A DNA stretch of 64,000 nucleotides, taken from contig CAXXSR010000001.1 of the NCBI GenBank assembly GCA_963662615.2, positions 1,901,664 through 1,965,663 of the forward strand, in the 5' to 3' direction. The notes under the pieces were generated by a model. That model made no database searches and had not been told where the DNA came from. It worked only from the letters and a program-made list of their open reading frames with translations. Within the stretch, counting starts at the first letter, position 1, and each line of letters begins with the position of its first letter. The DNA is from Dehalococcoidia bacterium. GTDB lineage: Bacteria > Chloroflexota > Dehalococcoidia > Bin125. A program made the translations under genes and the position numbers. Of this stretch, positions 1 through 64,000 are shown in pieces.

Positions 1-50
1 GCCACCAACGCCGCGATCCATCGCACCCGCTGCGAGCGCACGTGGAAAAG
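1..50. repeat. Partial copy of a dispersed ~50-bp element (second copy at 3592-3641)
   Basis: Bases 1-50 align to 3592-3641 at about 42/50 identities, including the exact 19-mer tcgcacccgctgcgagcgc. Confidence 0.6.
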
Positions 51-62
51 CCGCCCCGATGC

Positions 63-749
63 CTAGGGGTGGATCCCGCCCCCGTCGATGCGGTTGAAGA
101 ACTCCGCCCGCGTTTTCGCGTCGTCCCGAAACGCACCCAACAGGGCGCTGGTTCGCATCCGCGCATTGGCCTTCTTGGCTCCCCGCATCGCCACGCACAT
201 GTGCAGCGCGTCCACCACCACGCCCACGCCCTGCGGCTTGATCAGCTCGTCCAGCAACTTCGCGATCTGATTGGTCATCCGCTCCTGCACCTGCATCCGA
301 CGCGCGAACGCATCCACCACCCGCGGAATCTTTGACAGCCCCACAACCGTCTTGTCGGGCACATAGGCCACGTGCGCCTCGCCAATGATGGGCAGGAGGT
401 GATGCTCGCATAGGCTGTAGAACTCAATCTGGCTCACCACCACCATCTGCTCATACTCTTCCACAAAAAGCGCGTTATTGAGCAGCGCCACGGGATCCAC
501 CGTGTAGCCCGCCAGCAATTCGTCGAACATGCGCGCCACGCGCTCAGGCGTGCCCCGCAAGCCCTCGCGCTCAGGATCTTCGCCCACGCTGTCCAGGATG
601 TGCAGCACCGAATTGGCGACCTCGCGTTTGCAGTCCGCTGCCAGCACCGGTCCATCCGTCAGCCGCGCCGAAAGTTCATCCGAAATGGTGTGCACTGCGA
701 TCCTCCATCTATCAACGCTCAGCTGGACGACCCCCCGCCGTGCGGGCAA
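63..749 (-). CDS. folE: GTP cyclohydrolase I (FolE type 1)
   Basis: The 228-aa ORF carries GLRGTPERVARMF, CEHHLLP, VVGLSKIPR and QVQERMT, typical of GTP cyclohydrolase I. The true start may be an internal GTG near 695. Confidence 0.92.
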   Translation of the reverse strand: MPARRGVVQLSVDRWRIAVHTISDELSARLTDGPVLAADCKREVANSVLHILDSVGEDPEREGLRGTPERVARMFDELLAGYTVDPVALLNNALFVEEYEQMVVVSQIEFYSLCEHHLLPIIGEAHVAYVPDKTVVGLSKIPRVVDAFARRMQVQERMTNQIAKLLDELIKPQGVGVVVDALHMCVAMRGAKKANARMRTSALLGAFRDDAKTRAEFFNRIDGGGIHP

Positions 750-1042
750 TCGCTGGAGACCATGTCCCCCAGCTCCCCGCGCGCGGTTGCAGAGTAGCCA
801 AAAGCACGCCGACGGTGTGAGGCGCGATAGCAGCCTCTAAGCAGCCGGCATTTGGGAACGTGGAGACCGCAGCGAGGCGCCTGCCCGCTGCCTGGGACAC
901 CGCGCCGATGTCGACACCGCCGCCACGACGACACCGTCATCACACAGCGAACCGCGCAACGCCCCGGGCCGGCGATGATCGAAACCACGCAGGCTGCCCT
1001 CGCCCAGGCGATGCCGGGCTCCCCGGCGCCCGGGCGAGCTGC

Positions 1043-2419
1043 TTACTCCAGCAAGCGCACCACCGGGTCACCGCCGGGAATGACGTAGTTCACGAACTCG
1101 ATCGCAATGTTCCCCGAGCCGGAAAGGTCGAACGTATCGACGATGATCTGGACGGGCCCCAAGTTCCCGCTGCCGGACATCGCGAGCTCTGCGCCGGGGA
1201 GGTAGATGACACCGCCCAAGCTGTCGCCGCTGCCCTCCAGCGTCATGCTCTTGTCGCAAGCGATGTCCTGCCAAAAGACAATGTCCGTATAGGGCCCGCT
1301 GGCCGGACCCGTGAAGACATTGTTCCCCGAGCCGCGGAGATCGATCCGTTGGCAGCGCGCCGGGCTCGCCGGATTACCTTGGGGGACGTACGGGTCGTTG
1401 GTGTTGTAGATCATCACCCCGTTCCCGTTGAGGTCGCCCGATCCGCTGTACACGAAACCGCCGCCCGCCATCACGTAGATCCCGGAGGCAAAGACCAGAT
1501 TGCCGCTGGCGGACATCTGGATGCCGCCGTAGTACACGCCGGGCTGGATGACGGTCGGGCCCGAACCGGTGATATGGAGAGTCGCTGGGGACTCGGCGGT
1601 GCCGCCGGAGTCGGGCGAGATGCTGGCCGGCGACGTGCCCGGCGGCGTCAGGCTCGCAAGCGGATCGGGCACGCGCGCGCCGTACGGCTCCGGCCAGGGC
1701 GTGTAGACGCCCGACCCGCTGAGCGTCTCCGTCCCCTCGTAGTAGTAGTGGATCATCGACGCCTGCACGTCGCCGCTGCCCACGCCGTTCAAGGCCCCGT
1801 TCGACGGGTTGTTGCAGGCGGAATTCACCATGATGCCGCCGCCTTGAATGTCCAGAAGGCCGCTGCCGGACTTGTCGTAGGAGCGGCACTCGTCCTCATT
1901 CAACGTCAAGAGCGCGTAGCCGCCGCTCCCCCCTGGAACGCTGCGCGCCACCGCGCGCGCGCTGCGATTCCCAAAGTCGTGAATCACGTACGACGGCGGC
2001 GCCGTCACCGTGACCTCAACGGCCATCGCGTCGCCCTGGTACGGCGTCACCACGGTCACGGGCGCGCCGTCCACACCGTCCCCGAAGCCGTTCCCCTCCG
2101 CATAATCCTGTGCCACCGCCGTCGCCAGCGAAGCGTTCGGGAGGTCCTGGGCCGCAGCGAGAGAGGCTGCATCGGCCGCGTTCTGCAACTCGCGCCGCGT
2201 GCTCAGCGCCATGCCGCCATCAATGACGATGCCCATGAACACAAGGAGGAGGGGAAACAGCAGCGCGACAAGGATGAGAGTCAGGCCCTGCTCATCGCCC
2301 CACAATCGCCCACGCCGGCAGACACGGAGATGCGCGCTCCCCCAGCGGCCTGCGGCCGCCAACGCCCGGCGCCAACGCCCCACTGGACGAGCTGACAATC
2401 GCGGTGGCCGAGCTGTCAT
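1043..2419 (-). CDS. TadE/TadG-like (Flp-pilus assembly type) membrane-anchored protein with GSG-repeat C-terminal region
   Basis: N-terminal GDEQGLTLILVALLFPLLLVFMGIVIDGG...AADAASLAAA resembles the Tad N-terminal anchor domain. The remaining ~330 aa contains at least 10 (S/G)GSG-type repeats suggestive of a beta-solenoid. The start is uncertain; TTG at 2305 is plausible. Confidence 0.7.
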   Translation of the reverse strand: MTARPPRLSARPVGRWRRALAAAGRWGSAHLRVCRRGRLWGDEQGLTLILVALLFPLLLVFMGIVIDGGMALSTRRELQNAADAASLAAAQDLPNASLATAVAQDYAEGNGFGDGVDGAPVTVVTPYQGDAMAVEVTVTAPPSYVIHDFGNRSARAVARSVPGGSGGYALLTLNEDECRSYDKSGSGLLDIQGGGIMVNSACNNPSNGALNGVGSGDVQASMIHYYYEGTETLSGSGVYTPWPEPYGARVPDPLASLTPPGTSPASISPDSGGTAESPATLHITGSGPTVIQPGVYYGGIQMSASGNLVFASGIYVMAGGGFVYSGSGDLNGNGVMIYNTNDPYVPQGNPASPARCQRIDLRGSGNNVFTGPASGPYTDIVFWQDIACDKSMTLEGSGDSLGGVIYLPGAELAMSGSGNLGPVQIIVDTFDLSGSGNIAIEFVNYVIPGGDPVVRLLE

Positions 2420-2533
2420 TCTCGCTCTCGATCGATACGAGGACGCCGGCGCACTGACCCTGGATGGGTCGCGCGCAGGCGCGGGGCCGCGAACCCGCCG
2501 CCCTCCATATCAATGGTCGGCGCCCGGCACGCC

Positions 2534-2581
2534 TCCTTGAGCCAACGCGTCCTTAAGCCAACGCCTCCTTGAACCGACGCC
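2534..2581. repeat. Imperfect 16-bp x3 tandem repeat upstream of the TadG-like gene
   Basis: Units are tccttgagccaacgcg / tccttaagccaacgcc / tccttgaaccgacgcc (13-14 of 16 identical between units). They lie in a ~450-bp stretch without a convincing ORF. Confidence 0.85.
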
Positions 2582-2869
2582 ACCACGCGTTGCTCCACGC
2601 GCAGCGGTCCTACGACTCTCGACACGAGCCAAACGCGAACACCGTCCGCCAAGGGGCCAGGGGCGGCCCGCCACCTCGCCCACGCGGGCAGCCTCCGGCG
2701 CGCCCGGCGAAGGGGTGAGGTCCTTACTTGGTCAGTCTGGAAATGCGCGATTCCCACCGCGATCGCCCGCGGAGTTTTGCCGGACGCGCCCGCACCCGCC
2801 GATGCGCCCGCACCCGCCGAAGCGCCAGCCGCGACCGGCGCCCGGGCGCTGTCCTGGCGGCGGACGGCC

Positions 2870-3088
2870 CTACCGCCGGTGGACGGCCTCCAAAATCGTG
2901 CTCAAGTGTCCAATGGCGCTGCGTTGCAGCAGGCGCACATCCGCCACACTGCGCCCCAGCCGCGTCGCAATCGTCTCGGAGGAGAGCCCCTCAAACATGC
3001 GCAGCTCCACCACCACCCGCTCCCAGCGCGGCAGCGCAGAGAGCCCGCTCCCAAGGTCGGTCTCAGTCCAGGTCGTCACGGTCCCCAT
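2870..3088 (-). pseudogene. Sigma-70 region-4-only fragment (ECF-type sigma remnant or stand-alone HTH)
   Basis: LSALPRWERVVVELRMFEGLSSETIATRLGRSVADVRLLQRSAIGHL is a typical sigma-70 region 4 HTH. No region 2 is encoded upstream in any frame; the upstream DNA is the repeat cluster. Confidence 0.5.
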
Positions 3089-3246
3089 CCCCTCTCCCTG
3101 GCACGTGCGCCTCCCGGCGCGGCTGCCCATCCCGACGGCGCATCGACGCCGCCTCGCTGTGCCCATCCATCTGTAAGACGCAGCCGCGCCCAGATCCTTA
3201 CAATCGCACCGCCACGCCGCCCCACCGCCCTGCACGCCGCCACCCC

Positions 3247-3772
3247 CCGCTCACCCTGAGCTTGTCGAGGGGTCACCCTGAGCCTGTCCTTCCCCCCGCC
3301 GAAGGAGCCCGTCAAGGGCCTCCCCTGAGATTGTCGAAGGGCGAACGGCGGCTCCTAACCGTTCGTCCTGAGCCTGTCGAAGGGGCGAACGGCACTCCCC
3401 CTTTCCAGCGGTTTCCGGTGGAGAGGGGGTTAGGCGTGACGTGCAGAACCCGCTCACCCTGAGCTTGTCGAAGGGTCACCCTGACCTGTCCTTCCCTTTG
3501 CGGAAGGAGCCCGTCAAAGAGCCTGCCCTGAGCTTCCCGAAGGGGCGAAAGCCGCCGACATTGCCGCGAGCATCAACCCTTAGCGCGAGCGGCCGCCAAC
3601 GCCGCGCTCCTTCGCACCCGCTGCGAGCGCGCATGGAAGAACCCGTTCGTCCTGAGCTTGTCGAAGGGGCGAACGGCACTCCCCCCCTCTCCACCAGCTT
3701 GCGGTGGACAGGGGCGACGCGGTGAGGTCATCCCCCCGTTCGTCCTGAGCCTGTCGACGGACGAACACTGGT
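3247..3772. repeat. Cluster of REP-like hairpin repeats (core cctgagcYtgtcgaagg)
   Basis: At least nine copies of the core are present. Some are flanked by inverted arms (3738-3766: gttcgtcc...ggacgaac). Composite units 3247-3347 and 3451-3550 are near-duplicates, and 3361-3403 resembles 3645-3690. Confidence 0.85.
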
Positions 3773-3906
3773 CACCACCGGAACTCCCAGAGTGAGTGGG
3801 GCGGAAAAAACGGCGGGCGGGGGCGGCCCGTGCTGCAGTCGTACTGCAGTGACACGGCTAACCGAGGGGGCTGTTGTTCCGATTGCTCTCTCGCGGATAA
3901 GCGCAA

Positions 3907-4794
3907 CTAGCGCCTGCGTAAATCGTCACGCCAGAACCGCATGCTGATATTCAAGCCAATCGAGTTGTACGCAGACTCCATCAGATTCACTGCCGGCTGG
4001 AACGGCCATCCAAATAACGTAACTTGCTCCCAGGCAGCCCGACTCAACCATGCGACCGAGCTGCCTACCAAGAACTCAATCGCTTCCCGCGTAACGATCT
4101 TCTCGATGAATCGTCCGTCTTTCCCGGTCCGTCTGCTCCCAAGACCCAGATATCCCCACGTCTCACCGTGAGACATCGCCGGGAGAAGCCTGTACGCACC
4201 TCCCGCGTTCAACGCAAGCCTCGCCAACTCAATGCGGGGTGGAGCCTTCTTCAGCGTAAGTCCGCGATGCTCCGCGATCTCCCGGATTTTACGGATACGA
4301 ACCCTTGCATCGTCCTCCGCCCGATCGTCCTTGCTCTCCTTGTAGAATTTCGTTTGCTCCGTGACGTCGTGGTAACGAAAGCTCAGGCCTCTCAGCACCC
4401 GATCATCTACATCGATTGAGCGGTCGAGTAGATAGACCACGCGCGATGCGTTCTCGAGGACCCCTCGAGCGCAACTCCAACTACTCGAGACGAGCGGAGG
4501 TTCCGCCAAACTTCGGTGCAAGCCGAAAATGTGGTCGCCTGCGACCTCTTGAGCTATCGCGGCCTGGCTATATGCAGTTTGTACGGCATCGGCATTGCCG
4601 TACTGCCGGAGCTCGGCCTCAGCCCGCGATCCTGGCTGAGGCTCGTAGCCGCATGTCTTGAGGTACGCTCCTAGCTCTTCTGGATAGCGTTTCAGCACAC
4701 CCAGCAGCGTGTCGAAGTGTTCCTTGTTTATCTGCGAGAAAGGCTGCTGGTCGGCCACGCCACCACCTCTAGAACCGAGAACAGTCGTTCGCAT
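3907..4794 (-). CDS. Hypothetical protein in a lower-GC islet
   Basis: A long ORF in a visibly less GC-rich stretch (about 3780-4930). I recognise no family. ATG at 4794 is preferred over the ORF-track start at 4860. Confidence 0.6.
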   Translation of the reverse strand: MRTTVLGSRGGGVADQQPFSQINKEHFDTLLGVLKRYPEELGAYLKTCGYEPQPGSRAEAELRQYGNADAVQTAYSQAAIAQEVAGDHIFGLHRSLAEPPLVSSSWSCARGVLENASRVVYLLDRSIDVDDRVLRGLSFRYHDVTEQTKFYKESKDDRAEDDARVRIRKIREIAEHRGLTLKKAPPRIELARLALNAGGAYRLLPAMSHGETWGYLGLGSRRTGKDGRFIEKIVTREAIEFLVGSSVAWLSRAAWEQVTLFGWPFQPAVNLMESAYNSIGLNISMRFWRDDLRRR

Positions 4795-4903
4795 GGCAAA
4801 CTGCCACAGCGGGTTTTCGCGCCCCCTTCCCCTCCCTTCCCCCCCTGTAACCCCCAACACACTCTTATGTCGCCTCTACTCTGGACCAAGACCGCGTACA
4901 GCG

Positions 4904-4940
4904 TTTATAACCCGCACTCCGCGTGCTATACTGAACCATG
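4904..4940 (+). promoter_or_regulatory. Putative sigma-70-type promoter giving a leaderless transcript
   Basis: The layout is TTTATA (4904-4909), a 17-bp spacer, then extended -10 TGcTATACT (4924-4932). The ATG at 4938 lies 5 nt after the -10 and no Shine-Dalgarno is present. Confidence 0.4.
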
Positions 4941-5546
4941 ACCACCTCCACCCCTCTCCCCACCGCCCCCACCTCGCCCAACGGACAGACCCCCACCCTC
5001 GCCGCTGGACCCCCGCTTGCGGGCTCGTCGGCACACCCCGCGGTCGCGCCGGGCGGCACACCACCGCCTGTGCGAGATAGCCCCAAGCGCGACAGGTTGA
5101 GTGTCCGCGTCCGCCTCCCCCAAGTCCGCGACCTCGCCGCCCGGGGCCACACCCGCGCCCAGATCGCCCGCACCCTCGGCGTCTCCCCCCGCACCGTCAC
5201 CGCCGACGTCGCCCGCCTCGCCACGCTCCAGGAGCAAGAGTTCGCCCGACGCGTCGGCCGCGACGGCCGCCTCCACGCCCTCGACGTCCACCGCCTCCTC
5301 CAGGCCTCCGCCTGGAAGGCCGTCGACGCCATCCTCGACAACCAGACCGACGCCTACCGCAACCTCGCTCCCCTCCTCCGCACCATCGCCCTCTCCCAGC
5401 ACGCCATGGACGGCCACCACACCGCCCAGCGCGACGACGACAAAAACGCCGCCAGGATGCGCGACTGGCGGCGGACCAAGCGGCAACTCGACCAGGACAC
5501 GCAGCGCCTCACCCGCGCCCTCACCGGCATCGACAAGCGCCTCTGA
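4938..5546 (+). CDS. HTH-domain protein with Pro/Thr-rich N-terminus (possible phage-derived small DNA-binding protein)
   Basis: VRDLAARGHTRAQIARTLGVSPRTVTADVARL is a clear helix-turn-helix, followed by a helical charged region. It is divergent from the islet gene. Confidence 0.6.
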   Translation: MTTSTPLPTAPTSPNGQTPTLAAGPPLAGSSAHPAVAPGGTPPPVRDSPKRDRLSVRVRLPQVRDLAARGHTRAQIARTLGVSPRTVTADVARLATLQEQEFARRVGRDGRLHALDVHRLLQASAWKAVDAILDNQTDAYRNLAPLLRTIALSQHAMDGHHTAQRDDDKNAARMRDWRRTKRQLDQDTQRLTRALTGIDKRL

Positions 5547-5609
5547 CGCCAATGGCGCCCACCGCTCCGACCACGCTCAGTGTCTCGGGATGAACGGAGC
5601 TCGCGCCGC

Positions 5610-6671
5610 CTAGACCGGCACGTCCAGCGCCATGCCCAGAAGCACCGCCGTCACGATCCGGCGCTCCGAGTACAGCCGCTCGGCTCGGTCGAACGAGCCC
5701 TCACACGTGACCAGCGTCAGCATCGACGTCGTCGTCGACTGCAGGAATCGTCCTCCATCGGGATCGTCGTGCGGCACCGACAGCGTCTGCGTCACCAGGT
5801 ACACGTGCGTCACGCCCGCCTCCCGATCGACAACCAGGATCTGATCGCCCAGCGCCACCTCCGGCAGCGCCCACGCCACCCCCAACCCCACGTTGCCATC
5901 CACATCCGTGTAGTCCCGGTGCCCGTCCAGCAGCACGTTGCCCGGCTCGCCCGGCATCGGACCGTCCTGCCACCAGCCAATCACATCCGGATTGTCCGGC
6001 GCGCCGAATGCCCCGTTCGGCAGCACCCCCAACCCAACCACGTCCGCCCGCAGCTTTGCCGCTGGGATGATGACCTCCCACGCCGTCCGATTGTCCACGG
6101 ACGGAAAGATCCCTGAGCCGCGCAGGTTCGACCCAGCCTCGCCGCTCCCGCCGTGGATCAGCGCATCGACGTCGAACTCCGGCAGCGCCACGATCGGAGG
6201 CCGCCAAGGCGTCGCCGCCGACGCCTCCACTCCCGTGGCCGCGTCGGAGCTGCGCTCCTGCGCGACGACGGGCAACGTCGCCGCGGTCGCCTCCCCCTTG
6301 ATCGTCGATGGAGTCGCACCGTCACCAGCACCGTCGCCCGCACCGTCACCGTCGTAAAGAACCATCAGCAGCAGGACCGCCACGATTGCAGCGGCGAGCC
6401 CCCCCACCACGGATGCCGCCACCATCCGGCCTGCCCATTTGGCGGTCGCTGCCGGCAGCCCGCGAGCGCTCTTGTGCGGGCCTCGCGCCGTGCGCAACGT
6501 CTCGACCGCGTCGCTCGGCACGCGATAGATCGGTCCCCACGGCCCCACGTCGCTCTCCGAGCGCAGACGCCCCTCTTCGATCCAACGGGTGACGTCGTCA
6601 CTCGTGACGCCCAGACGGGCAGCCGCCTCTCGAACCGTCAGCTGCTCCGGCGAAGACGTTTCCTCGTGCAT
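5610..6671 (-). CDS. Excisionase/MerR-type HTH - transmembrane - sortase (class F-like) fusion protein
   Basis: The N-terminus LTVREAAARLGVTSDDVTRWIEEGRL is an excisionase-family HTH. A TM helix (VVGGLAAAIVAVLLLMVLY) and a GDGA-repeat linker follow. The C-terminal sortase fold carries catalytic His (LLDGHRD), Cys (LTLVTCEG) and Arg (SERRIVTA). Confidence 0.85.
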   Translation of the reverse strand: MHEETSSPEQLTVREAAARLGVTSDDVTRWIEEGRLRSESDVGPWGPIYRVPSDAVETLRTARGPHKSARGLPAATAKWAGRMVAASVVGGLAAAIVAVLLLMVLYDGDGAGDGAGDGATPSTIKGEATAATLPVVAQERSSDAATGVEASAATPWRPPIVALPEFDVDALIHGGSGEAGSNLRGSGIFPSVDNRTAWEVIIPAAKLRADVVGLGVLPNGAFGAPDNPDVIGWWQDGPMPGEPGNVLLDGHRDYTDVDGNVGLGVAWALPEVALGDQILVVDREAGVTHVYLVTQTLSVPHDDPDGGRFLQSTTTSMLTLVTCEGSFDRAERLYSERRIVTAVLLGMALDVPV

Positions 6672-6780
6672 CGCTTAGGCCTGACTTGCCGCTTCCCTGC
6701 GTCCCAGTCGCTATCCTCGGGCGCGCCCACGCGGTGGCCCGCGGGAGACCTGCTCCCCCTCAACAGTAGACTCGCACGAC

Positions 6781-6834
6781 CCACCGCTCGTTACGGCCAC
6801 CGCTCGTTACGGCCACCGCTCGTTACGGCCACGG
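6781..6834. repeat. Perfect 16-bp tandem repeat x3.4 (ccaccgctcgttacgg) upstream of the HTH-sortase gene
   Basis: Three exact units occupy 6781-6796, 6797-6812 and 6813-6828, plus a partial ccacgg. The array lies 110 nt upstream of the sortase start codon on the minus strand. Confidence 0.95.
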
Positions 6835-6859
6835 CCCGGAAGCGGACACGCCGGCTCCC

Positions 6860-7816
6860 TCAGCCCGCGTCCCCATTCGCTCGAAGCCACTCCAGAAGGC
6901 GTCGAACGCTTGCCGTCGCGACGGCCACGTAGGTGTCCGCGGCCCCATAGTAAAGACGCAACGTGTCGCCATCCGGCCCCACGGTCGCGCCGCATGCGAA
7001 GACCACGTTCCCCACGTCGCCCATTCGCTCATACGACGCCTCCGGAGCAAAGATCCATTCTCGCCCACGTCGCAGGCAGCGGTCGGGCTGCTCCAAATCC
7101 AAGAGCGCGAGCCCCAACCGGTACTGCGGCCCCCCAGCCACCATCCGCACTCCGTGATAGATCAGAAGCCAGCCCTCGGGCGTTTCCAGCGGCGGCGGGC
7201 CAATGCCGATCTTCGTGGAATCCCACCACGGTCCCCTGCGCCGCGACATCACCTGGCGATGGCCACCCCAATCCTCCAGGTCAACGGAGGACGCGATCCA
7301 AACGTTACCCTCGTCACCGGGCATAGCCCGATGAAGGAGTGCCCAGCGGTCGCCGAAGCGTCTCGGGAGCAAGGCGCCGTTCTTGTTGGGCGGCGCCAGC
7401 AAGCCGCCCCGACGCTCGAAATGGCGAAAGTCCTCCGTCAGCGCCAGCGCCAGCGTCGGCCCCGCGGCGGAATAGGCCGTATACAGCACGGCGAACCGGC
7501 CCAGTTCAGGAACGTAGACGACCCGCGGATCTTCCAGGCCGAACTCCTCCTCCCTGCGCTCCGGATCCGGCGCCAGCGTGGGCGCGGGATCGATCTCCCA
7601 GCCGTCAATGCCGTTCGCGGAGCGGGCCACGGTGAGATGCGAGACCCCGCGTCGGTCCTCTACACGGCAAAGGAGGCACGTCGTGCCGTCCGGCAGCGTC
7701 GCCGCCGCCGGATTGAAGACCGCCGCGACGGGGTACGGCCAATCCGCCGGGCTCAGGATGGGATTGTCAGGATGCCGCTCGAACAGCTCGCACCGCTCCA
7801 GCAGTTCCGCCATCAC
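6860..7816 (-). CDS. Glycoside hydrolase family 130 protein (mannoside phosphorylase/hydrolase family)
   Basis: NPILSP...AVFNPAA...LLCRVEDRRG..., EDPRVVY, YTAYS and WLLIYHGV match GH130 five-bladed propeller enzymes. Confidence 0.88.
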   Translation of the reverse strand: MMAELLERCELFERHPDNPILSPADWPYPVAAVFNPAAATLPDGTTCLLCRVEDRRGVSHLTVARSANGIDGWEIDPAPTLAPDPERREEEFGLEDPRVVYVPELGRFAVLYTAYSAAGPTLALALTEDFRHFERRGGLLAPPNKNGALLPRRFGDRWALLHRAMPGDEGNVWIASSVDLEDWGGHRQVMSRRRGPWWDSTKIGIGPPPLETPEGWLLIYHGVRMVAGGPQYRLGLALLDLEQPDRCLRRGREWIFAPEASYERMGDVGNVVFACGATVGPDGDTLRLYYGAADTYVAVATASVRRLLEWLRANGDAG

Positions 7817-8000
7817 CGCGCCTCCTCATCTCGATCCTTACGAACGGAGCGCCGCTCACCTCAACACCACCCGCCATCGATCGCCACGCCCCAATCATCA
7901 TCGCCCGTAGCGCTCGACCGCTCGCGGACGGATCCGCGGCGTTCATCTGCCGCGCCGCTCGCAATGATCGAGGTGTCGCACGTCGGACGGTCCAGCAGTA

Positions 8001-8678
8001 TCAGTTGCTGACCTCGGCCGCGGCCCGCAGATGCGAAGCCGTTACGTGTGCCAGATCGCCAATGGACTCTAGTGTGAGATCGGCTTCTGGAAAATCGTGG
8101 TGCGCGGGGTCGGCGGCGTAGTGTCCCTGGCAGACCATCACCGTCGTCACCAGGTCGCCCAGGATCGCCTTCATTGCCGCGTGGATACGCGCCTTGTCGT
8201 CCACGACGACGTAGTGGGCAGCCGGGTACCGTCCGCGGATGTCGTCCGTGCTCTGCTCCTTGTGGACGTACACCAGGACGCGGCCGTCAACCGCCGCCTC
8301 CAGACCCGCGCTGCGAATCTTGTAGCGCTGGAAGAGCTGATCGCCGTCGGTCAGGATGACCGGCAGCCCCAACGACTTCACATGTTCGATCGCTTGCAAC
8401 GCTTGCGGGTAGAGGCACGCGGCGAAGCGGAAATCATAGAGGATCGAACTCAGCCGGCCCAGGCACTCCATCTCGTCACATTCCCGGCCGAACCGCTCCA
8501 CCGCCTCCGGAAAATCGACATGGTCAAGCTCCTCGCGAACCGCCTCGTAGATCTCCCAGAACCGCGCGGCCCGGCGCGGTCCAACACCGTCCACGACCGC
8601 CGCTTCCAGCTCCACTCTCACGCGGTCGTTGTCCAGCAGCGTGTTGTCCACATCCAGCAGGACCACCATGTCATGCAT
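8001..8678 (-). CDS. HAD-superfamily hydrolase
   Basis: N-terminal VVLLDVDNTLLDN carries HAD motif I (DxD), and later ILTDGD resembles motif IV. Confidence 0.75.
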   Translation of the reverse strand: MHDMVVLLDVDNTLLDNDRVRVELEAAVVDGVGPRRAARFWEIYEAVREELDHVDFPEAVERFGRECDEMECLGRLSSILYDFRFAACLYPQALQAIEHVKSLGLPVILTDGDQLFQRYKIRSAGLEAAVDGRVLVYVHKEQSTDDIRGRYPAAHYVVVDDKARIHAAMKAILGDLVTTVMVCQGHYAADPAHHDFPEADLTLESIGDLAHVTASHLRAAAEVSN

Positions 8679-9086
8679 GACTGATCACCTCCCTCGCGTC
8701 GTGAGGTTGTGTCCAGAGCTTCTCGCGCCGCCCCTCTCCGCACGCCGGCAACGGTTCGATACCGCCGGAATCGACGCGGCGCTTCCAAGCGCAGCCCCGC
8801 CCGCTCTGGCCATGGAGCCCCAGCGGCGCGAGTCTACTCCGTCCGACCGATTCGACGCCCCTGCGGGCGAATCGTGCCTTTGGTTCCGCGGCGCGCCCCA
8901 CGACGAATCGACCACTCAAGCGGAGTCCTCTGAGCGCTCTGCGCCGCCCTGCTGGATCATCAATGAGCCCGGCGCAGCTTGCGAGGGCAGAGACAGCTCG
9001 TGCTCCGCCGCGGATGGGAGACTTGCAGGGCGTAGTGGTGGCAGCCTACCCTCGCCGGACCCCCGCCTCGGAAGGAGGCGAGCCCC

Positions 9087-11105
9087 ATGGCGACCCAGCC
9101 CTTGGACCAGCTCTGCATCAATACCATTCGCACCTTGGCCATGGACGCCGTTCAGAAGGCGAATTCAGGCCATCCCGGCACGCCCATGGGCGCGGCGGCC
9201 ATCGCCTACACGATCTGGACTCGCTTTCTGCGTCACAATCCCGCCAACCCGCGCTGGCCCGACCGCGATCGATTCGTGCTCTCGCCGGGTCATGCCTCCA
9301 TGCTGCTCTACAGCCTCCTCGCCCTGACCGGATACGACCTGCCAATGGAGGAGCTGCAGCGCTTCCGCCAATGGGGGAGCAAGACGCCCGGACACCCGGA
9401 ATACGGTCTCACCCCGGGCGTCGAGCTTACGACCGGACCGCTCGGCGCTGGCTTCGCCATGGGCATCGGCATGGCCGTTGTCGAACGCTTCCTGGCCGAG
9501 CACTTCAACCGGCCGGGGCACGAGATTGTGGACCACTACGTGTAAGGCATCGTCAGCGACGGCGACCTCATGGAGGGCGTCGCGGCCGAGGCGGCCTCCC
9601 TCGCCGGCACTCTGCGCCTCGGCAAGCTCATCTATCTGTACGACGACAACGAGATCTCCATCGAAGGCAGCACCGACATCGCCTTCACCGAGCAGGTGGG
9701 CCGGCGCTTCGAAGCGTACGACTGGCACGTCCAGCGCGTTGACGGCAACGACGTGGACGCCGTCGCCACGGCCATCAACACAGCCCGCGCCCACGCCGAG
9801 CGGCCCTCCCTGATCATGGCGCGGACGGTGATCGGATTCGGCAGTCCCCATGCGGCTGGGACGGCCCAGGTGCACGGCGCTCCGCTGGGTGAGGAGGAGA
9901 TTCGCCTAACCAAGCGGGCCCTGGGCTGGCCGGAGCAGCCACCGTTCCACGTGCCGGACGAAGCGCTCGGAGAGTTCCGCAAGGCGCTCAACCGTGGTCG
10001 CGCCTGGGAAGAGGAGTGGAACGGGCGCTTCGCGTCATACGAAGCGGCCTTCCCGGATGACGCCCGGCTGTGGCGCGTCGTCTCGGCCGGCGACCTCCCT
10101 GAGAACTGGGACGCAGCGGTACCAACATTCACCTCCGCCGACGGCCCCATGGCGACCCGCCAGGCGTCCGGCAAGGTGCTCAACGGCCTCATTGAGGGGC
10201 TGCCCACATTGCTGGGCGGATCGGCGGACTTGGCTCCGTCCACGAACACCTATCTCAAGGGCTACGGCGATCTCGGCTTCGACGAATGGTGCGGACACAA
10301 CATGCATTTCGGCGTCCGCGAGCATGCCATGGGCAACATTGCGAACGGCATGGCCCTGCATGGCGGTGTCATCCCCTACACTGCCACATTTCTGGTCTTT
10401 TCGGACTACATGCGGCCGGCGCTGCGGCTCGCCGCGCTACAGCGCGCCCACGTCATCTTCATCTTCACCCACGACAGCATCGGCATGGGCGAGGACGGGC
10501 CGACCCACCAGCCCGTCGAGCACCTGGCGTCCCTGCGAGCGATGCCCGACTTCACGCTCTTCCGCCCAGCCGACGCCAATGAGACCGCCGAGTGCTGGCG
10601 CCTCGCGGTCGCCCGTCCGGGTCCGGCAGCCATCGTCCTGAGCCGCCAGAGTTTGCCCGTCTTTGACGACATTAAGCGGATTCGCGACGGCGTCCGCCGC
10701 GGCGCCTACGTCTTCGCCGATGCGGATGCCGCTTCGCCCGATCTCGTCCTGCTCGCGAGCGGATCCGAAGTCTCGCTGGTTCTCGCCGCCCGCACTCTCC
10801 TCGGCGAGCGCGGGATTCAGGCACGGGTGGTCAGCATGCCGAGTTGGGATCTGTTTGAGGAGCAGCCCCAGGCGTACAAGAACGCGGTGATCCCGTCCGG
10901 CGTACGTGCCCGTCTGGCCGTCGAGGCGGCCTCCCCCCTGGGCTGGCACCGGTACGTGGGCGACGCGGGCGATATCGTGGCCCTCGCTCACTTCGGCGCA
11001 TCGGCGCCCGCGGATCAACTGTTCCAGGCGTTCGGCTTCACACCGGAGCAGGTGGCGGATCGCGCCGCGGCGCTGGTGGGACAGCCGGCCCGGCAGGGCG
11101 CCTAG
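9087..11105 (+). pseudogene. tkt: Transketolase interrupted by an in-frame TAA (9543-9545)
   Basis: ORFs 9087-9545 and 9570-11105 are in the same frame. Together they read ...[30 protein letters not shown]..., the conserved ThDP-binding GDG(x)LMEG region. The stop replaces the conserved Tyr. A GGAAGGAGG SD lies upstream of ATG 9087. Confidence 0.9.
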
Positions 11106-11107
11106 CC

Positions 11108-11566
11108 ATGCGCATCGCCGTCGGCGCGGACCACGCGGGGTTCCCCTTGAAAGGGCAGCTCATCGCTGAGCTGCAGCGGCTCGGTCACGAAGTCGTCGAC
11201 GTGGGGACCCACAGCACGGACCCGGTTGACTATCCTGACGTTGCTGAGGCGGTGGGGAAAGCCGTCATTGGTGGCGAGGCGCACCGAGGCCTGCTCGTGT
11301 GCGGTAGTGGCGTCGGCGCGGCCGTGGCCGCGAATAAGATTCCCGGAATCCGTGCAAGCGTCTGCCACGACACCTTTTCCGCGCATCAAGGTGTGGAGGA
11401 CGACGACATGAACGTCCTCTGCCTGGGCGCACGCGTCGTGGGACCGCAGCTCGCCGCGGAGATCGTGCGGACATGGCAGCAGGTGTCCTTCTCCCACGCC
11501 GAGCGCCACGTTCGCCGCCTGAGCAAGGTCTTGGCGTTAGAGAAGCGGTACCAGCAAGGAGTCTGA
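11108..11566 (+). CDS. rpiB: Ribose-5-phosphate isomerase B
   Basis: [15 protein letters not shown] and [22 protein letters not shown] are hallmark RpiB/LacAB motifs. Confidence 0.92.
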
Positions 11567-11569
11567 GCC

Positions 11570-14200
11570 GTGCCCACAGCCATTGAGGAACTTCGCCAGG
11601 CAGGACAGAGCGTCTGGCTCGACTTCATTCGGCGCGGCTTCCTGCGCTCCGGCGGATTGGAGCGCTATGTCCGCGAAGGCTTGGTAAGCGGCGTGACCTC
11701 CAACCCATCGATCTTTGCGAAAGCCGTGTCCGGCTCTCCCGATTACGACGACGCTCTGCACGAAATCGCCCAGGCAGGCAAAGCGGAACCGTACGACGCG
11801 TTCGTGCAGCTTGCCGTGGACGACATTCAGCTGGCAGCGGACATTCTGCGCCCGGTCTACGACAGTACCGGCGGCGCCGACGGATACGTCTCGCTGGAGG
11901 TGGCGCCAGGAATTGAGGACGACACCGCCCGCACCGTCGCCGAGGCGACGCGCTTGTATCGATTGGTGGACCGGCCCAACGCGATGATCAAGGTCCCGGG
12001 AACGGGCGCTGGGATCCGAGCGCTGGAGGATCTCATCGCCGCCGGGATCAACATCAACGTCACGCTGCTGTTCAACGTGGCCGTGTACGAGGAGGTCGCG
12101 CGTGGGTACATGGCCGGCCTGGAGCGGCGCCTGGAGCAGGGCCAACTGCTCGCCGGTCTCGCCAGCGTCGCCTCCTTTTTCGTGTCGCGAATTGACACCG
12201 CCGTCGAGACGCGCCTGCCCGCCGATTCCCCTCTGCGCGGCGCCGTCGCGGTTGCCAACGCACGGGTCGCCTACGGGCGTTTTCGGGAGATCTTCAGCGG
12301 GCAGCGATGGGAGCGGCTCGCCGGTGCGGGGGCGCGGGTGCAGCGCCCGCTCTGGGCCTCTACCAGCACGAAGAACAAGGCGTACTCGGACGTCCTCTAC
12401 GTCGAAGCGCTCATCGCACCCGACACGGTCAACACGATGCCGGAAACAACGTTGGCGGCGTTCGCGGACCATGGCCGTGTCAATCCAGGCGCAGTGGAGG
12501 ACGGGATTGAAGCGGCGGCGGAAACGCTGAGAGGTGTCCGCTCTGCCGGCATTGACTTTGAAGCCGTCACGGATCGGTTGTTGCAGGAGGGCCTCGCCTC
12601 ATTCGGCGCCGATTTCGACAACTTGCTTCACTGCGTCAGTGATTCGTTGGCAGCGGTACCGGCCGGCAGAGCGCGTCACTCCGCGAACCTGGGCGAACTG
12701 GCTCCGCAGCTGGAAGCGCGATTGCAGACACTGGAGCAGAACGACGTCGTGGGACGGCTCTGGGCCGGGGACTATACGTTGTGGAAGCCGGAACCGGGGC
12801 AGATCCCGGACCGGCTGGGGTGGCTCACCGTGGTCGATGAGATGCTCGACCAGGTCCCTCTCCTCGAGCGGTTTGCGGCGGAGGCGGCTGACGATGGCTA
12901 CGACACGGCCGTCCTCCTGGGCATGGGCGGCTCCAGCCTTGCGCCCGAGGTGTTGCAGGCCACCAGCGGCACGACCGCCGGCGCGCTGCGGTTGGAGGTG
13001 CTGGATACCACCTTGCCCGCGAGCATCCTTGCTCTCGAGCAGCGAATCGATCCGCAACGCACGCTGTTCATCGTTGCGAGCAAGTCCGGCACCACCATCG
13101 AACCGCTCTCGCACCTCGCCTATTTCTTTGAAAAGATCCCGAACAGTCGGCAATTCATCGCCATCACCGATCCCGGAACTCCGCTGGCGGACGAGGCGCG
13201 CGCCCGACAGTTTCGGCAGCTCTTTCTGAACCGGACCGATATCGGCGGGCGCTATTCCGCCTTGTCCCACTTCGGCTTGGTGCCGACTGCCCTGATTGGC
13301 GCGGACATCCGCGGCCTGTTGAATCGCGCACTTGAGATGCTCCACGCGAGCCACGCCTGCGTGCCCGTGCACGACAATCCGGGGGCGTGGCTCGGCGCCG
13401 TCCTCGGCGCGGCGGCACTGGCCGGGCGCGACAAGCTCACCCTCGTCCTACCAGAGTCGATTGCGACGTTCGGATACTGGGTGGAGCAGCTCATCGCCGA
13501 ATCGACCGGGAAAGAGGGCACCGGCATCTTGCCGGTGGAGGGCGAAGCGCTGGGGTCGCCGGACGTGTACGGCGACGACCGGATCTTCGTCGCGCTCGGT
13601 GACGACGACGCGGTGGCGCCTCTTGAAGCGGCGGGCCATCCCGTGGTCCGCCTCCCCTATAGCGAGCCGTCCCAGATCGGCGGTGAGTTCTTCCGCTGGG
13701 AGTTTGCGACAGCCGTGGCGGGCTACCTCCTCGGGATCGACCCTTTTGACCAGCCCAACGTCCAGGAAGCCAAAGAGGCCACGGCGCGCATCCTCGCGGG
13801 CGGGGCGGAGACGCCCGAGACTCCCGCCCTGGCCGACGTCCTCTCCCAGATCCGCCCCGGCGACTACATTGCGATCCAGGCCTACCTCCCCAAGACGCAA
13901 GGGACGGAGGCGGAGCTGCAGGCCGTGCGCCACGCCCTGCGCGATCGCTTCCATGTGGCCACGACGATCGGGTACGGGCCGCGCTTCCTGCACTCCACCG
14001 GGCAGTACCACAAGGGCGGCCGCAACAACGGCATCTTCATCCAAGTCGTCGGTGAGGACAGCGTGGACGTGCCCATCCCGGGACAGCACTACACCTTTGG
14101 CGAGCTTTCCCGCGCCCAAGCCCTGGGCGACCTCCAGTCATTGCAAGCGCACGACCGGCGGGTCACGCGCGTCGCACTGGATGAATTGAAAGGGCTGTAG
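11570..14200 (+). CDS. Bifunctional transaldolase / glucose-6-phosphate isomerase fusion
   Basis: The N-terminal ~360 aa is transaldolase-like (GQSVWLDFIRR, VTSNPSIF, MIKVPGT). The C-terminal ~500 aa is PGI-like (LLGMGGSSLAPEV, IVASKSGTTIEP, GGRYSALS). Confidence 0.92.
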   Translation: MPTAIEELRQAGQSVWLDFIRRGFLRSGGLERYVREGLVSGVTSNPSIFAKAVSGSPDYDDALHEIAQAGKAEPYDAFVQLAVDDIQLAADILRPVYDSTGGADGYVSLEVAPGIEDDTARTVAEATRLYRLVDRPNAMIKVPGTGAGIRALEDLIAAGININVTLLFNVAVYEEVARGYMAGLERRLEQGQLLAGLASVASFFVSRIDTAVETRLPADSPLRGAVAVANARVAYGRFREIFSGQRWERLAGAGARVQRPLWASTSTKNKAYSDVLYVEALIAPDTVNTMPETTLAAFADHGRVNPGAVEDGIEAAAETLRGVRSAGIDFEAVTDRLLQEGLASFGADFDNLLHCVSDSLAAVPAGRARHSANLGELAPQLEARLQTLEQNDVVGRLWAGDYTLWKPEPGQIPDRLGWLTVVDEMLDQVPLLERFAAEAADDGYDTAVLLGMGGSSLAPEVLQATSGTTAGALRLEVLDTTLPASILALEQRIDPQRTLFIVASKSGTTIEPLSHLAYFFEKIPNSRQFIAITDPGTPLADEARARQFRQLFLNRTDIGGRYSALSHFGLVPTALIGADIRGLLNRALEMLHASHACVPVHDNPGAWLGAVLGAAALAGRDKLTLVLPESIATFGYWVEQLIAESTGKEGTGILPVEGEALGSPDVYGDDRIFVALGDDDAVAPLEAAGHPVVRLPYSEPSQIGGEFFRWEFATAVAGYLLGIDPFDQPNVQEAKEATARILAGGAETPETPALADVLSQIRPGDYIAIQAYLPKTQGTEAELQAVRHALRDRFHVATTIGYGPRFLHSTGQYHKGGRNNGIFIQVVGEDSVDVPIPGQHYTFGELSRAQALGDLQSLQAHDRRVTRVALDELKGL

Positions 14201-14203
14201 GTC

Positions 14204-15073
14204 ATGAAAATCGGAATCGTCGGATTGGGACGGATGGGCGCCGGGATCGCCGAGCGGTTGCGCCGCCACGGGCATGAGGTGGTGGGATACGACCGCAACC
14301 CTGCCGTCACCGAAGTGGCGTCATACCAAGAGCTTCTGGAGGCGCTCTCGCCACCCCGCGTGGTCTGGCTGATGGTGCCCTCGGGCGACGCCACCGAGGC
14401 GACGATCAACGACCTGAGCCCGCTGCTCTCGCGCAGGGACATCATCGTTGAGGGCGGCAACAGCTACTACAAGGACTCGATCCGGCGCGCCTCGGAGCAG
14501 GCGGAGCGAGGTCTGGAGTTCCTTGATGTGGGAACGTCCGGCGGCGTCTGGGGACTGGAGGTCGGCTTCTGCCTGATGGTCGGCGGTTCGCCTGCAGTCT
14601 TCGAGACTGTGGAGCCGATCTTCAAAGCGCTCGCGCCTGAGGGAGGCTACGCCCACGTGGGGCCGGCCGGGGCGGGCCATTACACGAAGATGGTCCACAA
14701 CGGTGTCGAGTACGGGATGCTCCAGGCCTACGCCGAGGGCTTCGAGCTCCTGCGCCAATCCGCCTTCGACATTGACCTGCCCCAGGTGGCCGCGCTCTGG
14801 AACCACGGCAGCGTGGTGCGCTCCTGGCTGCTGGAGCTGGCAGAGGACGCGTTCGCCAAGGACCCGAAACTCGAAAAGCTGCGCGGCTACGTGGAGGACT
14901 CGGGTGAAGGACGTTGGATCGTCCTGGAGGCGGTGGAACGGGGAGTCCCCGCCGGAGTGATCGCACATTCGCTCTTCAGTCCCTTCGAATCGCGTAACGC
15001 CGATCCGTTCGCCATGCGCTTCATCGCGGCGCTTCGCAACGAGTTCGGCGGGCACCCGGTCAAGCAGTCGTGA
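14204..15073 (+). CDS. gnd: 6-phosphogluconate dehydrogenase, decarboxylating (short GndA-like form)
   Basis: MKIGIVGLGRMGAGIAERL is the Rossmann motif. GGNSYYKDS and HYTKMVHNGVEYGMLQAYAEG are typical of 6PGDH. Confidence 0.88.
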   Translation: MKIGIVGLGRMGAGIAERLRRHGHEVVGYDRNPAVTEVASYQELLEALSPPRVVWLMVPSGDATEATINDLSPLLSRRDIIVEGGNSYYKDSIRRASEQAERGLEFLDVGTSGGVWGLEVGFCLMVGGSPAVFETVEPIFKALAPEGGYAHVGPAGAGHYTKMVHNGVEYGMLQAYAEGFELLRQSAFDIDLPQVAALWNHGSVVRSWLLELAEDAFAKDPKLEKLRGYVEDSGEGRWIVLEAVERGVPAGVIAHSLFSPFESRNADPFAMRFIAALRNEFGGHPVKQS

Positions 15074-15360
15074 GCCTCGCGGCGCCGGAACCGCAAGATC
15101 TGCTGCTGGTCGGCGCCACGGGTTACCTCGCCCGCCGCAAACTATTGCCGGCATTAAATGAGCTGGGGCAGGATGGACTGCTCCCCCGGGAAGGCCGAAT
15201 CATTGAATACGGCCGTACCGATTACTCCGACGACCAATTCCGCAGTCTCGCCGGCGAAGCGGTGCGCGCAGCCGGCAGCAGTACAGCCGGCGACGCCAGG
15301 GCGCGATTCGCCGAGCGCCAAACAGGTACACGTGAGAGTGATCGTCATCAGCTGAATTGA
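15070..15360 (+). pseudogene. zwf: Glucose-6-phosphate dehydrogenase N-terminal remnant (~90 of ~500 codons)
   Basis: LLLVGATGYLARRKLLPALNEL...LPREGRIIEYGRTDYSDDQFR matches the G6PD NADP-binding N-terminus. Homology ends around codon 85, and only 300 bp separate it from the next gene. Confidence 0.75.
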
Positions 15361-15661
15361 GGCTGCCAAGATCGTCGAAGAGTGGGGGACACTCAGTTGC
15401 GAGTAGGCTGGGCAATCAGCGCTGGCGCCCACAACGCCACTCGCGCGCGCCAACCTCACGCACCGCCCAGCAAGAGCAGAAAGACGCCTTCCCGACGTCA
15501 TGCGCCTGGGCCCGCGGATCACGCTGTCGCTGCACGGCGAGGAAACACGCCGGCTCCGTTCGGGGGTGCATCTGCAGGCCCCAGGAAGTACGCTTGCCCG
15601 TGAACTTGGAGGATGCATTGGGCCCGCGATCGACGCGGTGTCGGCGGAACGGGGACGGCAC

Positions 15662-15907
15662 ATGACGCGCATCTACGTGGGCAACCTGCCGTTCGAGATG
15701 AGTGACGAAGAGTTGCGAGAGTTCTTTGTGCCCTACGGAGAGATCACCACCTGCGACGTGGTGGCGGACCGCGATACGGGTCGGTCGCGCGGCTTCGGGT
15801 TCGTGGAAATGAACGGTGCAGACGCGGCCCGCGCCATCGAGGCGCTGGACGGCCAAGATGCGGGCGGGAGGGCGTTGCGCGTCAACGAAGCGCACGAACG
15901 CCGCTAG
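15662..15907 (+). CDS. RRM-type RNA-binding protein
   Basis: MTRIYVGNLPF is RNP2 and RGFGFVEM is RNP1, in a typical ~80-aa bacterial RRM protein. Confidence 0.9.
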   Translation: MTRIYVGNLPFEMSDEELREFFVPYGEITTCDVVADRDTGRSRGFGFVEMNGADAARAIEALDGQDAGGRALRVNEAHERR

Positions 15908-16003
15908 GGAAGCCACGAACGCCACGATCCGCCGCCTCAGCCGGCTCCGTTCGCGAGCACGAGCCCACACTCCTCAGCGACCTTTGAGATGAGGTGACAG
16001 AGC

Positions 16004-17197
16004 GTGTCCGTCCGGATCCGCCCCGTGCCGCTTGGTCGGGGGGCTCAGCCCTTCATTGATGTCATGTGGCGCGTATACCGTGCGGACTCGCAGTGGATTC
16101 CACCGCTGCGTCGGCAACTGACGGCGCTGTTCGATTCTCGACACAACCCCTTCCTCCGCTACGGGCAAGCGCAACTCTTCGTCGCCGAGCGTGACGGGGA
16201 GGTGGTTGGGCGCATCTCCGCCCACATCAACCCCGACCACGACGGCTACCATCGCGAGCGCGGCGGCTTCTTTGGGTTTTTCGAGTGCACCGACGACGAA
16301 GCGGCTTCCAAAGCACTGCTCGAGTCCGCGGAAGACTGGCTGCAGGGGCACGCCGTGGACTGGATCCGCGGCCCTGTCTCCTTCACGATGAATCAAGAGG
16401 CTGGCACCCTCGTCGACGGTTTCGACACGCCGCCGATGGTGGCGATGCCGCACGGGCGGCCCTATTACGACCGCCTTCTCACAGCGGCGGGCTACGCCAA
16501 GGCCAAAGATCTCCTGGCGTGGCAATACCCCGTTGTCCAGCTCCACCCCCGCGCCCAGGCAGCGTACGCCCGCATCCGCGCGATGGACGGCGTCACGGTG
16601 CGGGAGTTCGAGCGCAACCATTTCCGTCGCGATGTCGGCCTTGCCATTGAGATCTTCAACGACGCCTGGGCGGACAACTGGGGTTTCGTTCCCGTGCGGG
16701 CCGAGGAGGCCGACCAGCTCGCGGCCGACCTCGACCAATTCGCCGATCCCGACCTCACGGCGCTCGTCTTCGTCGACGGCGAACCCGCAGCGATGGTCGT
16801 GGCGATTCCAAACCTGAACGAGGCCGCCCGCGACGCGAATGGCCGCCTGTTCCCCTGGGGTGGCCTCAAGATCAAGTGGCGCTTATGGCGCGGCGTCCGC
16901 ACCGGACGCGTGATCCTCCTTGGTATCAAACAGGCGTATCGCACGCGCGCGTACAACGGGCTCTTTCTCCTGCTCTTCGCGGAGGTCCACCTGCGCGGGG
17001 AGCGACGCGGTTACGACTGGGCGGAGCTCGGCTGGGTGCTGGAAGACAACGCCCGTCTGAACGTGGCGTTGCCCCGCATGGGCGCGCGCGTCTACAAGAC
17101 ATACCGGCTCTACCAGAAATCCGCTACCGCCGGCGAGAATGTGCCCCAGCCCCGGGCTGCCGACATCGCCCCGCCGGCCGACATCGCCCCAGACTGA
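16004..17197 (+). CDS. GNAT-like N-acetyltransferase family protein (function unknown)
   Basis: A 397-aa ORF with good coding bias. It resembles the ~390-aa two-lobed acetyltransferase-like proteins (AERDGEVVGRISA...GFFGFFEC). The family assignment is from memory only. Confidence 0.6.
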   Translation: MSVRIRPVPLGRGAQPFIDVMWRVYRADSQWIPPLRRQLTALFDSRHNPFLRYGQAQLFVAERDGEVVGRISAHINPDHDGYHRERGGFFGFFECTDDEAASKALLESAEDWLQGHAVDWIRGPVSFTMNQEAGTLVDGFDTPPMVAMPHGRPYYDRLLTAAGYAKAKDLLAWQYPVVQLHPRAQAAYARIRAMDGVTVREFERNHFRRDVGLAIEIFNDAWADNWGFVPVRAEEADQLAADLDQFADPDLTALVFVDGEPAAMVVAIPNLNEAARDANGRLFPWGGLKIKWRLWRGVRTGRVILLGIKQAYRTRAYNGLFLLLFAEVHLRGERRGYDWAELGWVLEDNARLNVALPRMGARVYKTYRLYQKSATAGENVPQPRAADIAPPADIAPD

Positions 17198-17221
17198 AGA
17201 TCGCGTCCAGGTCACGCTCCC

Positions 17222-17237
17222 GGGGGGGGGGGGGGGG
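17222..17237. repeat. Homopolymer G16 tract
   Basis: Sixteen consecutive G lie 25 nt after the stop of the GNAT-like gene, immediately before an MFS gene remnant. Confidence 0.95.
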
Positions 17238-17239
17238 CG

Positions 17240-17410
17240 AAGCTCGCACGGCCGATACCCGACAACGCGGGCGCGGGCCAGAACCTGATCAGTACGGCAT
17301 CTGCCGGTGCGAACGGCTGGGTGGCGCTTGTGGTGATGCCGCTGAGCGTGTTCATGGTGTTCGTGGACGGGACGGTGATGCAGACGGCGCTTCCGCCGAT
17401 CTCACGCGAC
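17240..17410 (+). pseudogene. MFS (DHA2-like) transporter N-terminal remnant
   Basis: The frame reads ...GWVALVVMPLSVFMVFVDGTVMQTALPPISRD, matching TM1 and the LDxTIVNVALPxI motif of drug-efflux MFS proteins. It has no start codon, and homology ends where the convergent permease gene ends. Confidence 0.45.
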
Positions 17411-17445
17411 AGCCAGACGCCGACACCGATTCGGAGCAAGGCGTC

Positions 17446-19002
17446 TCAGAGCCCGAGCAGCTGAGGCTCCGCTAACGCACGCACTGTGTACACGAGCCCG
17501 ATAGTGATCAGAACGAGCGCGCCGCCGAGCGGAAGAATCCGCAGCAGCCGTCCGTCGAGGCTCACCGTCAAGAAAGGCAGCCAGGCCGTCGCGGGGGAGA
17601 TCCACGTTCCCCGTGCGGAGCCGAGCCAGTCCAGGAGCCGACGGACGTAGACGACTATCAGCGCCATGAACGTGAGAACGGCGGCGAGGCCGATGCTAAA
17701 GGCCAGGATCAGGAGCAGTCCTAGGCCAATGCGGTTGAGCGAGATGGCAGCCACGAGCACCACCAATGTGGAAGGGCTGGGAACCATCCCGTCAATCAGA
17801 CCGATGGCGAACAGGCTCTTGCGGGAGGGGACCGTTACAGCGGCCGTGGTCGTTGAGCCGGGGACGTGTCGGTGGGCATGGTGGTGCGGGTGCAGATGAC
17901 GGAGTCGATGGTCCAGCAAGCCGGCGAGGCCCTGGAATCCGCCCACCCGCGCGAGGAAGAGTCGGATGCCCACGGCAACCACCAACAATCCCGCAACGAG
18001 GGTGAGCCACGGATAGAGGTGTTCCGGCAGGATGTAGCGTGAGCCAAAGAGGACAACCAAGCCGATCACGAAGACGCCAACGGTGTGGCTCACCGCGACC
18101 ACGAAGCCCAGCAACATTGCGTGCCGGACCGATCCACCGGCGCCCACGAAATAGGCGGCAACGAACACCTTGCCGTGACCGGGCTCCAGGGCGTGCAGAG
18201 CGTCGAAGCCCAGCGCGACGAAGAACGAGATCAGGATCACGGCCAGACTGACGTTTTCGACGTTGACGAGGGACGCAAATGCGTTGCCGGGCCGTGGCGG
18301 GGCCACGTCCAGCGCGGCGACTTGGGCTGGTTCCAGCGGTGGAGCGCTCACGCCGGCGCCGGGAGCAAAGTCGACAGTGACCGCACGTACGTTCAGCGGG
18401 CTCGTCAGCAGATCGTCGGGGTAGGTCCGGAGTTCATTCGTCAGGTCGGCCGCGGGCGCAGTGGAGCTGATTAGCGTGACACCTTCCGCGGGACGAACCA
18501 CGATCTCGCGCCAGCCTAGGCGATCGCCGAAATTGTCATCGCGGTATTCCAGGGAGAGCCGCTCAGCGACCGCCGGCGCTTCAAAGGTAAGGACGAGCCT
18601 GAGAGTCTTGAGCCCGGCCTGGCCGCTAGGAAAGCTGAGTTCGTGGGAGAGGAGAGCGAGCGGAAGGGACGACCCCTCTGCGACAAGATGGAGCCCGCCC
18701 CTGAGCTCGACCGCCTTGGCCGAGAGGTAGGCGCGCCGCTCGGCGTCGCTCACGCGGCCGTCGGCGTTCGTGTCGATGGCGTCCATCTCTTGGAACGTGG
18801 GGATCTCCGCCATGTCGACGATGTAGCGGACACGGATCACATCGGCATAGAGGTCGAGACGGCTGTAACTGTTGATGGTGAAGTTGCCCAAGGGATGCGC
18901 CGCCGCGCGGGCCGGCTGGATGAGCGAGAGGACGAAGAAGGCGACGAGCCCCAGCAGCGCCGCCGCGCCCACGAGCCTCCAGGGCCAAGTTCCGCTTCGC
19001 AT
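17446..19002 (-). CDS. NicO/RcnA-family (Ni/Co-type) permease with large N-terminal extracytoplasmic domain
   Basis: It has a signal/TM segment, then a ~250-aa domain (AAHPLGNFTINSY, DTNADGRVSDAE). The permease part carries DALHALEPGHGK and the His-rich loop HRLRHLHPHHHAHRH. Confidence 0.8.
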   Translation of the reverse strand: MRSGTWPWRLVGAAALLGLVAFFVLSLIQPARAAAHPLGNFTINSYSRLDLYADVIRVRYIVDMAEIPTFQEMDAIDTNADGRVSDAERRAYLSAKAVELRGGLHLVAEGSSLPLALLSHELSFPSGQAGLKTLRLVLTFEAPAVAERLSLEYRDDNFGDRLGWREIVVRPAEGVTLISSTAPAADLTNELRTYPDDLLTSPLNVRAVTVDFAPGAGVSAPPLEPAQVAALDVAPPRPGNAFASLVNVENVSLAVILISFFVALGFDALHALEPGHGKVFVAAYFVGAGGSVRHAMLLGFVVAVSHTVGVFVIGLVVLFGSRYILPEHLYPWLTLVAGLLVVAVGIRLFLARVGGFQGLAGLLDHRLRHLHPHHHAHRHVPGSTTTAAVTVPSRKSLFAIGLIDGMVPSPSTLVVLVAAISLNRIGLGLLLILAFSIGLAAVLTFMALIVVYVRRLLDWLGSARGTWISPATAWLPFLTVSLDGRLLRILPLGGALVLITIGLVYTVRALAEPQLLGL

Positions 19003-19005
19003 GGC

Positions 19006-20331
19006 CTACTGCGCCCGTACCGACGACTGCAGCGTGCGGAGGAGGCGGTCCGCCTCATCCCGGTACAGCCAAGAGAAATGAGGGTTGAGTTCCGTCGTCC
19101 GCTCCAAGTAGCCGCGGGCCTCGTCGTCGTCTCCAAGCGCGTAGTGGATCATCCCGGCGTGGAAGAGCATGCGGGCGTCCTTGGTGCCCAGCCGTAGCGC
19201 CTCCCGGGCGTAGTCCAGCGCCTCCGCGTGCCGGCCTCTCTTGTAGAGAGCCCAGGCGAGCGCGTCGGCGGCCTGAATGCTGGGACGGTCTTCGTAGACC
19301 GCGCGGGCTTGCAGCAGCGCCTCGTCCAGGCGCACGTCATGGTCGGCGAAGAAGAGGGCCATCTGCAGATCCGTGTTGATGCCGTTGGCCTTGTAAAGCT
19401 GGTCGATGGCGTCAACCAGCGCGTATTGCCTGGCAGCCTCTTCCACGCGCCCGGCGACCTGCAAGATGTCCCCGAACGCGATGACGTACTCAGGCGTCGG
19501 ATAACGGGCGACGACGTCGCCGTAGAGTGCGACGGCCTCGTCGTATTCGGAGCGCGCGGCGCGGACGTTGGCCAGGCCGGCGAGCGCATGGACGTAAGTC
19601 GGAACCGCCTCCAAGGCGTGGTTGTACGCCGTCTCGGCTGCACGCAAGTCACCGGTCTTGAAGTAGAAATGCCCGAGCTGCACGCGGGCCCAAGCCGAGT
19701 TCTCGGGGAGACGGCCGCCGTCGATCCGCACCGCGTTCCGCCACATCAGCTCGGCCCCCTCAAGGTCGCCGCGCAACTCAAGGAGATAGGCGAAGCGGCT
19801 GAACGACGCGAGGCCCGGCGCCATGCCCGTCATCGTGTTGTAGGACTCTGCCCCCTCTTCGTATTTGCCCAAGGCGAGTTGGGCGTCGCCCAGAACCGCA
19901 TATCCAAACGGCTTGCAGGGGCGAAGGGCGACGGCTCTTTCGGCGAGCGTCAACGCGTCGGCAAATTCATGCTGGGCGCCGTAGACCAGCGAGAGCTGCA
20001 CCAGCGCCTCATAGTTCTCGGTGGGCAATGATTCGAGCGAGGCCGTGAGCGCCGCTTCGGCTCGATCGTAGTCGCCAACGTCGCCGGTCTGGCGCGCTCG
20101 CCGGATATACGCGTCCGCCAGCTTGTTGTAGCTAATGAAGTCGCGCGGGTCGCGCTGGGCCCGCTGGCGCCAGAAACGGATCGTGGCATCGATCGTCGCG
20201 GTGGAGTCGACCGAAACGTCGGCGGAGGTCGGCTTCGGATCCGAACCTCCGCAGCTCGCCAGGAGAAGCGCGAGGGCGAGAGCCGCCAGCACACCTCCGA
20301 GGATCGACCCACGCTTCGCCAACGCGTCCAC
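19006..20331 (-). CDS. TPR-repeat lipoprotein
   Basis: The lipobox is LLLASCGG, followed by multiple TPR units. The upstream part of ORF 19006-20592 overlaps the DUF4331 gene, so a GTG at 20331 or TTG at 20322 start is preferred. Confidence 0.8.
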   Translation of the reverse strand: MDALAKRGSILGGVLAALALALLLASCGGSDPKPTSADVSVDSTATIDATIRFWRQRAQRDPRDFISYNKLADAYIRRARQTGDVGDYDRAEAALTASLESLPTENYEALVQLSLVYGAQHEFADALTLAERAVALRPCKPFGYAVLGDAQLALGKYEEGAESYNTMTGMAPGLASFSRFAYLLELRGDLEGAELMWRNAVRIDGGRLPENSAWARVQLGHFYFKTGDLRAAETAYNHALEAVPTYVHALAGLANVRAARSEYDEAVALYGDVVARYPTPEYVIAFGDILQVAGRVEEAARQYALVDAIDQLYKANGINTDLQMALFFADHDVRLDEALLQARAVYEDRPSIQAADALAWALYKRGRHAEALDYAREALRLGTKDARMLFHAGMIHYALGDDDEARGYLERTTELNPHFSWLYRDEADRLLRTLQSSVRAQ

Positions 20332-20392
20332 CCTCCGGCTCACAGGCTCTCGCCCCACGCTTCGACGTTCGTACGTCGCCCGATTCACCTCC

Positions 20393-21779
20393 CTAGGGCA
20401 GCTCAACCTGGATCGTCGTCGCTCGGGAGGTGAGGACGAAGAACCCCATGCCTCGCGTGATCTCGATGGTGGGTCGGATCCCGGACGGCAGCTCTTCCGT
20501 GTCCAGGATGTACTGTCCCGTGCTCGAATCGAACGTCCAGATCCGCAGGATTGCGGGGTTGGCAGCCAGCAGCTCCGCCGACGTCGTGTCACGCCCGAAC
20601 CAGCCCACCAAGCTCAAGCCGCTGGGGAGCGACATACTAACGACGACCGCCGGCTGGTGGGGTGGCGCCAGGTACGGGAACGAGTCGAGGAAGGGCACGT
20701 CGTTGGCGTCAATGGCGTCGCCGACCGTGCGATCGAGCACCAGCGCCAGGGCGATATCGATGACGTCGTCGGTGAGCGTCCGGCCGTTGAGGTTGGGGAA
20801 GTCGACCGGCTTGGAGAAGTCGATCGTCACGACATCAGGCAGAACAGCCGCCGCAACACCCCCGGCAGACACGTCTCCGAGCGGTCCCCCATCTGGGGCC
20901 GGCAGCACCGCATCGACGGCGTCACGGAGCCGCTGGATCTCGTCGGTCGCCGCGGCGAGGAAGGCCTCGACGTCGTTGACCGGGTCGCCTTGATTGTACG
21001 TGTCCTTGCTGCCACTGGGCACGGCGGCGGTATTGATGGCGGGGATCGCCATCCGATCGATCCGCACGCCGCCACGTGAAGTGGTCGCCCAGGCCCGGAT
21101 CACGCCGGTGTCGGAGGTGGCTTCGCCGGTGAGCGCCGTAATCGGCAACTCGACCACGATCGCGGAGACGTTGAGGCCCGCGAGGGTGTCCGATGGCGTC
21201 TCGCCCGCCGGCCGCAGGCCCGCGGCGGGAACGAACGGCGCCGCGACGAAGTTGTTGAACCCGACGAGGTCGAAGAAGAAGGGGTCATCGCGCTGGCCGG
21301 CGAACACCTTGACCCCGCCGGCCTCGGTGATGATGGGGGCCGGTGCAGTCGGGTCCGTAGAAGGCGGCGTCACCGGGCCGCTCATCTCGAGCCCGAGGGC
21401 GGCAACGGTCAGGGTGAACTCCAGGGGGTCGCCGCCGAAGGTGACGGTGACCGTGGCATCCGCGACGAAGTCTGCCGTGTTGTCCACGTGGATCTCGTAG
21501 GCCACGTCGGTGGCGAAGTTCCTGGTGTCGTTCTCTGGCGGCGCGGTCAGTGGGTTGACCGTGAGAGCGACCACCAGATTGTCGGGGTTCTCGGGACTGC
21601 GGAAGGCGTAGATGTCGTTTATGTCCGCCTGGGGGTCAGCGAGAACACCTGGCGCCTCGGCGTGATCGGCCCCTTCCAACAGACCCGTCAACCAGATGGT
21701 GATGACGGTGGCAGCGATCCCCAGCCCAACGAGCAGGATTCAGCGGGGTCCGGGGCGTGACTCGACTCAGGACTCGCAT
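20393..21779 (-). CDS. DUF4331-family secreted protein (probable 1-nt frameshift near 21737 as sequenced)
   Basis: DINDIYAFRSPENPDNLVVALTVNPL and DPFFFDL are typical of DUF4331. ATG 21779 has a GGAGG 6 nt upstream and encodes MRVLSRVTPRTP. The hydrophobic signal ILLVGLGIAATVITIWL is in the +1 frame. Confidence 0.8.
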
Positions 21780-21885
21780 CGGTTTCCTCCGTCTCATGGT
21801 GGGACGCGAGCGCGTCGTGCGGCGCGGTCCCGCCGGTAGTTCGGTTGAGACGACCGGCCGGATCACAAGGCTCAAGGGAGTGACG

Positions 21886-22602
21886 TCAGAACTCTTCCAG
21901 CGGGGCCACGATCAAGGGATCGCTCGTGGGCTGCTCGCTCCCGCCCGAGGGCTCCTCGCTAAGCGCTATCGCCGTCGTCAGATCGCGCTCAAGCGAGACA
22001 ACGATGCGCGCCACACCGTCCGCGCTGGCATTGAAGATGCCGGCGGACGCCGCCCCTTCAGGCCCAATCGTCCAAACCTGATAGACGCGATCGGCCGGAA
22101 GTGGCGACAGTCCCCGAAATTGGAGTACGGCAAGGGCTTCGCTTTCAAGGAAGAGGACGCGCCCGCTTGCTCCGGAGGCGCCTTCGAATTCGTAAACCAC
22201 AGGAACGGCGGCGGCGCCGTCGTCCGACACCTGCAAGACGACGTTCCAGCTCAGCAGCCCGATTGCGAGCAGGGCCAGGGCAGCGGCCACGGCGACCGCA
22301 TTGAGGCGGATGCGTCCCAAGGAGGGTCGACGCCCGGTGGCGATCGTTGTCGGCTGATGGCTGATCCCAGGGGCCGGGCCCGCCTCTCCCGAGACGGCGT
22401 CCAGCAGTCGGTCCCGCAGCGCCGGTGGCGGCGTGCGCTCCGGCGTCGAGGCGGCGAGGCTGAGCGCGGCCGCCCGCAGCGCCACGACGTCCTCGTGAGC
22501 GTCGCAGCTTGAGAGGTGCCTGAGCAGCTCGTGGTGGGCGTCAGGGGGTAGCGCGCCGAGCGCGAATGCGCCCAGGAGATCCTCTACCTCAGCGCACGTC
22601 AC
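21886..22602 (-). CDS. Anti-sigma factor (zf-HC2 N-terminus, RskA-type extracytoplasmic domain)
   Basis: The N-terminus is MTCAEVEDLLGAFALGALPPD...HLSSCDAH. A TM segment follows, and C-terminal VYQVWTIGPEGAASAGIF is typical of anti-sigma-K RskA. It overlaps the sigma gene by 14 nt. Confidence 0.8.
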   Translation of the reverse strand: MTCAEVEDLLGAFALGALPPDAHHELLRHLSSCDAHEDVVALRAAALSLAASTPERTPPPALRDRLLDAVSGEAGPAPGISHQPTTIATGRRPSLGRIRLNAVAVAAALALLAIGLLSWNVVLQVSDDGAAAVPVVYEFEGASGASGRVLFLESEALAVLQFRGLSPLPADRVYQVWTIGPEGAASAGIFNASADGVARIVVSLERDLTTAIALSEEPSGGSEQPTSDPLIVAPLEEF

Positions 22603-23173
22603 TGCTTGTTCTCGCTTTCAGCGCTTCGCGCAACTTCTCAAGTCCCAGTCGCAGCCGGCTCTTGACTGTGCCCAATGGGAGTTCCAGCCGTTCCGCGATC
22701 TCCACGTGGGTGAAACCGTCGAAGTAGGCCAGTTCAATGACGCGGCGCTGGTCGTCGGGCAGCAGATCCATGCTGCGGTGCGCCGCGGCGCCGTCCAGCG
22801 TGGCGATGGCCGCGGCGGCGACGTCCACCTCGTCCAGCGCGTCGACTTCCGGCTGCAGCGACACCTCGTGCACTGCCCGCTTCCGGCGCGCCCGCGCAGA
22901 GTCGATAGCGCGCCGGTGGACGATGGTCAGGAGGAGTGCGGCGACGCTCCCGCGCTCCGAGTCGAGCCGGTCGCTCTGTCGCCAAACAGCGAGGAACGCA
23001 TCTTGGACCACGTCTTCCGCTTCCGGTCCGTCCCCAAGAATCCGGTAGGCGAGGCCGAAGGCCCGGCGACCCAGCGCCTCGAACAGGAGGGGCATCGCCT
23101 GGGGATCGCGGCGCCGGAGGAGCTCAATGAGCTTCTCGACGTCCTGATCGGTAGTTCCGCCAGCGCCGGGCAT
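22589..23173 (-). CDS. ECF-type RNA polymerase sigma factor
   Basis: Region 2 is AEDVVQDAFLAVW and region 4 is LPDDQRRVIELAYFDGFTHVEIAERLELPLGTVKSRL. ATG at 23173 is preferred over the 390-aa ORF-track start. Confidence 0.88.
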   Translation of the reverse strand: MPGAGGTTDQDVEKLIELLRRRDPQAMPLLFEALGRRAFGLAYRILGDGPEAEDVVQDAFLAVWRQSDRLDSERGSVAALLLTIVHRRAIDSARARRKRAVHEVSLQPEVDALDEVDVAAAAIATLDGAAAHRSMDLLPDDQRRVIELAYFDGFTHVEIAERLELPLGTVKSRLRLGLEKLREALKARTSSDVR

Positions 23174-24123
23174 CGGATCACTCGCCTTCGCGCGTATGGG
23201 CGGCAAGGTTATCGCCTGGAGCCTCTCCATTTCCAGGTGGCGCACCGAGGCTGAGCCGCGATCGGTAACGTCTGACCCGGCGCGCAGGTAGCGGGCGGTC
23301 CCCCTCCTTGAGGCGCCGCTGGCGTTGCATTTAGTGTCCGTGGCCCACCGGACTACCCCGTCGACGGTCCGCCTCGCCTGCGGAGGGTCGCGGGTTCGAC
23401 CGGCGGCCCTAGAGCGGTAGACACTTCGGCGGCGGCGGACAAGGCACGGCCGCGACGTACGGGCAAGCGCGCTCGAGAAACTTGCGGACGAGCAAGCGGA
23501 GCATGTGGGGTAGCAGCGCGCTAACCGGTGGGGGCGAAGGCCGCGGCGCTTGGCGGCTGCAACCACAACGTCGGCGCGTCTACGCGGACCCAATAAGCTC
23601 CCCCGTGGACGAGGGGCGCGAGGTCGTTCAGCGTTGCCGGGCGGCCTGGCGCAAAAGATGTGAAGGCCTGCGAGGCGGCGTCGAACGCGAACGTGACGGT
23701 GAGGGCGTCGCCCAGCAACGAGAACGCCTCGAGCGGATTCATCCTCGGGGGGCCGGTCCACGTCAGCAGATTGAAGCCTGACTCCAGCTGATGCGGGCCG
23801 GGCTCTCCGATCAGCGGCTGGTCCCAGACGATCGGTTCGGCGACGCGCAGCCAGAGTGCCGATCCTCGCGCGATGTGGTCGAGTGAATTGAGGAAGCTCG
23901 GAGCCGAGGCGTTCCAGATCCGGTAGGACTGACGAGTGGCATCGAAATTAGCTGCCGCTACCGTCTGATCCACGATCGAGGCGATGGCGTCATCGAACGG
24001 GGTCGCCAGCCCCGTCCAGCCGACAAGGTTCCATCCCTCCACCAACGAGACAGGTCGCTTCACACGCCGGGCAGAAGCAGGCGCGGCGGCGGCTGGAGCG
24101 ATCGGGACGGTTTCGTTGCTGTC

Positions 24124-24200
24124 GGCCGCGGGCGCCGTTGGCTCGGCCGCAGGCGCCGTTGGCTCGGCCGCAGGCGCTGTTGGCTCGGCCGCAGGCGCGG
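24124..24200. repeat. 21-bp tandem repeat x3.7 (encodes PAAEPTA linker)
   Basis: Units ggccgc(g/a)ggcgc(c/t)gttggctc occupy 24124-24144, 24145-24165 and 24166-24186, plus a partial unit. Confidence 0.9.
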
Positions 24201-24303
24201 CGGCGGCGGGGGTAGTCGGTGCCGTCGGGGCGGCGGCGGCCGGTGCAGTCGGGGCAGGTTCTTCGCTCTCGCCGCCGCAGGCAGCGAGGAGGAGGGCGAG
24301 GGC

Positions 24304-24362
24304 GGTGGCGAAGACGGTGGCGAAGCGGTGGCGAAGACGGTGGCGAAGACGGTGGCGAAGGC
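24304..24362. repeat. 12-bp tandem repeat x5 (encodes FATV units), one unit only 11 nt
   Basis: The units are ggtggcgaagac / ggtggcgaagc / ggtggcgaagac / ggtggcgaagac / ggtggcgaaggc. Confidence 0.9.
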
Positions 24363-24599
24363 GGGGGCCCGGGGACGTCTATGCAGGTGCTGCCGCCTGC
24401 GCGGTGTCAAAACCTCATCCGCTGTCAGGTCGCGGGGGACGGCGATGCGGCGCCAGATTGGAGGGTCCACGTTACTCGGTGTGACCTGGAGTTCACAGAC
24501 CTCCCGGCCGTACCTGGCGTCGTGGTTCGTCGTCACACCGTGCTCGCACCTCGCGGATGCCACCAGGAGAGCGTATCCCGTCCCCGCGGCTCCGACAGT

Positions 24600-24947
24600 T
24601 CAGGCAGGGGCCGATGGGGTTGTGAGACACCACAGCCCCCGCCGATGCTCCAGGTGGCCATCGACGTACGCCTGTCGGGGCCGCCGTCGCGGCGGGGCGC
24701 CAGCGGGCGATCCAGGTACCGTCGCGCTGATCCCGAAGACGCGGGCGGTCCATTGCACCGTGGCAGCAACTCCCTCATGCAGCCAGTCCTGGAGAGGGAA
24801 CAGCTCGCGCCCGGCAAGCGTGATCAGGATGGTGGCGCCGCCGGCCCCCAGGAGGTAGTACGGGAGCCATGCGCCCGCGCGCCAGAAGAAGAACGCTCCG
24901 CACACCCATGCCGCAGTCAAGACCCCGAGGATCATGATCTCCGTCAT
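24600..24947 (-). CDS. Small hypothetical membrane protein (2 predicted TM helices)
   Basis: MTEIMILGVLTAAWVCGAFFFW and WLPYYLLGAGGATILITLAG are hydrophobic helices. It is tightly linked to the upstream PTPS-like gene. No family was recognised. Confidence 0.4.
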   Translation of the reverse strand: MTEIMILGVLTAAWVCGAFFFWRAGAWLPYYLLGAGGATILITLAGRELFPLQDWLHEGVAATVQWTARVFGISATVPGSPAGAPPRRRPRQAYVDGHLEHRRGLWCLTTPSAPA

Positions 24948-25267
24948 GGGGGTGAGACCCGGATGGAGCTGGACGGGTTTTCCCACAGGGTCACCGCGGT
25001 CAGCTCGGGGCCGCGAGGGAAGCGCTGCGCTACGGCGACGCTGAGGTCACGGAATATCACCGCGGCGATGTTCTCGCCGGTAGGTCGGATCACGGTGAAC
25101 GGCTCGACCTCATTGATGAACCGTTTCGCATAGCGCCGCGCTTGCAGCTCGAGCAGATCTGAGACTTCCCGGTACCCGATGATCATGCCGCTGTCGTCCA
25201 CGGCGCTGGCAACGAAGGTCGCCTGAATCCGAAACGAGTGCACATGCTGATCACCGTCCGGGCGCAT
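24944..25267 (-). CDS. 6-pyruvoyl-tetrahydropterin synthase / QueD-family protein (N-terminus extends upstream of first canonical start)
   Basis: HVHSFRIQATF, GMIIGYREV and RPTGENIAAVIF match the PTPS fold. The first conserved His (FFGASHA) is encoded upstream of ATG 25267, where no ATG/GTG/TTG exists; ATT at 25327 is possible. Confidence 0.7.
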   Translation of the reverse strand: MRPDGDQHVHSFRIQATFVASAVDDSGMIIGYREVSDLLELQARRYAKRFINEVEPFTVIRPTGENIAAVIFRDLSVAVAQRFPRGPELTAVTLWENPSSSIRVSPP

Positions 25268-25729
25268 GGCGTGGGACGCGCCAAAGAATGAGTCAATTGC
25301 GACCTCAAAGGAGAGGCCCGCAGTAATGGCACTCTGATCGCGTCCGCGATCGACGCGGACTTCGCGCGGCCGCCCGAGCCCGAGCCGACCCTCTCAGGCG
25401 CGACCGCGTGCGGCTGAGGCGCGCTGCTTCCGTTGTTGAAGGGCTGATCCGGGGCTCCCGGCACCATGAGCAGCGACACCACGCCACGGCCGAACTCCGC
25501 GACCATGCGGCGTCTCCCGCTGCATCACAGCCCGTGAGTCAGAGGACGTTGGCAAACCGGTTGCTACGGTTCGCAGCCAGGCCGAGGGCTCTACTGTTGG
25601 GGATCTACTTAGGCTCGGCACGGCAACAACGGGGATATCCCTGGAGCAATTCACTATTCCGCCTGGGATAGTTGTATTTCAAGGGCCAGAGGAGGCGCCC
25701 GGCAAGCCGAAGGGCTAGGCCAGACGGTC

Positions 25730-27194
25730 ATGCAGCGATCCGCTACGTTCTTGCCGCCGGCGCCACTGACATCGCGCCGATGGGTGCGGGCGATGCATGC
25801 GCTCGCGCTGCTCAGCGTCGCGGTCAGCACCTACTATCTGACCTGGCGCGGCCTCTCCACGCTCGACACGGACGTGCCGGCGTTGGCCGGGGTGCTCTAC
25901 GTTGCTGAAATCTACATCTTCCTGAGGCTCGTCGGATTCTTGGTCGTCACTTGGGAGACCGACAGGCACGCGCCTTTCGCCCTGCGCGACGATGCGTCGG
26001 TCGATGTGTTCATTACGACCTACGACGAGCCGGCGGACATCGTGCGCGCCACCGCGCTCGGCGCGCTCGCGATGGAGCATCCCCACCGGACCGTCATTCT
26101 GGATGACGGTCGCCGCAAGGAGATCCGCGCCATCGCGGCGGAGCTAGGCTGCGACTATCTCACGCGTGCGGACAACACGGGCCACAAGGCGGGCAATCTC
26201 AACAACGCGCTGCAACACTCCAGCGCGGACTTCATTGCCGTCTTTGACGCCGATCACGTGCCCCAGCAAGCGTTCCTCCGGCGAACCCTAGGCTACTTCG
26301 TGGACCCGGCCATGGCGCTGGTCCAGACGCCACAGGAGTTCTACAACCGCGACTCCCGACAGCATCCGGACGCGGCGTCGGCGTGGCACGAACAGACGCT
26401 CTTCTACCGCGTCATCCAAGCGGGGAAGAATCAGAGCAATTCGGCGTTCTGGTGCGGATCGTGCGGCGTTCTCAGGCGTGCGGCCTTGGACAGCATCGGC
26501 GGTGTCGCCAGCGAGTATCTCACCGAGGATCTGCACACCACGCTTCGTCTGCACCGTGCCGGCTGGAAGACGTTCTATCACCGTGAGCCGCTGGCCTACG
26601 GCATCGCTCCGGACGATTTTGCAGCCTTCCGGACGCAACGGCTGCGGTGGGGACGAGGCACCATGCAGATTCTGCGCACGCGAGAAAATCCCGCGGTCGC
26701 GCGGGGTCTCACGGTCTGGCAACGGATCAGCTACCTCTCCTCCATGCTGACCTATTTCGATGCGCACATCCGCTTGGTCCTCCTCACCTTTCCCGCCCTC
26801 GTGCTCCTCTCTGGCCTCAGCCCCATGGCGACCTCAGCCCCGGAATTCTTCCTCCGCTTCGCACCCCATCTCGTCTTGAGCGTCGTGGCGGCGACCCTCG
26901 CGCAGCGAGGCGCCAATCGCATCGTCTGGTCGGAGCGCTTCGCGGTCGCGCGAATGTTCATCTTCCTTCGCGCCAGCGTGACCCTCGTGACCGGCGGCCG
27001 GCGGTTCGGCGTTCACGGTCACGCCCAAGGTTGCTTCCGTGTCGGCGGGCGGCACCGCAGGAGTGCGATTCACCGAGGCGACGCAATCCACGCGGGACAA
27101 GCTGACGCTCGCGCTGGTGACGGCAGGCGCGGCCGATCAAGATCGCGAATCAACGGCGGCATGGCGCCAGATTGAGCGAACGAGGGCGGCATAG
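25730..27194 (+). CDS. Family-2 glycosyltransferase, cellulose-synthase-like (probable frameshift near 27005 as sequenced)
   Basis: The motifs are VDVFITTYDEP, ILDDG, AVFDADH, TEDLHT and QRLRWGRG (QxxRW). The conserved FTVTPK lies in the +1 frame from 27012, which ends at TAG 27192-27194. Confidence 0.85.
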
Positions 27195-27206
27195 GGCGGC
27201 CGCCTG

Positions 27207-27882
27207 ATGACACAACTCGGCGACCGCTTGCCACCCCTCCCGCTTGTCTGTCAGCGGACGCTCGCGCCGGCCGAGGATTCCGACACGGGCGCACGCGATC
27301 TGGCGGCGGTCGTTGCTGGGGACGTGCGGATGTCGCTTGAGACCATCCGGGTTGCCAACTCCGCATACTTCGCGCGGCGGGAGCCGGCCGTTTCCGTAGC
27401 GGACGCTGTGGTGACGATTGGAATTGACAACGCACGGCACATTGCGCTGGGCGCGGCGCTCCTGTCGACGTTTCGCGGCGTCAGGGATCATCTCGATCAG
27501 AAGGATCTCTTGCGCCTGGGGATGTCCGTAGCGAGGCATTGGCGACCTCTCGGCGACCATGCGGCCACCGCGGGGATCCTGCAACACGCCGGGCTGCTGG
27601 CAATGGCGACCGCGCAGGAGCAGTTTCACGCCTATGCCGCCGCCGTTCCTGCAACCAGCGACTACGAGTCGTTGCACGACCGCGAGCGAGAGCTTTTTGG
27701 AGGGACGCGCTGCGATCTTCACGTGCGCCGTTACTGAATACTGGAACCTCCCGCGCTCGGTGGTGGACATCCTCCGCTCCTGGCATCTTTGCGGGGCCGC
27801 TCACTCCGCGCTCTATGTGCCCTATGTGGATGCGGCGTCTACCGTTGCGTCACCGCTGCTGCAGGCGGTCACGCGCAGGTAG
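27207..27882 (+). CDS. HDOD-domain protein (probable frameshift near 27694-27712 as sequenced)
   Basis: LETIRVANSAYFARREPAVSVADAVVTIGIDNARHIALG is HDOD-like. The expected continuation AAIFTCAVTEYWNLPRSVVDILRSWH is in the +1 frame (ORF 27559-27882), after a T5/GGAGGG run. Confidence 0.72.
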
Positions 27883-27907
27883 GCCGGAACCCGTGGCGGG
27901 CAGCGGC

Positions 27908-28282
27908 TCAGATTTCCTGCGCAGAGGGCCCGCTCACTGCATTTTGGGCGCGCCTGATCGCGTCAAGGAGCCGCTGTCGAGATACTCCCCTTAGGAGGAA
28001 CTCCTGGGCTCCTACCTCTTTGGCGCGGGCCAAGTACTCTTCGCTCTCAAAGCTCGAGAGGATGATCACGGCCGTTTCGGGACGTTCCTCCCTTATGCGC
28101 CTGGTCGCTTCCAATCCGTCCATCCCGGATAGGCGGATGTCCATGAGGATGACATGCGGGCGCAGCTCGCGCGCCGCTGCCAGCGCCTCCTCACCGGTAA
28201 CAACCTCACCGATGACCCGAATATCGGCAGCGGTGCCCAACATTGCTCGCAGGGCGTCTCGGATGATCACATGGTCATCCAC
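27908..28282 (-). CDS. Single-domain response regulator (CheY-like receiver)
   Basis: ILMDIRLSGMDGLEATRRI and AVIILSSF are receiver motifs. The beta-1 strand (TTVLLVDDH) is encoded upstream of the first canonical start (GTG 28282), so the start codon is unresolved. Confidence 0.78.
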   Translation of the reverse strand: MDDHVIIRDALRAMLGTAADIRVIGEVVTGEEALAAARELRPHVILMDIRLSGMDGLEATRRIREERPETAVIILSSFESEEYLARAKEVGAQEFLLRGVSRQRLLDAIRRAQNAVSGPSAQEI

Positions 28283-28334
28283 GAGAAGAACGGTCGTGTG
28301 CCCGGTCTGGGAAGGCCCGGCGCCCGGGCCCCTC

Positions 28335-31300
28335 TCAAGCAGAAGGCGTACCCAGGATCGGCTCGGCCGGCGCTGCCACCGTGGCCGGCGCGCCGTTCAG
28401 GGGGATGCGGACGTGGACGGTTGTGCCATGCAGGGGGGTTGAATCGACGCGGAAGACGCCCCCGGCCAGCTCCGCCCGCTCTCGCATGCCGATCAGTCCG
28501 ACATGCTGCCCCCGCTGCCAGTCCGGCGCCCGCGCCGCGGCATCAAATCCCTGGCCCCAGTCGCGGATCTCCAGAACGGCATCCGCATCGCGAACCGCCA
28601 GGACGACGCGGATCTTGGGCGAGCCGGAGTGCCTGATCGCGTTTGCGGTCCCCTCTTGCGCGATGCGGTACAGCGCCAGCTCCGCCGCGGGGTCAAGGCG
28701 GACGCCGTCCATGGTGGCGCGGAATTCGATCTCGGACTCAGTCCGCTCCTGGGTGTCTTTCAAGAGCCCTCGTATGGCCTCGACGAGTCCAACGTCATCG
28801 AGATCGCCGGGACGGAGGCCGGCCATGATCCGACGCGTGTCAGCCAGGACCGTATCCAGGTGCTCGCGAGCGAGCTGGAGATAGCGCTCGGCACTCTCCA
28901 CATCGCCCTTCTGCCGCTCCGCGACGAAGCTGTCGAGGAACATGCCGGCCCCGGCCAGCCACTGGATCGGGCCATCGTGCAGTTCTGACGCCACCCGCTT
29001 CCGTTCCGCCTCTTGGGACTGGAACAGGCGCTGGACGAGCTGCTGCTTTTCTTCCAGGAGGCGTGTCCGCTCCGCCTCCGCGTGGACCTGCTCAGTGATG
29101 TCCCGCACCGTACCGATCAGCTGAACGGGCCGACCGTCCTTATCGAGGATCGGTTCACCTTGGGTGTACACCACCCGCTCGGTGCCATCAGCTCGGATCA
29201 CGGTGGTCCTGTGGGCGAATGCTTCCCGCCGATCGACTGCCGCCTGGTGAGCAGCTCGCGCTTGCTCGCGCTCGGCCGGATGAACCAGGGCTATGGCGTC
29301 GTCATGGCTGAGCGGGAATTCCTGTGACTGTGTGCCGAAGATCCGGTAGGTCTCATCCGACCACCGCATATCGTCCGTGGCAAGGTCCCACTCCCAGCTG
29401 CCCAGGTGAGCGATCTCCTGCGCGTGAGCGAGGGAGGCTTCACTTTGCCGCAGGGCCTCCTCCGCGTGGACCCGCTCGGTGATGTCCTGCACGGCGCCAA
29501 TCATCCGAACGGGCCGGTCCTCCTTGCCGTGGAGCACCCGGCCTTGGGCGTACACAACTCGCTCAGTGCCGTCGGGCACGATCACAACAGTTTGCAAGGC
29601 AAATCCTTCACGCCGGTCAATCGCGCCCTGGATAATGGCTTGCACGCGGTCGCGATCGGCCGGAAGAACGTGGGCCAGGAAGGTGCGCATGGCCGGCGGG
29701 GATTTCTGGGGCTCTTCGCCGAGGATCCGGTAGGTCTCGTCCGACCACCGCATATCGTCCGTGGCAAGGTCCCACTCCCAGCTGCCCAGATGAGCGATCT
29801 CCTGCGCGCGGGCGAGGGAGGCTTCACTTTGCCGCAGGGCCTCAGCGGCGCGGCTCCGCTCCGTGACGTCGCGGAGGATGGCGGTGAACACGGGGCCGTC
29901 CGGCAGGTCCAGCCGGGAAACGGAGGCCTCCGCGGGAAACTCCGACCCATCCTTGCGGCGTCCGCGAATCCCCTCCTCTTCCCTGATGTATCGCGCCGTC
30001 TCGGCTGAGGCCATGAAGGCGTGGAGGCCTGCATGCTGGGAGTCGCGACGCGACCCGGGGACGAGCATGTCCAGCGGCCGGCCGTTCACCTCCGCCGCGC
30101 TGTAACCGAACGTCGCCTCCGCACCCCGATTGAAGAGACGGATCCGTCGTTGCGAGTCGGCCGAAATGATGGCGTCGGGTGCGGTGTCGAGGATGCCGGC
30201 CAGGCGGCGACGCGTCGACGTCACCTCCACGCGACGGCGACGCTCCCGCAGGAGCGCCGTCACGGCGAGGCCCAGCGCCAGCCAGATCAGGGCCACGAGT
30301 ACGGGTCCCCCCACTCGGATCCGCAGAGGCAGGCCGGCCGTGAAGGCAGCAGTCGGGACGCCGCTGACACTCCAGGTAGACGCGGCGACGTCAACCTCGG
30401 CGGCCAGGCTGGGCCCGCCCGCTTCTCCCTGGCCGGTTCCGGCGGAGTACAGCTGGAAGTCCGGCCCCAGGATCGACTCGCCACGTATCGTGATCTCGAA
30501 GAGCGCCGCAGCGTTCAACCCTTGCAGGGTTTGATGCATCAGTCCGCTCACGTCGAGCGTCAGCACCACGAAACCAACGAGCTGCTCGCTCCGCTCGGCC
30601 GCGCCGGCCGGCACGGCGCCACCCGCGTAGACGGGAAAGAAAATCGGTAGGAGAGTGTTCGTGAGGTCCGCCGGAGACATGGGGACGGTGGGGTGAGCCT
30701 CAGGGGCACCGCTCTCGGCGGCGCGTGTCAACGCCGCTTGCCCGGCGGGATGGGCGCCGAAATCAAAGCCGTGCCCCAAGGCGGTCGGCCTGAACGGCTC
30801 CATGTATGTCAGCGGGAAATACTCCGCCCGCGTCCCCGCCGGGACGAGCCTCCCTGCCTTGAGATCGACTTCGTGAAGGGCGTAGTCGGTGAACCCCTCC
30901 TCCCTGCGTTCACGCTCGTGATCGGCCCGATCGGCGAAGGCGAGCCGGGGCACCCAAGCGATCAACTGGATCTCGGGGCGCGCCGCAACCAGCTCTTGGT
31001 TGAAGAGATGGAACGTTTCGCCCGAGACGACCGGGGGCGTGGCGACGCCGGCCGGGTCGAGCCGCTGCGCCTCCTCCGCCCCGGCGAACGCCAAGTGGAA
31101 AAAGGCCCGTGTGCCGCTGCCGATCGTCTCCAAGACAGCCACTTCCTGGGCGAGCTTATCGACGATCTCCTTGAACTCCTCCCGAAGTTCGCTCTCGCGG
31201 CGATCGTCGTGGACCGACTGCAGGCGCAGCGCCACCCCCGCGGTCAGGGCGACGCCTAGGCCAAGAAAGACGGTGAAGGCGAGGAGGTTACGGCGGGATC

Positions 31301-31388
31301 CCATCGGCAGTGCGATGGTCCTGAACCGCCCTCGGCGTGGGTGGAAGGGTCGGATGACCACTGCTCCCGTGCGCCCCGGTCGGGGCAT
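28335..31388 (-). CDS. Sensor histidine kinase: CHASE - TM - 3x PAS - HisKA_3 - HATPase
   Basis: The periplasmic CHASE-like region is LIAWVPRL...YFPLTYMEPF. There are three PAS modules, two nearly identical. The H-box is ASELHDGPIQWL, with an ATPase domain at the C-terminus. The start may be the internal ATG near 31304. Confidence 0.9.
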   Translation of the reverse strand: MPRPGRTGAVVIRPFHPRRGRFRTIALPMGSRRNLLAFTVFLGLGVALTAGVALRLQSVHDDRRESELREEFKEIVDKLAQEVAVLETIGSGTRAFFHLAFAGAEEAQRLDPAGVATPPVVSGETFHLFNQELVAARPEIQLIAWVPRLAFADRADHERERREEGFTDYALHEVDLKAGRLVPAGTRAEYFPLTYMEPFRPTALGHGFDFGAHPAGQAALTRAAESGAPEAHPTVPMSPADLTNTLLPIFFPVYAGGAVPAGAAERSEQLVGFVVLTLDVSGLMHQTLQGLNAAALFEITIRGESILGPDFQLYSAGTGQGEAGGPSLAAEVDVAASTWSVSGVPTAAFTAGLPLRIRVGGPVLVALIWLALGLAVTALLRERRRRVEVTSTRRRLAGILDTAPDAIISADSQRRIRLFNRGAEATFGYSAAEVNGRPLDMLVPGSRRDSQHAGLHAFMASAETARYIREEEGIRGRRKDGSEFPAEASVSRLDLPDGPVFTAILRDVTERSRAAEALRQSEASLARAQEIAHLGSWEWDLATDDMRWSDETYRILGEEPQKSPPAMRTFLAHVLPADRDRVQAIIQGAIDRREGFALQTVVIVPDGTERVVYAQGRVLHGKEDRPVRMIGAVQDITERVHAEEALRQSEASLAHAQEIAHLGSWEWDLATDDMRWSDETYRIFGTQSQEFPLSHDDAIALVHPAEREQARAAHQAAVDRREAFAHRTTVIRADGTERVVYTQGEPILDKDGRPVQLIGTVRDITEQVHAEAERTRLLEEKQQLVQRLFQSQEAERKRVASELHDGPIQWLAGAGMFLDSFVAERQKGDVESAERYLQLAREHLDTVLADTRRIMAGLRPGDLDDVGLVEAIRGLLKDTQERTESEIEFRATMDGVRLDPAAELALYRIAQEGTANAIRHSGSPKIRVVLAVRDADAVLEIRDWGQGFDAAARAPDWQRGQHVGLIGMRERAELAGGVFRVDSTPLHGTTVHVRIPLNGAPATVAAPAEPILGTPSA
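29334..29843. repeat. Two ~126-bp direct repeats (29334-29459 and 29718-29843, about 96% identical) inside the kinase gene
   Basis: The offset is exactly 384 bp (128 codons) with 5 mismatches in 126 bp. The repeats encode EALRQSEASLA.AQEIAHLGSWEWDLATDDMRWSDETYRI twice. Confidence 0.9.
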
Positions 31389-31607
31389 TCATCGGACCAA
31401 GAGGCGGCGCGACTGCTCGCTCCTCGCCCGACTGGATCAACCCTGCACCGTGCCGGCGCAGGCCTAGCGCAGGCGCGGCCGGGCACCAGCATAGCGCCAC
31501 TCCGCTCGTTTCAAGTCACTTCAGGCTGCGCGTCGCGGGAGAGCCGAGCATCCGCGCCAGGCGTCTCCCGGCGGAGAGCGCCGTGCAGGCGAGCCTCATG
31601 GCGCAGC

Positions 31608-31841
31608 TCAGGAGGCCTGGCGCGTGCGGCCCTCCGCCTCCAGCGCTGAGATCACCGCCTCAACCCGCTGGGCGCACGCCGGGCAGGTGTAATAGGAGCG
31701 AAGCCGGCGTCGCTCCACCAGCCGCGGCACCCCTTCTTCGCTGGGAACCGCGCGAGCGTTGAACATGTCGAGAGCGAAGCCCTCCTTGTGGATGGCGAAC
31801 CCGCAAAAGTCACAGACGAACGCAAGTGGCATAACGCACAC
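31608..31841 (-). CDS. Small zinc-ribbon protein (hypothetical)
   Basis: There are two CxxC pairs (CDFCG ... CPACA). It lies between the LuxR-solo gene and the kinase gene on the same strand. Confidence 0.5.
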   Translation of the reverse strand: MCVMPLAFVCDFCGFAIHKEGFALDMFNARAVPSEEGVPRLVERRRLRSYYTCPACAQRVEAVISALEAEGRTRQAS

Positions 31842-31923
31842 GGCTCCGTTTGCTCGCCGTCCCGCGTCCGTGGCCGCGGGGCGCCGCCTCGCACTCCGGA
31901 CAGCCTCGGACGATGTCCCGGCA

Positions 31924-32142
31924 CTAGGCGCTCAGGGCGGAAGGTTCCACTTCGTGGCGAAGAGCGCGGACCGCGATCTGCGTGCGGTTGGTCACGTCCC
32001 ATTTGATCATCACGTTGGCCACATGCCGCTTGACCGTCGCCATACTGACGCCCAGGATCTCCGCGATCTCCGCGTTGGACAGCCCCTGGCTGATGAGCTG
32101 CACCATCGCGCGCTCACGCTCCGTCAACTCTCGCCGTGTCAT
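31924..32142 (-). CDS. LuxR/GerE-type HTH protein without receiver domain
   Basis: LTERERAMVQLISQGLSNAEIAEILGVSMATVKRHVANVMIKWDVTNRTQIA is a GerE HTH. ATG 32142 has a GGGAGG about 9 nt upstream. Confidence 0.78.
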   Translation of the reverse strand: MTRRELTERERAMVQLISQGLSNAEIAEILGVSMATVKRHVANVMIKWDVTNRTQIAVRALRHEVEPSALSA

Positions 32143-32480
32143 TTCCGAATCCTCCCTTGGCTGCGCCACCCCAACTGGTGAGACCCCTGTCCGCGGGGCC
32201 AGCCTCACTGATCCACGAGGCGGGCCCTGACGGATGCGTCCCTGATTCTCAGCGATCGCTCGGCATCATCCGTCACTGCGTTGCGCTCCATAAGAGGCAC
32301 ATGGCCATCCGAGTGGCCAGATAGACAAGTTATGTCGGCCCAGCCGAAGGCCAAGGACACTTGCGCCGATCCAATGGCGGGCCGACGCGGAGTGGGGCGG
32401 TCGCTGTAGGGCCGGCCAGCGGAGACGACGGCGGTCGCAGATCGCCCGAGCGAGCCGTACGCCAGCGGGGAGGGAGGCGG

Positions 32481-33158
32481 CTAGTCAATATTCAACCCGG
32501 CGCGGATCGCCAACACCGCCGCCTGCGTGCGGTCCGAAACGCCGAGCTTTGCGATCATCTCTTGGACGACGTTCTTGATTGTGCCCACGCTGTAGCCCAG
32601 CTCGTCCGCGATCTCCCGGTTCGTCATCCCCTGCGCGACGAGGCGGAGGGTGAGGAGTTCGCGCTCCACCAGCACGTCAAGCAGGCGTGGCTGCCTGTCC
32701 TGCCCCTGTGCGAGATCCTGTCCCAGGGAGCCAAGCAGTTTGAGATCGAATATGGAGCCGCCGTCTCGGACCACCCGAAGGCTATTGAGCAGGAGGTCGC
32801 GGCCCGTTCCTTTGAGCAGATAGCCGGCGGCTCCGGCCGCGATCGCCTGGCGCAGGTACGCCTCACTCTCAAAGCTCGTCACCATCACTACGGCGACGGT
32901 GGGAAGCTCTTTTTTGATCAGCCGCGTGGCGGTGAGCCCGTCCATGTCCGGCATGTGGACGTCCATGAGCACGATGTCGGGGTGCAGCGTCTTCGCTTTC
33001 GCCGCCGCCTCGGAACCGGAAGACGCCTCGCCCGCAACCTGAACGCCAGAGGCGTTGAGCATCGCGCGCAACCCGCTGCGGACCACGGGATGGTCGTCCG
33101 CAATCAGGACCCGGATGTCGGGAGAGGACTCGGTCGAGGCCTCTCGATCAGGAACCAT
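32481..33158 (-). CDS. NarL/FixJ-family response regulator
   Basis: The receiver is IRVLIADDHPVVRSGL...VLMDVHMPDMDG, and the GerE HTH is LTLRLVAQGMTNREIADELGYSVGTIKNVV. ATG 33158 is preferred over the longer ORF. Confidence 0.88.
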   Translation of the reverse strand: MVPDREASTESSPDIRVLIADDHPVVRSGLRAMLNASGVQVAGEASSGSEAAAKAKTLHPDIVLMDVHMPDMDGLTATRLIKKELPTVAVVMVTSFESEAYLRQAIAAGAAGYLLKGTGRDLLLNSLRVVRDGGSIFDLKLLGSLGQDLAQGQDRQPRLLDVLVERELLTLRLVAQGMTNREIADELGYSVGTIKNVVQEMIAKLGVSDRTQAAVLAIRAGLNID

Positions 33159-33412
33159 TGTCCCCCGCTCCCGCGCACGCCGCCTCCAGGCAGCGCCGCT
33201 AGAGGGTATTGCGTTGCAGTCCAGGGCGGCGAGCAAAGGGCGTCCTCCCTTCGAGTCAGCGCCGCTCGGACCGGCGCTCGCGGACCCGATCGAACCAGGG
33301 ACCCGCAGCCGCCGGGTGCTCGCGATCAAATGCGTATGCCGCGCTCGTCGGGTCCGTCGCCGAGAGCGTCCCGACGGGGACGGCCGGCGGGGGGGCGGTG
33401 ATGCTGCAGTTG

Positions 33413-34588
33413 CTATTGGCGGGGCAAGCCGAGCCCCCGCGTCGCCATGATGTTGCGCTGAATCTCGCTCGTCCCGGCGTAAATGGTGTAGGGAATCGAG
33501 TTCAGATACATGCGCCCGATCTTGGCCTTGAGCGAGGCGTGCGGATCGTTGGCGTCGAGCTGCTGAACGGGCAGGCCGATCAAGTTCGTGCCGAAACGGA
33601 AGACCCGCTGGTTCAACTCCGTACCGAACAGTTTGGACATGGAGGCTTGATGGTTGGGGACCAGGTCCTGGCTCTGCATCCAGACGACGCGGTAGGAGAT
33701 CAGACGCGCGATCTCCGTCTCAATGTAGAGCTCGGCGAGCCCGCGCTGGACTCGATCGTCGTCCCAGACGCGAACGCCGTTGCGCTTGGTGTCCTTGGCC
33801 CAGCGGACGAGCTCCTCGACCGTCCGCCTCGCCTGCGCCGGGTAGTGGATGCCGGATCGCTCGAAATCCAGAAGGGTGGCGGCCACGTACCAGCCACGGT
33901 TCACCTCCCCCAGCATTTGGTCGGCGGGGACGCGCACATCGGTGAGGAACGTGTCATTGAGGACGTGATTGCCGGCCATGTCAATGACGGGGCGCACCTC
34001 GATCCCCGGCGACGTCATGTCAACCAGGAAGTAGGAGAGCCCTTTGTGCTTGGGGGCGCCGGGATCGGTGCGAACTAGGATGTGCATCCATTCGCAGTGT
34101 TGGGCGTTGGAGGTCCAGCTCTTCTGCCCGTTGATGATGAAATCGTCGCCGTCACGAACAGCGCTCGTCCGCAACGAGGCCAAGTCGGAACCGGCGCCCG
34201 GTTCGCTGAAGCCCTGGCACCACGTCACCTCGGCCCTGGCGATGGGCGGCAAGAAGCGCCGCTTCTGGTCTTCCGTGCCATGGACCATGAGGCTGGGGCC
34301 GACCATGGTGATGCCTTGGCCGTCGCCGCCGGACGCGCCGGCGTAGGCGCTCTCCTCGCGGAAGATGAGCTGCTGCATATGGGAGGCGCCCAGACCGCCA
34401 TATTCCCGCGGCCAGGCCAGGGTCAGCCATCCACGCTGCGCCAGCTCGCGCTCGTAGGCCCGGCGAATCGGCCAGACCTCCTCTGAGTACGGCTCAAATG
34501 AGGCAGGCGGTTCCGCCCAGTGGCGACTGATGAAGTCGCGCACCTCGGCCCGGAAGGCCTCCTCCTGCTCCGTGAACTTGAACTCCAT
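33413..34588 (-). CDS. Acyl-CoA dehydrogenase
   Basis: MEFKFTEQEEAFRAEVRDF, WCQGFSEPGAGSDLASL and YAGTSEIQRNI are canonical ACAD motifs. Confidence 0.92.
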   Translation of the reverse strand: MEFKFTEQEEAFRAEVRDFISRHWAEPPASFEPYSEEVWPIRRAYERELAQRGWLTLAWPREYGGLGASHMQQLIFREESAYAGASGGDGQGITMVGPSLMVHGTEDQKRRFLPPIARAEVTWCQGFSEPGAGSDLASLRTSAVRDGDDFIINGQKSWTSNAQHCEWMHILVRTDPGAPKHKGLSYFLVDMTSPGIEVRPVIDMAGNHVLNDTFLTDVRVPADQMLGEVNRGWYVAATLLDFERSGIHYPAQARRTVEELVRWAKDTKRNGVRVWDDDRVQRGLAELYIETEIARLISYRVVWMQSQDLVPNHQASMSKLFGTELNQRVFRFGTNLIGLPVQQLDANDPHASLKAKIGRMYLNSIPYTIYAGTSEIQRNIMATRGLGLPRQ

Positions 34589-34708
34589 TCAATGTCCTCC
34601 GGCGCAGACGCAAGCTGAAGCAGGCAGGGGAGACGCGACGCGGGCCGAGTATCGGGAGGGGGCCGACCCTGCGGCCAGCACTGGCAGCGTCAAAGGCGCT
34701 TGGCCCCG

Positions 34709-35845
34709 TTACCGCTTCAAGACCAGGACGTTCATCCCACCAATGCCGGAATTATAGATGAGCCCCACCTTGGGGTCGCCGGACACCTGGCGCGGGCCCG
34801 CCCGGCCGCTGAGCTGCGCCAGGATTTCGGCGATCATGGCGCAGCCCGTGGCGCCAATGGGGTGGCCGCGGCTGAGCAAGCCGCCGTCGGTGTTGACGGG
34901 GATGTCGCCGTCGATCTCCGTGCGCCCCTCGCAGACGGCCTGCGCGCCTGCGCCCATGTCCACCAGACCCAGCGCCTCAATGGCGAAGATTTCGCCGGGA
35001 GTGAACGCGTCGTGCACTTGCGTCACGTGGACGTCTTCCGGGCCAATGCCGGCGCGTTCGTACGCCGTGCGCGCCAGCTTCGCCAGTTCGAGCCGGTTCA
35101 GTTCGCCGTCGTGAGACTCCCCATCCTTCGCCGCCGGGACGTATTCGCCGGTCCCAGAGGCCCAGCCCGCCACAGTGATGTAGTCCGACGTGTGCTGGCG
35201 GGCCACCTCCTCGGCACAGAGGACCACCGCCGCTGCGCCGTCAGTGGTGGGCGAGCACTGCAGCAGCGTGATCGGCGCGGCGATCATCCGCGAGTTGAGA
35301 ACTTCCTCCAGCGTGACGGCCTTCTGGTACTGCGCGTTGGGATTGAGCGCCCCGTTCTTATGTGCCTTCACGGACACCTGGGCGAACATCTCCGGCGTGG
35401 CGCCGTATTCATGCATGTAGCGATTGGCCGCGAGCGCGTAGCCCGCCGGCATGACCGCAAGACCCATCACGGTCTCGTACGCCTGCTTGTCGCTGGTCTG
35501 CAGGAGGCCGCGCTCCATCTTCTCGAAGCCGACCACGAGCACGCGGTCGTAGAAGCCGCCGGCAATTGCCATGGCAGCCTCGCGAAACGCTGTGGTGGAG
35601 CTGGCGCAGGCCTGCTCAATGTTGGTGACCGGGATGCCCGTCTGGCCTAGCTCGGTCACGACGCGCAATCCGGCCCCCATGCCCTGAAGGACGCGGCCCG
35701 TATAGGCGGCGTCAATCTCCTGGAAGGAGATGTTGGCCTGCTCTAACGCAGCGACGATCGCTTCCCGGCCCAGCTCCTCCGTGCTCTTCTCCGGGAATCG
35801 CCCGAATGGGTGCAGTCCTGCTCCAACGACGGCGACGCTACGCAT
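34709..35845 (-). CDS. Thiolase-family protein (SCP-x/lipid-transfer type acetyl-CoA acetyltransferase)
   Basis: NIEQACASSTTAF carries the active-site Cys. GGLLSRGHPIGATG is the C-terminal thiolase motif. Confidence 0.9.
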   Translation of the reverse strand: MRSVAVVGAGLHPFGRFPEKSTEELGREAIVAALEQANISFQEIDAAYTGRVLQGMGAGLRVVTELGQTGIPVTNIEQACASSTTAFREAAMAIAGGFYDRVLVVGFEKMERGLLQTSDKQAYETVMGLAVMPAGYALAANRYMHEYGATPEMFAQVSVKAHKNGALNPNAQYQKAVTLEEVLNSRMIAAPITLLQCSPTTDGAAAVVLCAEEVARQHTSDYITVAGWASGTGEYVPAAKDGESHDGELNRLELAKLARTAYERAGIGPEDVHVTQVHDAFTPGEIFAIEALGLVDMGAGAQAVCEGRTEIDGDIPVNTDGGLLSRGHPIGATGCAMIAEILAQLSGRAGPRQVSGDPKVGLIYNSGIGGMNVLVLKR

Positions 35846-36302
35846 GGCTTTCCTCGTGCTGAGCTAGGGGCCGGAAGAAGTAGTTGATTAGGCTAACACC
35901 GTCCTCGTCGGTCAGGACCGTGCGGGCGATCGCCTCGACCGACATTCCAACGGTGACGTCCTGCGGGTCCGCGTCCACCAAGACCGATTGGGCGCTGACG
36001 CCTCCGTCCATCGCGACGACGACGATGGCGTAGGGGGGATCGACGGCCGCGCCAGGGAGTCGCTGATGGACCACCGTGAAAGTGTGCACCACGCCGCGGG
36101 GTCCGAACGTCTGGCGCTCCAACGTGGCGCTGCTGCAATTGGCGCAGTAATGGCGTGCAGGAAAGAACGCCTCGCCGCATTCCAGGCAGCGATTCCCCGT
36201 CAGAGAGACCGGTGCCCCCTCCCGCTCCGGCATCTGGAAGAGGCCCTCTTGGAGGGGGCGCCTCTGGCCCCGCCGCGGCGCCGCGGAACTTGTCATCGGC
36301 AC
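35838..36302 (-). CDS. Zn-ribbon/OB-fold protein (DUF35), thiolase partner
   Basis: CLECGEAFFPARHYCANCSS is the rubredoxin-like zinc ribbon, followed by an OB fold. It overlaps the thiolase gene start by 8 nt. Confidence 0.85.
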   Translation of the reverse strand: MPMTSSAAPRRGQRRPLQEGLFQMPEREGAPVSLTGNRCLECGEAFFPARHYCANCSSATLERQTFGPRGVVHTFTVVHQRLPGAAVDPPYAIVVVAMDGGVSAQSVLVDADPQDVTVGMSVEAIARTVLTDEDGVSLINYFFRPLAQHEESHA

Positions 36303-36634
36303 CTTCCCCCCAGCACCCAGCTCCCAGCACCCAGCACTGAGTTTGTGACGACGCAGGGTCGGCGGCGCCCATCGCGCCTTCCGGCGTCCGCACTCCTATC
36401 ATTGCATAGGCCAGGGCGCGCGACGGCTGCCCCGATCCCGTTCTCTCCCGCTCGTTACGGCGCCGCCAACTGCCCCGGCGCAGCCCAGGCTACGGCGCCT
36501 CCACTGCGCCGATCAGATCCAACGCGCCACGTCGCTGCCCTGTAGAGCTGGTGGTAGACGCGTGACAAGGAGACACGAACGCGCTAGCACGATGGGACCG
36601 TCCGCCGGGCGGGCAAGGAAGCGAGGATGCAACG

Positions 36635-37756
36635 ATGACGATGATTACGGCCGTGCGGACGCGGCTGGTGCGGATTCCCTTGGAGCGACCAACCTCGTTG
36701 TCCAATCGCACCCTGACGCATCGCGATTACCCACTGGTGCAAGTGGAAACCGAAGACGGCGAGACGGGCATCGGGTTCTGCTACGCGGGCGGTTCGGGCG
36801 GGGAGCTCGTGACGACGGCGATCCGCAACTTGTTCGCGCCCATGCTGATCGGTCGGGACCCATACCAGGTCGAGGGGCTATGGCAGGAGATGTACCAAGA
36901 GGCGTTGCTGCACGGCCGGGTGGGCTCGGTCATGCGCGCCATCAGCGCAATCGACATCGCGCTCTGGGATCGCAACGCGAAAGCAGTGGGCTTACCGCTC
37001 TGGCGCTATCTGGGCGCCTGCGCCGACGGTTCCGTCCCGGCCTATGCCAGCGGTGGCTACTATCTCGAGGGTGACCCGGCGGCGATGCTGGCCGAAGAGT
37101 TCAGCAGCTATGTGGCGCAGGGCTTCACGGCGGTGAAGATGAAGGTTGGCCGGCTCGATCCAGGGGGTGAGGAAGCGAGGATCCGGGCAGCGCGCGAAGC
37201 GATTGGCAAGGACGTGCTGCTCATGCTGGATGCCAACAACGCATTCCCCAACCTTGAGTCGGCGCTGCGCGCCATGGCGATCTACGAGCGCTACGACCCC
37301 TACTGGATCGAGGAGCCTTTCAGCCCTGACGACATCGACAACCACGCCCGTCTGGCCCGGTTAACCGCGGTGCCCGTGGCGACGGGGGAGATTGAGGCCG
37401 GGCGCTGGCGTTTCAAAGAGCTGCTGGAGAAGGAGGCCGCGACGATCCTACAACCGGACGCCGCGGTCTGCGGAGGGATCACCGAGTTTCGCCGGATCGC
37501 GGCCACGGCGGCCAGCTTCGGGATCTCGCTCTGTCCCCACTGGTTCCACGACCTGCACCTGCACCTCGTCGCGTCAACGCCCAACGCGACGTTCGTCGAA
37601 TTTTTCCCTGACGACCAGGTGCTCAACTTCCGCCGCCTGATCGACCGGCAGAGCGAAGTCGTGAACGGGCGCCTGTTGCTACCGGATCGACCTGGACTCG
37701 GCTTCGGCTTCGTTCCGGGCAAGGTCGAAGAGTATGCGGTTGACGCCTGGTCCTGA
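36635..37756 (+). CDS. Enolase-superfamily enzyme (mandelate racemase/muconate lactonizing family dehydratase)
   Basis: AIDIALWD, FTAVKMKVG, LMLDANNAF, WIEEP and ATGE match the MR/MLE metal-binding and catalytic motifs. Confidence 0.88.
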   Translation: MTMITAVRTRLVRIPLERPTSLSNRTLTHRDYPLVQVETEDGETGIGFCYAGGSGGELVTTAIRNLFAPMLIGRDPYQVEGLWQEMYQEALLHGRVGSVMRAISAIDIALWDRNAKAVGLPLWRYLGACADGSVPAYASGGYYLEGDPAAMLAEEFSSYVAQGFTAVKMKVGRLDPGGEEARIRAAREAIGKDVLLMLDANNAFPNLESALRAMAIYERYDPYWIEEPFSPDDIDNHARLARLTAVPVATGEIEAGRWRFKELLEKEAATILQPDAAVCGGITEFRRIAATAASFGISLCPHWFHDLHLHLVASTPNATFVEFFPDDQVLNFRRLIDRQSEVVNGRLLLPDRPGLGFGFVPGKVEEYAVDAWS

Positions 37757-38062
37757 ACGGCGACGAAGCCGCAGGCTTGGGTCGCAAGAGAGTAGGGCCC
37801 GTCATGCGCCCTGATGACTACGCACAGTACGAGTCTGGCAGCTGAGTGCCACCGGGGCGCCTACGGATCGTATAGGCAGGAATTGCGTGGTCCAACGTGC
37901 CCGTGAACTCGCGCTGCGAGGCAGCCGCCGAGGCAACGCTGTTTCGCTTCGCCTCGCAATTGGAGGAGGCCCGGCCGTGGGCCGGCCGCAAGCCCGAGGT
38001 CAGCAGCGGGCAGCCGTGACGCGGCCACCGTTTCCCACGGAGAGAGCGATGGCGATCACCTC

Positions 38063-38779
38063 TCAACGAACCGTCTGGTTGGCACCATCATCGTCGGGCG
38101 TGCTCGCGGTGGCAGGCAGATAGCGTAGGAACCAGTCGCGCGCCCGGCTCGCCACCCGGTCCAGCGCGCCCGGCTCTTCGAAGAGGTGCGTGGCGCCGGG
38201 GACGATTTCCAGTTTCTTCTCTGTGCGCAACTTCGCCAGCGCGTCCCGGTTCATCGCGATGACCGGGACGTCGGCTCCTCCAACGATGAGCAGCGTGGAG
38301 GCGCGGACCTGCGAGAGCGCGGCGCCGGCGAGGTCCGGCCTGCCGCCGCGGGACACGACCGCGCGGACGTTCGCAGGGCGCTCCACCGCCGCCATCAGCG
38401 CCGCCGCCGCGCCGGTGCTGGCGCCGAACATGCCAATATCGAGCGCGCGCGTGTGAGGATGCTCCGCCAGCCACTCGACCGCGCCGGCCAATCGGGTCGC
38501 GAGTAACTTCACGTCGAAGCGCAGCTCGGCGGTACGAGCGTCAATCCGCTCTTCTGCCGGGGTCAGGAGGTCCATGAGGAGCGTCGCCAGGCCGGCCTCA
38601 CGGAGCGTCGCGGCCACCGCTCGATTCCGGGGGCTCAAGCGGCTGCTCCCGCTTCCGTGCGCGAAGAGAACGACGCCCAGCGGCCTTGCGGGCAGGCCCA
38701 AGGCGCCTGCCAGCGACAAGCCGGCGGCGGGGACCTGAACGTCCCGCACGTCGTGACTCTCGGCCGCCGCCTCAGTCAT
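38063..38779 (-). CDS. Alpha/beta hydrolase (dienelactone hydrolase-like)
   Basis: VLFAHGSGSSRLSPRN and GMFGASTGAAAAL (nucleophile elbow) are present. ATG 38779 overlaps the upstream gene's stop by 8 nt. Confidence 0.8.
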   Translation of the reverse strand: MTEAAAESHDVRDVQVPAAGLSLAGALGLPARPLGVVLFAHGSGSSRLSPRNRAVAATLREAGLATLLMDLLTPAEERIDARTAELRFDVKLLATRLAGAVEWLAEHPHTRALDIGMFGASTGAAAALMAAVERPANVRAVVSRGGRPDLAGAALSQVRASTLLIVGGADVPVIAMNRDALAKLRTEKKLEIVPGATHLFEEPGALDRVASRARDWFLRYLPATASTPDDDGANQTVR

Positions 38780-39569
38780 GGCCCAGCGCCCGTGGCGGCG
38801 AGCCGGCGGAGGCATCAGGCCCGCGATCGGGGCGCCTGAGACGCGCCAGAATCCGGGCCGGATAATCGCCGCAGATCGCGTCGACGCCGGCATCGCGGAC
38901 CCGCTCGATGTCGGCGGGCTCGTCCACGCTCCAGGTGTAGACCTGCAGGCCACGCCCGTGGGCCTCTTCTACCGCGGCAGGGCTGACCATGGCATGTGCC
39001 AGGCTCACCGCTGCGAAGCCCGCTCGCGCCGCCACATCGATGTGCGACCGGTACCCGTATCGGGGGGCGGAGTCCGGCGCGACCAGCAGGGCGACCGGCA
39101 CCTGCGGCATCTCGCTTCGGCAGGCGACGCCGATGTCGGGATCGAACGCCCAGATCCAGCACCAATCGGCGGCGGCGGCATCGTTGACCAGCCGCCCCAC
39201 TGTGCTCTCAATCCCGGCTTCCTTGATTTCCATGACCAGCAGGCAGCGGCCCACCGTCCGGGCGAGCGCCTCCGCCAGAGTGGGGACGGGCTGCGGTGCG
39301 ACCCGGCCATGCGGGTCGGTCACGCGCAGCGATCGCAAGGCGCGGGCGGAGAGCGCGGAAAGTTCGCGTGGGTCGCCCGTCGTTCGCGCCAACGAGGAGT
39401 CGTGGAGGAGGACGGGGCGGCCGTCTCGGGTCGCGCGGACGTCGACCTCCACGCCGTCGGCGCGGTCCGCGATCGCCGCATCAATCCCCGCCAGGGTGTT
39501 CTCCGGCATGGCGCCGGCGTTCGTGCGGTGAGAGATCACGAGCGGGCGTCGGCTGGGCTGTTGGCTCAC
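38772..39569 (-). CDS. Glycerophosphodiester phosphodiesterase family protein
   Basis: PLVISHRTNAGAMPENTLAGI and GVEVDVRATRDGRPVLLHD are GDPD motifs. GTG 39569 has a GAGGAG 5 nt upstream. Confidence 0.85.
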   Translation of the reverse strand: MSQQPSRRPLVISHRTNAGAMPENTLAGIDAAIADRADGVEVDVRATRDGRPVLLHDSSLARTTGDPRELSALSARALRSLRVTDPHGRVAPQPVPTLAEALARTVGRCLLVMEIKEAGIESTVGRLVNDAAAADWCWIWAFDPDIGVACRSEMPQVPVALLVAPDSAPRYGYRSHIDVAARAGFAAVSLAHAMVSPAAVEEAHGRGLQVYTWSVDEPADIERVRDAGVDAICGDYPARILARLRRPDRGPDASAGSPPRALGHD

Positions 39570-39775
39570 GTCTGCTCCTCGCCGCCTCGGACCCCTTGAG
39601 GGACCAGGCCCCTTCACTCGCGGCGCTCGCCCGGTTCGGCTGCGATGACACGAGCGCCGGCGAAGTGCTCCTCAGCCTCATCGGGAGACCAGAGTAGCGC
39701 GATCGTGCGCCGGCGACGGCGAGCCGGGGTCCCGACCGCTGGTCGCGCGCCGACCGGCTCAGCTACGCTTCGGGA

Positions 39776-40882
39776 GTGACAGCGAGCGTCGTCCCCACGC
39801 GCTACTGGCATGCGCTGCCCGACGGGCGGGTCCAGTGCGATATCTGCCCGCGTGCCTGCAAGCTGCACGAGGGGCAGCGGGGATTCTGTTTCGTCCGTGC
39901 GCGCCAGGACGACCAGGTGGTCCTAACTTCCTACGGCCGCTCGAGCGGGTTCTGCGTCGATCCGATCGAGAAGAAGCCGCTCGATCATTTCCTGCCCGGC
40001 ACCTCGGTCCTCTCCTTCGGCACCGCAGGGTGCAACTTGGGCTGCGGCTTCTGCCAGAACTGGGACATCAGCAAGTCCCGCGAGATCGACACACTTGCCG
40101 ACGCCGCAGCGCCGGAGACGATCGCGCGGGCGGCGCGGGAGCTGGGCTGCCGCAGCGTCGCCTTCACCTACAACGACCCGGTGATCTTCCACGAGTACGC
40201 GATCGACGTGGCGCAGGCGTGTCACGAGGCCGGGATCAAGTCCGTGGCCGTCACCGCCGGATACATGTGCGCCGAGCCACGCGTGGAGTTCTACCGCTAC
40301 ATGGACGCCGTCAACGTCGATCTCAAAGGCTTCACGGAGGATTTCTACCACCGCGTCTGCATGGGTCATCTGGAGCCGGTGCTGGAGACGCTGGAGTACA
40401 TCCACCACGAGACCGATGTCTGGTTGGAACTGACCACACTACTCATCCCCGGCCTTAACGATTCCGCAGAGGAGATCGACCGGCTCAGCAACTGGGTCGC
40501 GGAGCATCTGGGGCCATTGGTGCCGATCCATTTCACCGCCTTCCACCCGGATTGGAAGATGCTGGACCGTCCGCCCACGCCCCCGGAGACGTTGCAACGA
40601 GCGCGCCGCGTGGCGATGGAGAACGGGCTGCGCTACGTCTACACCGGCAACGTTCACGATCCCGAAGGCAACAGCACCTCCTGCGACCGATGCGGGACGC
40701 AGATCATTGGGCGGGTTGGGTACACGATTACCGCCTGGGAACTCAGCGACGACGGCCGCTGTCTCGCCTGCGACGCGCCCTGCCCGGGTGTCTTCGACGG
40801 TCCTCCAGGATCCTGGGGCTCCCGTCGGTTGCCCGTGCGCCTGGCCGACTTCGCGGAGAGCGATCGCCGTTCCCGTCCCTGA
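39776..40882 (+). CDS. AmmeMemoRadiSam-system-type radical SAM enzyme
   Basis: N-terminal CDICPRACKLHEGQRGFC is an auxiliary cluster. GCNLGCGFCQNW is the CxxxCxxC radical SAM motif. IEKKPLDHF and the C-terminal Cys pairs are typical of this family. Confidence 0.85.
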   Translation: MTASVVPTRYWHALPDGRVQCDICPRACKLHEGQRGFCFVRARQDDQVVLTSYGRSSGFCVDPIEKKPLDHFLPGTSVLSFGTAGCNLGCGFCQNWDISKSREIDTLADAAAPETIARAARELGCRSVAFTYNDPVIFHEYAIDVAQACHEAGIKSVAVTAGYMCAEPRVEFYRYMDAVNVDLKGFTEDFYHRVCMGHLEPVLETLEYIHHETDVWLELTTLLIPGLNDSAEEIDRLSNWVAEHLGPLVPIHFTAFHPDWKMLDRPPTPPETLQRARRVAMENGLRYVYTGNVHDPEGNSTSCDRCGTQIIGRVGYTITAWELSDDGRCLACDAPCPGVFDGPPGSWGSRRLPVRLADFAESDRRSRP

Positions 40883-41005
40883 TTAGACGACGTTCTGCAG
40901 GGGATGCCCCCGTCTGAGATTTTCGACGTTCTTGGCCACGGCTCGCGCCATTAGGTCGTACGAGTAGTCCGTCACCCCGGCGATGTGCGGTGAGGCGATG
41001 CGGAC
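40883..41005 (-). pseudogene. C-terminal remnant of a D-isomer-specific 2-hydroxyacid dehydrogenase
   Basis: Only IASPHIAGVTDYSYDLMARAVAKNVENLRRGHPLQNVV is recognisable. The upstream part of ORF 40883-41488 has no homology pattern and overlaps the ArsR gene. Confidence 0.55.
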
Positions 41006-41142
41006 GGGTGGCCGCTGCCCAGATCTTCCCGTCCGGCCCCGGCGAGGCCGCCGACGCCGTGGGCAATCGCTCATGTGCGAAGCGGTTGCCTCCCTGGCGC
41101 GGTGAAGCGACACGCCGGCGACCTGCCCGTCAGAATCGGCTC

Positions 41143-41182
41143 TTGACGCCTGCTCGCGCTCAGGATTATTGTTCACTATATG
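41143..41182 (+). promoter_or_regulatory. Putative promoter for a leaderless ArsR-family gene
   Basis: The layout is TTGACG (41143-41148), an 18-bp spacer, TATTGT (41167-41172), then 7 nt to ATG 41180. No SD is present. An AT-rich patch and the imperfect inverted repeat GTTCAC-N6-GTTAAC span the start. Confidence 0.4.
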
Positions 41183-41506
41183 GTTAACTATTCGGCCAGC
41201 CTCGATCGCAGCTTTCTCGCCCTGGCCCACCCCCTGCGGCGGGGCATCATAGAGCGGCTGGCCCGCGGCCCAGCCAGCGTGGGCGAAGCGACCCAGGGCT
41301 TCGCCATCTCCAAGCCGGCGATCAGCAGGCACCTCAAGGTGCTGGAGGACGCCGGGATCCTCGTTCGCGAGGTCCAAGGGCGAACCCATCGGCTCGACGT
41401 CGACCAAGGACCTCTGACCGAGGCCGCGACGTGGATCGAGCATCACCGAGGTATCTGGGAAAGAACGTTCGACGCCGTCGAACGGCATCTATCCGAGCAA
41501 CCGTAG
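41180..41506 (+). CDS. ArsR/SmtB-family transcriptional regulator
   Basis: LALAHPLRRGIIERLARGPASVGEATQGFAISKPAISRHLKVLEDAGIL is a winged-HTH ArsR signature. Confidence 0.88.
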   Translation: MVNYSASLDRSFLALAHPLRRGIIERLARGPASVGEATQGFAISKPAISRHLKVLEDAGILVREVQGRTHRLDVDQGPLTEAATWIEHHRGIWERTFDAVERHLSEQP

Positions 41507-41533
41507 CCTCCAGAAACTGGGAAGGAGATTGGC

Positions 41534-42001
41534 ATGGCGGAAACAGGGGCGGAGACCGAGATCAGCTTGCGGCTCTCGCGCAGCTTCGACGCACCCAGGG
41601 AGAGGGTCTTCGAGGCCTGGACCGACCCCTCAGTCCTGAAGCGCTGGTGGAGCGCGCAAGAGAGTTGGGACTGTCCGCTGGCGGAGGTCGACCTGCGTGT
41701 CGGCGGCCAGTACAAGCTCTCCATGCGGGATCCGGACAGCGGCCAGGTGCACACCGTCAGCGGGGAGTACACCTCGATCCGGCCGCCGGAGCATCTCGCC
41801 TACACCTGGTCGTGGGAGGGAGACGTCCAGGGGCACGGGGGAGGCGAAGCGACGCTCGTGACCGTGGACTTCATAGAGGAAGGCGAGCGCACAACCGTCG
41901 TGCTCACCCACCGCGGATTCCAAAGCGAAGAGGTCCGGGACAGACACAGCCAAGGCTGGGGCGGCTGCTTCGCCAATCTCGGCCGGCGCGTCTTCGCCTG
42001 A
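41534..42001 (+). CDS. SRPBCC/AHSA1-domain protein
   Basis: SRSFDAPRERVFEAWTDPSVLKRWW is the typical AHSA1/START-like N-terminus. This is the classic pairing with ArsR. Confidence 0.85.
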   Translation: MAETGAETEISLRLSRSFDAPRERVFEAWTDPSVLKRWWSAQESWDCPLAEVDLRVGGQYKLSMRDPDSGQVHTVSGEYTSIRPPEHLAYTWSWEGDVQGHGGGEATLVTVDFIEEGERTTVVLTHRGFQSEEVRDRHSQGWGGCFANLGRRVFA

Positions 42002-42033
42002 GGAGTTCAGCGGCGCCAATTGTCGATGGCGCG

Positions 42034-43020
<987 letters not shown>

Positions 43021-43103
43021 TTCGTTATCTCTCCTGCCTCAGACACGCGTCTCCCGTCCCCAGCCGTCCCCCGTCCCTTCGGATCGCAGGCAGCTTGCAA
43101 GGC

Positions 43104-43829
43104 CTACGCATCGCGCTGCTTCCCGGTCTTCTCCGCGAACAGCCGCCACGTCCGGTCGTTGAACGGGTAGTATCGCCCCGGCGAGCACTGCTCGCGTTGC
43201 AGCTGCTCTTTTACCACCTCTTCGACCTCTTCGTGCTCACGCGCCGTGGCGATCACCTCATCGACCATGCCGGCGGGGACGATGACAACGCCGTCATCGT
43301 CGCCGACGACCGCGTCCCCCGGCCGCACCAGCACGCGCCCGCACTGGGTGGCATCGTTGACCTGCCAAGGCCAGAACTCTCCGGGGCCTTGCTTGGCGGT
43401 GGTACCGGCCGAATACACCGGGAATCCATACCCCTTCAGGACCACGCTATCCCTGACAGATCCGTCGGTGACCAGACCGGCCGCACGGCGTTGCGCGAGA
43501 CGCAGAAACTTGATGTCGCCGCCAATTGAGCTGCTGCTCCAGCCCATGGCGTCCACCACCAGCACTTCGCCGGGACCGCACAGCTCAAAGGCGACGTATT
43601 CGGCGGACTGCTCGCCCTGCGGCTTGTCTTCCGCGATGTCGGGGCGGTGGGGCACGAAGCGCAAGGTCACGGCCCTTCCCGCCATCTTCTGGCCAAGCTG
43701 CAGCGGCCGCGCTCCCTCCACATAGCTCATGGGCCACCCCTTCACCCAGAGTGCGTCGATAAGAGTCGCCGTGGGGATCGTGCGGAGCGCCGCGAGGGCG
43801 TCGTCACTGATCGATGGACGTTCAGGCAT
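43104..43829 (-). CDS. RraA-family protein (4-hydroxy-4-methyl-2-oxoglutarate aldolase / regulator of RNase E family)
   Basis: LVVDAMG...SSIGGDIKFLRLAQRRAAGLVTDGSVRD and GDAVVGDDDGVVIVP are typical of RraA/DlpA-like proteins. Confidence 0.82.
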   Translation of the reverse strand: MPERPSISDDALAALRTIPTATLIDALWVKGWPMSYVEGARPLQLGQKMAGRAVTLRFVPHRPDIAEDKPQGEQSAEYVAFELCGPGEVLVVDAMGWSSSSIGGDIKFLRLAQRRAAGLVTDGSVRDSVVLKGYGFPVYSAGTTAKQGPGEFWPWQVNDATQCGRVLVRPGDAVVGDDDGVVIVPAGMVDEVIATAREHEEVEEVVKEQLQREQCSPGRYYPFNDRTWRLFAEKTGKQRDA

Positions 43830-44134
43830 CGGGGCACCTCCAAGCCGTTCGCTTTGATCGTGGCCGTCATTCTATGCAGTCGCCGCATCGGACGGCGAAA
43901 CGCCCTGGCGCCGACAGCACGGAGCCGCGGCGCTGCAGCCGCTCCGGTGAGCAATCAGACCTCACCTGCGTGGCCCCGATGGCGCACGATCGTGAAATAT
44001 ACTGCTCTCTCTTTCAGGGCACGAGTCTAGGCGGCTCTTCTAGGCCCCATTGGGATTTACCAGTGTTCCGGCGCTGGGAGCGGAGGGTGAGCTGGACCTG
44101 GACGCACCAGGTCCGGCACGCGCTGGTTCGGCAT

Positions 44135-44233
44135 GTGATCGTCACCCGGCGCTTCGGCATCGAGGAGATCAACGAGGCGGCAGCGGCGTTGGAAGCCGGC
44201 GAGATCGCGGGGCTCGCCATCTTGGAGTTCTGA
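44135..44233 (+). pseudogene. C-terminal remnant of a Zn-dependent alcohol dehydrogenase-like gene
   Basis: VIVTRRFGIEEINEAAAALEAGEIAGLAILEF resembles the extreme C-terminus of MDR-family dehydrogenases. Nothing recognisable lies upstream. Confidence 0.4.
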
Positions 44234-44366
44234 GGGAGCGCCGCATCTCATCAATGAGCGACCCATACGCAACAGGACCGGGCTGGCCGAGACGGGAGCG
44301 CGACCTCTACGATTCGTGCGCGGTCGTGTGTCCGAGGCAAGCGGTCGATCAAAGTGAGGTAGCGGC

Positions 44367-45149
44367 GTGGCCCTTCCCCAAGATCGCGCGGAGGCCGCCG
44401 AGCTGCTCGGCGTCGCCGCCGACGCGTCCGAGAGCCTGATCAGCAGCCGCTATCGCACCCTGGCGCAGATCTTCCATCCCGATCTGAATCCCAACGCGCC
44501 CAGCGCCGACCTGCGGATGCAAGAGTTGAACGCTGCGCGCGACCTGCTGCTGCGGGGTCTGCGCCCGACCGGTTCGGCAGAGGACCCCCCGCAACAGGAG
44601 CGCCCGGGCGAGCAGGGGGCGTTGCAGACGAAGGAAGAGGCGCAGCGCATTCGCACGGTGATGCACCAGATGCCGTACGGCATCTACATCATTGGCACCA
44701 CACGGGATGACGAGCCCAACGCCATGATCGCCGACTGGGTGATGCAAGTCTCTTTTGAGCCGCGTCTGGTGGCCGTGTCCATCGAGAACGACGCCTACAG
44801 CCTGGAGAGCGTCCGTCGGCACAAGGCCTTCACGATCAACTTGCTCCCCGAAGACGGGATGGAAGTCGCTGCCCGCTTCTTGCAGCCGCGAGACGGCTCG
44901 AAGATCCGGGGACGCAGCCCTGCAGTCGCCGCGCAGACCCATAACAAGCTTGCCGGCACTGTCTATCGCACGACAGATCGCGGCTGCCCGATTCTTGAAG
45001 AGGCTCTCACCTGGCTCGAATGCGAGCCGGAACAGTTCGTCCCGGCTGGCGATCACACTTTGGTCGTGGGCCGCGTGGTCGACGGCGCCGTCTTGCGGGC
45101 GAGCGAGGCGCTCACCTCAACGTACACGGGATGGAACTACAGCGGCTGA
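44367..45149 (+). CDS. J-domain (DnaJ-like) / flavin reductase-like domain fusion protein
   Basis: The N-terminus AAELLGVAADASESLISSRYRTLAQIFHPDLNP carries the HPD motif. The C-terminal ~165 aa (YGIYIIGTTRDDEPNAMIADWVMQVSFEPRLVAVSI...GDHTLVVGRVVDG) matches the FMN-binding split-barrel flavin reductase domain. Confidence 0.8.
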   Translation: MALPQDRAEAAELLGVAADASESLISSRYRTLAQIFHPDLNPNAPSADLRMQELNAARDLLLRGLRPTGSAEDPPQQERPGEQGALQTKEEAQRIRTVMHQMPYGIYIIGTTRDDEPNAMIADWVMQVSFEPRLVAVSIENDAYSLESVRRHKAFTINLLPEDGMEVAARFLQPRDGSKIRGRSPAVAAQTHNKLAGTVYRTTDRGCPILEEALTWLECEPEQFVPAGDHTLVVGRVVDGAVLRASEALTSTYTGWNYSG

Positions 45150-45398
45150 CACGAAGTCAGCCCGTGTGGTCCGCAAGCGGCCCGGTGGGTGCGGAGACGG
45201 TGGAATCGCCGCTCGGGGGCCGGACACCTCATAGGACAAAGGACGGGCTCTCGCTATATTTGCCGGGGCGCCGCTTGCGACCCCACCGGCGTCTCTCCCC
45301 TCACGGGGCAGGGCGCAGGGCCCCGCCGAGTTCCAGAATCGGCCACGGCAGGTAAGCGCACCGGAACAGCCGCCAGGCTTCGCGCTTCGGGAGCCGTC

Positions 45399-46553
45399 AT
45401 GGATCTGCAAAGCTTTGATATCGATCCTGAGCGCGGATTCCTGCCGCTCAGGGATCCGCTGCCCGCCCTGCCCTCGAACTACAGCGCCTGGGAGGAGATC
45501 GCGGCCGACCTGCCGAAGCTGCTGAGCGCCGGCGCCATTCGCCGCGCGATTCAGCGCCTGCCGGCCCTCGACGCCGATGGTCTGGACGGTGACGTGCAGC
45601 GGCGACGGGCCATGCTCCTGCTCTCGTACCTGGGCCACGCCTTCGTCTGGGGAGAGAGCCCGCCGTCGGATTCCCTCCCCGCCAGCGTCGCCATCCCGTG
45701 GCACGCGGTCGCCACCGCGCTGGGCCGCGCTCCTGTTCTTTCCTACGCCTCTTACGCGCTGGACAACTGGCGCCGGCTGGAACCGGCCGGTCCGATCGCC
45801 CTGGGGAACGTGGTGCTGCTCCAAAACTTCCTGGGCGGCATGGACGAAGAGTGGTTCATCCTGGTGCACGTTGAGATCGAATCGAAAGCCGCCGTCGCCA
45901 TCAGCGCCATCTTTCAGGCAGCCACGTCAACGCCCGCTGACGACCTCTCGCAACTGGAAGATCATCTGTCGCGAGTAACGGCGGCCCTCGATCGGTTGAA
46001 CGCCACGCTGGACCGCGTGCCGGAGCGTTGTGACCCCTACATCTACTACCGCCGCGTGAGGCCGTACATCCACGGCTGGAAGGACCATCCGGCCCTACCC
46101 AACGGCCTGACATACGAAGGGGTAGAGAAGTATCGCGGCGAGCCCCAGCGCTTTCGCGGTGAGACCGGTGCCCAAAGCTCCATCGTTCCGTTGCTCGACG
46201 CGGGGTTGGGGATTACGCATCAGGACGATGCGCTGGCGACGTACCTCCAGGAGATGCGACAGTACATGCCGCCGCGACACCGCGAGCTGATCGCGCACGT
46301 GGAGCGTCGGTCCGCCGTGCGAGAAGCCGTGCGAGACTCCGGCAGCGCCGCCCTGCGGGAGGCCTACAACGCCTGCGTGCAGGCGCTGGCCGACTTTCGA
46401 AGCCGGCACCTGGAATACGCCAATCGCTACATCCATGAACAGAGCGAAGAAGAGCCGGCCAACCCCAGCACGGTCGGAACGGGCGGCACGCCCTTCATGC
46501 CGTACCTGAAGAAGCATCGCGACGAGACGTTGGCGCACCTGATCCCGGAATAG
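45399..46553 (+). CDS. Indoleamine 2,3-dioxygenase (IDO)-family haem protein
   Basis: FDIDPERGFLP, LLLSYLGHAFVWG, GETGAQSSIVPLLDAGLGI and YLQEMRQYMPPRHRELI are present; compare human IDO1 YMPPAHRNF with the proximal His. ATG 45399 has a GGGAG 7 nt upstream. Confidence 0.87.
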   Translation: MDLQSFDIDPERGFLPLRDPLPALPSNYSAWEEIAADLPKLLSAGAIRRAIQRLPALDADGLDGDVQRRRAMLLLSYLGHAFVWGESPPSDSLPASVAIPWHAVATALGRAPVLSYASYALDNWRRLEPAGPIALGNVVLLQNFLGGMDEEWFILVHVEIESKAAVAISAIFQAATSTPADDLSQLEDHLSRVTAALDRLNATLDRVPERCDPYIYYRRVRPYIHGWKDHPALPNGLTYEGVEKYRGEPQRFRGETGAQSSIVPLLDAGLGITHQDDALATYLQEMRQYMPPRHRELIAHVERRSAVREAVRDSGSAALREAYNACVQALADFRSRHLEYANRYIHEQSEEEPANPSTVGTGGTPFMPYLKKHRDETLAHLIPE

Positions 46554-46634
46554 CCTGCCGCCGGCCTGAGGCGCTGGCGCATCCGCGCCGGCTCGGCCCG
46601 TCCTCCTCCCGCCCCCTCGCTCGCGACACTACGC

Positions 46635-46663
46635 TTGATATGGAACGTATGTTCTATTATGAT
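46635..46663 (+). promoter_or_regulatory. Putative SOS promoter: TTGATA-17 bp-TATGAT with embedded LexA (Cheo-type) box GAACGTATGTTC at 46643-46654
   Basis: A perfect GAAC-N4-GTTC palindrome sits in the spacer of a good -35/-10 pair, 39 nt upstream of the imuB start. The AT-rich patch stands out from the GC-rich background. Confidence 0.75.
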
Positions 46664-46692
46664 TCCCTCCGCCTGCCCGGGAGATTGCGACG

Positions 46693-47877
46693 ATGCAAAT
46701 TGCTTGTCTCCTTGTGCCTGACTTCGGTCTGGCCTGTGAGCTGACGCGGCAGCCAACCCTGGCGGCCCAACCCGTGGCGCTCGCGGACGAAAGCGGCCGC
46801 CGGGTGGCTGAGGCCACGGCCGCCGCCCAGATGCGGGGGGTCCATCCCGGCATCAGCCTCCGCGAGGCGGTGGGCTACTGCCCCTTGCTGGCCGTCCTGG
46901 AGCCCCGCCCGGCCCGGCAGGCGCAGGCGCGGCAGTCGCTCGCGGCTGCGCTGGCCGCCATCAGTCCCCTTGTGGAAGAAACGGCGCCGGGCCTCCTCTA
47001 CGCCGATTTGGGGGGGCTGCAGCGGCTCTATCCCGCCGTGGCCGATCTGGACCGCGCCATCCGCGCCCACACGCCCGCAGAGCTGCACCCGCGCTTGGGC
47101 ATCGCCGCGCGAAAGTTCACGGCCTCCGTGGCCGCACAGGCCGCCGGTGCTGACGGGACGCAGGCCGTGGCCGCCCAGGACTCCGCCACATTCCTGGCGC
47201 CACAGCCGATTGACTGGTTGCCGCTTGAGGAGGAGATGCGATCCCGTCTGCGGCTCCTTGGTCTAGAGACCTTGGGCGCCTTGGCCGCGCTACCACGGCA
47301 CGCCGTGGAAGCCCAGTTCGGCCTGATTGGAGGCTGGGCGTGGCAGGCCGCAAACGGGCTCGACCCCTCTCCAATCATTCCGCGCCGGGCCGAGGAGGGA
47401 ATCAGCGAGGCTCTGGAAGCGCAGCCGCCGCTGGTGAGCAGAGAGGCCGTGGAGCACGGCGCAAAGCAGTTGCTTGCCCGCGCTCTCCGCCATCCGGCGG
47501 CTCAGGGCCGGTTCGTCCGCGCCCTCCAGCTCCACGCCATCACCGAAAACGAGCGGGTGTGGACGCACCGACACGTGCTGAAGGAGCCCTCAAGCGACCG
47601 CAGCCGCTTGTGGACCGTGATCCGTGCGGTCCTGGAGACCGCCTCGTACCCAGGCCCCATTGCCACGCTGTCACTTGAACTTCTTGGGCTCACCGTTGAG
47701 AGCGGGATCCAGGCCAGCCTGTTCCCCGGCCAAATCCGGCATCGGGAGCGGCTGGGCGTCATGGTCCGGCAGCTGAAAGCCCGCTACAGGGAGAGCCCTG
47801 TGAAGCAACTGGTGGAGGTGGCGCCGTGCAGCCGAATTCCCGAACGCCGTTACGCCCTCATGGACTACGACCCGTAG
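46693..47877 (+). CDS. imuB: ImuB-like Y-family DNA polymerase homologue
   Basis: MQIACLLVPDFGLACEL...PVALADESGRRV...A...RGVHPGISLREA is the typical ImuB N-terminus. Its position directly upstream of dnaE2 supports the call. Confidence 0.85.
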   Translation: MQIACLLVPDFGLACELTRQPTLAAQPVALADESGRRVAEATAAAQMRGVHPGISLREAVGYCPLLAVLEPRPARQAQARQSLAAALAAISPLVEETAPGLLYADLGGLQRLYPAVADLDRAIRAHTPAELHPRLGIAARKFTASVAAQAAGADGTQAVAAQDSATFLAPQPIDWLPLEEEMRSRLRLLGLETLGALAALPRHAVEAQFGLIGGWAWQAANGLDPSPIIPRRAEEGISEALEAQPPLVSREAVEHGAKQLLARALRHPAAQGRFVRALQLHAITENERVWTHRHVLKEPSSDRSRLWTVIRAVLETASYPGPIATLSLELLGLTVESGIQASLFPGQIRHRERLGVMVRQLKARYRESPVKQLVEVAPCSRIPERRYALMDYDP

Positions 47878-48128
47878 GCCTGCCCACACCGATCAACGTC
47901 CGCGCCGATCCGTCCGGCGCGCCGCGCTCCATCGCCCGGCGGAGCGGTCGTGGGTGGGGCCTTGCTCACGCCGTCGATCGCGTGGACGAACGGTGGCGCA
48001 TTGTGGACGAGTGGTGGCGGGAGACAGGCATCGCCCGGAGCTACTACCGCGTCGTGCTGGAGGACGGCCGCATGCTCACCCTTTTCCATGATGACGCCCA
48101 CGACGGCTGGTTCCTCCAGCGTTACTAA
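47826..48128 (+). CDS. Small Trp-rich protein between imuB and dnaE2 (possibly DUF6504-like; name from memory)
   Basis: VDERWRIVDEWWRETGIARSYYRVVLEDGRMLTLFHDDAHDGWFLQRY is present. It overlaps the imuB 3' end by 52 nt in another frame. The start is uncertain. Confidence 0.5.
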   Translation: MQPNSRTPLRPHGLRPVGLPTPINVRADPSGAPRSIARRSGRGWGLAHAVDRVDERWRIVDEWWRETGIARSYYRVVLEDGRMLTLFHDDAHDGWFLQRY

Positions 48129-48155
48129 GGCGGAGCAGGGAAGGGGAGAGATCTG

Positions 48156-51100
48156 GTGGCGCGGGAAGGCCGAACGCGGCAACTGGCCCAAGTGGAGCGA
48201 GACACCCCCCGATCGCGACCGGTGCGACCGGCGCCGCCGCCGGGGCTGGACGACACCCCCTACGTGGAGCTTCATCTGCACTCCTGCTTCTCGCTGCTGG
48301 ACGGCGCCTCCCACATTGACGACCTCGTGGCCGCCGCCCGGCGCTTTGGGTACCGCGCCCTGGCGCTGACGGACCACAACGGCCTTTACGGTGCCATGGA
48401 GTTTGCCCAAGCGCTCCGGGAAGCGGGCATCCGTCCCATTACCGGCGTGGAACTGACGGTGGCGGATGCGGACGACCCCGCCGCCGCCCGTTCCCACCTG
48501 ACGCTGCTGGCCGAGAGTCGCGCCGGCTATCGCAACCTCTGCCGCCTGGTGAGCATTGCCTACGGCTTGCGCTTGGAAGACGCGCGGGCGAAGGAGCGTC
48601 GCCGCCGCGATCCCTGGGTGGCGATGGCGGAGATACCGCAGCATAGCGCCGGGCTGATCGCGCTGACGGGGTGCCGCCAGGGCCGCGTCCCCTCGCTCCT
48701 CCACAGCGGCGACAGCGCCGAAGCCGCCGCTGCGCTGCGACAGCTCATTGCCTGGTTCGGCCGCCGCAACGTCTTCGTTGAACTGCAGGACAACCTGGTC
48801 TACGGCGACGCCCCTCGCAACCGGGCGCTCGTGGCGCTGGGGGAGCGCTTGGGGATCGGCGTGGTGGGAACGGGGAACGTGCACTACCACGAACGGGCAC
48901 GGCACCGTCTCCAGGACGTGCTCGTCGCCATCCGACATCGCAAGACGCTGGATGAATCGCACCAAGAGCGCCGCCCCAACGACGAGTTCTTCTTGCGCTC
49001 ACCGGAAGAGCAGGCTCAGCGCTTCAGCGCGTATCACCCGGAGGCGGCGCGGAACGCCGTGCGCATCGCCCAGCGATGCGCCTTCGACATCACCGAGGAC
49101 CTGGGCTACCGCCTCCCCTCGCCACTGCTGCCCAACGGCCAGTCGCCGCTGGACCGTCTCCAGCAGATCTGCACGGCGGCGTTGCGGGAGCGCTACACCA
49201 CGCCGCCTGAGCGAGAGCGCGCCGCGGCGCGGCTACAAGAGGAGCTGCAATTGATCGCCCAGCACGACCTGGGCGGGTTTTTCCTCATCTATCACGAGGT
49301 GTTCGAACTGGCCAAGCAGGTTGCAGAAGAGGTGCGAGGCGAGAGCCGGGCCCGCCGCGCCGCCAACCTCCCCGTGGGCCGGGGCCGCGGCTCCTCGGTG
49401 GCGTCGATCGTCTGCTACTTGATCGGGCTCTCACACATCGACCCTGTCCGCAACAACCTTTTCCTGGGCCGGTTCCTCAACCAAGAGCTGCACTCCCTCC
49501 CCGACATTGACCTGGATTTCCCCCGCGACATCCGCGAACGGCTGATCGAGCGTGTCTACGAGCGCTGGGGGCGAGAGCACGCCACGCTGGTCGCTTCCTT
49601 CCCGACCTATCGAATGCGGAGCGCGATCCGTGATGTGGGCAAGGCGCTCGGTTTGCCCCTCGTGGAGCTGGGCCGGTTGGGTCGGCTCACCGGGCCCTAT
49701 CAGTCCGTGCAGGATCTCCGCCAGGAACTGCGCCGCTGTCCGGAGTTCGCCCATCGGGAGGAGGCGCCCGTCTGGCGCGACCTCATTGCGATCGCGCCGC
49801 AGCTGGAGGGGTTCCCCCGTCACCTCTCGGAGCACGTGGGGGGCATGGTGATCGCCTCGGAACCACTCATTGACTGCGTGCCCTGCCAGCCGGCCGCGTG
49901 GCCGGGCCGCTACGTCTGTCAGTGGGACAAAGACAGCGTGGACGACGCGCGCATGGTGAAGATCGACTTCCTCGCGCTGGGCATGCTCTCCGCGGTGGAA
50001 GAGACGATCGCCCTGATCGCGGAGAGCCACGGACACGTTGAGGATCTCTCCCGCATCGATTTCGACGACCCGGCCGTCTACGACGACATCCGCAACGGGG
50101 ATACTGTGGGCGTCTTCCAGATCGAATCCCGGGCGCAGATCGCCATGTTGCCGCGAACGCAGCCACGAAATCTTGACGATCTCGCGGTGCAGGTGGCCAT
50201 TGTCCGGCCCGGCCCCATTGTTGGCGGCGCCGTGAACCCCTACGTCCGGCAGCGTGAGCGCCAGCGCGCTGATCCCAGCCACGTTCCCGTGATGCCGCAC
50301 GAGTGTCTCCGCCCTGTCTTGAAGGAGACGCTGGGAGTGGTGATCTTCCAGGAGCAGGTGCTGCAGGTAGCCCAGACCATGGCCGGCTTTACGCCGGGCG
50401 AGGCCGAACACTTCCGGCGAGCGATGAGCCGGAAACGGGCCTCTCAGCTCATGGAGCGCTACCGCGAACGGTTCCTGAGTGGCGCCGCTCAGCGCGGGGT
50501 GTCCTCCGCTGTGGCCACGCGCGTCTTCGACACTCTCTTGGGATTCGCGGAGTTCGGCTTTCCCAAGAGCCATGCCGCCGCCTTCGCCCTGCTCGCGTAC
50601 CAAACAGCATGGTTGAAACACACCTATCCGGCGGAGTTCTTCTGTGGGCTGTTCAACAACCAACCCATGGGGTTCTATCCACCCCATGTGCTCACGAACG
50701 ACGCGAAACGGCACGGAATCGTAGTGCGGCGGCCGGACATCAACCGCAGCCGCCCCGTCTGCACCGTGGAGGACGCACGAGAAAGTCGCGGTGCGGTCCG
50801 TATTGGCTTGGGCTACGTGCGATATGTGGGCGACGCGGGCGGCACCGCGATTGCGCGCGAACGGGAGCGAGGCGGACCCTACCGATCGCTCTTCGACTTC
50901 GTGCAACGGACGGGGCTCTCACGCCGAGCGACCGAGAGCCTGATCCGCATTGGCGCCTTCGATCACTTCGGCCTCAACCGCCGTGAGTTGGTCTGGCAAC
51001 TGGGGCTGTTCGGAGCCGGACTGGAGCGCAGCACGCTCCGCCTGCCTCAACGGCGCCAGCTCCGCCTCCCGCTGCCCACCGACCAGGACGTGGTCCCGCT

Positions 51101-51530
51101 GCCTGACTTCACCCCCTATCAGCGGATGGCTGCTGACTACGAAGTGCTTGGCCTCTCACCGGATCGCCACCCCATGCAATTCCTCCGAGCAGCCCTGGGA
51201 GAAGGGGTCGCCTCGTCGCGGCACCTGCGCGCCCTGCCCGCCGGCGCCTCGGTCACGATCGCCGGACTGGTCGTGTGCCGGCAGCGCCCCCTCACGGCCA
51301 AGGGCATCGTCTTCCTGCTCCTGGAGGACGAATACGGTCTCATGAACGTGCTGATCCGGCGAGAACTCGACGAGCAAGAGCGGCCCACCGTACGCGCGGC
51401 CATGTTCGTCGTCGCCACAGGCACGCTGGAACAACGCGCGGGCCAACAGCGCACGATCGTGGCGGCCTCCCTGGAGGAACTGATTCCGGCAAACGCTCTG
51501 CGTGCTCCCCCAGGGAAGTCGTGGGGGTGA
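48156..51530 (+). CDS. dnaE2: Error-prone DNA polymerase III alpha homologue DnaE2
   Basis: The PHP domain is YVELHLHSCFSLLDGAS. Polymerase core motifs are GRGSSVASIVCYLIGLSHIDP, PDIDLDF and VKIDFLALGMLS, and an OB fold lies at the C-terminus. Confidence 0.92.
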   Translation: MAREGRTRQLAQVERDTPRSRPVRPAPPPGLDDTPYVELHLHSCFSLLDGASHIDDLVAAARRFGYRALALTDHNGLYGAMEFAQALREAGIRPITGVELTVADADDPAAARSHLTLLAESRAGYRNLCRLVSIAYGLRLEDARAKERRRRDPWVAMAEIPQHSAGLIALTGCRQGRVPSLLHSGDSAEAAAALRQLIAWFGRRNVFVELQDNLVYGDAPRNRALVALGERLGIGVVGTGNVHYHERARHRLQDVLVAIRHRKTLDESHQERRPNDEFFLRSPEEQAQRFSAYHPEAARNAVRIAQRCAFDITEDLGYRLPSPLLPNGQSPLDRLQQICTAALRERYTTPPERERAAARLQEELQLIAQHDLGGFFLIYHEVFELAKQVAEEVRGESRARRAANLPVGRGRGSSVASIVCYLIGLSHIDPVRNNLFLGRFLNQELHSLPDIDLDFPRDIRERLIERVYERWGREHATLVASFPTYRMRSAIRDVGKALGLPLVELGRLGRLTGPYQSVQDLRQELRRCPEFAHREEAPVWRDLIAIAPQLEGFPRHLSEHVGGMVIASEPLIDCVPCQPAAWPGRYVCQWDKDSVDDARMVKIDFLALGMLSAVEETIALIAESHGHVEDLSRIDFDDPAVYDDIRNGDTVGVFQIESRAQIAMLPRTQPRNLDDLAVQVAIVRPGPIVGGAVNPYVRQRERQRADPSHVPVMPHECLRPVLKETLGVVIFQEQVLQVAQTMAGFTPGEAEHFRRAMSRKRASQLMERYRERFLSGAAQRGVSSAVATRVFDTLLGFAEFGFPKSHAAAFALLAYQTAWLKHTYPAEFFCGLFNNQPMGFYPPHVLTNDAKRHGIVVRRPDINRSRPVCTVEDARESRGAVRIGLGYVRYVGDAGGTAIARERERGGPYRSLFDFVQRTGLSRRATESLIRIGAFDHFGLNRRELVWQLGLFGAGLERSTLRLPQRRQLRLPLPTDQDVVPLPDFTPYQRMAADYEVLGLSPDRHPMQFLRAALGEGVASSRHLRALPAGASVTIAGLVVCRQRPLTAKGIVFLLLEDEYGLMNVLIRRELDEQERPTVRAAMFVVATGTLEQRAGQQRTIVAASLEELIPANALRAPPGKSWG

Positions 51531-51712
51531 GCCGCCACGCAACAGAAGATTGACCCAACCGGCGCTGCCCCCCGCAGCACCCCGCCCCTCTATAATCTTC
51601 TCACCCCTCCACTCCGCCCTCCCTCACCGAGGGAGGGCCGTCCACCTCCAAAGGGGTCCTAGTCGCACGGCGTTCGGACTACTCCCTGACAGGGACAAGG
51701 AAACGGTATCCC

Positions 51713-54502
51713 GTGAGCACCACCACCCCGCAGTCACCCGCCGACACGGCCCTCTCCGGCAAGCTGGTCTACCCCTTTGGTGGTGGTCATTCGGCAGGCA
51801 GTGCGGATCTTCGCAACCTGCTTGGAGGCAAGGGCGCCGGCCTCGCCGAGATGAGCAATCTCGGGATCCCCGTTCCACCTGGCTTCACCATCACGACCGA
51901 GGTCTGCAACGCCTACTACGCCCAGGACCGCACCTACCCCACCTCCCTTGCCCCACAAGTTCGTGACGGCATGACCCACATTGAGCAGACGGTGGGCGCG
52001 CGCTTCGGCGATCCGACCAACCCGCTCTTGGTCTCGGTCCGCTCAGGCGCGCGCGTCTCCATGCCCGGCATGATGGATACGGTCCTCAACCTGGGCCTCA
52101 ACGATGCCACCGTGGAAGGTTTGGCGGCGCGCTCTGGTGACGCGCGCTTCGCCTACGACTCGTACCGCCGGTTCGTCGCCATGTACGGCGACGTTGTGCT
52201 GGGCGTCAAGCGAGAGTCGGCGTTGGATCACGATCCCTTCGAGGTGATCTTGGACAGGATGAAGCGTGAGCGCGGCGTCAGCTTGGATACGGAGCTCACC
52301 GCTCCCGACCTGCGGGAGCTGGTGGCGGAGTACAAGGCGATAATTCGTGGCCAGCCGGGCCTGGAATTTCCTGACGATCCGTGGGAGCAGCTCTGGGCGG
52401 CGATCGGCGCCGTCTTCGATTCGTGGCATAGCCCCCGCGCCACCGTGTACCGCTCCCTGCACGGGTATCCGTCGGAGTGGGGGACGGCCGCCACGGTGCA
52501 GGCCATGGTCTTTGGCAACCTAGGCGATGACTGCGCGACCGGCGTTGCCTTCACACGCAATCCGAAGACGGGGGACCGCGGCCTTTTCGGCGAGTTTCTG
52601 ATCAACGCGCAGGGCGAGGACGTCGTCGCAGGGGTGCGCACGCCGCAGCCGATTCGCGCAGCAGACCAAGCCGCGGACCAAACGCCGGGCGAGGCGGCCT
52701 CACTGGAAGAGGCCCTCCCACAGATCTATGGCGACCTTACCCGGGCCTGTTCGACCCTAGAGGAACACTTCCGGGACATGCAGGACATTGAGTTCACCGC
52801 CCAGCAAGGGACGCTCTGGATCCTGCAGACACGCGCGGGGAAGCGTACCGGCCAGGCGATGGTGAAGATCGCGGTTGACCAGGTGGAAGAGGAGCTCATT
52901 GACCAGCGCACCGCGCTTCTGCGTCAGGATCCGGAGCGGATCGCCGAATTCCTCCACCCCATCTTCGACGCTTCGGCGGCGCGCGACGTGATCGCCAAAG
53001 GTCTTGCGGCATCGCCCGGTGCGGCGGTCGGCCAAGTCGCCTTCTCCGCGCAGGAGGCGGCGGAGGTGGCGGCAAGCGGAGCGCCCGCCATCCTCGTTCG
53101 TATTGAGACCAGCCCGGAAGATATTGAGGGCATGATCGCCGCGCAGGGAATCCTCACCGCCCGAGGCGGCATGACCTCGCACGCGGCCGTGGTGGCGCGA
53201 GGGTGGGGAAAGTGCTGCGTCGTCGGTTGCGGCGCGCTCGACATCGACTACGAGCGGGGGCGGTTCCGCGTGCGTACGAACGGCGGCGGCGAGCTTGTCG
53301 TTCAACGAGGGGACACCATCTCCATCGACGGCAGTAGCGGCGAGGTCATGCTGGGCTCCGTGCCACTGATTGACCCGACACCACCCCAGGAATGCGATCG
53401 GCTCATGGCCTGGGCCGACCCGGCGCGCCACCTGGGCGTGCGCGCCAACGCGGATACGCCGGAGGATGCCGCCCTGGCGCGGGCGTTCGGCGCGGAGGGG
53501 ATCGGTCTCTGCCGCACGGAGCACATGTTCTTCGGCGAGGACCGGATCTTGGCCGTCCGGCAGATGATCTGCGCGGAGGAGGAGGAAGGGCGCCGCGTCG
53601 CGCTCGCGAAGATCTTGCCCATGCAGCGGCAGGACTTCGAAGGCATCTTCCGTGCCATGGCCGGCTTTCCCGTGACCATCCGTCTGCTCGATCCGCCCCT
53701 GCATGAGTTCCTCCCCAGAGAGCGGGAGGAGATGAGCCCGGTCGCGGCGGCGCTGGGCGTGTCCATGGACTACCTGGAGCGCCGCCTGGCCGCGTTGCAC
53801 GAGGTCAACCCCATGCTCGGACACCGAGGTGTGCGCCTCGCCTTCACCCACCCCGAGCTCTACGACGTGCAAGCGCAGGCGATCATGGAAGCCGCTTGCG
53901 CCCTCGCCGCGGAGGGTCTTCGCGTGGTCCCTGAGATCATGATCCCGCTCGTGGGCATGCTGGAAGAGCTCCGACGCGTCCGCGAGCGCATTGTTCGTCT
54001 TGCCGAGCGGGTGATGGAGGAGAGCGGGACGCGAGTCGCCTACACGGTAGGCACCATGATCGAGCTGCCGCGGGCCTGCGTCACCGCCGACGCCATAGCC
54101 GAACACGCCGATTTCTTTTCTTTTGGCACCAACGATCTCACGCAGACCGCCTTCGGCATCTCGCGCGATGATGCGGGGCACTTCCTCCCGACCTACATGG
54201 CCCAAGGGATCGTTGATTACGATCCCTTCGTGAAGATCGACCGCGAGGGCGTCGGCGAGCTGATGCGCATAGGCGTTGAGAAAGGCCGGCGCGCACGGCC
54301 GGATCTGAAAGTGGGCATATGCGGGGAGCACGGCGGCGACCCGGCATCGATTCAGTTCTGCCACGACGTGGGTCTCGACTACGTCTCCTGCTCGCCCTAC
54401 CGCGTGCTCATCGCGCGGCTGGCGGCGGCGCAGGCCGCGCTCAGGGATATCCCGGAAGCGGCGGCGGCCCCGGGACGGGCAAGCGAGGACGGCGCCGGCT
54501 AG
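51713..54502 (+). CDS. ppdK: Pyruvate, phosphate dikinase
   Basis: LLGGKGAGLAEMSNLGIPVPPGFTI, GGMTSHAAVVARGWGKCCV (phospho-His loop) and GICGEHGGDPASI are present, in a 929-aa protein. Confidence 0.95.
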   Translation: MSTTTPQSPADTALSGKLVYPFGGGHSAGSADLRNLLGGKGAGLAEMSNLGIPVPPGFTITTEVCNAYYAQDRTYPTSLAPQVRDGMTHIEQTVGARFGDPTNPLLVSVRSGARVSMPGMMDTVLNLGLNDATVEGLAARSGDARFAYDSYRRFVAMYGDVVLGVKRESALDHDPFEVILDRMKRERGVSLDTELTAPDLRELVAEYKAIIRGQPGLEFPDDPWEQLWAAIGAVFDSWHSPRATVYRSLHGYPSEWGTAATVQAMVFGNLGDDCATGVAFTRNPKTGDRGLFGEFLINAQGEDVVAGVRTPQPIRAADQAADQTPGEAASLEEALPQIYGDLTRACSTLEEHFRDMQDIEFTAQQGTLWILQTRAGKRTGQAMVKIAVDQVEEELIDQRTALLRQDPERIAEFLHPIFDASAARDVIAKGLAASPGAAVGQVAFSAQEAAEVAASGAPAILVRIETSPEDIEGMIAAQGILTARGGMTSHAAVVARGWGKCCVVGCGALDIDYERGRFRVRTNGGGELVVQRGDTISIDGSSGEVMLGSVPLIDPTPPQECDRLMAWADPARHLGVRANADTPEDAALARAFGAEGIGLCRTEHMFFGEDRILAVRQMICAEEEEGRRVALAKILPMQRQDFEGIFRAMAGFPVTIRLLDPPLHEFLPREREEMSPVAAALGVSMDYLERRLAALHEVNPMLGHRGVRLAFTHPELYDVQAQAIMEAACALAAEGLRVVPEIMIPLVGMLEELRRVRERIVRLAERVMEESGTRVAYTVGTMIELPRACVTADAIAEHADFFSFGTNDLTQTAFGISRDDAGHFLPTYMAQGIVDYDPFVKIDREGVGELMRIGVEKGRRARPDLKVGICGEHGGDPASIQFCHDVGLDYVSCSPYRVLIARLAAAQAALRDIPEAAAAPGRASEDGAG

Positions 54503-54559
54503 CGCTGGTCACGGGCCGTCTCCCCAAGCCCGCGACGGTGGACCAACGATCTCGTCTGG

Positions 54560-56050
54560 CTACGGTGGCTGCGCCTCGGCGCGTTCGTCGCGGGAACGGG
54601 CTTCGGGGGCCGCCCGCGGGGCCCTGCCCGTGAAGCCACGGTTCTCGCGGCCTCCGCCAATTGGCAAGGTGATTCGGAAGATCGTGCCCACGCCTACCTC
54701 GCTCTCCGCCCCAATCTCACCCCCTTGTGCCTGCACGATCTCGCGCGAAATGGCCAAACCAAGCCCGGTACCCCGCCGCCGCGCGGTGCTGCGCGCCCGG
54801 TAGAAGCGTTCGAAGAGAGGCCCCAGCTCGTCCGGGGGGATGCCCTCGCCCGTATCGCGCACCGTGAGGGCCACCTCCCCACCTTCCCGCGAGGCGCCCA
54901 GGGTGACGCCTCCCTCGCGGGTATGCTCCATCGCGTTGTCCACGAGATTCGTGAGCACCTGCACCATGCGGTCGAAATCGCAGGAGATGACCGGCAGGGG
55001 GTTCGCCACCTCGACGCGCAGATCGAGGCCAGCGTCGGCCGCGCGCTGTTCGAAAACATCGGCGACGTGCGTCAGGAGCTCCGCAGGATCGACGTTCTCC
55101 CGCCGCAGGCGGAACTCGCCCGCCTGCATGCGCGAGAGGTCCAGCAGATCCTCCACAAGGCGGAGCATGCGGCGGGCCTCATCATCGATGACCTGCACGG
55201 AGCGGCGCCGCTGCTGCTCATCCTGCACGGTGCCGTCGATCAGCGCTTGCGTGAACCCCCGAATGGCGGTGAGGGGCGTGCGAAGCTCATGATTCACGTC
55301 CGCCATGAAGTCTTGCAGGGTGCGCTCGTTCGCCTGGACTTGTGCGGTCATTCGGTTCAGGGCCCGCGCCAGCTCTCGGGTCTCATCCGGCCGCTCCTCG
55401 GGCACGCGCACGTCGTACTGGCCACCTCCCACCGCGCGGAGCGCACCCGTGAGGCGGTGCAGAGGGTTATAGATCGAACGGCCGATCAGCAGCCCCACGA
55501 GGAGGGCGACTCCGAACCCAATGAGGCCGCTAATCAGGAGGCGCGGCAGCAGGTCGCCGACCACGCCCGAAGCCCCGGCGCCCGGCACGGCAATGGCGAC
55601 AAAGGCCGCGCCGCGAAAGCGGGTCACCGGTACCAGGCGCGCCAGAAACGGCAGCGATTCTCCGTTCGCCTCGGCCTCACCCGTCAACCACTGCTCTGGA
55701 CTGCGCCGCACGTCGCGCAAGGTGACGGGAAGCTGGAGGTCGTTGAAGGCCGCTGCCGACGAGAGATCGCGAACCACTCGACCGTCGGCATCGAGGAGGA
55801 AGACCAGCGCACCGGTCTCCTCCGACTGCGCCTCCAAATAGCGGGCGAACTCCGGCGCCGAGACGTTGCGCTGGGCAAATTGGTCAACGCCGAAGAGGAC
55901 TTGATCCGCCACCAGCTGCAACGTGTTTCGGTCCAGGGCGTCGCGATAGCCGCCCAGCAGGGAGAAGAAAACGATCCCGGTGACTCCCAGAGTCAGGATG
56001 ATGACGAAGGCAAAGCCACCGAGGATTCGAAGGCTCAGGCTGCCAAGCAC
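54560..56050 (-). CDS. Sensor histidine kinase (2 TM, HAMP, HisKA, HATPase)
   Basis: The H-box is DVNHELRTPLTAIRGF, the N-box is LTNLVDNAMEHT, and the G-boxes are DTGEGI / GTGLGLAI. Confidence 0.9.
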   Translation of the reverse strand: MLGSLSLRILGGFAFVIILTLGVTGIVFFSLLGGYRDALDRNTLQLVADQVLFGVDQFAQRNVSAPEFARYLEAQSEETGALVFLLDADGRVVRDLSSAAAFNDLQLPVTLRDVRRSPEQWLTGEAEANGESLPFLARLVPVTRFRGAAFVAIAVPGAGASGVVGDLLPRLLISGLIGFGVALLVGLLIGRSIYNPLHRLTGALRAVGGGQYDVRVPEERPDETRELARALNRMTAQVQANERTLQDFMADVNHELRTPLTAIRGFTQALIDGTVQDEQQRRRSVQVIDDEARRMLRLVEDLLDLSRMQAGEFRLRRENVDPAELLTHVADVFEQRAADAGLDLRVEVANPLPVISCDFDRMVQVLTNLVDNAMEHTREGGVTLGASREGGEVALTVRDTGEGIPPDELGPLFERFYRARSTARRRGTGLGLAISREIVQAQGGEIGAESEVGVGTIFRITLPIGGGRENRGFTGRAPRAAPEARSRDERAEAQPP

Positions 56051-56102
56051 GCTGTCGCGCCTTGAGGACGCAGGCCTGCCGCCGTCTGGTGGCGGTGCAT
56101 GC

Positions 56103-56786
56103 TCATGCCCCGGAATCGGCGACCAGCTTGTAGCCCACCCCGCGGACCGTCTCGATACTGACGCCGCGGTCGCCCAACTTGCGCCGGAGCTGGGTCACGT
56201 GCACGTCAACGGTGCGTGTCTCGCCGTAATAATCGTAGCCCCAGACCCGCTCCAGGAGCTGGGCACGGGTCAGGACCATCCCTTCGTGCTCCGCCAGGGC
56301 GCGGAGGAGGTCAAACTCCTTCGTCCGCAGCGAGATGGGATCGTTCCCGACGGTGACTTCGCGGCGAGCCCAGTCAATGGTCAAGGGACCTACGGTCACG
56401 GCGCTCCGCGCGCTTTTGCCACCGCCCGCCGCCCGCCGCAGGATGGCCTTGACGCGCGCGGTGAGTTCACGGGGATTGAACGGTTTGCCCAGATAGTCGT
56501 CGGCGCCCAGCTCCAGCCCGACGATCCGATCGACCTCCTCGGTGCGGGCCGTGAGCATCAGAATCGGCACGTCGGACTCCGCACGAACGATCCGGCACAC
56601 CTCCAGCCCGTCGATCTCCGGCATCATCAAGTCCAGCACGACCAGATCCGGCGATTTGGCGCGGACCACGTTGAGGGCGGCCTGCCCATCCTCCGCCGTC
56701 AAGACCTGGAAGCCTTCCTTTTCCAGGTACATCGTTGCGAGCTCGCGGATGTGCTCTTCATCGTCAGCAACGAGAATCGTCTTCAC
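56103..56786 (-). CDS. OmpR/PhoB-family response regulator
   Basis: The receiver is KTILVADDEEHIREL...VLDLMMPEIDG, and the winged helix is RTVDVHVTQLRRKLG...IETVRGVGYKL. GTG 56786 is preferred. Confidence 0.9.
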   Translation of the reverse strand: MKTILVADDEEHIRELATMYLEKEGFQVLTAEDGQAALNVVRAKSPDLVVLDLMMPEIDGLEVCRIVRAESDVPILMLTARTEEVDRIVGLELGADDYLGKPFNPRELTARVKAILRRAAGGGKSARSAVTVGPLTIDWARREVTVGNDPISLRTKEFDLLRALAEHEGMVLTRAQLLERVWGYDYYGETRTVDVHVTQLRRKLGDRGVSIETVRGVGYKLVADSGA

Positions 56787-57081
56787 TGCACCTCCAGCGG
56801 AGCCGGCCTCCTGGCCGCCACACGCCAGTCCTTCCGCTCGCGAGATCGGCCCGTCATCCCTAACGCTATTGTAGATTGCGCGCTCCCACATGCCCCACTC
56901 ATGCCTTCAGCCACCCCCCGCCGCAGGAAGAACGCCGCTGATTCCAGTGTGCCCGGCGAAGGTGAGCGGGACGTGTGCGCGATGTTTGCGGGACGTAAAT
57001 CGGTGCGACCGCCGCCGCCCGGCTGTTCCTGCCGCCGCTCCGGCGTGGGCGCTGTCTCACAAGCCGAAGGGCGGAGCCTTG

Positions 57082-58314
57082 CTACGGCATGAATCGTTCG
57101 TTCGTCGCCACGGCGCCGAAGCCTTGCGCGATGGCACCGCCCGGCACATAGATCCGGCCGGCCAGCGGGGCTGCGCCGGTCCCGTGCCGCGGCGTAGGCA
57201 TTGCCGGGAACGTCTTCCATGCGTCCGCGGTGGGATCGTAGGCCTCCACCTCGTCGAACACTCCTCAGGCGTCTGCGCGGCTGCCCTCCCCGCCGAAAAC
57301 GTAGAGCCGCCCATTGAGGACCGCGGCGGCGATGCCGCCCCGAGGCGTTGGCATGGGCGCGCGAGACGACCACGTGCGCGTGTCGGGATCGAATGCATCC
57401 ATACGACCATCCACCGTCGCAATCGTGCCGCCACGGCCGCCGGCAACGAACACCATGCCGCCAATCGCGCCTGCGACCAGATGATCTCGTGGCGCGGGGA
57501 CGTCAGGCAGGATCTCCCAACTGTCCATAGCGGGATCGTAGGCAGAGAAATCGCCAACGGCCCCGCTGCGGAAGCCACCTGCAACGTAGATCTTGCCGCC
57601 CAGGACAGCCACGCCGGCACCGTCTCGCTCGGTACCCGCGGGCATGGCCGCTCGCGCGCTCCAGCTGTCGGCGTCGGGGTCGTACTCGAAGGCGCGGCCG
57701 TCGGCGGAGAAGGCACCACCAGTCAGGAACCCCACGACGTAGAGTCTCCCGTTCACCGCTGCCGTGTTGGCATGGTGCAGGGGCAGCGGGAGCGGTGCGA
57801 CGGTGCGCCATCGCTCCGTGGCCGGGTCATACGCTTCCACCGTGGCCACGATGTTGCGCCCCCTGTCAAAGCCGCCCAGCACGTAGATCTCGCCTGCCAG
57901 CGCCACCACCGCTGTCTCTTGCCGCGGCCCCGCGGCGAGCGGCGAGAGTGCTTCCCAGCGCCCCGCTGGTGTGATGCCGCCGACAGCGGCGGGCTCCGCG
58001 GCCTCCTCCTTGGGTGCATCTCCGGACCCAGTAGGCGTGGGCTCGGCGTCCCCCGGCGACGTTGCGTCGGGTGACGGCGGGGATTCATCGCGTCGCTGGG
58101 GAGCTCGCTCGCCGGCGGACTCCCCGGTGCGGGCATCGTCGGGCTCAGGAGTGCGGGCCGAATCCGAGCCGTCCCCGCAAGCGAAGAGCAACGACGCGGC
58201 AAGGACGAGGACTGCCGGGGCCGTGCGGAGGATGCGCGGACCGCTTCGGGCGCTCCCGCGGGAGTGTCTGATCACGTCGCGATACGACCCCCCCGAGAAG
58301 GCACCGTTCCCCAC
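57082..58314 (-). pseudogene. Kelch-repeat lipoprotein with in-frame TGA (57265-57267) before the last blade
   Basis: The lipobox is LLFACGDG, followed by five YDP...W...P.P....GG blades. After ...LYVFGGEGSRADA* the same frame continues GVFDEVEAYDPTADAWKTFPAMPTPRHGTGAAPLAGRIYVPGG... to TAG 57082-57084. Confidence 0.8.
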
Positions 58315-58397
58315 GACGACCGGCTATCGAGCGCGCTGCCGGCCCGGCGGCTGACCCGAGCCCGGGCCGGAGGGAGGCGGCAACGGCGCCGGCCCGG

Positions 58398-58967
58398 TCA
58401 GGAGCCGCCGGCTCCGATCTCCTTCGGCGCCCGCGCCGCAGTCAATTCAGCCGTGAACTTCTTGCGGCCGTTTCGTTCCTTCTCCGTCATCGCCATGACG
58501 TCTTCCGGAATCCAGAACGGGATCTCCCTGTCCGCCCGGCTGGGAGCCAAGAGATCGTCCAGATCCAAGACGAGCTCGCGCCGATCATATGCGCTCTGTT
58601 CGTGCCCCTCCCAGAGAGGAAGCATAGCGATGGCGTCGAAGGGGCAGACCTCTACGCAGATATTGCAGCGCATGCAACGCCCAAAATCGATATAGAAGTC
58701 CTCAATGACGGCCTTATGATTGCTCTCCCCAGCTGCGAATTTCGCATTCTTCGTGAGTGTCGTTGTCATGCAGTCAACCGGGCATGCCTTGACGCATTTT
58801 CCGCAGCCGGTGCAGTTGGGCTCCTCCAGCTCATGGTTCCAAATGAGGTAGGGGAAGGTGCGGGCCCGCTTCGGCAGGGTGCGCTTTTCGTCCGGGTAAT
58901 GCACCGTTACGGGCTGCTGGGCAAAGATCCTGGCGCTTCGCGCCATGGCCTTCATGATTCCGCGCAT
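58398..58967 (-). CDS. NuoI-like 2x[4Fe-4S] ferredoxin (orphan, with C-terminal extension)
   Basis: TVHYPDEKRTLPKRAR, CTGCGKCVKACPVDC and CMRCNICVEVCPFDAI match NADH-quinone oxidoreductase subunit I. No other nuo genes lie nearby. Confidence 0.78.
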   Translation of the reverse strand: MRGIMKAMARSARIFAQQPVTVHYPDEKRTLPKRARTFPYLIWNHELEEPNCTGCGKCVKACPVDCMTTTLTKNAKFAAGESNHKAVIEDFYIDFGRCMRCNICVEVCPFDAIAMLPLWEGHEQSAYDRRELVLDLDDLLAPSRADREIPFWIPEDVMAMTEKERNGRKKFTAELTAARAPKEIGAGGS

Positions 58968-59725
58968 AGAGGCTCCTCGATCCCGCTCCGTCGCGGGTTG
59001 ATCTCTGTCCGACCAGCCGCTCCGCTTTTCGCTCGCGAGGTAGGTGCTACTGCCATGATAATGGATGGCCCCGAGACGGCCGGCAGGCGCCGGTCTGGCG
59101 TCGTCCCGCCGGGATCACAGCACCGCGGGCGCTGGCTGGGGAAGCACTCGCGCAGATGCCGTTGGGAACGCTGCCCTCGACCCATGAATGGATCGAGCTG
59201 CACGCCGCGACGGCTCAAATCTCAAGAGAGGTCGCGCGGGAGGTTCCGCGGTGGCGCTGTGCCGTGTCTCGGCGTCGCCACGGGGAGCGTAGTGCGGCCC
59301 CGCGGGCGCCGTGCGATGACGCGGGAAGGATTCGCACAATTCATCACAAACAGCCGTCGTCCCGATGGCTCTGGGGGGCAGCAGGCCAGCGCGGAGATCC
59401 GTCGAGTCCTCGCGAAGCGTAGGAATGAGGGCGCAGTGCAGATCGATCGTCTACGCTGACAGCCCCGGCTTCGGAATGCATCGAGGCACCTCTCGATGCG
59501 AACGCGCAGGGAGGCGCGGCATGGCTCCTCAACACCAAGCGAAGCGCCGGACGCTGCTTCCTCTTCGGTCGTGCGTCGACATCCCACGATCCGACAGCGA
59601 TCTGCGCCAGCGCCCCCGCGAATTGCCGTCGAAGCCGGCACCCGCTAGCCCGCCCGCGTCATTGGAGGCGACGCGATTGGCGCAGCAGAGCGCGTTCAGG
59701 AGGTATCAGGATAGGAGCGAGATCC

Positions 59726-59980
59726 ATGGTGAGGGAAGGTGTCCTTCGACCTAAGGCGACGGACCTGCGTCAGGCGAGAGACGCACCGGCGCGCTGCCAG
59801 CGTTGCCGGGGGACCTTGGTGGCGATACGCGAAGACGGTCCCAACGAGGGGGTTTGTCTCAACTGCGGTTGGCGTTGGTACGGCGCCGACGTGGTGCAGC
59901 TGGCGCAGGCGCAGGCGGAGATGCAGCCGCGGCGATCGGCGCGCGGGTACGCCGGCTACCATGCCAGGCGCGGATACTAG
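59726..59980 (+). CDS. Small zinc-ribbon protein (hypothetical)
   Basis: CQRCRG...CLNCGW forms two CxxC pairs. An AGGAG lies 8 nt upstream of the ATG. Confidence 0.45.
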   Translation: MVREGVLRPKATDLRQARDAPARCQRCRGTLVAIREDGPNEGVCLNCGWRWYGADVVQLAQAQAEMQPRRSARGYAGYHARRGY

Positions 59981-60236
59981 CGAGACCGCGCCCGGCGGGG
60001 CAGTCGCTGTGTCGGCCCGGGCCCATCCCTGAGCAGCCGGCCCATCCCACCAGCAAGCAGAACGTGCCGAAAGGCTCCGGGGAGTCGCCTCAATGCGCGC
60101 GCCTGCGGCACGCGGCCGACGTCCCTGGCTCTGACCCGCAGCACCGCGCCTCCTGCGGATCAAGCCAATCTTGGTCCCGCTCCCCGCGGGGGATCCGCTG
60201 ATGGCGCGCACCGGGACAAGTTGACGGTCCCCCGGG

Positions 60237-60587
60237 TTAGGACCAGTCCACGATCACGACCGCAAATGCGTACCCTGTCCCAACTAGGGCGGCGCCATAG
60301 CAGAGCAGGGCGATGGGCCGGTCGAAACGGCGCAGCCCCAGCTCCCCCAGCGTAAAACGGAAGCGGTGCGCCCAGTGGAAGAAGGCTAACGATACGACGA
60401 TGACGAGGGCAGCGCGAAACGCCTTGTGCTCGAATACATCGACCAGCTGCTCTTCTGAGATCACGCCAGCCGCGAGGACGAAGCCCAACATGACGATGAG
60501 CACCGGCATCAGCAGCGCAGTGATCGTGCCCCCGGCGGAAAAGAGGGACCAGAACAGCGGCTCGTTGGACGGATTGCGTTTCAGCAC
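60237..60587 (-). CDS. frdD: Fumarate reductase membrane anchor subunit D
   Basis: NEPLFWSLFSAGGTITALLMPVLIV parallels E. coli FrdD [25 protein letters not shown]. Confidence 0.85.
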   Translation of the reverse strand: MLKRNPSNEPLFWSLFSAGGTITALLMPVLIVMLGFVLAAGVISEEQLVDVFEHKAFRAALVIVVSLAFFHWAHRFRFTLGELGLRRFDRPIALLCYGAALVGTGYAFAVVIVDWS

Positions 60588-60635
60588 TGCGGACCTCGAC
60601 TCATCGCCGCGGGCACTTGTCGTTCCCGCGGCGAC

Positions 60636-61019
60636 CTAGACGAGAAAGAGGAGCGCGACCAGCGCCGAGAGGACAAGCAAGGCCACGTAGTTGGGCAGCG
60701 TCACTTTCCAGGGCGCTAGTCTCTCCTCGCCTCGCCAGATAGGCACCGCCTTCGCGAACGAATTGAACCACGTCACAGTGTGGAGCACTGCGAAAATAAA
60801 GATAATTGCGTGCAGCGCCAGCATCCCCGGCGTGTCGAGGAAATCGAGATAGGCCGCCAGCGTGTCCCCGCCTTTGTAGACCTTGATGCCCAGGACCAAG
60901 AGGAGGAGCGCATAGCCGGCCACGAAGACCGCCGAGAGCTCCCGCAGCATGAAGAGCGTGTAGGGCCGCCGCTGCAGCCACCAGGTCGCCTTCATCTTGG
61001 GGTAGTACGGCCTACGCAT
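60636..61019 (-). CDS. frdC: Fumarate reductase membrane anchor subunit C
   Basis: [31 protein letters not shown] parallels E. coli FrdC [29 protein letters not shown]. There is an ATGA start/stop overlap with frdB at 61019. Confidence 0.85.
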   Translation of the reverse strand: MRRPYYPKMKATWWLQRRPYTLFMLRELSAVFVAGYALLLLVLGIKVYKGGDTLAAYLDFLDTPGMLALHAIIFIFAVLHTVTWFNSFAKAVPIWRGEERLAPWKVTLPNYVALLVLSALVALLFLV

Positions 61020-61780
61020 CAGCTCGCCTTTTCCGGCCCTCCGCCGAAGGGAAGCAGGAACGATTTGTACCAGGAAACGGCGCTTGAGAGCTTGAGCTGC
61101 TGAATGGCGCCGGCAGGATCGACGTCCTTTGGGCAGACGGCGCTGCACTCTCCGACGAACGTGCAATCCCAGATGCCCTCATCGCTCGCGACCACCCAGG
61201 CGCGGCGATCGCGGCCCTGATCGCGCGAGTCCAGATTGTAGCGATGGGCCAGAGCGAGCGCCGCCGGACCCACGAACTCCTTCTCGTTGCCGTACACCGG
61301 GCAGGCGGCATAGCAGAGCATGCAGTTGATGCACATGCTGAACTGCTTGTAGCGGGCGAGCTGCGCCGGGGTCTGCCGATACGCCCCCTCGTCGAGAGGA
61401 CGCTCTTCCTCACGAATGAGCCAGGGCTGGACCGCCTGCAACTTCGCCATGAAATCATCCAGCACAATGACCAAGTCGCGCTCGACAGGGAAGTTAGCGA
61501 GCGGCTCCACCTTGATCGGACCCGGCGTGTAGTCACGGAGAAAGGCGGCGCAGGAGAGCTTGGGGACACCGTTGATCATCATCCCGCAACTGCCGCAGAC
61601 GCCCATACGGCAGGACCAGCGGAACGAGAGGGTTCCATCAACCTGGTCCTTGACGTAGTTCAGGGCGTCAAGGACCACCCAGTCACGGTGGAACGGCACT
61701 TCGTACTGCTGCCACGTGGGCTCTTCGTCCTCCCCGGGGCGGTAGCGCGTCACCTCAAGGGCGATGGTTTCGCCGGTCAT
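61019..61780 (-). CDS. frdB: Fumarate reductase / succinate dehydrogenase iron-sulfur subunit
   Basis: The clusters are 2Fe-2[16 protein letters not shown]...SC, 4Fe-4[13 protein letters not shown] and 3Fe-4[13 protein letters not shown]. Confidence 0.93.
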
Positions 61781-61904
61781 TGCGTCTCCAATTCCGAGGT
61801 CGTGCGCGCGCAGACCCGGTCGCCGTGGCAGCGACCCAGCTGCTCAAGCGTCTGTCGCCCCGTCCGGGCCGCAGCACGCGGCCCGGACGCGTCTCTCCCC
61901 GGCC

Positions 61905-63722
61905 TCATCTTCCGGCTCCATAGACCCGCTCGGCCGGCGGCCAGTTCGTGATGACCACGTCCCGATAATCGATCCGCGGCGCTCCATCGGTTTTGAAAGC
62001 GAGCGAGTGCTTGAGCATCGTCTCGTCGTCGCGGTCCGGATGATCCCGGCGTTGGTGGGCGCCGCGGGACTCCTTCCGCTCCAGCGCCGAATGGACGACG
62101 GCTTCCGCGACGTCCAGCATGAATTCCAATTCCAGCGCCGCCGTCAGCTCTGTATTGAAACTCAGGCTGTGGTCGTCCAGCGCCAGATCCTTGGAGCGCC
62201 CCTTCAAGTCGGCCACCTTCGCTGCAGCCAAGCGCAGCGATTCTTCCGTTCGGTAGATCCCGACTCCCGCTTCCATGGCCTGGGTCATTTCCGAGCGCAC
62301 CGCGGCGATGCGCTCCTGCCCGCCGCGCTTGTTGATGAAGTCCCGCGCGATCCGCTCTTGTTCGGCTTCGGCCTGTCGCTTCAGCGCCGCTCCGTCGAAC
62401 GTTGGGTGCTCCAGCGCCCAGCGCGCCGACCCCTTGCCGGCCCGCGCCCCGAAGACAAGCAACTCCGTCAGCGAGTTGGAGCCGAGCCGGTTGGCGCCGT
62501 TGATGCTGACGCAGGCGCACTCGCCCGCTGCGTAGAGCCCGGGCAGGACCGTGGCGCCGTCGTTGTCCACGTCGACGCCGCCCATCATGTAGTGCACCAC
62601 GGGCCGCACCGGAATCGGTTCGTATACCGGGTCAATGCCGCCGTAGTTCTTGGCCAGCTCCCGCACGAACGGCAGCTTTTTGTCGATCGTCTTCTCGCCC
62701 AGGTGGCGCACGTCCAGGTGGACGTAGGTTCCGTAGGGTCCTTCGAAGACGCGGCGCTTCTCTTCTTCGTGCACGAACGCCTGCGATAGCTTGTCGCGGG
62801 GCCCAAGCTCCATCGTTCGCGTCCGCGGATGGCTCGGGTCATGAACGTCCAGGGGCTCGCCCAGCCCATATTCGCTCAGGTAGCGATCGCCTTCGCTGTT
62901 CACCAGGATGCCGCCTTCGCCGCGGCACGCCTCCGTGATCAAGATGCCCGTCCCGGGGAGCCCGGTGGGATGGTACTGAACGAACTCCATGTCCTTCAGG
63001 GGAACACCGGCTCGATAGGCGATCGCCATGCCGTCGCCGGTATTGATGGAGGCATTCGTGGTGAACGGATAGACGCGTCCGCCGCCCCCCGTGCAAAGGA
63101 TCACCGCCTTCGCCAGAATGGCCCGCATTTGGCCGGTCCGCAGTTCCATTGCCGTCAGCCCTTGGCAGCGACCGTCCTCTACGAGCAACCGGGTCGCGAA
63201 CCATTCGTCGTAGCGGGTCACGCGGGCGTACTTGAGCGAGGTCTGGAAGAGCGCGTGCAGCATGTGGAAGCCGGTTTTGTCGGCGGCGTACCAGGTGCGC
63301 TGAATTCTCATGCCGCCGAAGGGCCGGACCGCAACGCTGCCATCCGGCTCGCGGCTCCAGGGACAACCCCAATGTTCCAACTGGATCATCTCAGCGGGAG
63401 CTTCTTGGACGAACAGTTCCACCGCATCTTGGTCTGCGAGCCAATCGGCGCCGCTAATCGTGTCGCGGATGTGGTCTTCCAAGGAGTCGTCGGGTTTGAT
63501 CACGGCGGCGGCGCCGCCCTCGGCGGAGACCGTGTGGCTCCGCATGGGATAGACCTTGGAGACCATGGCGATGTCGAGGTCGGGGTAGGCTTCCGCCGCC
63601 GCAATGACAGCGCGCAGGCCGGCGCCGCCTCCGCCCAGGATCACAACGTCGTGTTGAATCGATTCCGTCAATGCCCCGCCCCAGATCCCGCGCAGCCGCC
63701 TAGGGCGGCCAACGAAGGACAA
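61905..63722 (-). CDS. frdA: Fumarate reductase / succinate dehydrogenase flavoprotein subunit
   Basis: [23 protein letters not shown] (covalent FAD His), HPTG and RGEGG are present. The start may be the TTG a few codons downstream. Confidence 0.93.
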
Positions 63723-64000
63723 TCCTACGGCAACTTCGCCAGACTACAACCCGTGGGCGGCATCGCAACCATCGCGAAGCCGCACCCTCCCACCGGCATC
63801 CTACCGTGCCCGCTCACCCGGCCCCTTGTACGTGCCCGCTACGCCGTGAGGCGGTTCAGAGCGGCCACTCCGGGGGCGCGCACGGTGGTGATTCTCCCCG
63901 TAGGGCCCGGCCCATCGCGGACTCCCGCTTGGACCCGCGGGCGGGCAAGCCAGTCACCGACCGACGGGATCCGGCGCCGTCGCGCGGCCGTATACTTCAC

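Follow-up and report, generated by a model that had tools for sequence, protein, structure and literature searches.

The typical sortase is a simple enzyme anchored in the membrane, with a short tail in the cytoplasm. On the minus strand of the 64-kb stretch of Dehalococcoidia DNA analysed here (the window), a single reading frame sets an excisionase-type helix-turn-helix (HTH) domain in front of such an enzyme, and a perfect 16-bp tandem repeat lies upstream of the frame. The locus raises the question of whether so unusual a fusion is a real gene and, if it is, whether the repeat is an operator for its HTH or something else. The answer towards which we lean, if only somewhat, is that a rare, functional winged HTH (wHTH)-TM-sortase gene and a gene for a sigma4-like protein would together make up an envelope-linked regulatory unit, the repeat being a VNTR of a promoter-like box. 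A literature search found no paper on HTH-sortase fusions.

Architecture of the fusion protein

5610..6671, minus strand: wHTH-TM-linker-sortase fusion gene (ATG start, 353 aa)
6483..6644, minus strand: excisionase/MerR-type winged HTH, predicted cytoplasmic, residues 10-63 (TIGR01764, AF2, Foldseek)
6357..6413, minus strand: single TM helix, residues 87-105, predicted N-in/C-out (KD19, AF2)
6192..6350, minus strand: disordered extracytoplasmic linker including (GDGA)3 (AF2 pLDDT, TRF)
5628..6191, minus strand: extracytoplasmic sortase catalytic domain (PF04203, NCBIfam, alignment, Foldseek)
5919-5921, 5703-5705 and 5658-5660, minus strand: sortase catalytic codons for His251, Cys323 (of TLxTC) and Arg338

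The initial annotation had divided the 353-aa product into four parts, an excisionase/MerR-type winged HTH, one TM helix, a (GDGA)n linker and a sortase domain, and this architecture, with its predicted N-in/C-out layout, is upheld by Pfam and NCBIfam profiles, by hydropathy and by an AF2 model. The N-terminal domain scores 31.6 bits against NCBIfam TIGR01764 ('excise'), over the cut-off of 28.8, and 25.3 bits against Pfam HTH_17 (PF12728), marginally under the GA of 27; the HTH of the orthologue P0036 reaches 40.5 and 37.0 bits, respectively. In the full-length AF2 model the domain is a wHTH of the order strand-helix-helix-hairpin-helix (b-a-a-b-b-a) with pLDDT of 82-96, around 90, and its elements (helices 13-20, 24-33 and 53-63, strands 39-43 and 46-52) are found in the full-length and HTH-only models. 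A fold search was needed because sequence searches of the PDB gave no match with the single sequence and matches of E 0.3-1 at best with a profile. Foldseek placed the RacA DNA-binding domain (5i44) first and also recovered Pukovnik Xis (4j2n), BldC (6ama, 6amk) and MerR-family proteins, with TMt of 0.8-0.86 for RacA, Pukovnik Xis and BldC. The domain also keeps the residues that characterise DNA-binding HTHs of excisionases. The sole matches in an N-terminal profile search were the window gene's own truncated allele and one unrelated excisionase; PHROG gave weak excisionase or HTH matches only, and PADLOC a weak match to mad1 over a 26-residue HTH segment (E 2.5e-4).

A functional excisionase or recombination directionality factor would be expected to sit beside an integrase or attachment sites, or in a mobile element; no integrase, attachment site or tRNA was found near the fusion gene in the 64-kb window. 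An origin of the HTH in a prophage or integrative element was rejected, given the absence of tRNA from the window, the weakness of the PHROG matches, the absence of relatives on viral contigs, the housekeeping character of the neighbouring genes and the synteny kept in the sister species L036.

Hydropathy shows one membrane-spanning segment, with a KD19 value of 2.74 at residues 87-105 and no other window above 1.6; AF2 extends a helix across it from residue 74 to 107. Net charge is +2 before the segment and -4 after it, that is, basic inside and acidic outside. The acidic linker reads YDGDGAGDGAGDGA at residues 106-119, falls below a pLDDT of 50 over residues 109-149 and is encoded in part by a repeat of period 12 (TRF, 6316-6350); an 8-aa indel separates its window and L036 versions.

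The sortase and its substrates

The C-terminal domain matches Pfam Sortase PF04203 with 52.8 bits (GA 26.6) over residues 202-344, and AF2 models it as an eight-stranded sortase beta-barrel with pLDDT of 80-96, for which Foldseek finds SrtA and SrtE (E 2.6e-10, about 1e-10; TMt up to 0.82). It had been described as a complete catalytic domain with its His, Cys and Arg, and H251, C323 and R337/R338 are indeed invariant in an alignment of 34 sequences. By its residues the sortase is catalytically intact, and transpeptidase activity is predicted. The label 'class-F-like' holds in that class F is the best-scoring class (79.1 bits, against 28 bits for class E), and fails in that this score lies far under the NF033748 cut-off of 166; the homologues score 69-85 bits against the same model, so that the whole Chloroflexota clade falls below it.

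Two scans of all ORFs in the 64-kb window, which required a C-terminal motif, a hydrophobic stretch and a basic tail, gave no credible substrate, in agreement with the earlier failure to see an LPXTG-type gene there. Nor were sorting-signal substrates found near the loci of close Dehalococcoidia homologues. They do adjoin distant sortase loci (L030, L031, L033 and L035, 33-39% identical), and at two loci named as Actinomycetota (L015 and L017) the upstream gene likewise ends in a sorting signal.

Conservation, rarity and loss of the fusion

Four other full-length fusion proteins are known from the searches (P0001, P0002, P0003 and P0036), and all keep the HTH, the TM helix and the sortase. Their N-terminal regions are 40-55% identical to that of the window protein (40% for P0036), and P0001-P0003 are 43-55% identical overall. 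A sister species, L036, shares the synteny around the gene, where the neighbours are housekeeping genes, and carries an intact fusion of 345 aa, 89.5% identical. Compared with this copy, the HTH has a dN/dS of 0.20 and the sortase one of 0.27, and both domains are under purifying selection. Full-length orthologues, the copy in the sister species and purifying selection establish the fusion as a genuine gene and not a sequencing artefact; they show that an uncultured Chloroflexota/Dehalococcoidia-like bacterium has here a rare, functional gene, whose product is predicted to be a bitopic membrane protein. The HTH-sortase fusion is confirmed in this way, and the function of the protein is what we infer.

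The fusion is very rare. Among the best 150 matches in 1.84 billion (1.84e9) representatives it accounts for about 2-3 clusters, the full-length or N-terminal matches being P0002, P0036 and a frameshifted P0055 only. No further fusion locus was found in genome, metagenome or viral contigs: the 13 sortase loci of the genome-contig scan and the 14 of the metagenome-contig scan are all without HTH, and the viral contigs hold no relatives of the protein. Most orthologue contigs are 1-4 kb long, so their gene context is limited. Most relatives within the sortase clade have a cytoplasmic tail of 10-40 residues; in the fusion protein a DNA-binding fold stands in its place.

Two changes that disable the gene in other assemblies can be placed on the window sequence.

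6483..6485, minus strand: codon 63, CGA (Arg); TGA stop in L005 and L006 (R63stop)
6215-6246, minus strand: linker segment to which the 32-bp frameshift deletion of L005/L006 maps

L005 and L006 are near-identical assemblies in which the fusion gene is a pseudogene bearing both changes. It had been proposed that a stop codon or frameshift in the interval 6300-6500 would mark the two domains as separate genes; such a stop does exist in these two assemblies, at codon 63, yet the two-gene reading is not borne out, and the downstream sortase piece has lost the TM helix. The fused form is evidently ancestral, and the L005/L006 alleles are apparently products of pseudogenisation, not evidence for separate genes. 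The L021 copy is also frameshifted, and that of L037 is fragmented. From its inactivation in some strains the fusion gene appears to be dispensable, and the losses in L005/L006 together with the L021 frameshift show weak or conditional selection.

These disabled alleles, the extreme rarity of the architecture and the freely varying repeat number are what one might cite for a decaying or accidental gene, made by domain accretion or by assembly, next to a repeat that is neutral junk DNA. Such an origin is very improbable in view of the four other full-length fusions with the same architecture and 40-55% N-terminal identity, the dN/dS of 0.2-0.27 in both domains, the intact catalytic triad and the conservation of a promoter-like motif and a partner gene (see below); the fragmentation in L037 lies on a contig of 3x coverage and may be an assembly error.

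The upstream repeat and a promoter-like motif

6781..6832, no strand assigned: perfect 16-bp tandem repeat, 3.25 copies, VNTR (TRF; minus-strand unit GGCCGTAACGAGCGGT)
6767..6794, minus strand: conserved promoter-like motif GTAAC-N18-GTCTA (CGTAAC-N17-RGTCTA) (motif scan, orthologue comparison)

TRF reports the repeat at 6781-6832 with period 16, 3.2 copies and 100% matches. The three exact CCACCGCTCGTTACGG units noted at first are present and perfect; the 3.4 copies reaching to 6834 were slightly generous, a 4-nt partial unit following the third. The array ends 109 nt from the ATG, as the earlier figure of about 110 nt had it. The window contains no further exact copy of the 16-mer, and the other matches in it carry 2-3 mismatches, about chance level. 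Copy number runs from 1 (L036/L037) through 2 (L005/L006) and 3 (window) to 4 plus a partial, about 4.6 (L001); over 16.7 kb the window and L001 are separated by no other indel. One copy of the box is present in the distant orthologues L002, L003, L004 and L021, and none in L020; the single box of L036 reads GTCAC.

What is conserved instead is a bipartite motif. Its -35-like box lies within the proximal repeat unit, and 95 nt separate the end of its GTCTA box from the downstream ATG. A scan of the window for GTAAC-N18-GTCTA gives a single match where 0.03 would be expected, and in upstream regions compared by anchoring on the motif it recurs in front of the fusion gene in four independent lineages (L002, L003, L004 and L021) with exact N18 spacing and unrelated spacer sequences; it was not found at the 13 non-HTH sortase loci scanned. 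The earlier view that the upstream region is regulatory gains from this, in that the repeat unit contains a conserved, probable cis-element. Because GTCTA stands at a fixed N18 and the spacer is not conserved, the arrangement is promoter-like rather than operator-like. Experiments have established CGTAAC as an ECF -35 element of sigD in Corynebacterium glutamicum (PMC6338062), and it is also the -35 of Streptomyces sigShbA and Mycobacterium tuberculosis sigD (PMC12019637). By motif shape and analogy with this literature, CGTAAC-N18-GTCTA looks like an ECF-type promoter and not a direct-repeat operator; ECF40 promoters have CGAT in place of its -10-like GTCTA.

At L020, the locus of P0036, both the motif and a neighbouring sigma4 gene are missing, and a sigma-70-like TTGACG-N17-GAGATT is present instead; neither feature is thus a strict requirement of the HTH in cis. 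The interval 6600-6950 showed neither a sigma-70 promoter nor an intrinsic terminator for the GH130 gene upstream. A MerR-type long-spacer promoter was rejected on account of its unconserved spacers and want of a dyad. An RNA element between the genes or in the 5' UTR was rejected as well (fold z-score -0.70; no Rfam match at E up to 1 in 2300-7200).

An excisionase-type HTH could bind the 16-bp direct repeats as a head-to-tail multimer, like BldC or Xis, and the array would then be an autoregulatory operator. BldC and phage Xis are among the closest structural neighbours of the domain, and BldC binds direct repeats cooperatively (PMC5859096). A conserved GGCCGTAAC box lies inside the repeat unit, and multiple boxes recur: in the P0002 clade (L003, L004 and L021) a second GT(T/A)AAC box is situated 11 bp upstream of GTAAC, and in L004 a GTAAC is found 12 bp upstream of a GTAAG box. 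However, the array itself is not conserved, L002 and L036 having one box and L020 none; among near-identical genomes its copy number shifts between 1 and about 4.6; the element conserved together with the box is GTCTA, at a promoter-like fixed distance across a free spacer; a period of 16 bp would put successive sites on opposite faces of the helix; and the sigma4 gene is preceded by a bipartite motif of similar kind with no tandem array at all. An operator of this kind is accordingly improbable, and the proposal of a tandem-repeat operator is for the most part not sustained, the array not being a conserved one. The repeat is, as far as these comparisons go, a recent, hypervariable slippage expansion (VNTR) of 16 bp bearing a -35-like box. 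The proximal copy always retains the N18 spacing to GTCTA, and extra copies would merely add upstream GTAAC boxes, which may tune or titrate expression.

A sigma region-4-only partner gene

2870..3088, minus strand: partner gene, 72-aa sigma-70 region-4-only protein (Sigma70_r4_2 30 bits, Sigma70_r4 26.9 bits)
3174..3201, minus strand: promoter-like motif GTAAG-N17-GTCTTA upstream of the sigma4-only gene (motif scan)

Missed in the first reading of the sequence, this gene lies 2.5 kb from the fusion gene in the window. A sigma4-only gene is located downstream of the sortase gene, on the same strand, in seven of the seven sigma4 loci in which the upstream gene is visible (L004, L021, L036-L037, L039, L040 and L041), and none was found at the 27 non-HTH sortase loci tested. 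The family comprises about 7 clusters of 72-149 aa without PF04542. A motif of the form GTAAG-N17-G[TA]C[TA]TA precedes the sigma4 genes of L036, L021, L004, L039, L040, L041 and L042, and GTAAG-N17-GnCTTA sums up the sigma4 version. The generalised motif has only two sites in 64 kb, those of the fusion gene and of the sigma4-only gene, against a simulated mean of 0.035, a comparison made with a motif that was defined after its sites had been seen. The fusion gene, first, and the sigma4-only gene are shown by these loci to be a conserved two-gene module, each with its own putative ECF-type promoter-like motif. No sigma2-bearing partner was found, and region 4 alone does not make a complete sigma factor.

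The linkage also bears on whether the wHTH contacts DNA at all. It might instead be a protein-interaction or anchoring module, either an anti-sigma-like tether for the sigma4-only protein or an anchor that positions the sortase or the chromosome in the manner of RacA or of RodZ, whose HTH binds MreB. HTH and sigma4-only gene co-occur strictly, both being missing from non-HTH sortase loci; gene order and topology mimic sigma/anti-sigma pairs; and the top Foldseek match of the HTH, the RacA DNA-binding domain, is a chromosome anchor. Split ECF sigma factors do exist, as in SigO-RsoA (PMC7826278). Set against these points, Pfam and NCBIfam reveal no anti-sigma domain signature, the two genes have separate putative promoters and are 2.5 kb apart in the window, the region-4-only protein is by itself not a sigma factor, and the HTH keeps the residues of DNA-binding excisionases and scores over the TIGR01764 cut-off. 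On balance a role confined to interaction or anchoring is possible, though rather unlikely.

A possible envelope-linked regulatory unit

In the reading that we favour, the two genes would form a small envelope-linked regulatory unit in which GTAAC/GTAAG promoters are acted on by the sigma4-like protein as well as by the wHTH tethered at the membrane. The wHTH may bind DNA at the membrane, as ToxR or CadC does, and/or hold the sigma4-like protein, and the expression of the sortase, or its substrate load, could thereby be coupled to transcription.

A bolder version seems doubtful. It would make the pair an undescribed transmembrane signalling module, in which the acylation or substrate state of the sortase is relayed to the tethered HTH; the HTH, with or against a free sigma4-like reader of the -35 box, would control a small GTAAC/GTAAG-box regulon, and the 16-bp VNTR would be a heritable expression dial (a contingency locus).

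Under the favoured reading, a sortase with a cytoplasmic DNA-binding domain would be the first candidate for a direct coupling of surface-protein processing to gene regulation, and its gene may offer a handle on sortase biology in Dehalococcoidia-like Chloroflexota. With the tiny sigma4-only family beside it, the idea of a non-canonical sigma-like factor becomes concrete and open to test. As the locus suggests, a genome scan that finds a perfect tandem repeat in front of an HTH gene may have met a hypervariable expansion of a promoter box and not an operator. This significance of the module for the sortase and regulation fields is something we infer from metagenomic sequence.

Comparison with known systems

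The class F sortases (NF033748), which are of the Actinomycetota housekeeping type, resemble the fusion protein in their bitopic N-in/C-out layout, the TLxTC Cys, the His and Arg and the beta-barrel. The fusion differs from them in scoring 79 bits against a cut-off of 166, in the lack of an adjacent sorting-signal substrate and in the folded wHTH that replaces the cytoplasmic tail. That wHTH is alike in fold and size to the minimal MerR/excisionase-type domains of BldC, phage Xis and RacA; whereas BldC and Xis are free in the cytoplasm and RacA is anchored at the pole through a partner, the HTH of the fusion would be covalently tethered to the membrane. ToxR, CadC, TcpP and VtrA share the predicted topology, with an N-terminal cytoplasmic DNA-binding domain, one TM helix and an extracytoplasmic domain. 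In these proteins, however, an OmpR-type winged helix is combined with an outer sensor, and in the fusion a MerR/excisionase-type domain is combined with a complete enzyme outside.

ECF sigma/anti-sigma pairs and SigO-RsoA likewise place a small sigma-like gene next to one for a single-pass membrane protein with an extracytoplasmic domain, and candidate AAC-type -35 boxes (CGTAAC, as for sigD and sigShbA) stand upstream of both genes of the module, the sigma-like gene included. In contrast to such pairs, the partner here consists of region 4 only, with no sigma2, there is no ASD, zf-HC2 or RskA domain, the putative promoters are separate, and the -10-like box of the module is GTCTA/CTTA and not the CGAT of ECF40 promoters. 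The repeat, finally, is comparable to promoter VNTRs and contingency loci, in which perfect short repeats in the promoter region also differ in copy number among almost identical genomes. Classic promoter VNTRs change the spacing between -35 and -10, whereas at this locus the spacing of the proximal box is kept and only the upstream copies vary.

A rare and ancestrally fused sortase

Main features of the window
5610..6671, minus strand: fusion gene, ATG start, 353 aa
6781-6832: tandem repeat of period 16, 3.2 copies, 100% identity (TRF)
2870-3088, minus strand: sigma4-only homologue, 43% identical to the L021 protein over the sigma4 domain

The fusion protein carries a Sortase domain at residues 202-344 (Pfam, 52.8 bits against GA 26.6), and class F is its top-scoring sortase class in NCBIfam (79.1 bits, well below the 166-bit cut-off). 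At the N-terminus, NCBIfam TIGR01764 ‘excise’ scores 31.6 bits, above its cut-off of 28.8, and Pfam HTH_17 scores 25.3 bits, slightly below GA 27. The single hydrophobic segment (residues 87-105, KD 2.74) has basic residues on its N side and acidic residues on its C side, and is followed by YDGDGAGDGAGDGA. The predicted topology is N-in/C-out. In an AF2 model built with 34 homologues as input, a confident winged HTH (helices 13-20 and 24-32, hairpin 39-52, helix 53-63) leads into a long TM helix spanning 74-107, then disorder over 109-149 and a beta-barrel matched by solved sortases at E ~1e-10 (Foldseek). The family alignment shows no variation at His251, Cys323 or Arg337/338. The initial annotation, which described an excisionase-type HTH joined through a TM helix to a sortase below a perfect 16-bp repeat, is correct except in the repeat count: the array is present and perfect, with ~3.25 copies, not 3.4.

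A search of 5.8 billion proteins returned 33 homologues. Thirty, from Chloroflexota/Dehalococcoidia MAGs, belong to the same sortase clade and have a short cytoplasmic tail, TM helix and acidic linker; the other three (P0001, P0002, P0003) are full-length HTH-TM-sortase proteins at 43-55% identity. Searching 1.84 billion cluster representatives exhaustively with an HMM brought in P0036 (HTH_17 37 bits, TIGR01764 40.5 bits) and the frameshifted P0055; no more HTH-sortase fusions turned up when 185,579 species genomes, metagenome contigs from JGI and viral contigs were scanned. The fusion is very rare, forming ~2-3 clusters at 50% identity; the view covered the best 150 matches, outside which independent fusions to distant sortases would lie.

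The gene is intact in the sister species (L036), where it encodes 345 aa at 89.5% identity and lies in the same synteny.

dN/dS of the fusion gene against the sister species
HTH: 0.20
Sortase domain: 0.27
TM region: 0.65
Linker: about 2

The full-length orthologues, the intact sister-species copy and these ratios together indicate that the fused architecture is ancestral to a small clade and that the HTH and sortase domains are both under constraint.

Several relatives vary in other ways. In P0002, P0003 and P0055 (loci L003, L004 and L021) the membrane segment, residues ~78-105, is weakly hydrophobic (KD 1.3-1.5); the RRLARRAF before it is twin-arginine-like, yet lies ~75 residues in, after the HTH. 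Five sortase relatives of 600-950 aa (P0093, P0096, P0101, P0121, P0131) have an N-terminal DUF4012, another unusual sortase fusion. Several Dehalococcoidia genomes (L008, L009, L010, L013) hold two tandem paralogous sortases of the clade, of which the upstream one has a C-terminal tail that is long and acidic, like those of P0032 and P0033.

Broken alleles

An N-terminal profile search found a 62-aa protein exactly matching fusion residues 1-62. Two other assemblies carry this call, L005 (967-kb contig) and L006, and each matches the window at 99.3% identity across 16.7 kb. Both carry TGA, not CGA, at codon 63 (window 6483-6485) and a 32-bp deletion of 6215-6246, flanked by short CGACGC repeats, leaving a 193-aa sortase ORF without the TM helix. 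The initial annotation had held that a stop or frameshift placing the domains in separate genes would undo the fusion. Such a break literally exists in these assemblies, but seen in context it is pseudogenisation of an ancestrally fused gene. The L021 gene is also frameshifted, and that of L037 is fragmented, at a coverage of just 3x. To judge from these alleles, the fusion gene is evidently dispensable in some backgrounds. That it is functionless and decaying, as the lesions might suggest, is very improbable when set beside the constraint on both domains.

Promoter-like boxes and a variable repeat

Upstream of every motif-bearing orthologue (window, L002, L003, L004, L021) lies a single GGC(C)GTAAC box, then exactly 18 non-conserved bases, then GTCTA. 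The window has a single GTAAC-N18-GTCTA, where 0.03 would be expected, and 13 non-HTH sortase loci have none; the distance from the motif to the ATG ranges from 49 to 113 nt. Because the boxes and their spacing are conserved, the spacer sequence is free and the leader length varies, the arrangement appears promoter-like, with a -35/-10 signature. Experiments have defined CGTAAC as a -35 element of ECF sigmas (PMC6338062, PMC12019637), as in the promoters of C. glutamicum sigD (GTAAC(A/G) with a GAT -10; PMC6338062), Streptomyces sigShbA (CGTAAC-N16-CGATGA; PMC12019637) and M. tuberculosis sigD (GTAAC-N17-18-CGAT; PMC12019637). Searches of the repeat and motif region gave no sigma-70-type promoter, terminator, stable RNA fold or Rfam family. 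At L020, the locus of P0036, the motif is absent and a sigma-70-like TTGACG-N17-GAGATT takes its place.

The array (unit GGCCGTAACGAGCGGT, coding strand) starts 27 nt past the stop of the upstream GH130 gene and ends 109 nt ahead of the fusion-gene start codon.

Copies of the 16-mer
L036/L037 (sister species; box GTCAC): 1
L005/L006: 2
Window: 3
L001 (identical 353-aa protein): 4 plus an irregular partial unit

Over 16.7 kb the repeat is the sole indel between the window and L001; L001 has 3 SNPs and, within the repeat, an irregular insertion of 25 bp (GGCCGTAACGT + CCGTAACGAGCGGT) that suggests out-of-register slippage. L001 (9856-9905 against window 6781-6832), despite encoding the same 353-aa protein, is not the source sequence of the window. 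The N18 spacing to GTCTA is constant for the proximal copy. Since copy number varies, only in the upstream copies, with the proximal spacing kept, the array is a recent, hypermutable expansion (VNTR) and not a conserved operator.

It had been proposed that the HTH binds the array as a direct-repeat operator. BldC does form head-to-tail multimers on direct repeats (PMC5859096), but the idea fails for the array, whose copy number differs among close relatives, and such an operator is now decidedly unlikely. In the P0002 clade a further GT(T/A)AAC box sits 11 bp upstream, so multiple boxes recur in another form.

A second 16-bp-period repeat (2529-2581; 3.3 copies, 83% matches) lies between the sigma4-only gene and a Tad/TadE-like gene (1043-2305, minus strand), with a Shine-Dalgarno-like AAGGAGG in every minus-strand unit. 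Unlike the 6781 repeat, it has the same copy number in the window and L005.

A sigma4-only partner

At L021 the sortase is followed by a 122-aa protein consisting only of Sigma70_r4/r4_2. Besides the window, homologues are found in L004, L036-L038, L039 (the P0002 locus continued), L040, L041 and L042. In a profile search the family comprises ~7 clusters, beyond which scores fall to ordinary full-length ECF sigmas. The sortase is the upstream gene in all seven sigma4 loci whose upstream gene is visible; the partner is missing from all 27 sortase loci that have no HTH. A single fusion orthologue, L020, has no sigma4 gene beside it, and there the motif is missing too. GTAAG-N17-G[TA]C[TA]TA precedes each sigma4 gene, and the generalised GTAA[CG]-N17-[GA][GTA][TC][CT]TA, a pattern defined post hoc (simulated mean 0.035 per window), has exactly two sites in the 64-kb window, at the fusion and sigma4 genes.

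About seven REP-like palindromic elements (core CCGTTCGTCCTGAGCTTGTCGAAGGGGCGAACGG) lie at 3247-3778, between the sigma4-only gene and a 317-aa hypothetical gene, and also in L036 (7890-8040); they give spurious ORFs whose translations include ‘RQAQDER’ and ‘FDKLRTNG’. The hypothetical gene (3907-4860, minus strand; 283-317 aa; no match in Pfam, NCBIfam, PHROG or PADLOC) is missing from the syntenic L036 locus, where the HTH_23 gene is directly followed by the sigma4 gene, and is a lineage-specific insertion adjoining the REP-like elements. The divergent HTH_23 gene (4938-5546, plus strand; 202 aa, Pro-rich N-terminus) is called as 149, 195 or 202 aa depending on the assembly, and in it the window and L005 differ by a 13-bp indel at about 4957-4969; the 4.9-6.9 kb region holds three of the five indels of the 16.7 kb, this one included. 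Transketolase occupies two plus-strand ORFs (9087-9545, 152 aa, N-terminal; 9570-11105, 511 aa) in the window, L001, L005 and L006, and a single 672-aa gene in L036; either the whole species carries a frameshift or stop, or the transketolase is made in two pieces.

Possible mechanism and known systems

The HTH-only model (pLDDT 80) has as its top Foldseek matches the RacA DNA-binding domain, mycobacteriophage Pukovnik Xis and BldC-DNA complexes (the last at TMt 0.8-0.86, rmsd 1.1-1.3), with N-terminal domains of MerR-family regulators also present. RacA anchors DNA to the cell pole. An anchoring or anti-sigma-like role for the wHTH, not involving DNA binding, is fairly unlikely.

A slightly favoured reading makes the fusion and sigma4 genes one regulatory unit linked to the envelope, with ECF-type GTAAC/GTAAG promoters driving its transcription. 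The wHTH, tethered to the membrane, and the sigma4-like reader of -35 boxes would act either at these promoters or on one another, so that the expression or activity of the sortase is coupled to transcription; the repeat, as a multiplied -35-like box, may tune expression. No sortase substrate was found in the window. The evidence comes from uncultured organisms and is comparative throughout. Neither the HTH-sortase fusion nor the sigma4-only family was found described in the searchable literature, and both the fusion and its partner are genuinely out of the ordinary and can be tested.

The fusion protein is a member of the sortase superfamily, having passed every sequence and fold test, but not of class F at the NCBIfam threshold. 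Its HTH lies within the excisionase/MerR wHTH fold family, yet the locus is not an excisionase system: a working excisionase was rejected because no integrase, tRNA or phage context was found in the window or viral contigs. The module resembles an ECF sigma/anti-sigma pair, but the defining features fail, there being no sigma2 and no anti-sigma domain. With ToxR/CadC the fusion protein shares its layout, whilst the DNA-binding fold differs.

Follow-up and report, generated by a model that had tools for sequence, protein, structure and literature searches.

A recurrent gene module of DUF4331 protein, TPR lipoprotein and NicO-like permease with an ECF sigma/anti-sigma pair: a candidate system for extracytoplasmic metal capture and import

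Genes and promoter-like motifs of the cluster

The window (the whole stretch of 64,000 nucleotides of Dehalococcoidia DNA that was analysed) carries five open reading frames on its minus strand, whose families, as given by the first-pass annotation, were recovered by ORF prediction and by Pfam and NCBIfam profile searches. The genes, their promoter-like motifs and the parts of the permease are as follows.

23154..23180, minus strand: ECF-type promoter-like motif P1, TGATCCGATGCCCGGCGCTGGCGGAAC, before the sigma gene
22589..23095, minus strand: ECF sigma factor, SigK-like, 168 aa (Sigma70_r2, Sigma70_r4_2, Sigma70_ECF; NCBIfam)
21886..22602, minus strand: RskA-type anti-sigma factor (N-terminal zf-HC2, one transmembrane helix, extracytoplasmic RskA_C)
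21839..21865, minus strand: ECF-type promoter-like motif P2, TGATCCGGCCGGTCGTCTCAACCGAAC, before DUF4331 (59 nt to its ATG)
20393..21779, minus strand: DUF4331 protein (PF14224, E 7e-50), frameshifted in the window
19006..20343, minus strand: TPR lipoprotein (multiple TPR Pfam families; lipobox LLASC)
17446..19002, minus strand: two-domain permease, 518 aa (NCBIfam RcnA subfamily, E 4e-22)
18898-19002, minus strand: permease signal peptide
18268-18897, minus strand: permease extracytoplasmic His1 beta-sandwich domain, residues 36 to ~245
18739-18774, minus strand: permease EF-hand-like loop
17446-18255, minus strand: permease RcnA-like NicO membrane domain
18169-18195, minus strand: permease HALEPGHGK, residues 270-278
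17866-17910, minus strand: permease His-rich loop, residues 365-379

The sigma factor has sigma-2 and sigma-4 domains only (Pfam Sigma70_r2, E 5e-19, 68 bits; Sigma70_r4_2, E 2e-15, 57 bits; Sigma70_ECF, 49 bits). Its start had been placed at ATG 23173, a codon that falls inside the conserved promoter-like motif at 23154-23180; because of this, and because homologues (163 aa) start exactly 59 nt downstream of the motif, ATG 23095 is most likely the start. The resulting 168 aa lie within the ~160–200 aa expected of an ECF sigma factor. The best NCBIfam match is SigK PRK09646 (E 6e-44), whose 150 bits stay below the cutoff of 226, and the window sequence contains no cysteine, so that the Cys133/Cys183 pair of Mycobacterium tuberculosis SigK, which 94% of ECF18 and 56% of ECF19 members have (PMC7509140), is not there. 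On these two grounds the protein is called SigK-like here and not a SigK equivalog.

The anti-sigma gene lies immediately downstream and overlaps the sigma gene at 22589-22602, as the first reading had it; the identical 14-nt overlap occurs in independent gene calls for a sister contig, L007. Its product scores above the cutoffs for zf-HC2 (28.5 bits against 22.2), RskA_C (75.9 bits against 29.4; E 5e-21) and NCBIfam NF052375 (135.9 bits against 100), with a hydrophobic stretch, IRLNAVAVAAALALLAIGLLSW, between zf-HC2 and RskA_C; the zinc motif is H-x3-C-x2-H instead of H-x3-C-x2-C. Mycobacterial SigK–RskA (ECF19) shares the SigK-like sigma factor, an anti-sigma factor composed of zf-HC2, one transmembrane helix and RskA_C, overlapping genes in an arrangement that looks autoregulated, and a small local regulon of secreted and membrane proteins; in both cases the activating signal is unknown (PMC7509140). 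The window pair differs in having no redox pair of the Cys133/Cys183 kind known from ECF18 and ECF19, and in its putative targets, DUF4331–TPR–NicO rather than mpt70/mpt83/dipZ.

Both the sigma gene and DUF4331 are preceded by a conserved, predicted ECF-type promoter with the consensus TGATCC-N16-CGAAC. The pattern TGATC[CT]-N16-[CG]GAA[ACT] has 44 matches in all in 2.62 Mb, and 26 of these lie a short distance 5' of a sigma gene or of DUF4331. In 8 distinct loci of Dehalococcoidia type (11 rows when near-duplicate contigs are included) the distance from the motif down to the sigma start is exactly 59 nt, and P1 is probably autoregulatory. Another 11 distinct loci for the P2 position (15 rows with near-duplicates), 9 of them Dehalococcoidia-type, have the motif 53–110 nt before DUF4331, and it persists when the sigma pair is divergently oriented or lies apart from DUF4331. 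The earlier proposal that the five genes are likely co-transcribed is right in that all run in the same direction on the minus strand, but it overlooks the internal motif P2. Since this second copy (21839-21865) follows the anti-sigma gene and precedes DUF4331, the cluster may be read as two co-directional transcription units, for which one five-gene transcript is not necessary; strict co-transcription is unlikely to be the whole story.

The DUF4331 product reaches 170.9 bits against PF14224 (cutoff 27). Its start had been assigned to ATG 21779, and in contig L007, 99.48% identical to the window, the gene is indeed intact from the equivalent ATG (461 aa); in the window, however, this ATG is out of frame, 88 nt (+1 frame) from the main DUF4331 ORF, where the first in-frame start is TTG 21691. 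The window has one extra A at 21739/21740 (CTGAATCC, against CTGATCC in L007). The protein has a signal peptide, a predicted mature N-terminus A-D-H (X-X-His, an ATCUN-type motif) and, towards its C-terminus, an additional beta domain of ~85 aa; in close relatives the C-terminus bears a PxTG-type sorting signal. ATCUN sites require that the N-terminus be free, that the third residue be His and that the second be other than Pro. The invariant His is preceded by SS, AD, AS or SD in 81/81 non-redundant ORFs, and before X-X-His, position -1 is A or G in 80/81 and position -3 small or aliphatic in 79/81, which fits signal-peptide cleavage directly before X-X-His, the sites in this protein and in the permease being placed by the (-3,-1) rule.

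Neither by fold (Foldseek with an AF2 model, pLDDT 86.5) nor by sequence did DUF4331 find a relative in the PDB. Its conserved core is rich in Asp and Asn, with Ca-like motifs, and has one invariant His only; therefore the main function of DUF4331 could be other than metal capture. The TPR gene may start at GTG 20343, GTG 20331 or TTG 20322, and its family has near-invariant H161, R219, W400 and H431. The first reading was right about where the TPR gene ends (stop, 19006) and where the permease gene begins (ATG, 19002).

The permease and its extracytoplasmic domain

HALEPGHGK, the His-rich loop and AAHPLGNFTINSY are all present in the permease, and the EF-hand-like DTNADGRVSDAE is a canonical EF-hand-type loop (profile match to EF-hand proteins, E 1.7e-4). 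The suggested kinship with NicO/RcnA is upheld by hhalign, which aligns the family with Escherichia coli RcnA at a probability of 99.9% (E 6e-32) and 30% identity over 189 columns. HALEPGHGK falls on HGLEPGHSK of RcnA, and H365-H379 on the RcnA His-rich loop, which is in the same place; H270, P274, G275, H276, G277 and K278 are invariant in the permease family. The window permease itself is missed by Pfam NicO PF03824 (E 0.01) and has 78.7 bits against NF007454 (cutoff 195); PF03824 matches at E<=0.001 in 52/53 full-length homologues, the best with E 1e-22. Identity with the NiCoT family (HoxN/NixA/NhlF) was considered and rejected: of its signatures, (R/K)HAxDADH(I/L), FxxGHS(T/S)(V/I)V, LGx(D/E)T(A/S)(T/S)E and GMxxxD(T/S)xD (PMC7689651), the first finds only a loose H-A-x-E-x-x-H likeness and the other three are absent, and the protein is of RcnA type.

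Compared with the E. coli rcnR-rcnAB system, the cluster has a homologous membrane domain with H-x-L-E-P-G-H-x-K, a His-rich loop and a G-x-x-P-x-P motif, and likewise an extracytoplasmic accessory component. The window protein differs in its fused ectodomain of ~210 aa and in a Ser for the Cys of the RcnA GLIPCP motif; RcnR regulation there is replaced by an ECF sigma factor here, the partner RcnB by DUF4331 and TPR, and the direction of transport is probably opposite.

That last point is contestable, because the closest characterised relative, RcnA, is an exporter with a periplasmic accessory protein, RcnB, and the NicO variant of the module may thus serve efflux. Envelope metal stress would then free the ECF sigma factor and the permease would export Ni or Co, while DUF4331, TPR and the His1 domain would bind the metal once it is outside, buffer it, or gate the permease, much as RcnB modulates RcnA. 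The homology to RcnA, with like signature and His-rich loop, is consistent with this, as is the adjacency of rcnA and rcnB in E. coli (PMC7689651); in the Cnr system, mentioned in PMC7826278, Ni/Co resistance is under ECF sigma/anti-sigma control. No RcnR/CsoR-type gene for a sensor of metal excess stands among the neighbouring genes examined at module loci, which speaks against efflux. ECF sigma control is commoner for stress and resistance systems such as Cnr than for Ni/Co uptake, and this counts against import.

The ectodomain begins with H36, which is invariant in 53/53 permeases and directly follows the predicted signal peptide (A-x-A), with Ala at position -1 in 52/52 and A, V or T at position -3. 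The ectodomain starts at residue 20-45 in nearly all of the best 150 matches listed from 1.84 billion representative proteins. An AF2 model of the N-domain (pLDDT >90 over residues 40-190) has strands at 43-51 and 55-64, helices at 66-76 and 86-102, and then six strands. Its sole significant match in the PDB is 9GCE, Cu-bound Ang-1 (Foldseek, E 1.9e-4, probability 1.0), a modest one (TM-score 0.41 on the target, rmsd 8 A); the next is Zn-bound ZrgA. Searching PDB sequences with the N-domain profile gave no match to 9GCE even at E<=10, and an hhalign comparison with HupE-fused N-domains was not significant.

Like the anglerases Ang-1 and Ang-2, the window permease would run from a signal peptide through an invariant first mature His (cleavage being predicted here) and an Ig-like beta-sandwich, whose second strand is followed by a helical insert, to a multi-helix permease of Ni/Co type. 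True Ang-type HupE/UreJ-2 proteins take its place beside DUF4331–TPR in Proteobacteria, Verrucomicrobia and Acidobacteria. The differences are the membrane domain, HupE_UreJ_2 (PF13795) there and RcnA-like NicO (PF03824) here, and that no similarity in sequence was detected to either 9GCE or the HupE-fused N-domains. Ang-1 binds Cu2+ with a Kd of ~74 nM and Ni2+ with ~220 nM, Ang-2 binds Cu2+ with ~62 nM, and the authors propose that these domains feed metal to the permease (PMC12537917); a mono-histidine brace for Cu(II)/Ni(II) is characteristic of anglerase domains. That N-terminal-His domains fused to permeases are read as capture devices (PMC12537917) is a second argument against efflux. 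The anglerase paper (PMC12537917) makes no mention of DUF4331, its TPR partner, NicO or sigma control.

The permease also bears on a reading in which no transition metal is involved: DUF4331 and TPR would work together at the cell surface in a structural, adhesive or enzymatic role, for example a Ca-dependent one, and a membrane protein of the DsbD/LysE superfamily would move another solute or reducing power, like DipZ in the mycobacterial SigK regulon. The Asp/Asn-rich core of DUF4331, its fold without known relative and a weak Pfam DsbD_2 match of the window permease point that way. The M. tuberculosis SigK regulon includes DipZ and fasciclin proteins, and in Streptomyces anulatus the module has a fasciclin gene nearby. 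We nevertheless hold this reading to be very improbable: the RcnA His/Glu signature is present in the membrane domain, which has none of the CcdA/DsbD cysteines, both extracytoplasmic proteins have invariant N-terminal His motifs at their predicted mature ends, and two unrelated families of metal permease swap beside DUF4331.

The module across genomes

The first-pass annotation had named co-occurrence of DUF4331 with NicO-like and sigma/anti-sigma genes as the point on which its proposal might fail; in 80 loci from a scan of a genome collection it proved strong, and the proposal is supported. TPR, detected with a family-specific HMM, is a dedicated partner of DUF4331: 62 of 70 loci, spread over at least 8 phyla, have it directly downstream. 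A permease with N-domain and NicO domain follows in 21/23 loci of Actinomycetota and 13/16 of Chloroflexota (34/39 in total). The ECF sigma factor is present in 12/14 loci of Chloroflexota and 12/19 of Actinomycetota; for the anti-sigma factor the counts are 10/14 (RskA-type) and 11/19. Of all parts of the module the sigma pair is the most variable, with a position and an orientation that change from genome to genome. The same five genes stand in the same order in three contexts with different flanking genes, and chance is excluded for the cluster because this order recurs across unrelated genomic contexts.

The third gene is almost always a transporter of some family. In Verrucomicrobia, Acidobacteria and cultured Proteobacteria it encodes a His1 domain joined to a HupE_UreJ_2 permease (PF13795, E 1e-34 to 6e-45); Pseudoalteromonas sp. 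CF6-2 has the ECF sigma factor, RskA_C anti-sigma factor, DUF4331, TPR and His1-HupE all together. An orthologous TonB-dependent receptor occurs in 5–6 of the 8 Bacteroidota loci. HupE/UreJ and TonB-dependent transporters are Ni/Co uptake routes (reviewed in PMC7689651), and the coupling of the DUF4331–TPR pair to such importers is the third argument against efflux, which we regard as doubtful though a real possibility.

An envelope metallochaperone or sensing system without net import is unlikely. DUF4331 and TPR would here deliver Cu or Ni to extracytoplasmic enzymes or report the metal status of the envelope to RskA, with the permease mainly a supply or relief valve. It would agree with the preference of Ang-1 and Ang-2, which bind Cu2+ most tightly (PMC12537917), and with the signal sensed by RskA-type anti-sigma factors, which is unknown (PMC7509140). 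Three related loci also have cupredoxin-like and CopC genes no more than 8 kb away, but these are weak Pfam matches and the neighbours are not conserved in the window. The near-constant presence of a dedicated transporter argues instead that transport is central to the function.

A candidate mechanism for metal capture and import

We put at about 0.5 the probability that the module is an ECF-sigma-controlled system for extracytoplasmic capture and import of a transition metal, with Ni as the best single guess and Co or Cu possible. That the cluster is a regulated extracytoplasmic metal system, for capture or efflux, had been suggested at the outset, and co-occurrence, homology to RcnA, the N-terminal His motifs, the fold match to Ang-1, the transporter swaps and the promoter-like motif before DUF4331 support it. 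Gene content, synteny, the promoter-like motifs, the invariant His positions and the homology to RcnA are established by comparing sequences; metal binding, the order of hand-over, the role of TPR as adaptor, the direction of transport and the metal itself are what we infer. The metal is not fixed by these data, because no riboswitch or known metal regulator was found in the window or in 25 loci without an adjacent sigma gene. The frameshift in the window copy of DUF4331 and the flanking genes within the window, none of which is metal-related, were also counted against import.

For import, the following series of steps may be proposed. The RskA-type anti-sigma factor would keep the SigK-like sigma factor membrane-bound until it is set free by an extracytoplasmic cue, and free sigma factor would transcribe its own operon from P1 and the DUF4331–TPR–permease operon from P2. 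DUF4331 would be exported, and cleavage would expose its N-terminal X-X-His (ATCUN-type) site, so that Ni(II) or Cu(II) could be bound within the envelope, where in close relatives the PxTG-type signal may anchor the protein. The TPR lipoprotein could act as a membrane-proximal adaptor. Metal would pass to the N-terminal His of the permease beta-sandwich, an anglerase-like ‘fishing’ domain, which would feed the RcnA-like NicO channel, with H270, E273, H276 and H306 in the membrane and the His-rich loop on its other side.

This scheme has the logic of FecIR–FecA uptake and CnrYXH–CnrCBA resistance, in which an extracytoplasmic metal-related cue acts through a membrane anti-sigma factor and an ECF sigma factor on adjacent transport genes. 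The anti-sigma factor is FecR or CnrY/X in those systems and RskA_C here, and the transporters and capture proteins are others; the Bacteroidota module does have a TonB-dependent receptor, but its anti-sigma factor is RskA-type. The literature searched holds no description of a DUF4331–TPR–permease module, and the cluster in the window is one copy of this widespread, undescribed bacterial module.

Genes, reading frames and promoter-like motifs

Five minus-strand open reading frames (ORFs) of the families proposed in the first-pass annotation are present, as established by Pfam and NCBIfam matches, in DNA of ~67% G+C whose nearest relatives are Dehalococcoidia/Chloroflexota MAGs. They are given in gene order, with two copies of a promoter-like motif.

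Genes and motif copies of the cluster
From ATG 23095 (probable start), minus strand: ECF sigma factor, 168 aa (Sigma70_r2, r4_2 and ECF; best NCBIfam match SigK-like)
21886-22602, minus strand: anti-sigma factor (zf-HC2 and RskA_C; NF052375 above cutoff)
Minus strand: DUF4331 protein (PF14224, E 7e-50)
Minus strand: TPR protein, a lipoprotein (lipobox LLASC)
Minus strand: permease, 518 aa (N-domain and NicO-like membrane half)
23154-23180, minus strand: motif copy before the sigma gene
21839-21865, minus strand: motif copy before DUF4331

The gene junctions reported earlier hold; two of the gene starts do not. The ATG at 23173, taken as the sigma start, sits within the conserved motif, and 163-aa sigma homologues start exactly 59 nt past that motif, to which ATG 23095 is the window equivalent. 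The ATG at 21779, taken as the DUF4331 start, does not share the reading frame of the DUF4331 ORF (distance 88 nt); a TGA lies at 21742-21740, after which comes, in the main DUF4331 frame, the hydrophobic core of a signal peptide. The near-identical sister contig L007 (99.48% identity) reads CTGATCC where the window has CTGAATCC, and there the ORF from the equivalent ATG encodes an intact 461-aa DUF4331 protein. The two contigs differ by six single-base indels in 12 kb (window positions 21739-21740, 12048, 12094, 12299, 17229 and 17232). That at 21739/21740 frameshifts DUF4331, and three fall inside one other gene, a transaldolase-PGI fusion (11570-14200). Because six indels occur in 12 kb, three of them within one other gene, assembly error appears at least as likely an explanation of the frameshift as a real pseudogene, and the indel pattern suggests errors in one of the two assemblies rather than real pseudogenes.

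Aligning the regions upstream of DUF4331 in Dehalococcoidia-type loci gave the bipartite motif TGATC[CT]-N16-[CG]GAA[ACT], which occurs 44 times in 2.62 Mb of fetched DNA, both strands included. Fifteen of the 44 copies lie 53-110 nt upstream of DUF4331 and 11 lie exactly 59 nt upstream of a sigma start; the motif is retained in loci where the sigma pair is divergent or is split from DUF4331 by inserted genes. Such a pattern is the expected signature of an autoregulated ECF sigma factor with one adjacent target operon. The significance of the motif arises only through comparison across loci and not from the window by itself, where a loose search for GATCC-N13-18-CGAA was not significant (7 matches against 5.8 expected). 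A generic scan for sigma-70 promoters and terminators found nothing above shuffled controls. With motif copies before both the sigma gene and DUF4331, the cluster probably forms two transcription units and not, of necessity, a single transcript of all five genes.

The window sigma factor has no cysteines, so the redox pair reported for ECF18 and ECF19 is missing from it. A search for Rfam riboswitches and other RNA families, in the window and in 25 loci without an adjacent sigma gene, matched only one tRNA, so RNA elements give no clue to the metal.

Around the cluster, the window holds pentose-phosphate genes as well as genes for an RRM protein, a GT2 glycosyltransferase and a CHASE-PAS kinase, none bearing on metal. 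The plus-strand ORF at 15070-15360 encodes only the first ~96 aa of glucose-6-phosphate dehydrogenase (G6PD_N) and adjoins 6PGD, the transaldolase-PGI fusion and transketolase; L007 has the same short ORF, apparently a zwf gene cut short within a pentose-phosphate cluster. On the other side, the minus-strand ORF at 23521-24063 was rejected as a module member, being not conserved upstream of the sigma gene in comparison locus L001. It encodes 180 aa with two ~85-aa repeats (GWNLVGWTG..., GFNLLTWTG...), has no Pfam or NCBIfam match, and its repeats weakly resemble an extra C-terminal domain of the window DUF4331 (BLASTP E 4e-4). Beyond it are G+C-rich tandem repeats at 24122-24198 (21-nt unit, 3.7 copies) and 24294-24368 (12-nt unit, 6.2 copies), which lie in a region with long low-complexity ORFs on both strands.

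Conservation of the module and exchange of its transporter

Full-length homologues of the permease (44-63% identity) are plentiful, and the order sigma, RskA, DUF4331, TPR, permease is identical in three loci with unrelated flanks. The DUF4331 alignment was scanned against one genome per species; more than 580 loci encode a relative, of which the best 80 were kept and scored with hidden Markov models (HMMs) built from the cluster. In 62 of the 70 loci with enough sequence, drawn from all phyla sampled, the specific TPR partner lies directly downstream of DUF4331, with HMM matches reaching E 1e-125, so that generic TPR similarity is not the explanation. The permease combining N-domain and NicO comes next in 21/23 Actinomycetota and 13/16 Chloroflexota loci; of about 20 Gram-negative loci, just one has it there. 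An ECF sigma gene is found in the flanks of 12/14 Chloroflexota, 12/19 Actinomycetota, 3/6 Bacteroidota and 1/6 Acidobacteriota loci, with an RskA-type anti-sigma gene beside it in 10, 11, 3 and 1 of these, respectively; the pair varies in position, lying either downstream or upstream, and when upstream either on the same strand or divergent. The co-occurrence of DUF4331 with NicO-like and sigma/anti-sigma genes predicted earlier is therefore found in other genomes of the Chloroflexota and Actinomycetota.

Six loci carry two DUF4331 genes, each followed by its own TPR gene in L014 and L028, and side by side in L048, L053, L069 and L076. In ten Acidimicrobiia loci (L035, L040, L042, L043, L061, L062, L070, L078, L085 and L087), most of them without an adjacent sigma/RskA pair, DUF4331 is directly preceded by the gene of a conserved, membrane-anchored 320-390-aa protein that matches nothing in Pfam; it may be an alternative sensor or a further module component.

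In other lineages the NicO permease is replaced by different transporters. The gene that follows DUF4331(-TPR) in Verrucomicrobia, Acidobacteria and one Proteobacterium codes for a signal peptide, an extracytoplasmic domain with a His at the predicted cleavage site and HupE_UreJ_2 (PF13795, E 1e-34). Among annotated replicons of cultured bacteria, those of Marinobacter adhaerens HP15, a Comamonadaceae isolate and Lichenicola cladoniae encode DUF4331, a ~400-aa TPR-like protein and HupE/UreJ. In Pseudoalteromonas sp. CF6-2 the series runs from ECF sigma and RskA_C anti-sigma through DUF4331, an Ig-like protein and TPR to a HupE_UreJ_2 permease whose predicted first mature residue is His (His1). 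In Bacteroidota (L021, L024, L026, L032, L036, L045, L074 and L080) DUF4331 is split into two adjacent genes, an N-terminal half of ~220 aa beginning ...A|ADHIDAP and a C-terminal half that is a ~180-aa lipoprotein. TPR follows and then, in 5-6 of the 8 loci, an orthologous TonB-dependent receptor whose N-terminal domain is CarboxypepD_reg; of the 6 loci with sufficiently long flanks, 3 have an ECF/RskA_C pair in divergent orientation. In Streptomyces anulatus, DUF4331 and TPR are accompanied by a 'nickel transporter' beginning ...ATA|HPLGNFSVN. On its plasmid NZ_CP109126 (locus L089, 6926-15356) these are followed by a second DUF4331, a sortase and a fasciclin-domain protein. Mycobacterial SigK-RskA has the fasciclin proteins Mpt70 and Mpt83 as its hallmark targets, so this gene order may link the two regulons.

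Three unrelated transporter families thus substitute for one another beside DUF4331-TPR. Judged by the gene orders across phyla, the invariant core of the module appears to be DUF4331, TPR and a transporter of interchangeable family. HupE/UreJ proteins and TonB-dependent receptors are routes of nickel and cobalt uptake (PMC7689651). Capture of a metal followed by its import would account for all module variants, and we put the probability of this reading at about 0.5. The core includes a transporter; a role as metal chaperone or in sensing, without import, seems doubtful.

Permease and predicted mature N-termini

The NicO/RcnA kinship of the permease suggested earlier is borne out by hhalign comparison of its membrane half with E. 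coli RcnA (probability 99.9%, E 6e-32, 30% identity), which pairs HALEPGHGK with HGLEPGHSK and GMVPSPS with GLIPCPA and also aligns the His-rich loops. Pfam NicO is matched by 52 of 53 permease family members, the window copy alone narrowly missing. The lack of CcdA/DsbD cysteines, together with the RcnA signature, led us to reject a redox function of DsbD/CcdA type. The same kinship bears on the main rival to import, an efflux system: RcnA works as an exporter and has a periplasmic partner, and resistance systems are commonly under ECF control. We consider efflux possible at rather low odds.

The N-terminal half of the permease (residues 36 to about 245) is modelled by AF2 as a high-confidence beta-sandwich, with a canonical EF-hand-type loop at D77-E88; an invariant His is the first residue after the predicted A-x-A cleavage site of the family. 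In a PDB fold search its only significant match was 9GCE (E 1.9e-4), the Cu-bound Ang-1 domain of a HupE/UreJ-2 protein, followed by Zn-bound ZrgA. Ang-1 and Ang-2, termed anglerases, are N-terminal-His domains that bind metal through a mono-histidine brace (Ang-1, Cu2+ about 74 nM and Ni2+ about 220 nM; Ang-2, Cu2+ about 62 nM); their authors propose that they 'fish' metal and feed the attached permease, and list the commonest gene neighbours merely as proteins of unknown function (PMC12537917). The window domain shares this architecture; however, neither hmmsearch nor hhalign detected homology of NicO-fused N-domains to 9GCE or to HupE-fused N-domains, only the EF-hand-like loop aligning. 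Because it lacks detectable sequence similarity and is fused to a different permease family, we regard it as a domain that would work like an anglerase, without assigning it to Ang-1 or Ang-2.

The N-domain family comprises 3,606 representative clusters at E<=1e-3, and in nearly all of the best 150 of these the domain begins directly after the signal peptide. Apparent 'Rosetta-stone' fusions among the library proteins, TPR-Ndom-NicO (P0289, which has an intact signal peptide inside) and Ndom-CHASE-PAS-GGDEF-HD (P0373), were rejected as frameshift or read-through gene-call artefacts of high-GC contigs; P0383, another apparent TPR-Ndom-NicO fusion, was treated likewise by analogy.

For DUF4331, AF2 gave a confident model (pLDDT 86.5); neither the modelled fold (best E 5e-3, TM-score <0.3) nor the protein sequence (0 matches at E<=10) has a relative in the PDB. 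Across 81 non-redundant ORFs from all phyla, the DUF4331 signal peptide is followed by the pattern [A/G] | (SS, AD, AS or SD)-His-x-[D/E]-x-Pro. Of these ORFs, 80/81 have A or G at position -1 and 79/81 a small or aliphatic residue at position -3; since the (-3,-1) rule fits the residues before the His, the predicted mature N-terminus is X-X-His. This is the ATCUN arrangement, which binds Cu(II) and Ni(II), so that DUF4331 would have an ATCUN-type N-terminus as a putative site for these ions. A function unrelated to metal seems very improbable. Dehalococcoidia relatives of DUF4331 end with a PxTG-like sorting signal, a transmembrane helix and a basic tail, in place of which the window and L001 proteins have an extra ~85-aa beta domain. 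In the TPR partner H161, R219, W400 and H431 are near-invariant; we infer that this lipoprotein is an adaptor.

Proposed function and significance

Under capture and import, the ECF sigma factor would be set free, and DUF4331, TPR protein and permease would then be expressed; the DUF4331 N-terminus would take up metal and hand it to His1 of the permease ectodomain, from which it would travel through the NicO channel. Nickel is the sole metal compatible with every line of evidence, namely ATCUN chemistry, Ang-1 binding and the RcnA, HupE and TonB-dependent Ni/Co families.

According to PMC7509140, it is not yet known which signal RskA-type anti-sigma factors respond to. We tentatively propose, as a broader and speculative possibility, that DUF4331 and TPR may form a pan-bacterial extracytoplasmic metal-capture pair, with a new fold and an ATCUN-type N-terminus, handing Ni, Cu or Co to the importer of each lineage (anglerase-NicO permease, anglerase-HupE permease or TonB-dependent receptor). 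Through its RskA_C domain, the anti-sigma factor might then read the metal-loading state of the pair, and envelope metal status might be the long-sought signal of SigK/RskA-type ECF systems.

All the domain families are already in existing catalogues, and the anglerase concept dates from a 2025 paper. In the open literature searched, no paper names DUF4331, PF14224 or IPR025566, and 'anglerase' occurs only in the 2025 paper; the DUF4331-TPR-transporter module, its ECF/RskA control, the ATCUN-type DUF4331 N-terminus and the NicO-fused anglerase-like domain are not described there.

DUF4331, carried by more than 580 species in one genome collection, gains a testable function, for which Pseudoalteromonas sp. 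CF6-2, Marinobacter adhaerens HP15 and Streptomyces anulatus are culturable carriers offering experimental entry. The anglerase concept would reach a second permease family beyond HupE/UreJ-2, the N-domain and NicO family with its ~3,600 representative clusters, and anglerases appear to be part of a regulated four-to-five-gene module rather than stand-alone fusions. RskA-type anti-sigma factors, which have had no known activating signal ever since SigK was studied in mycobacteria, would be tied to a concrete physiological output.
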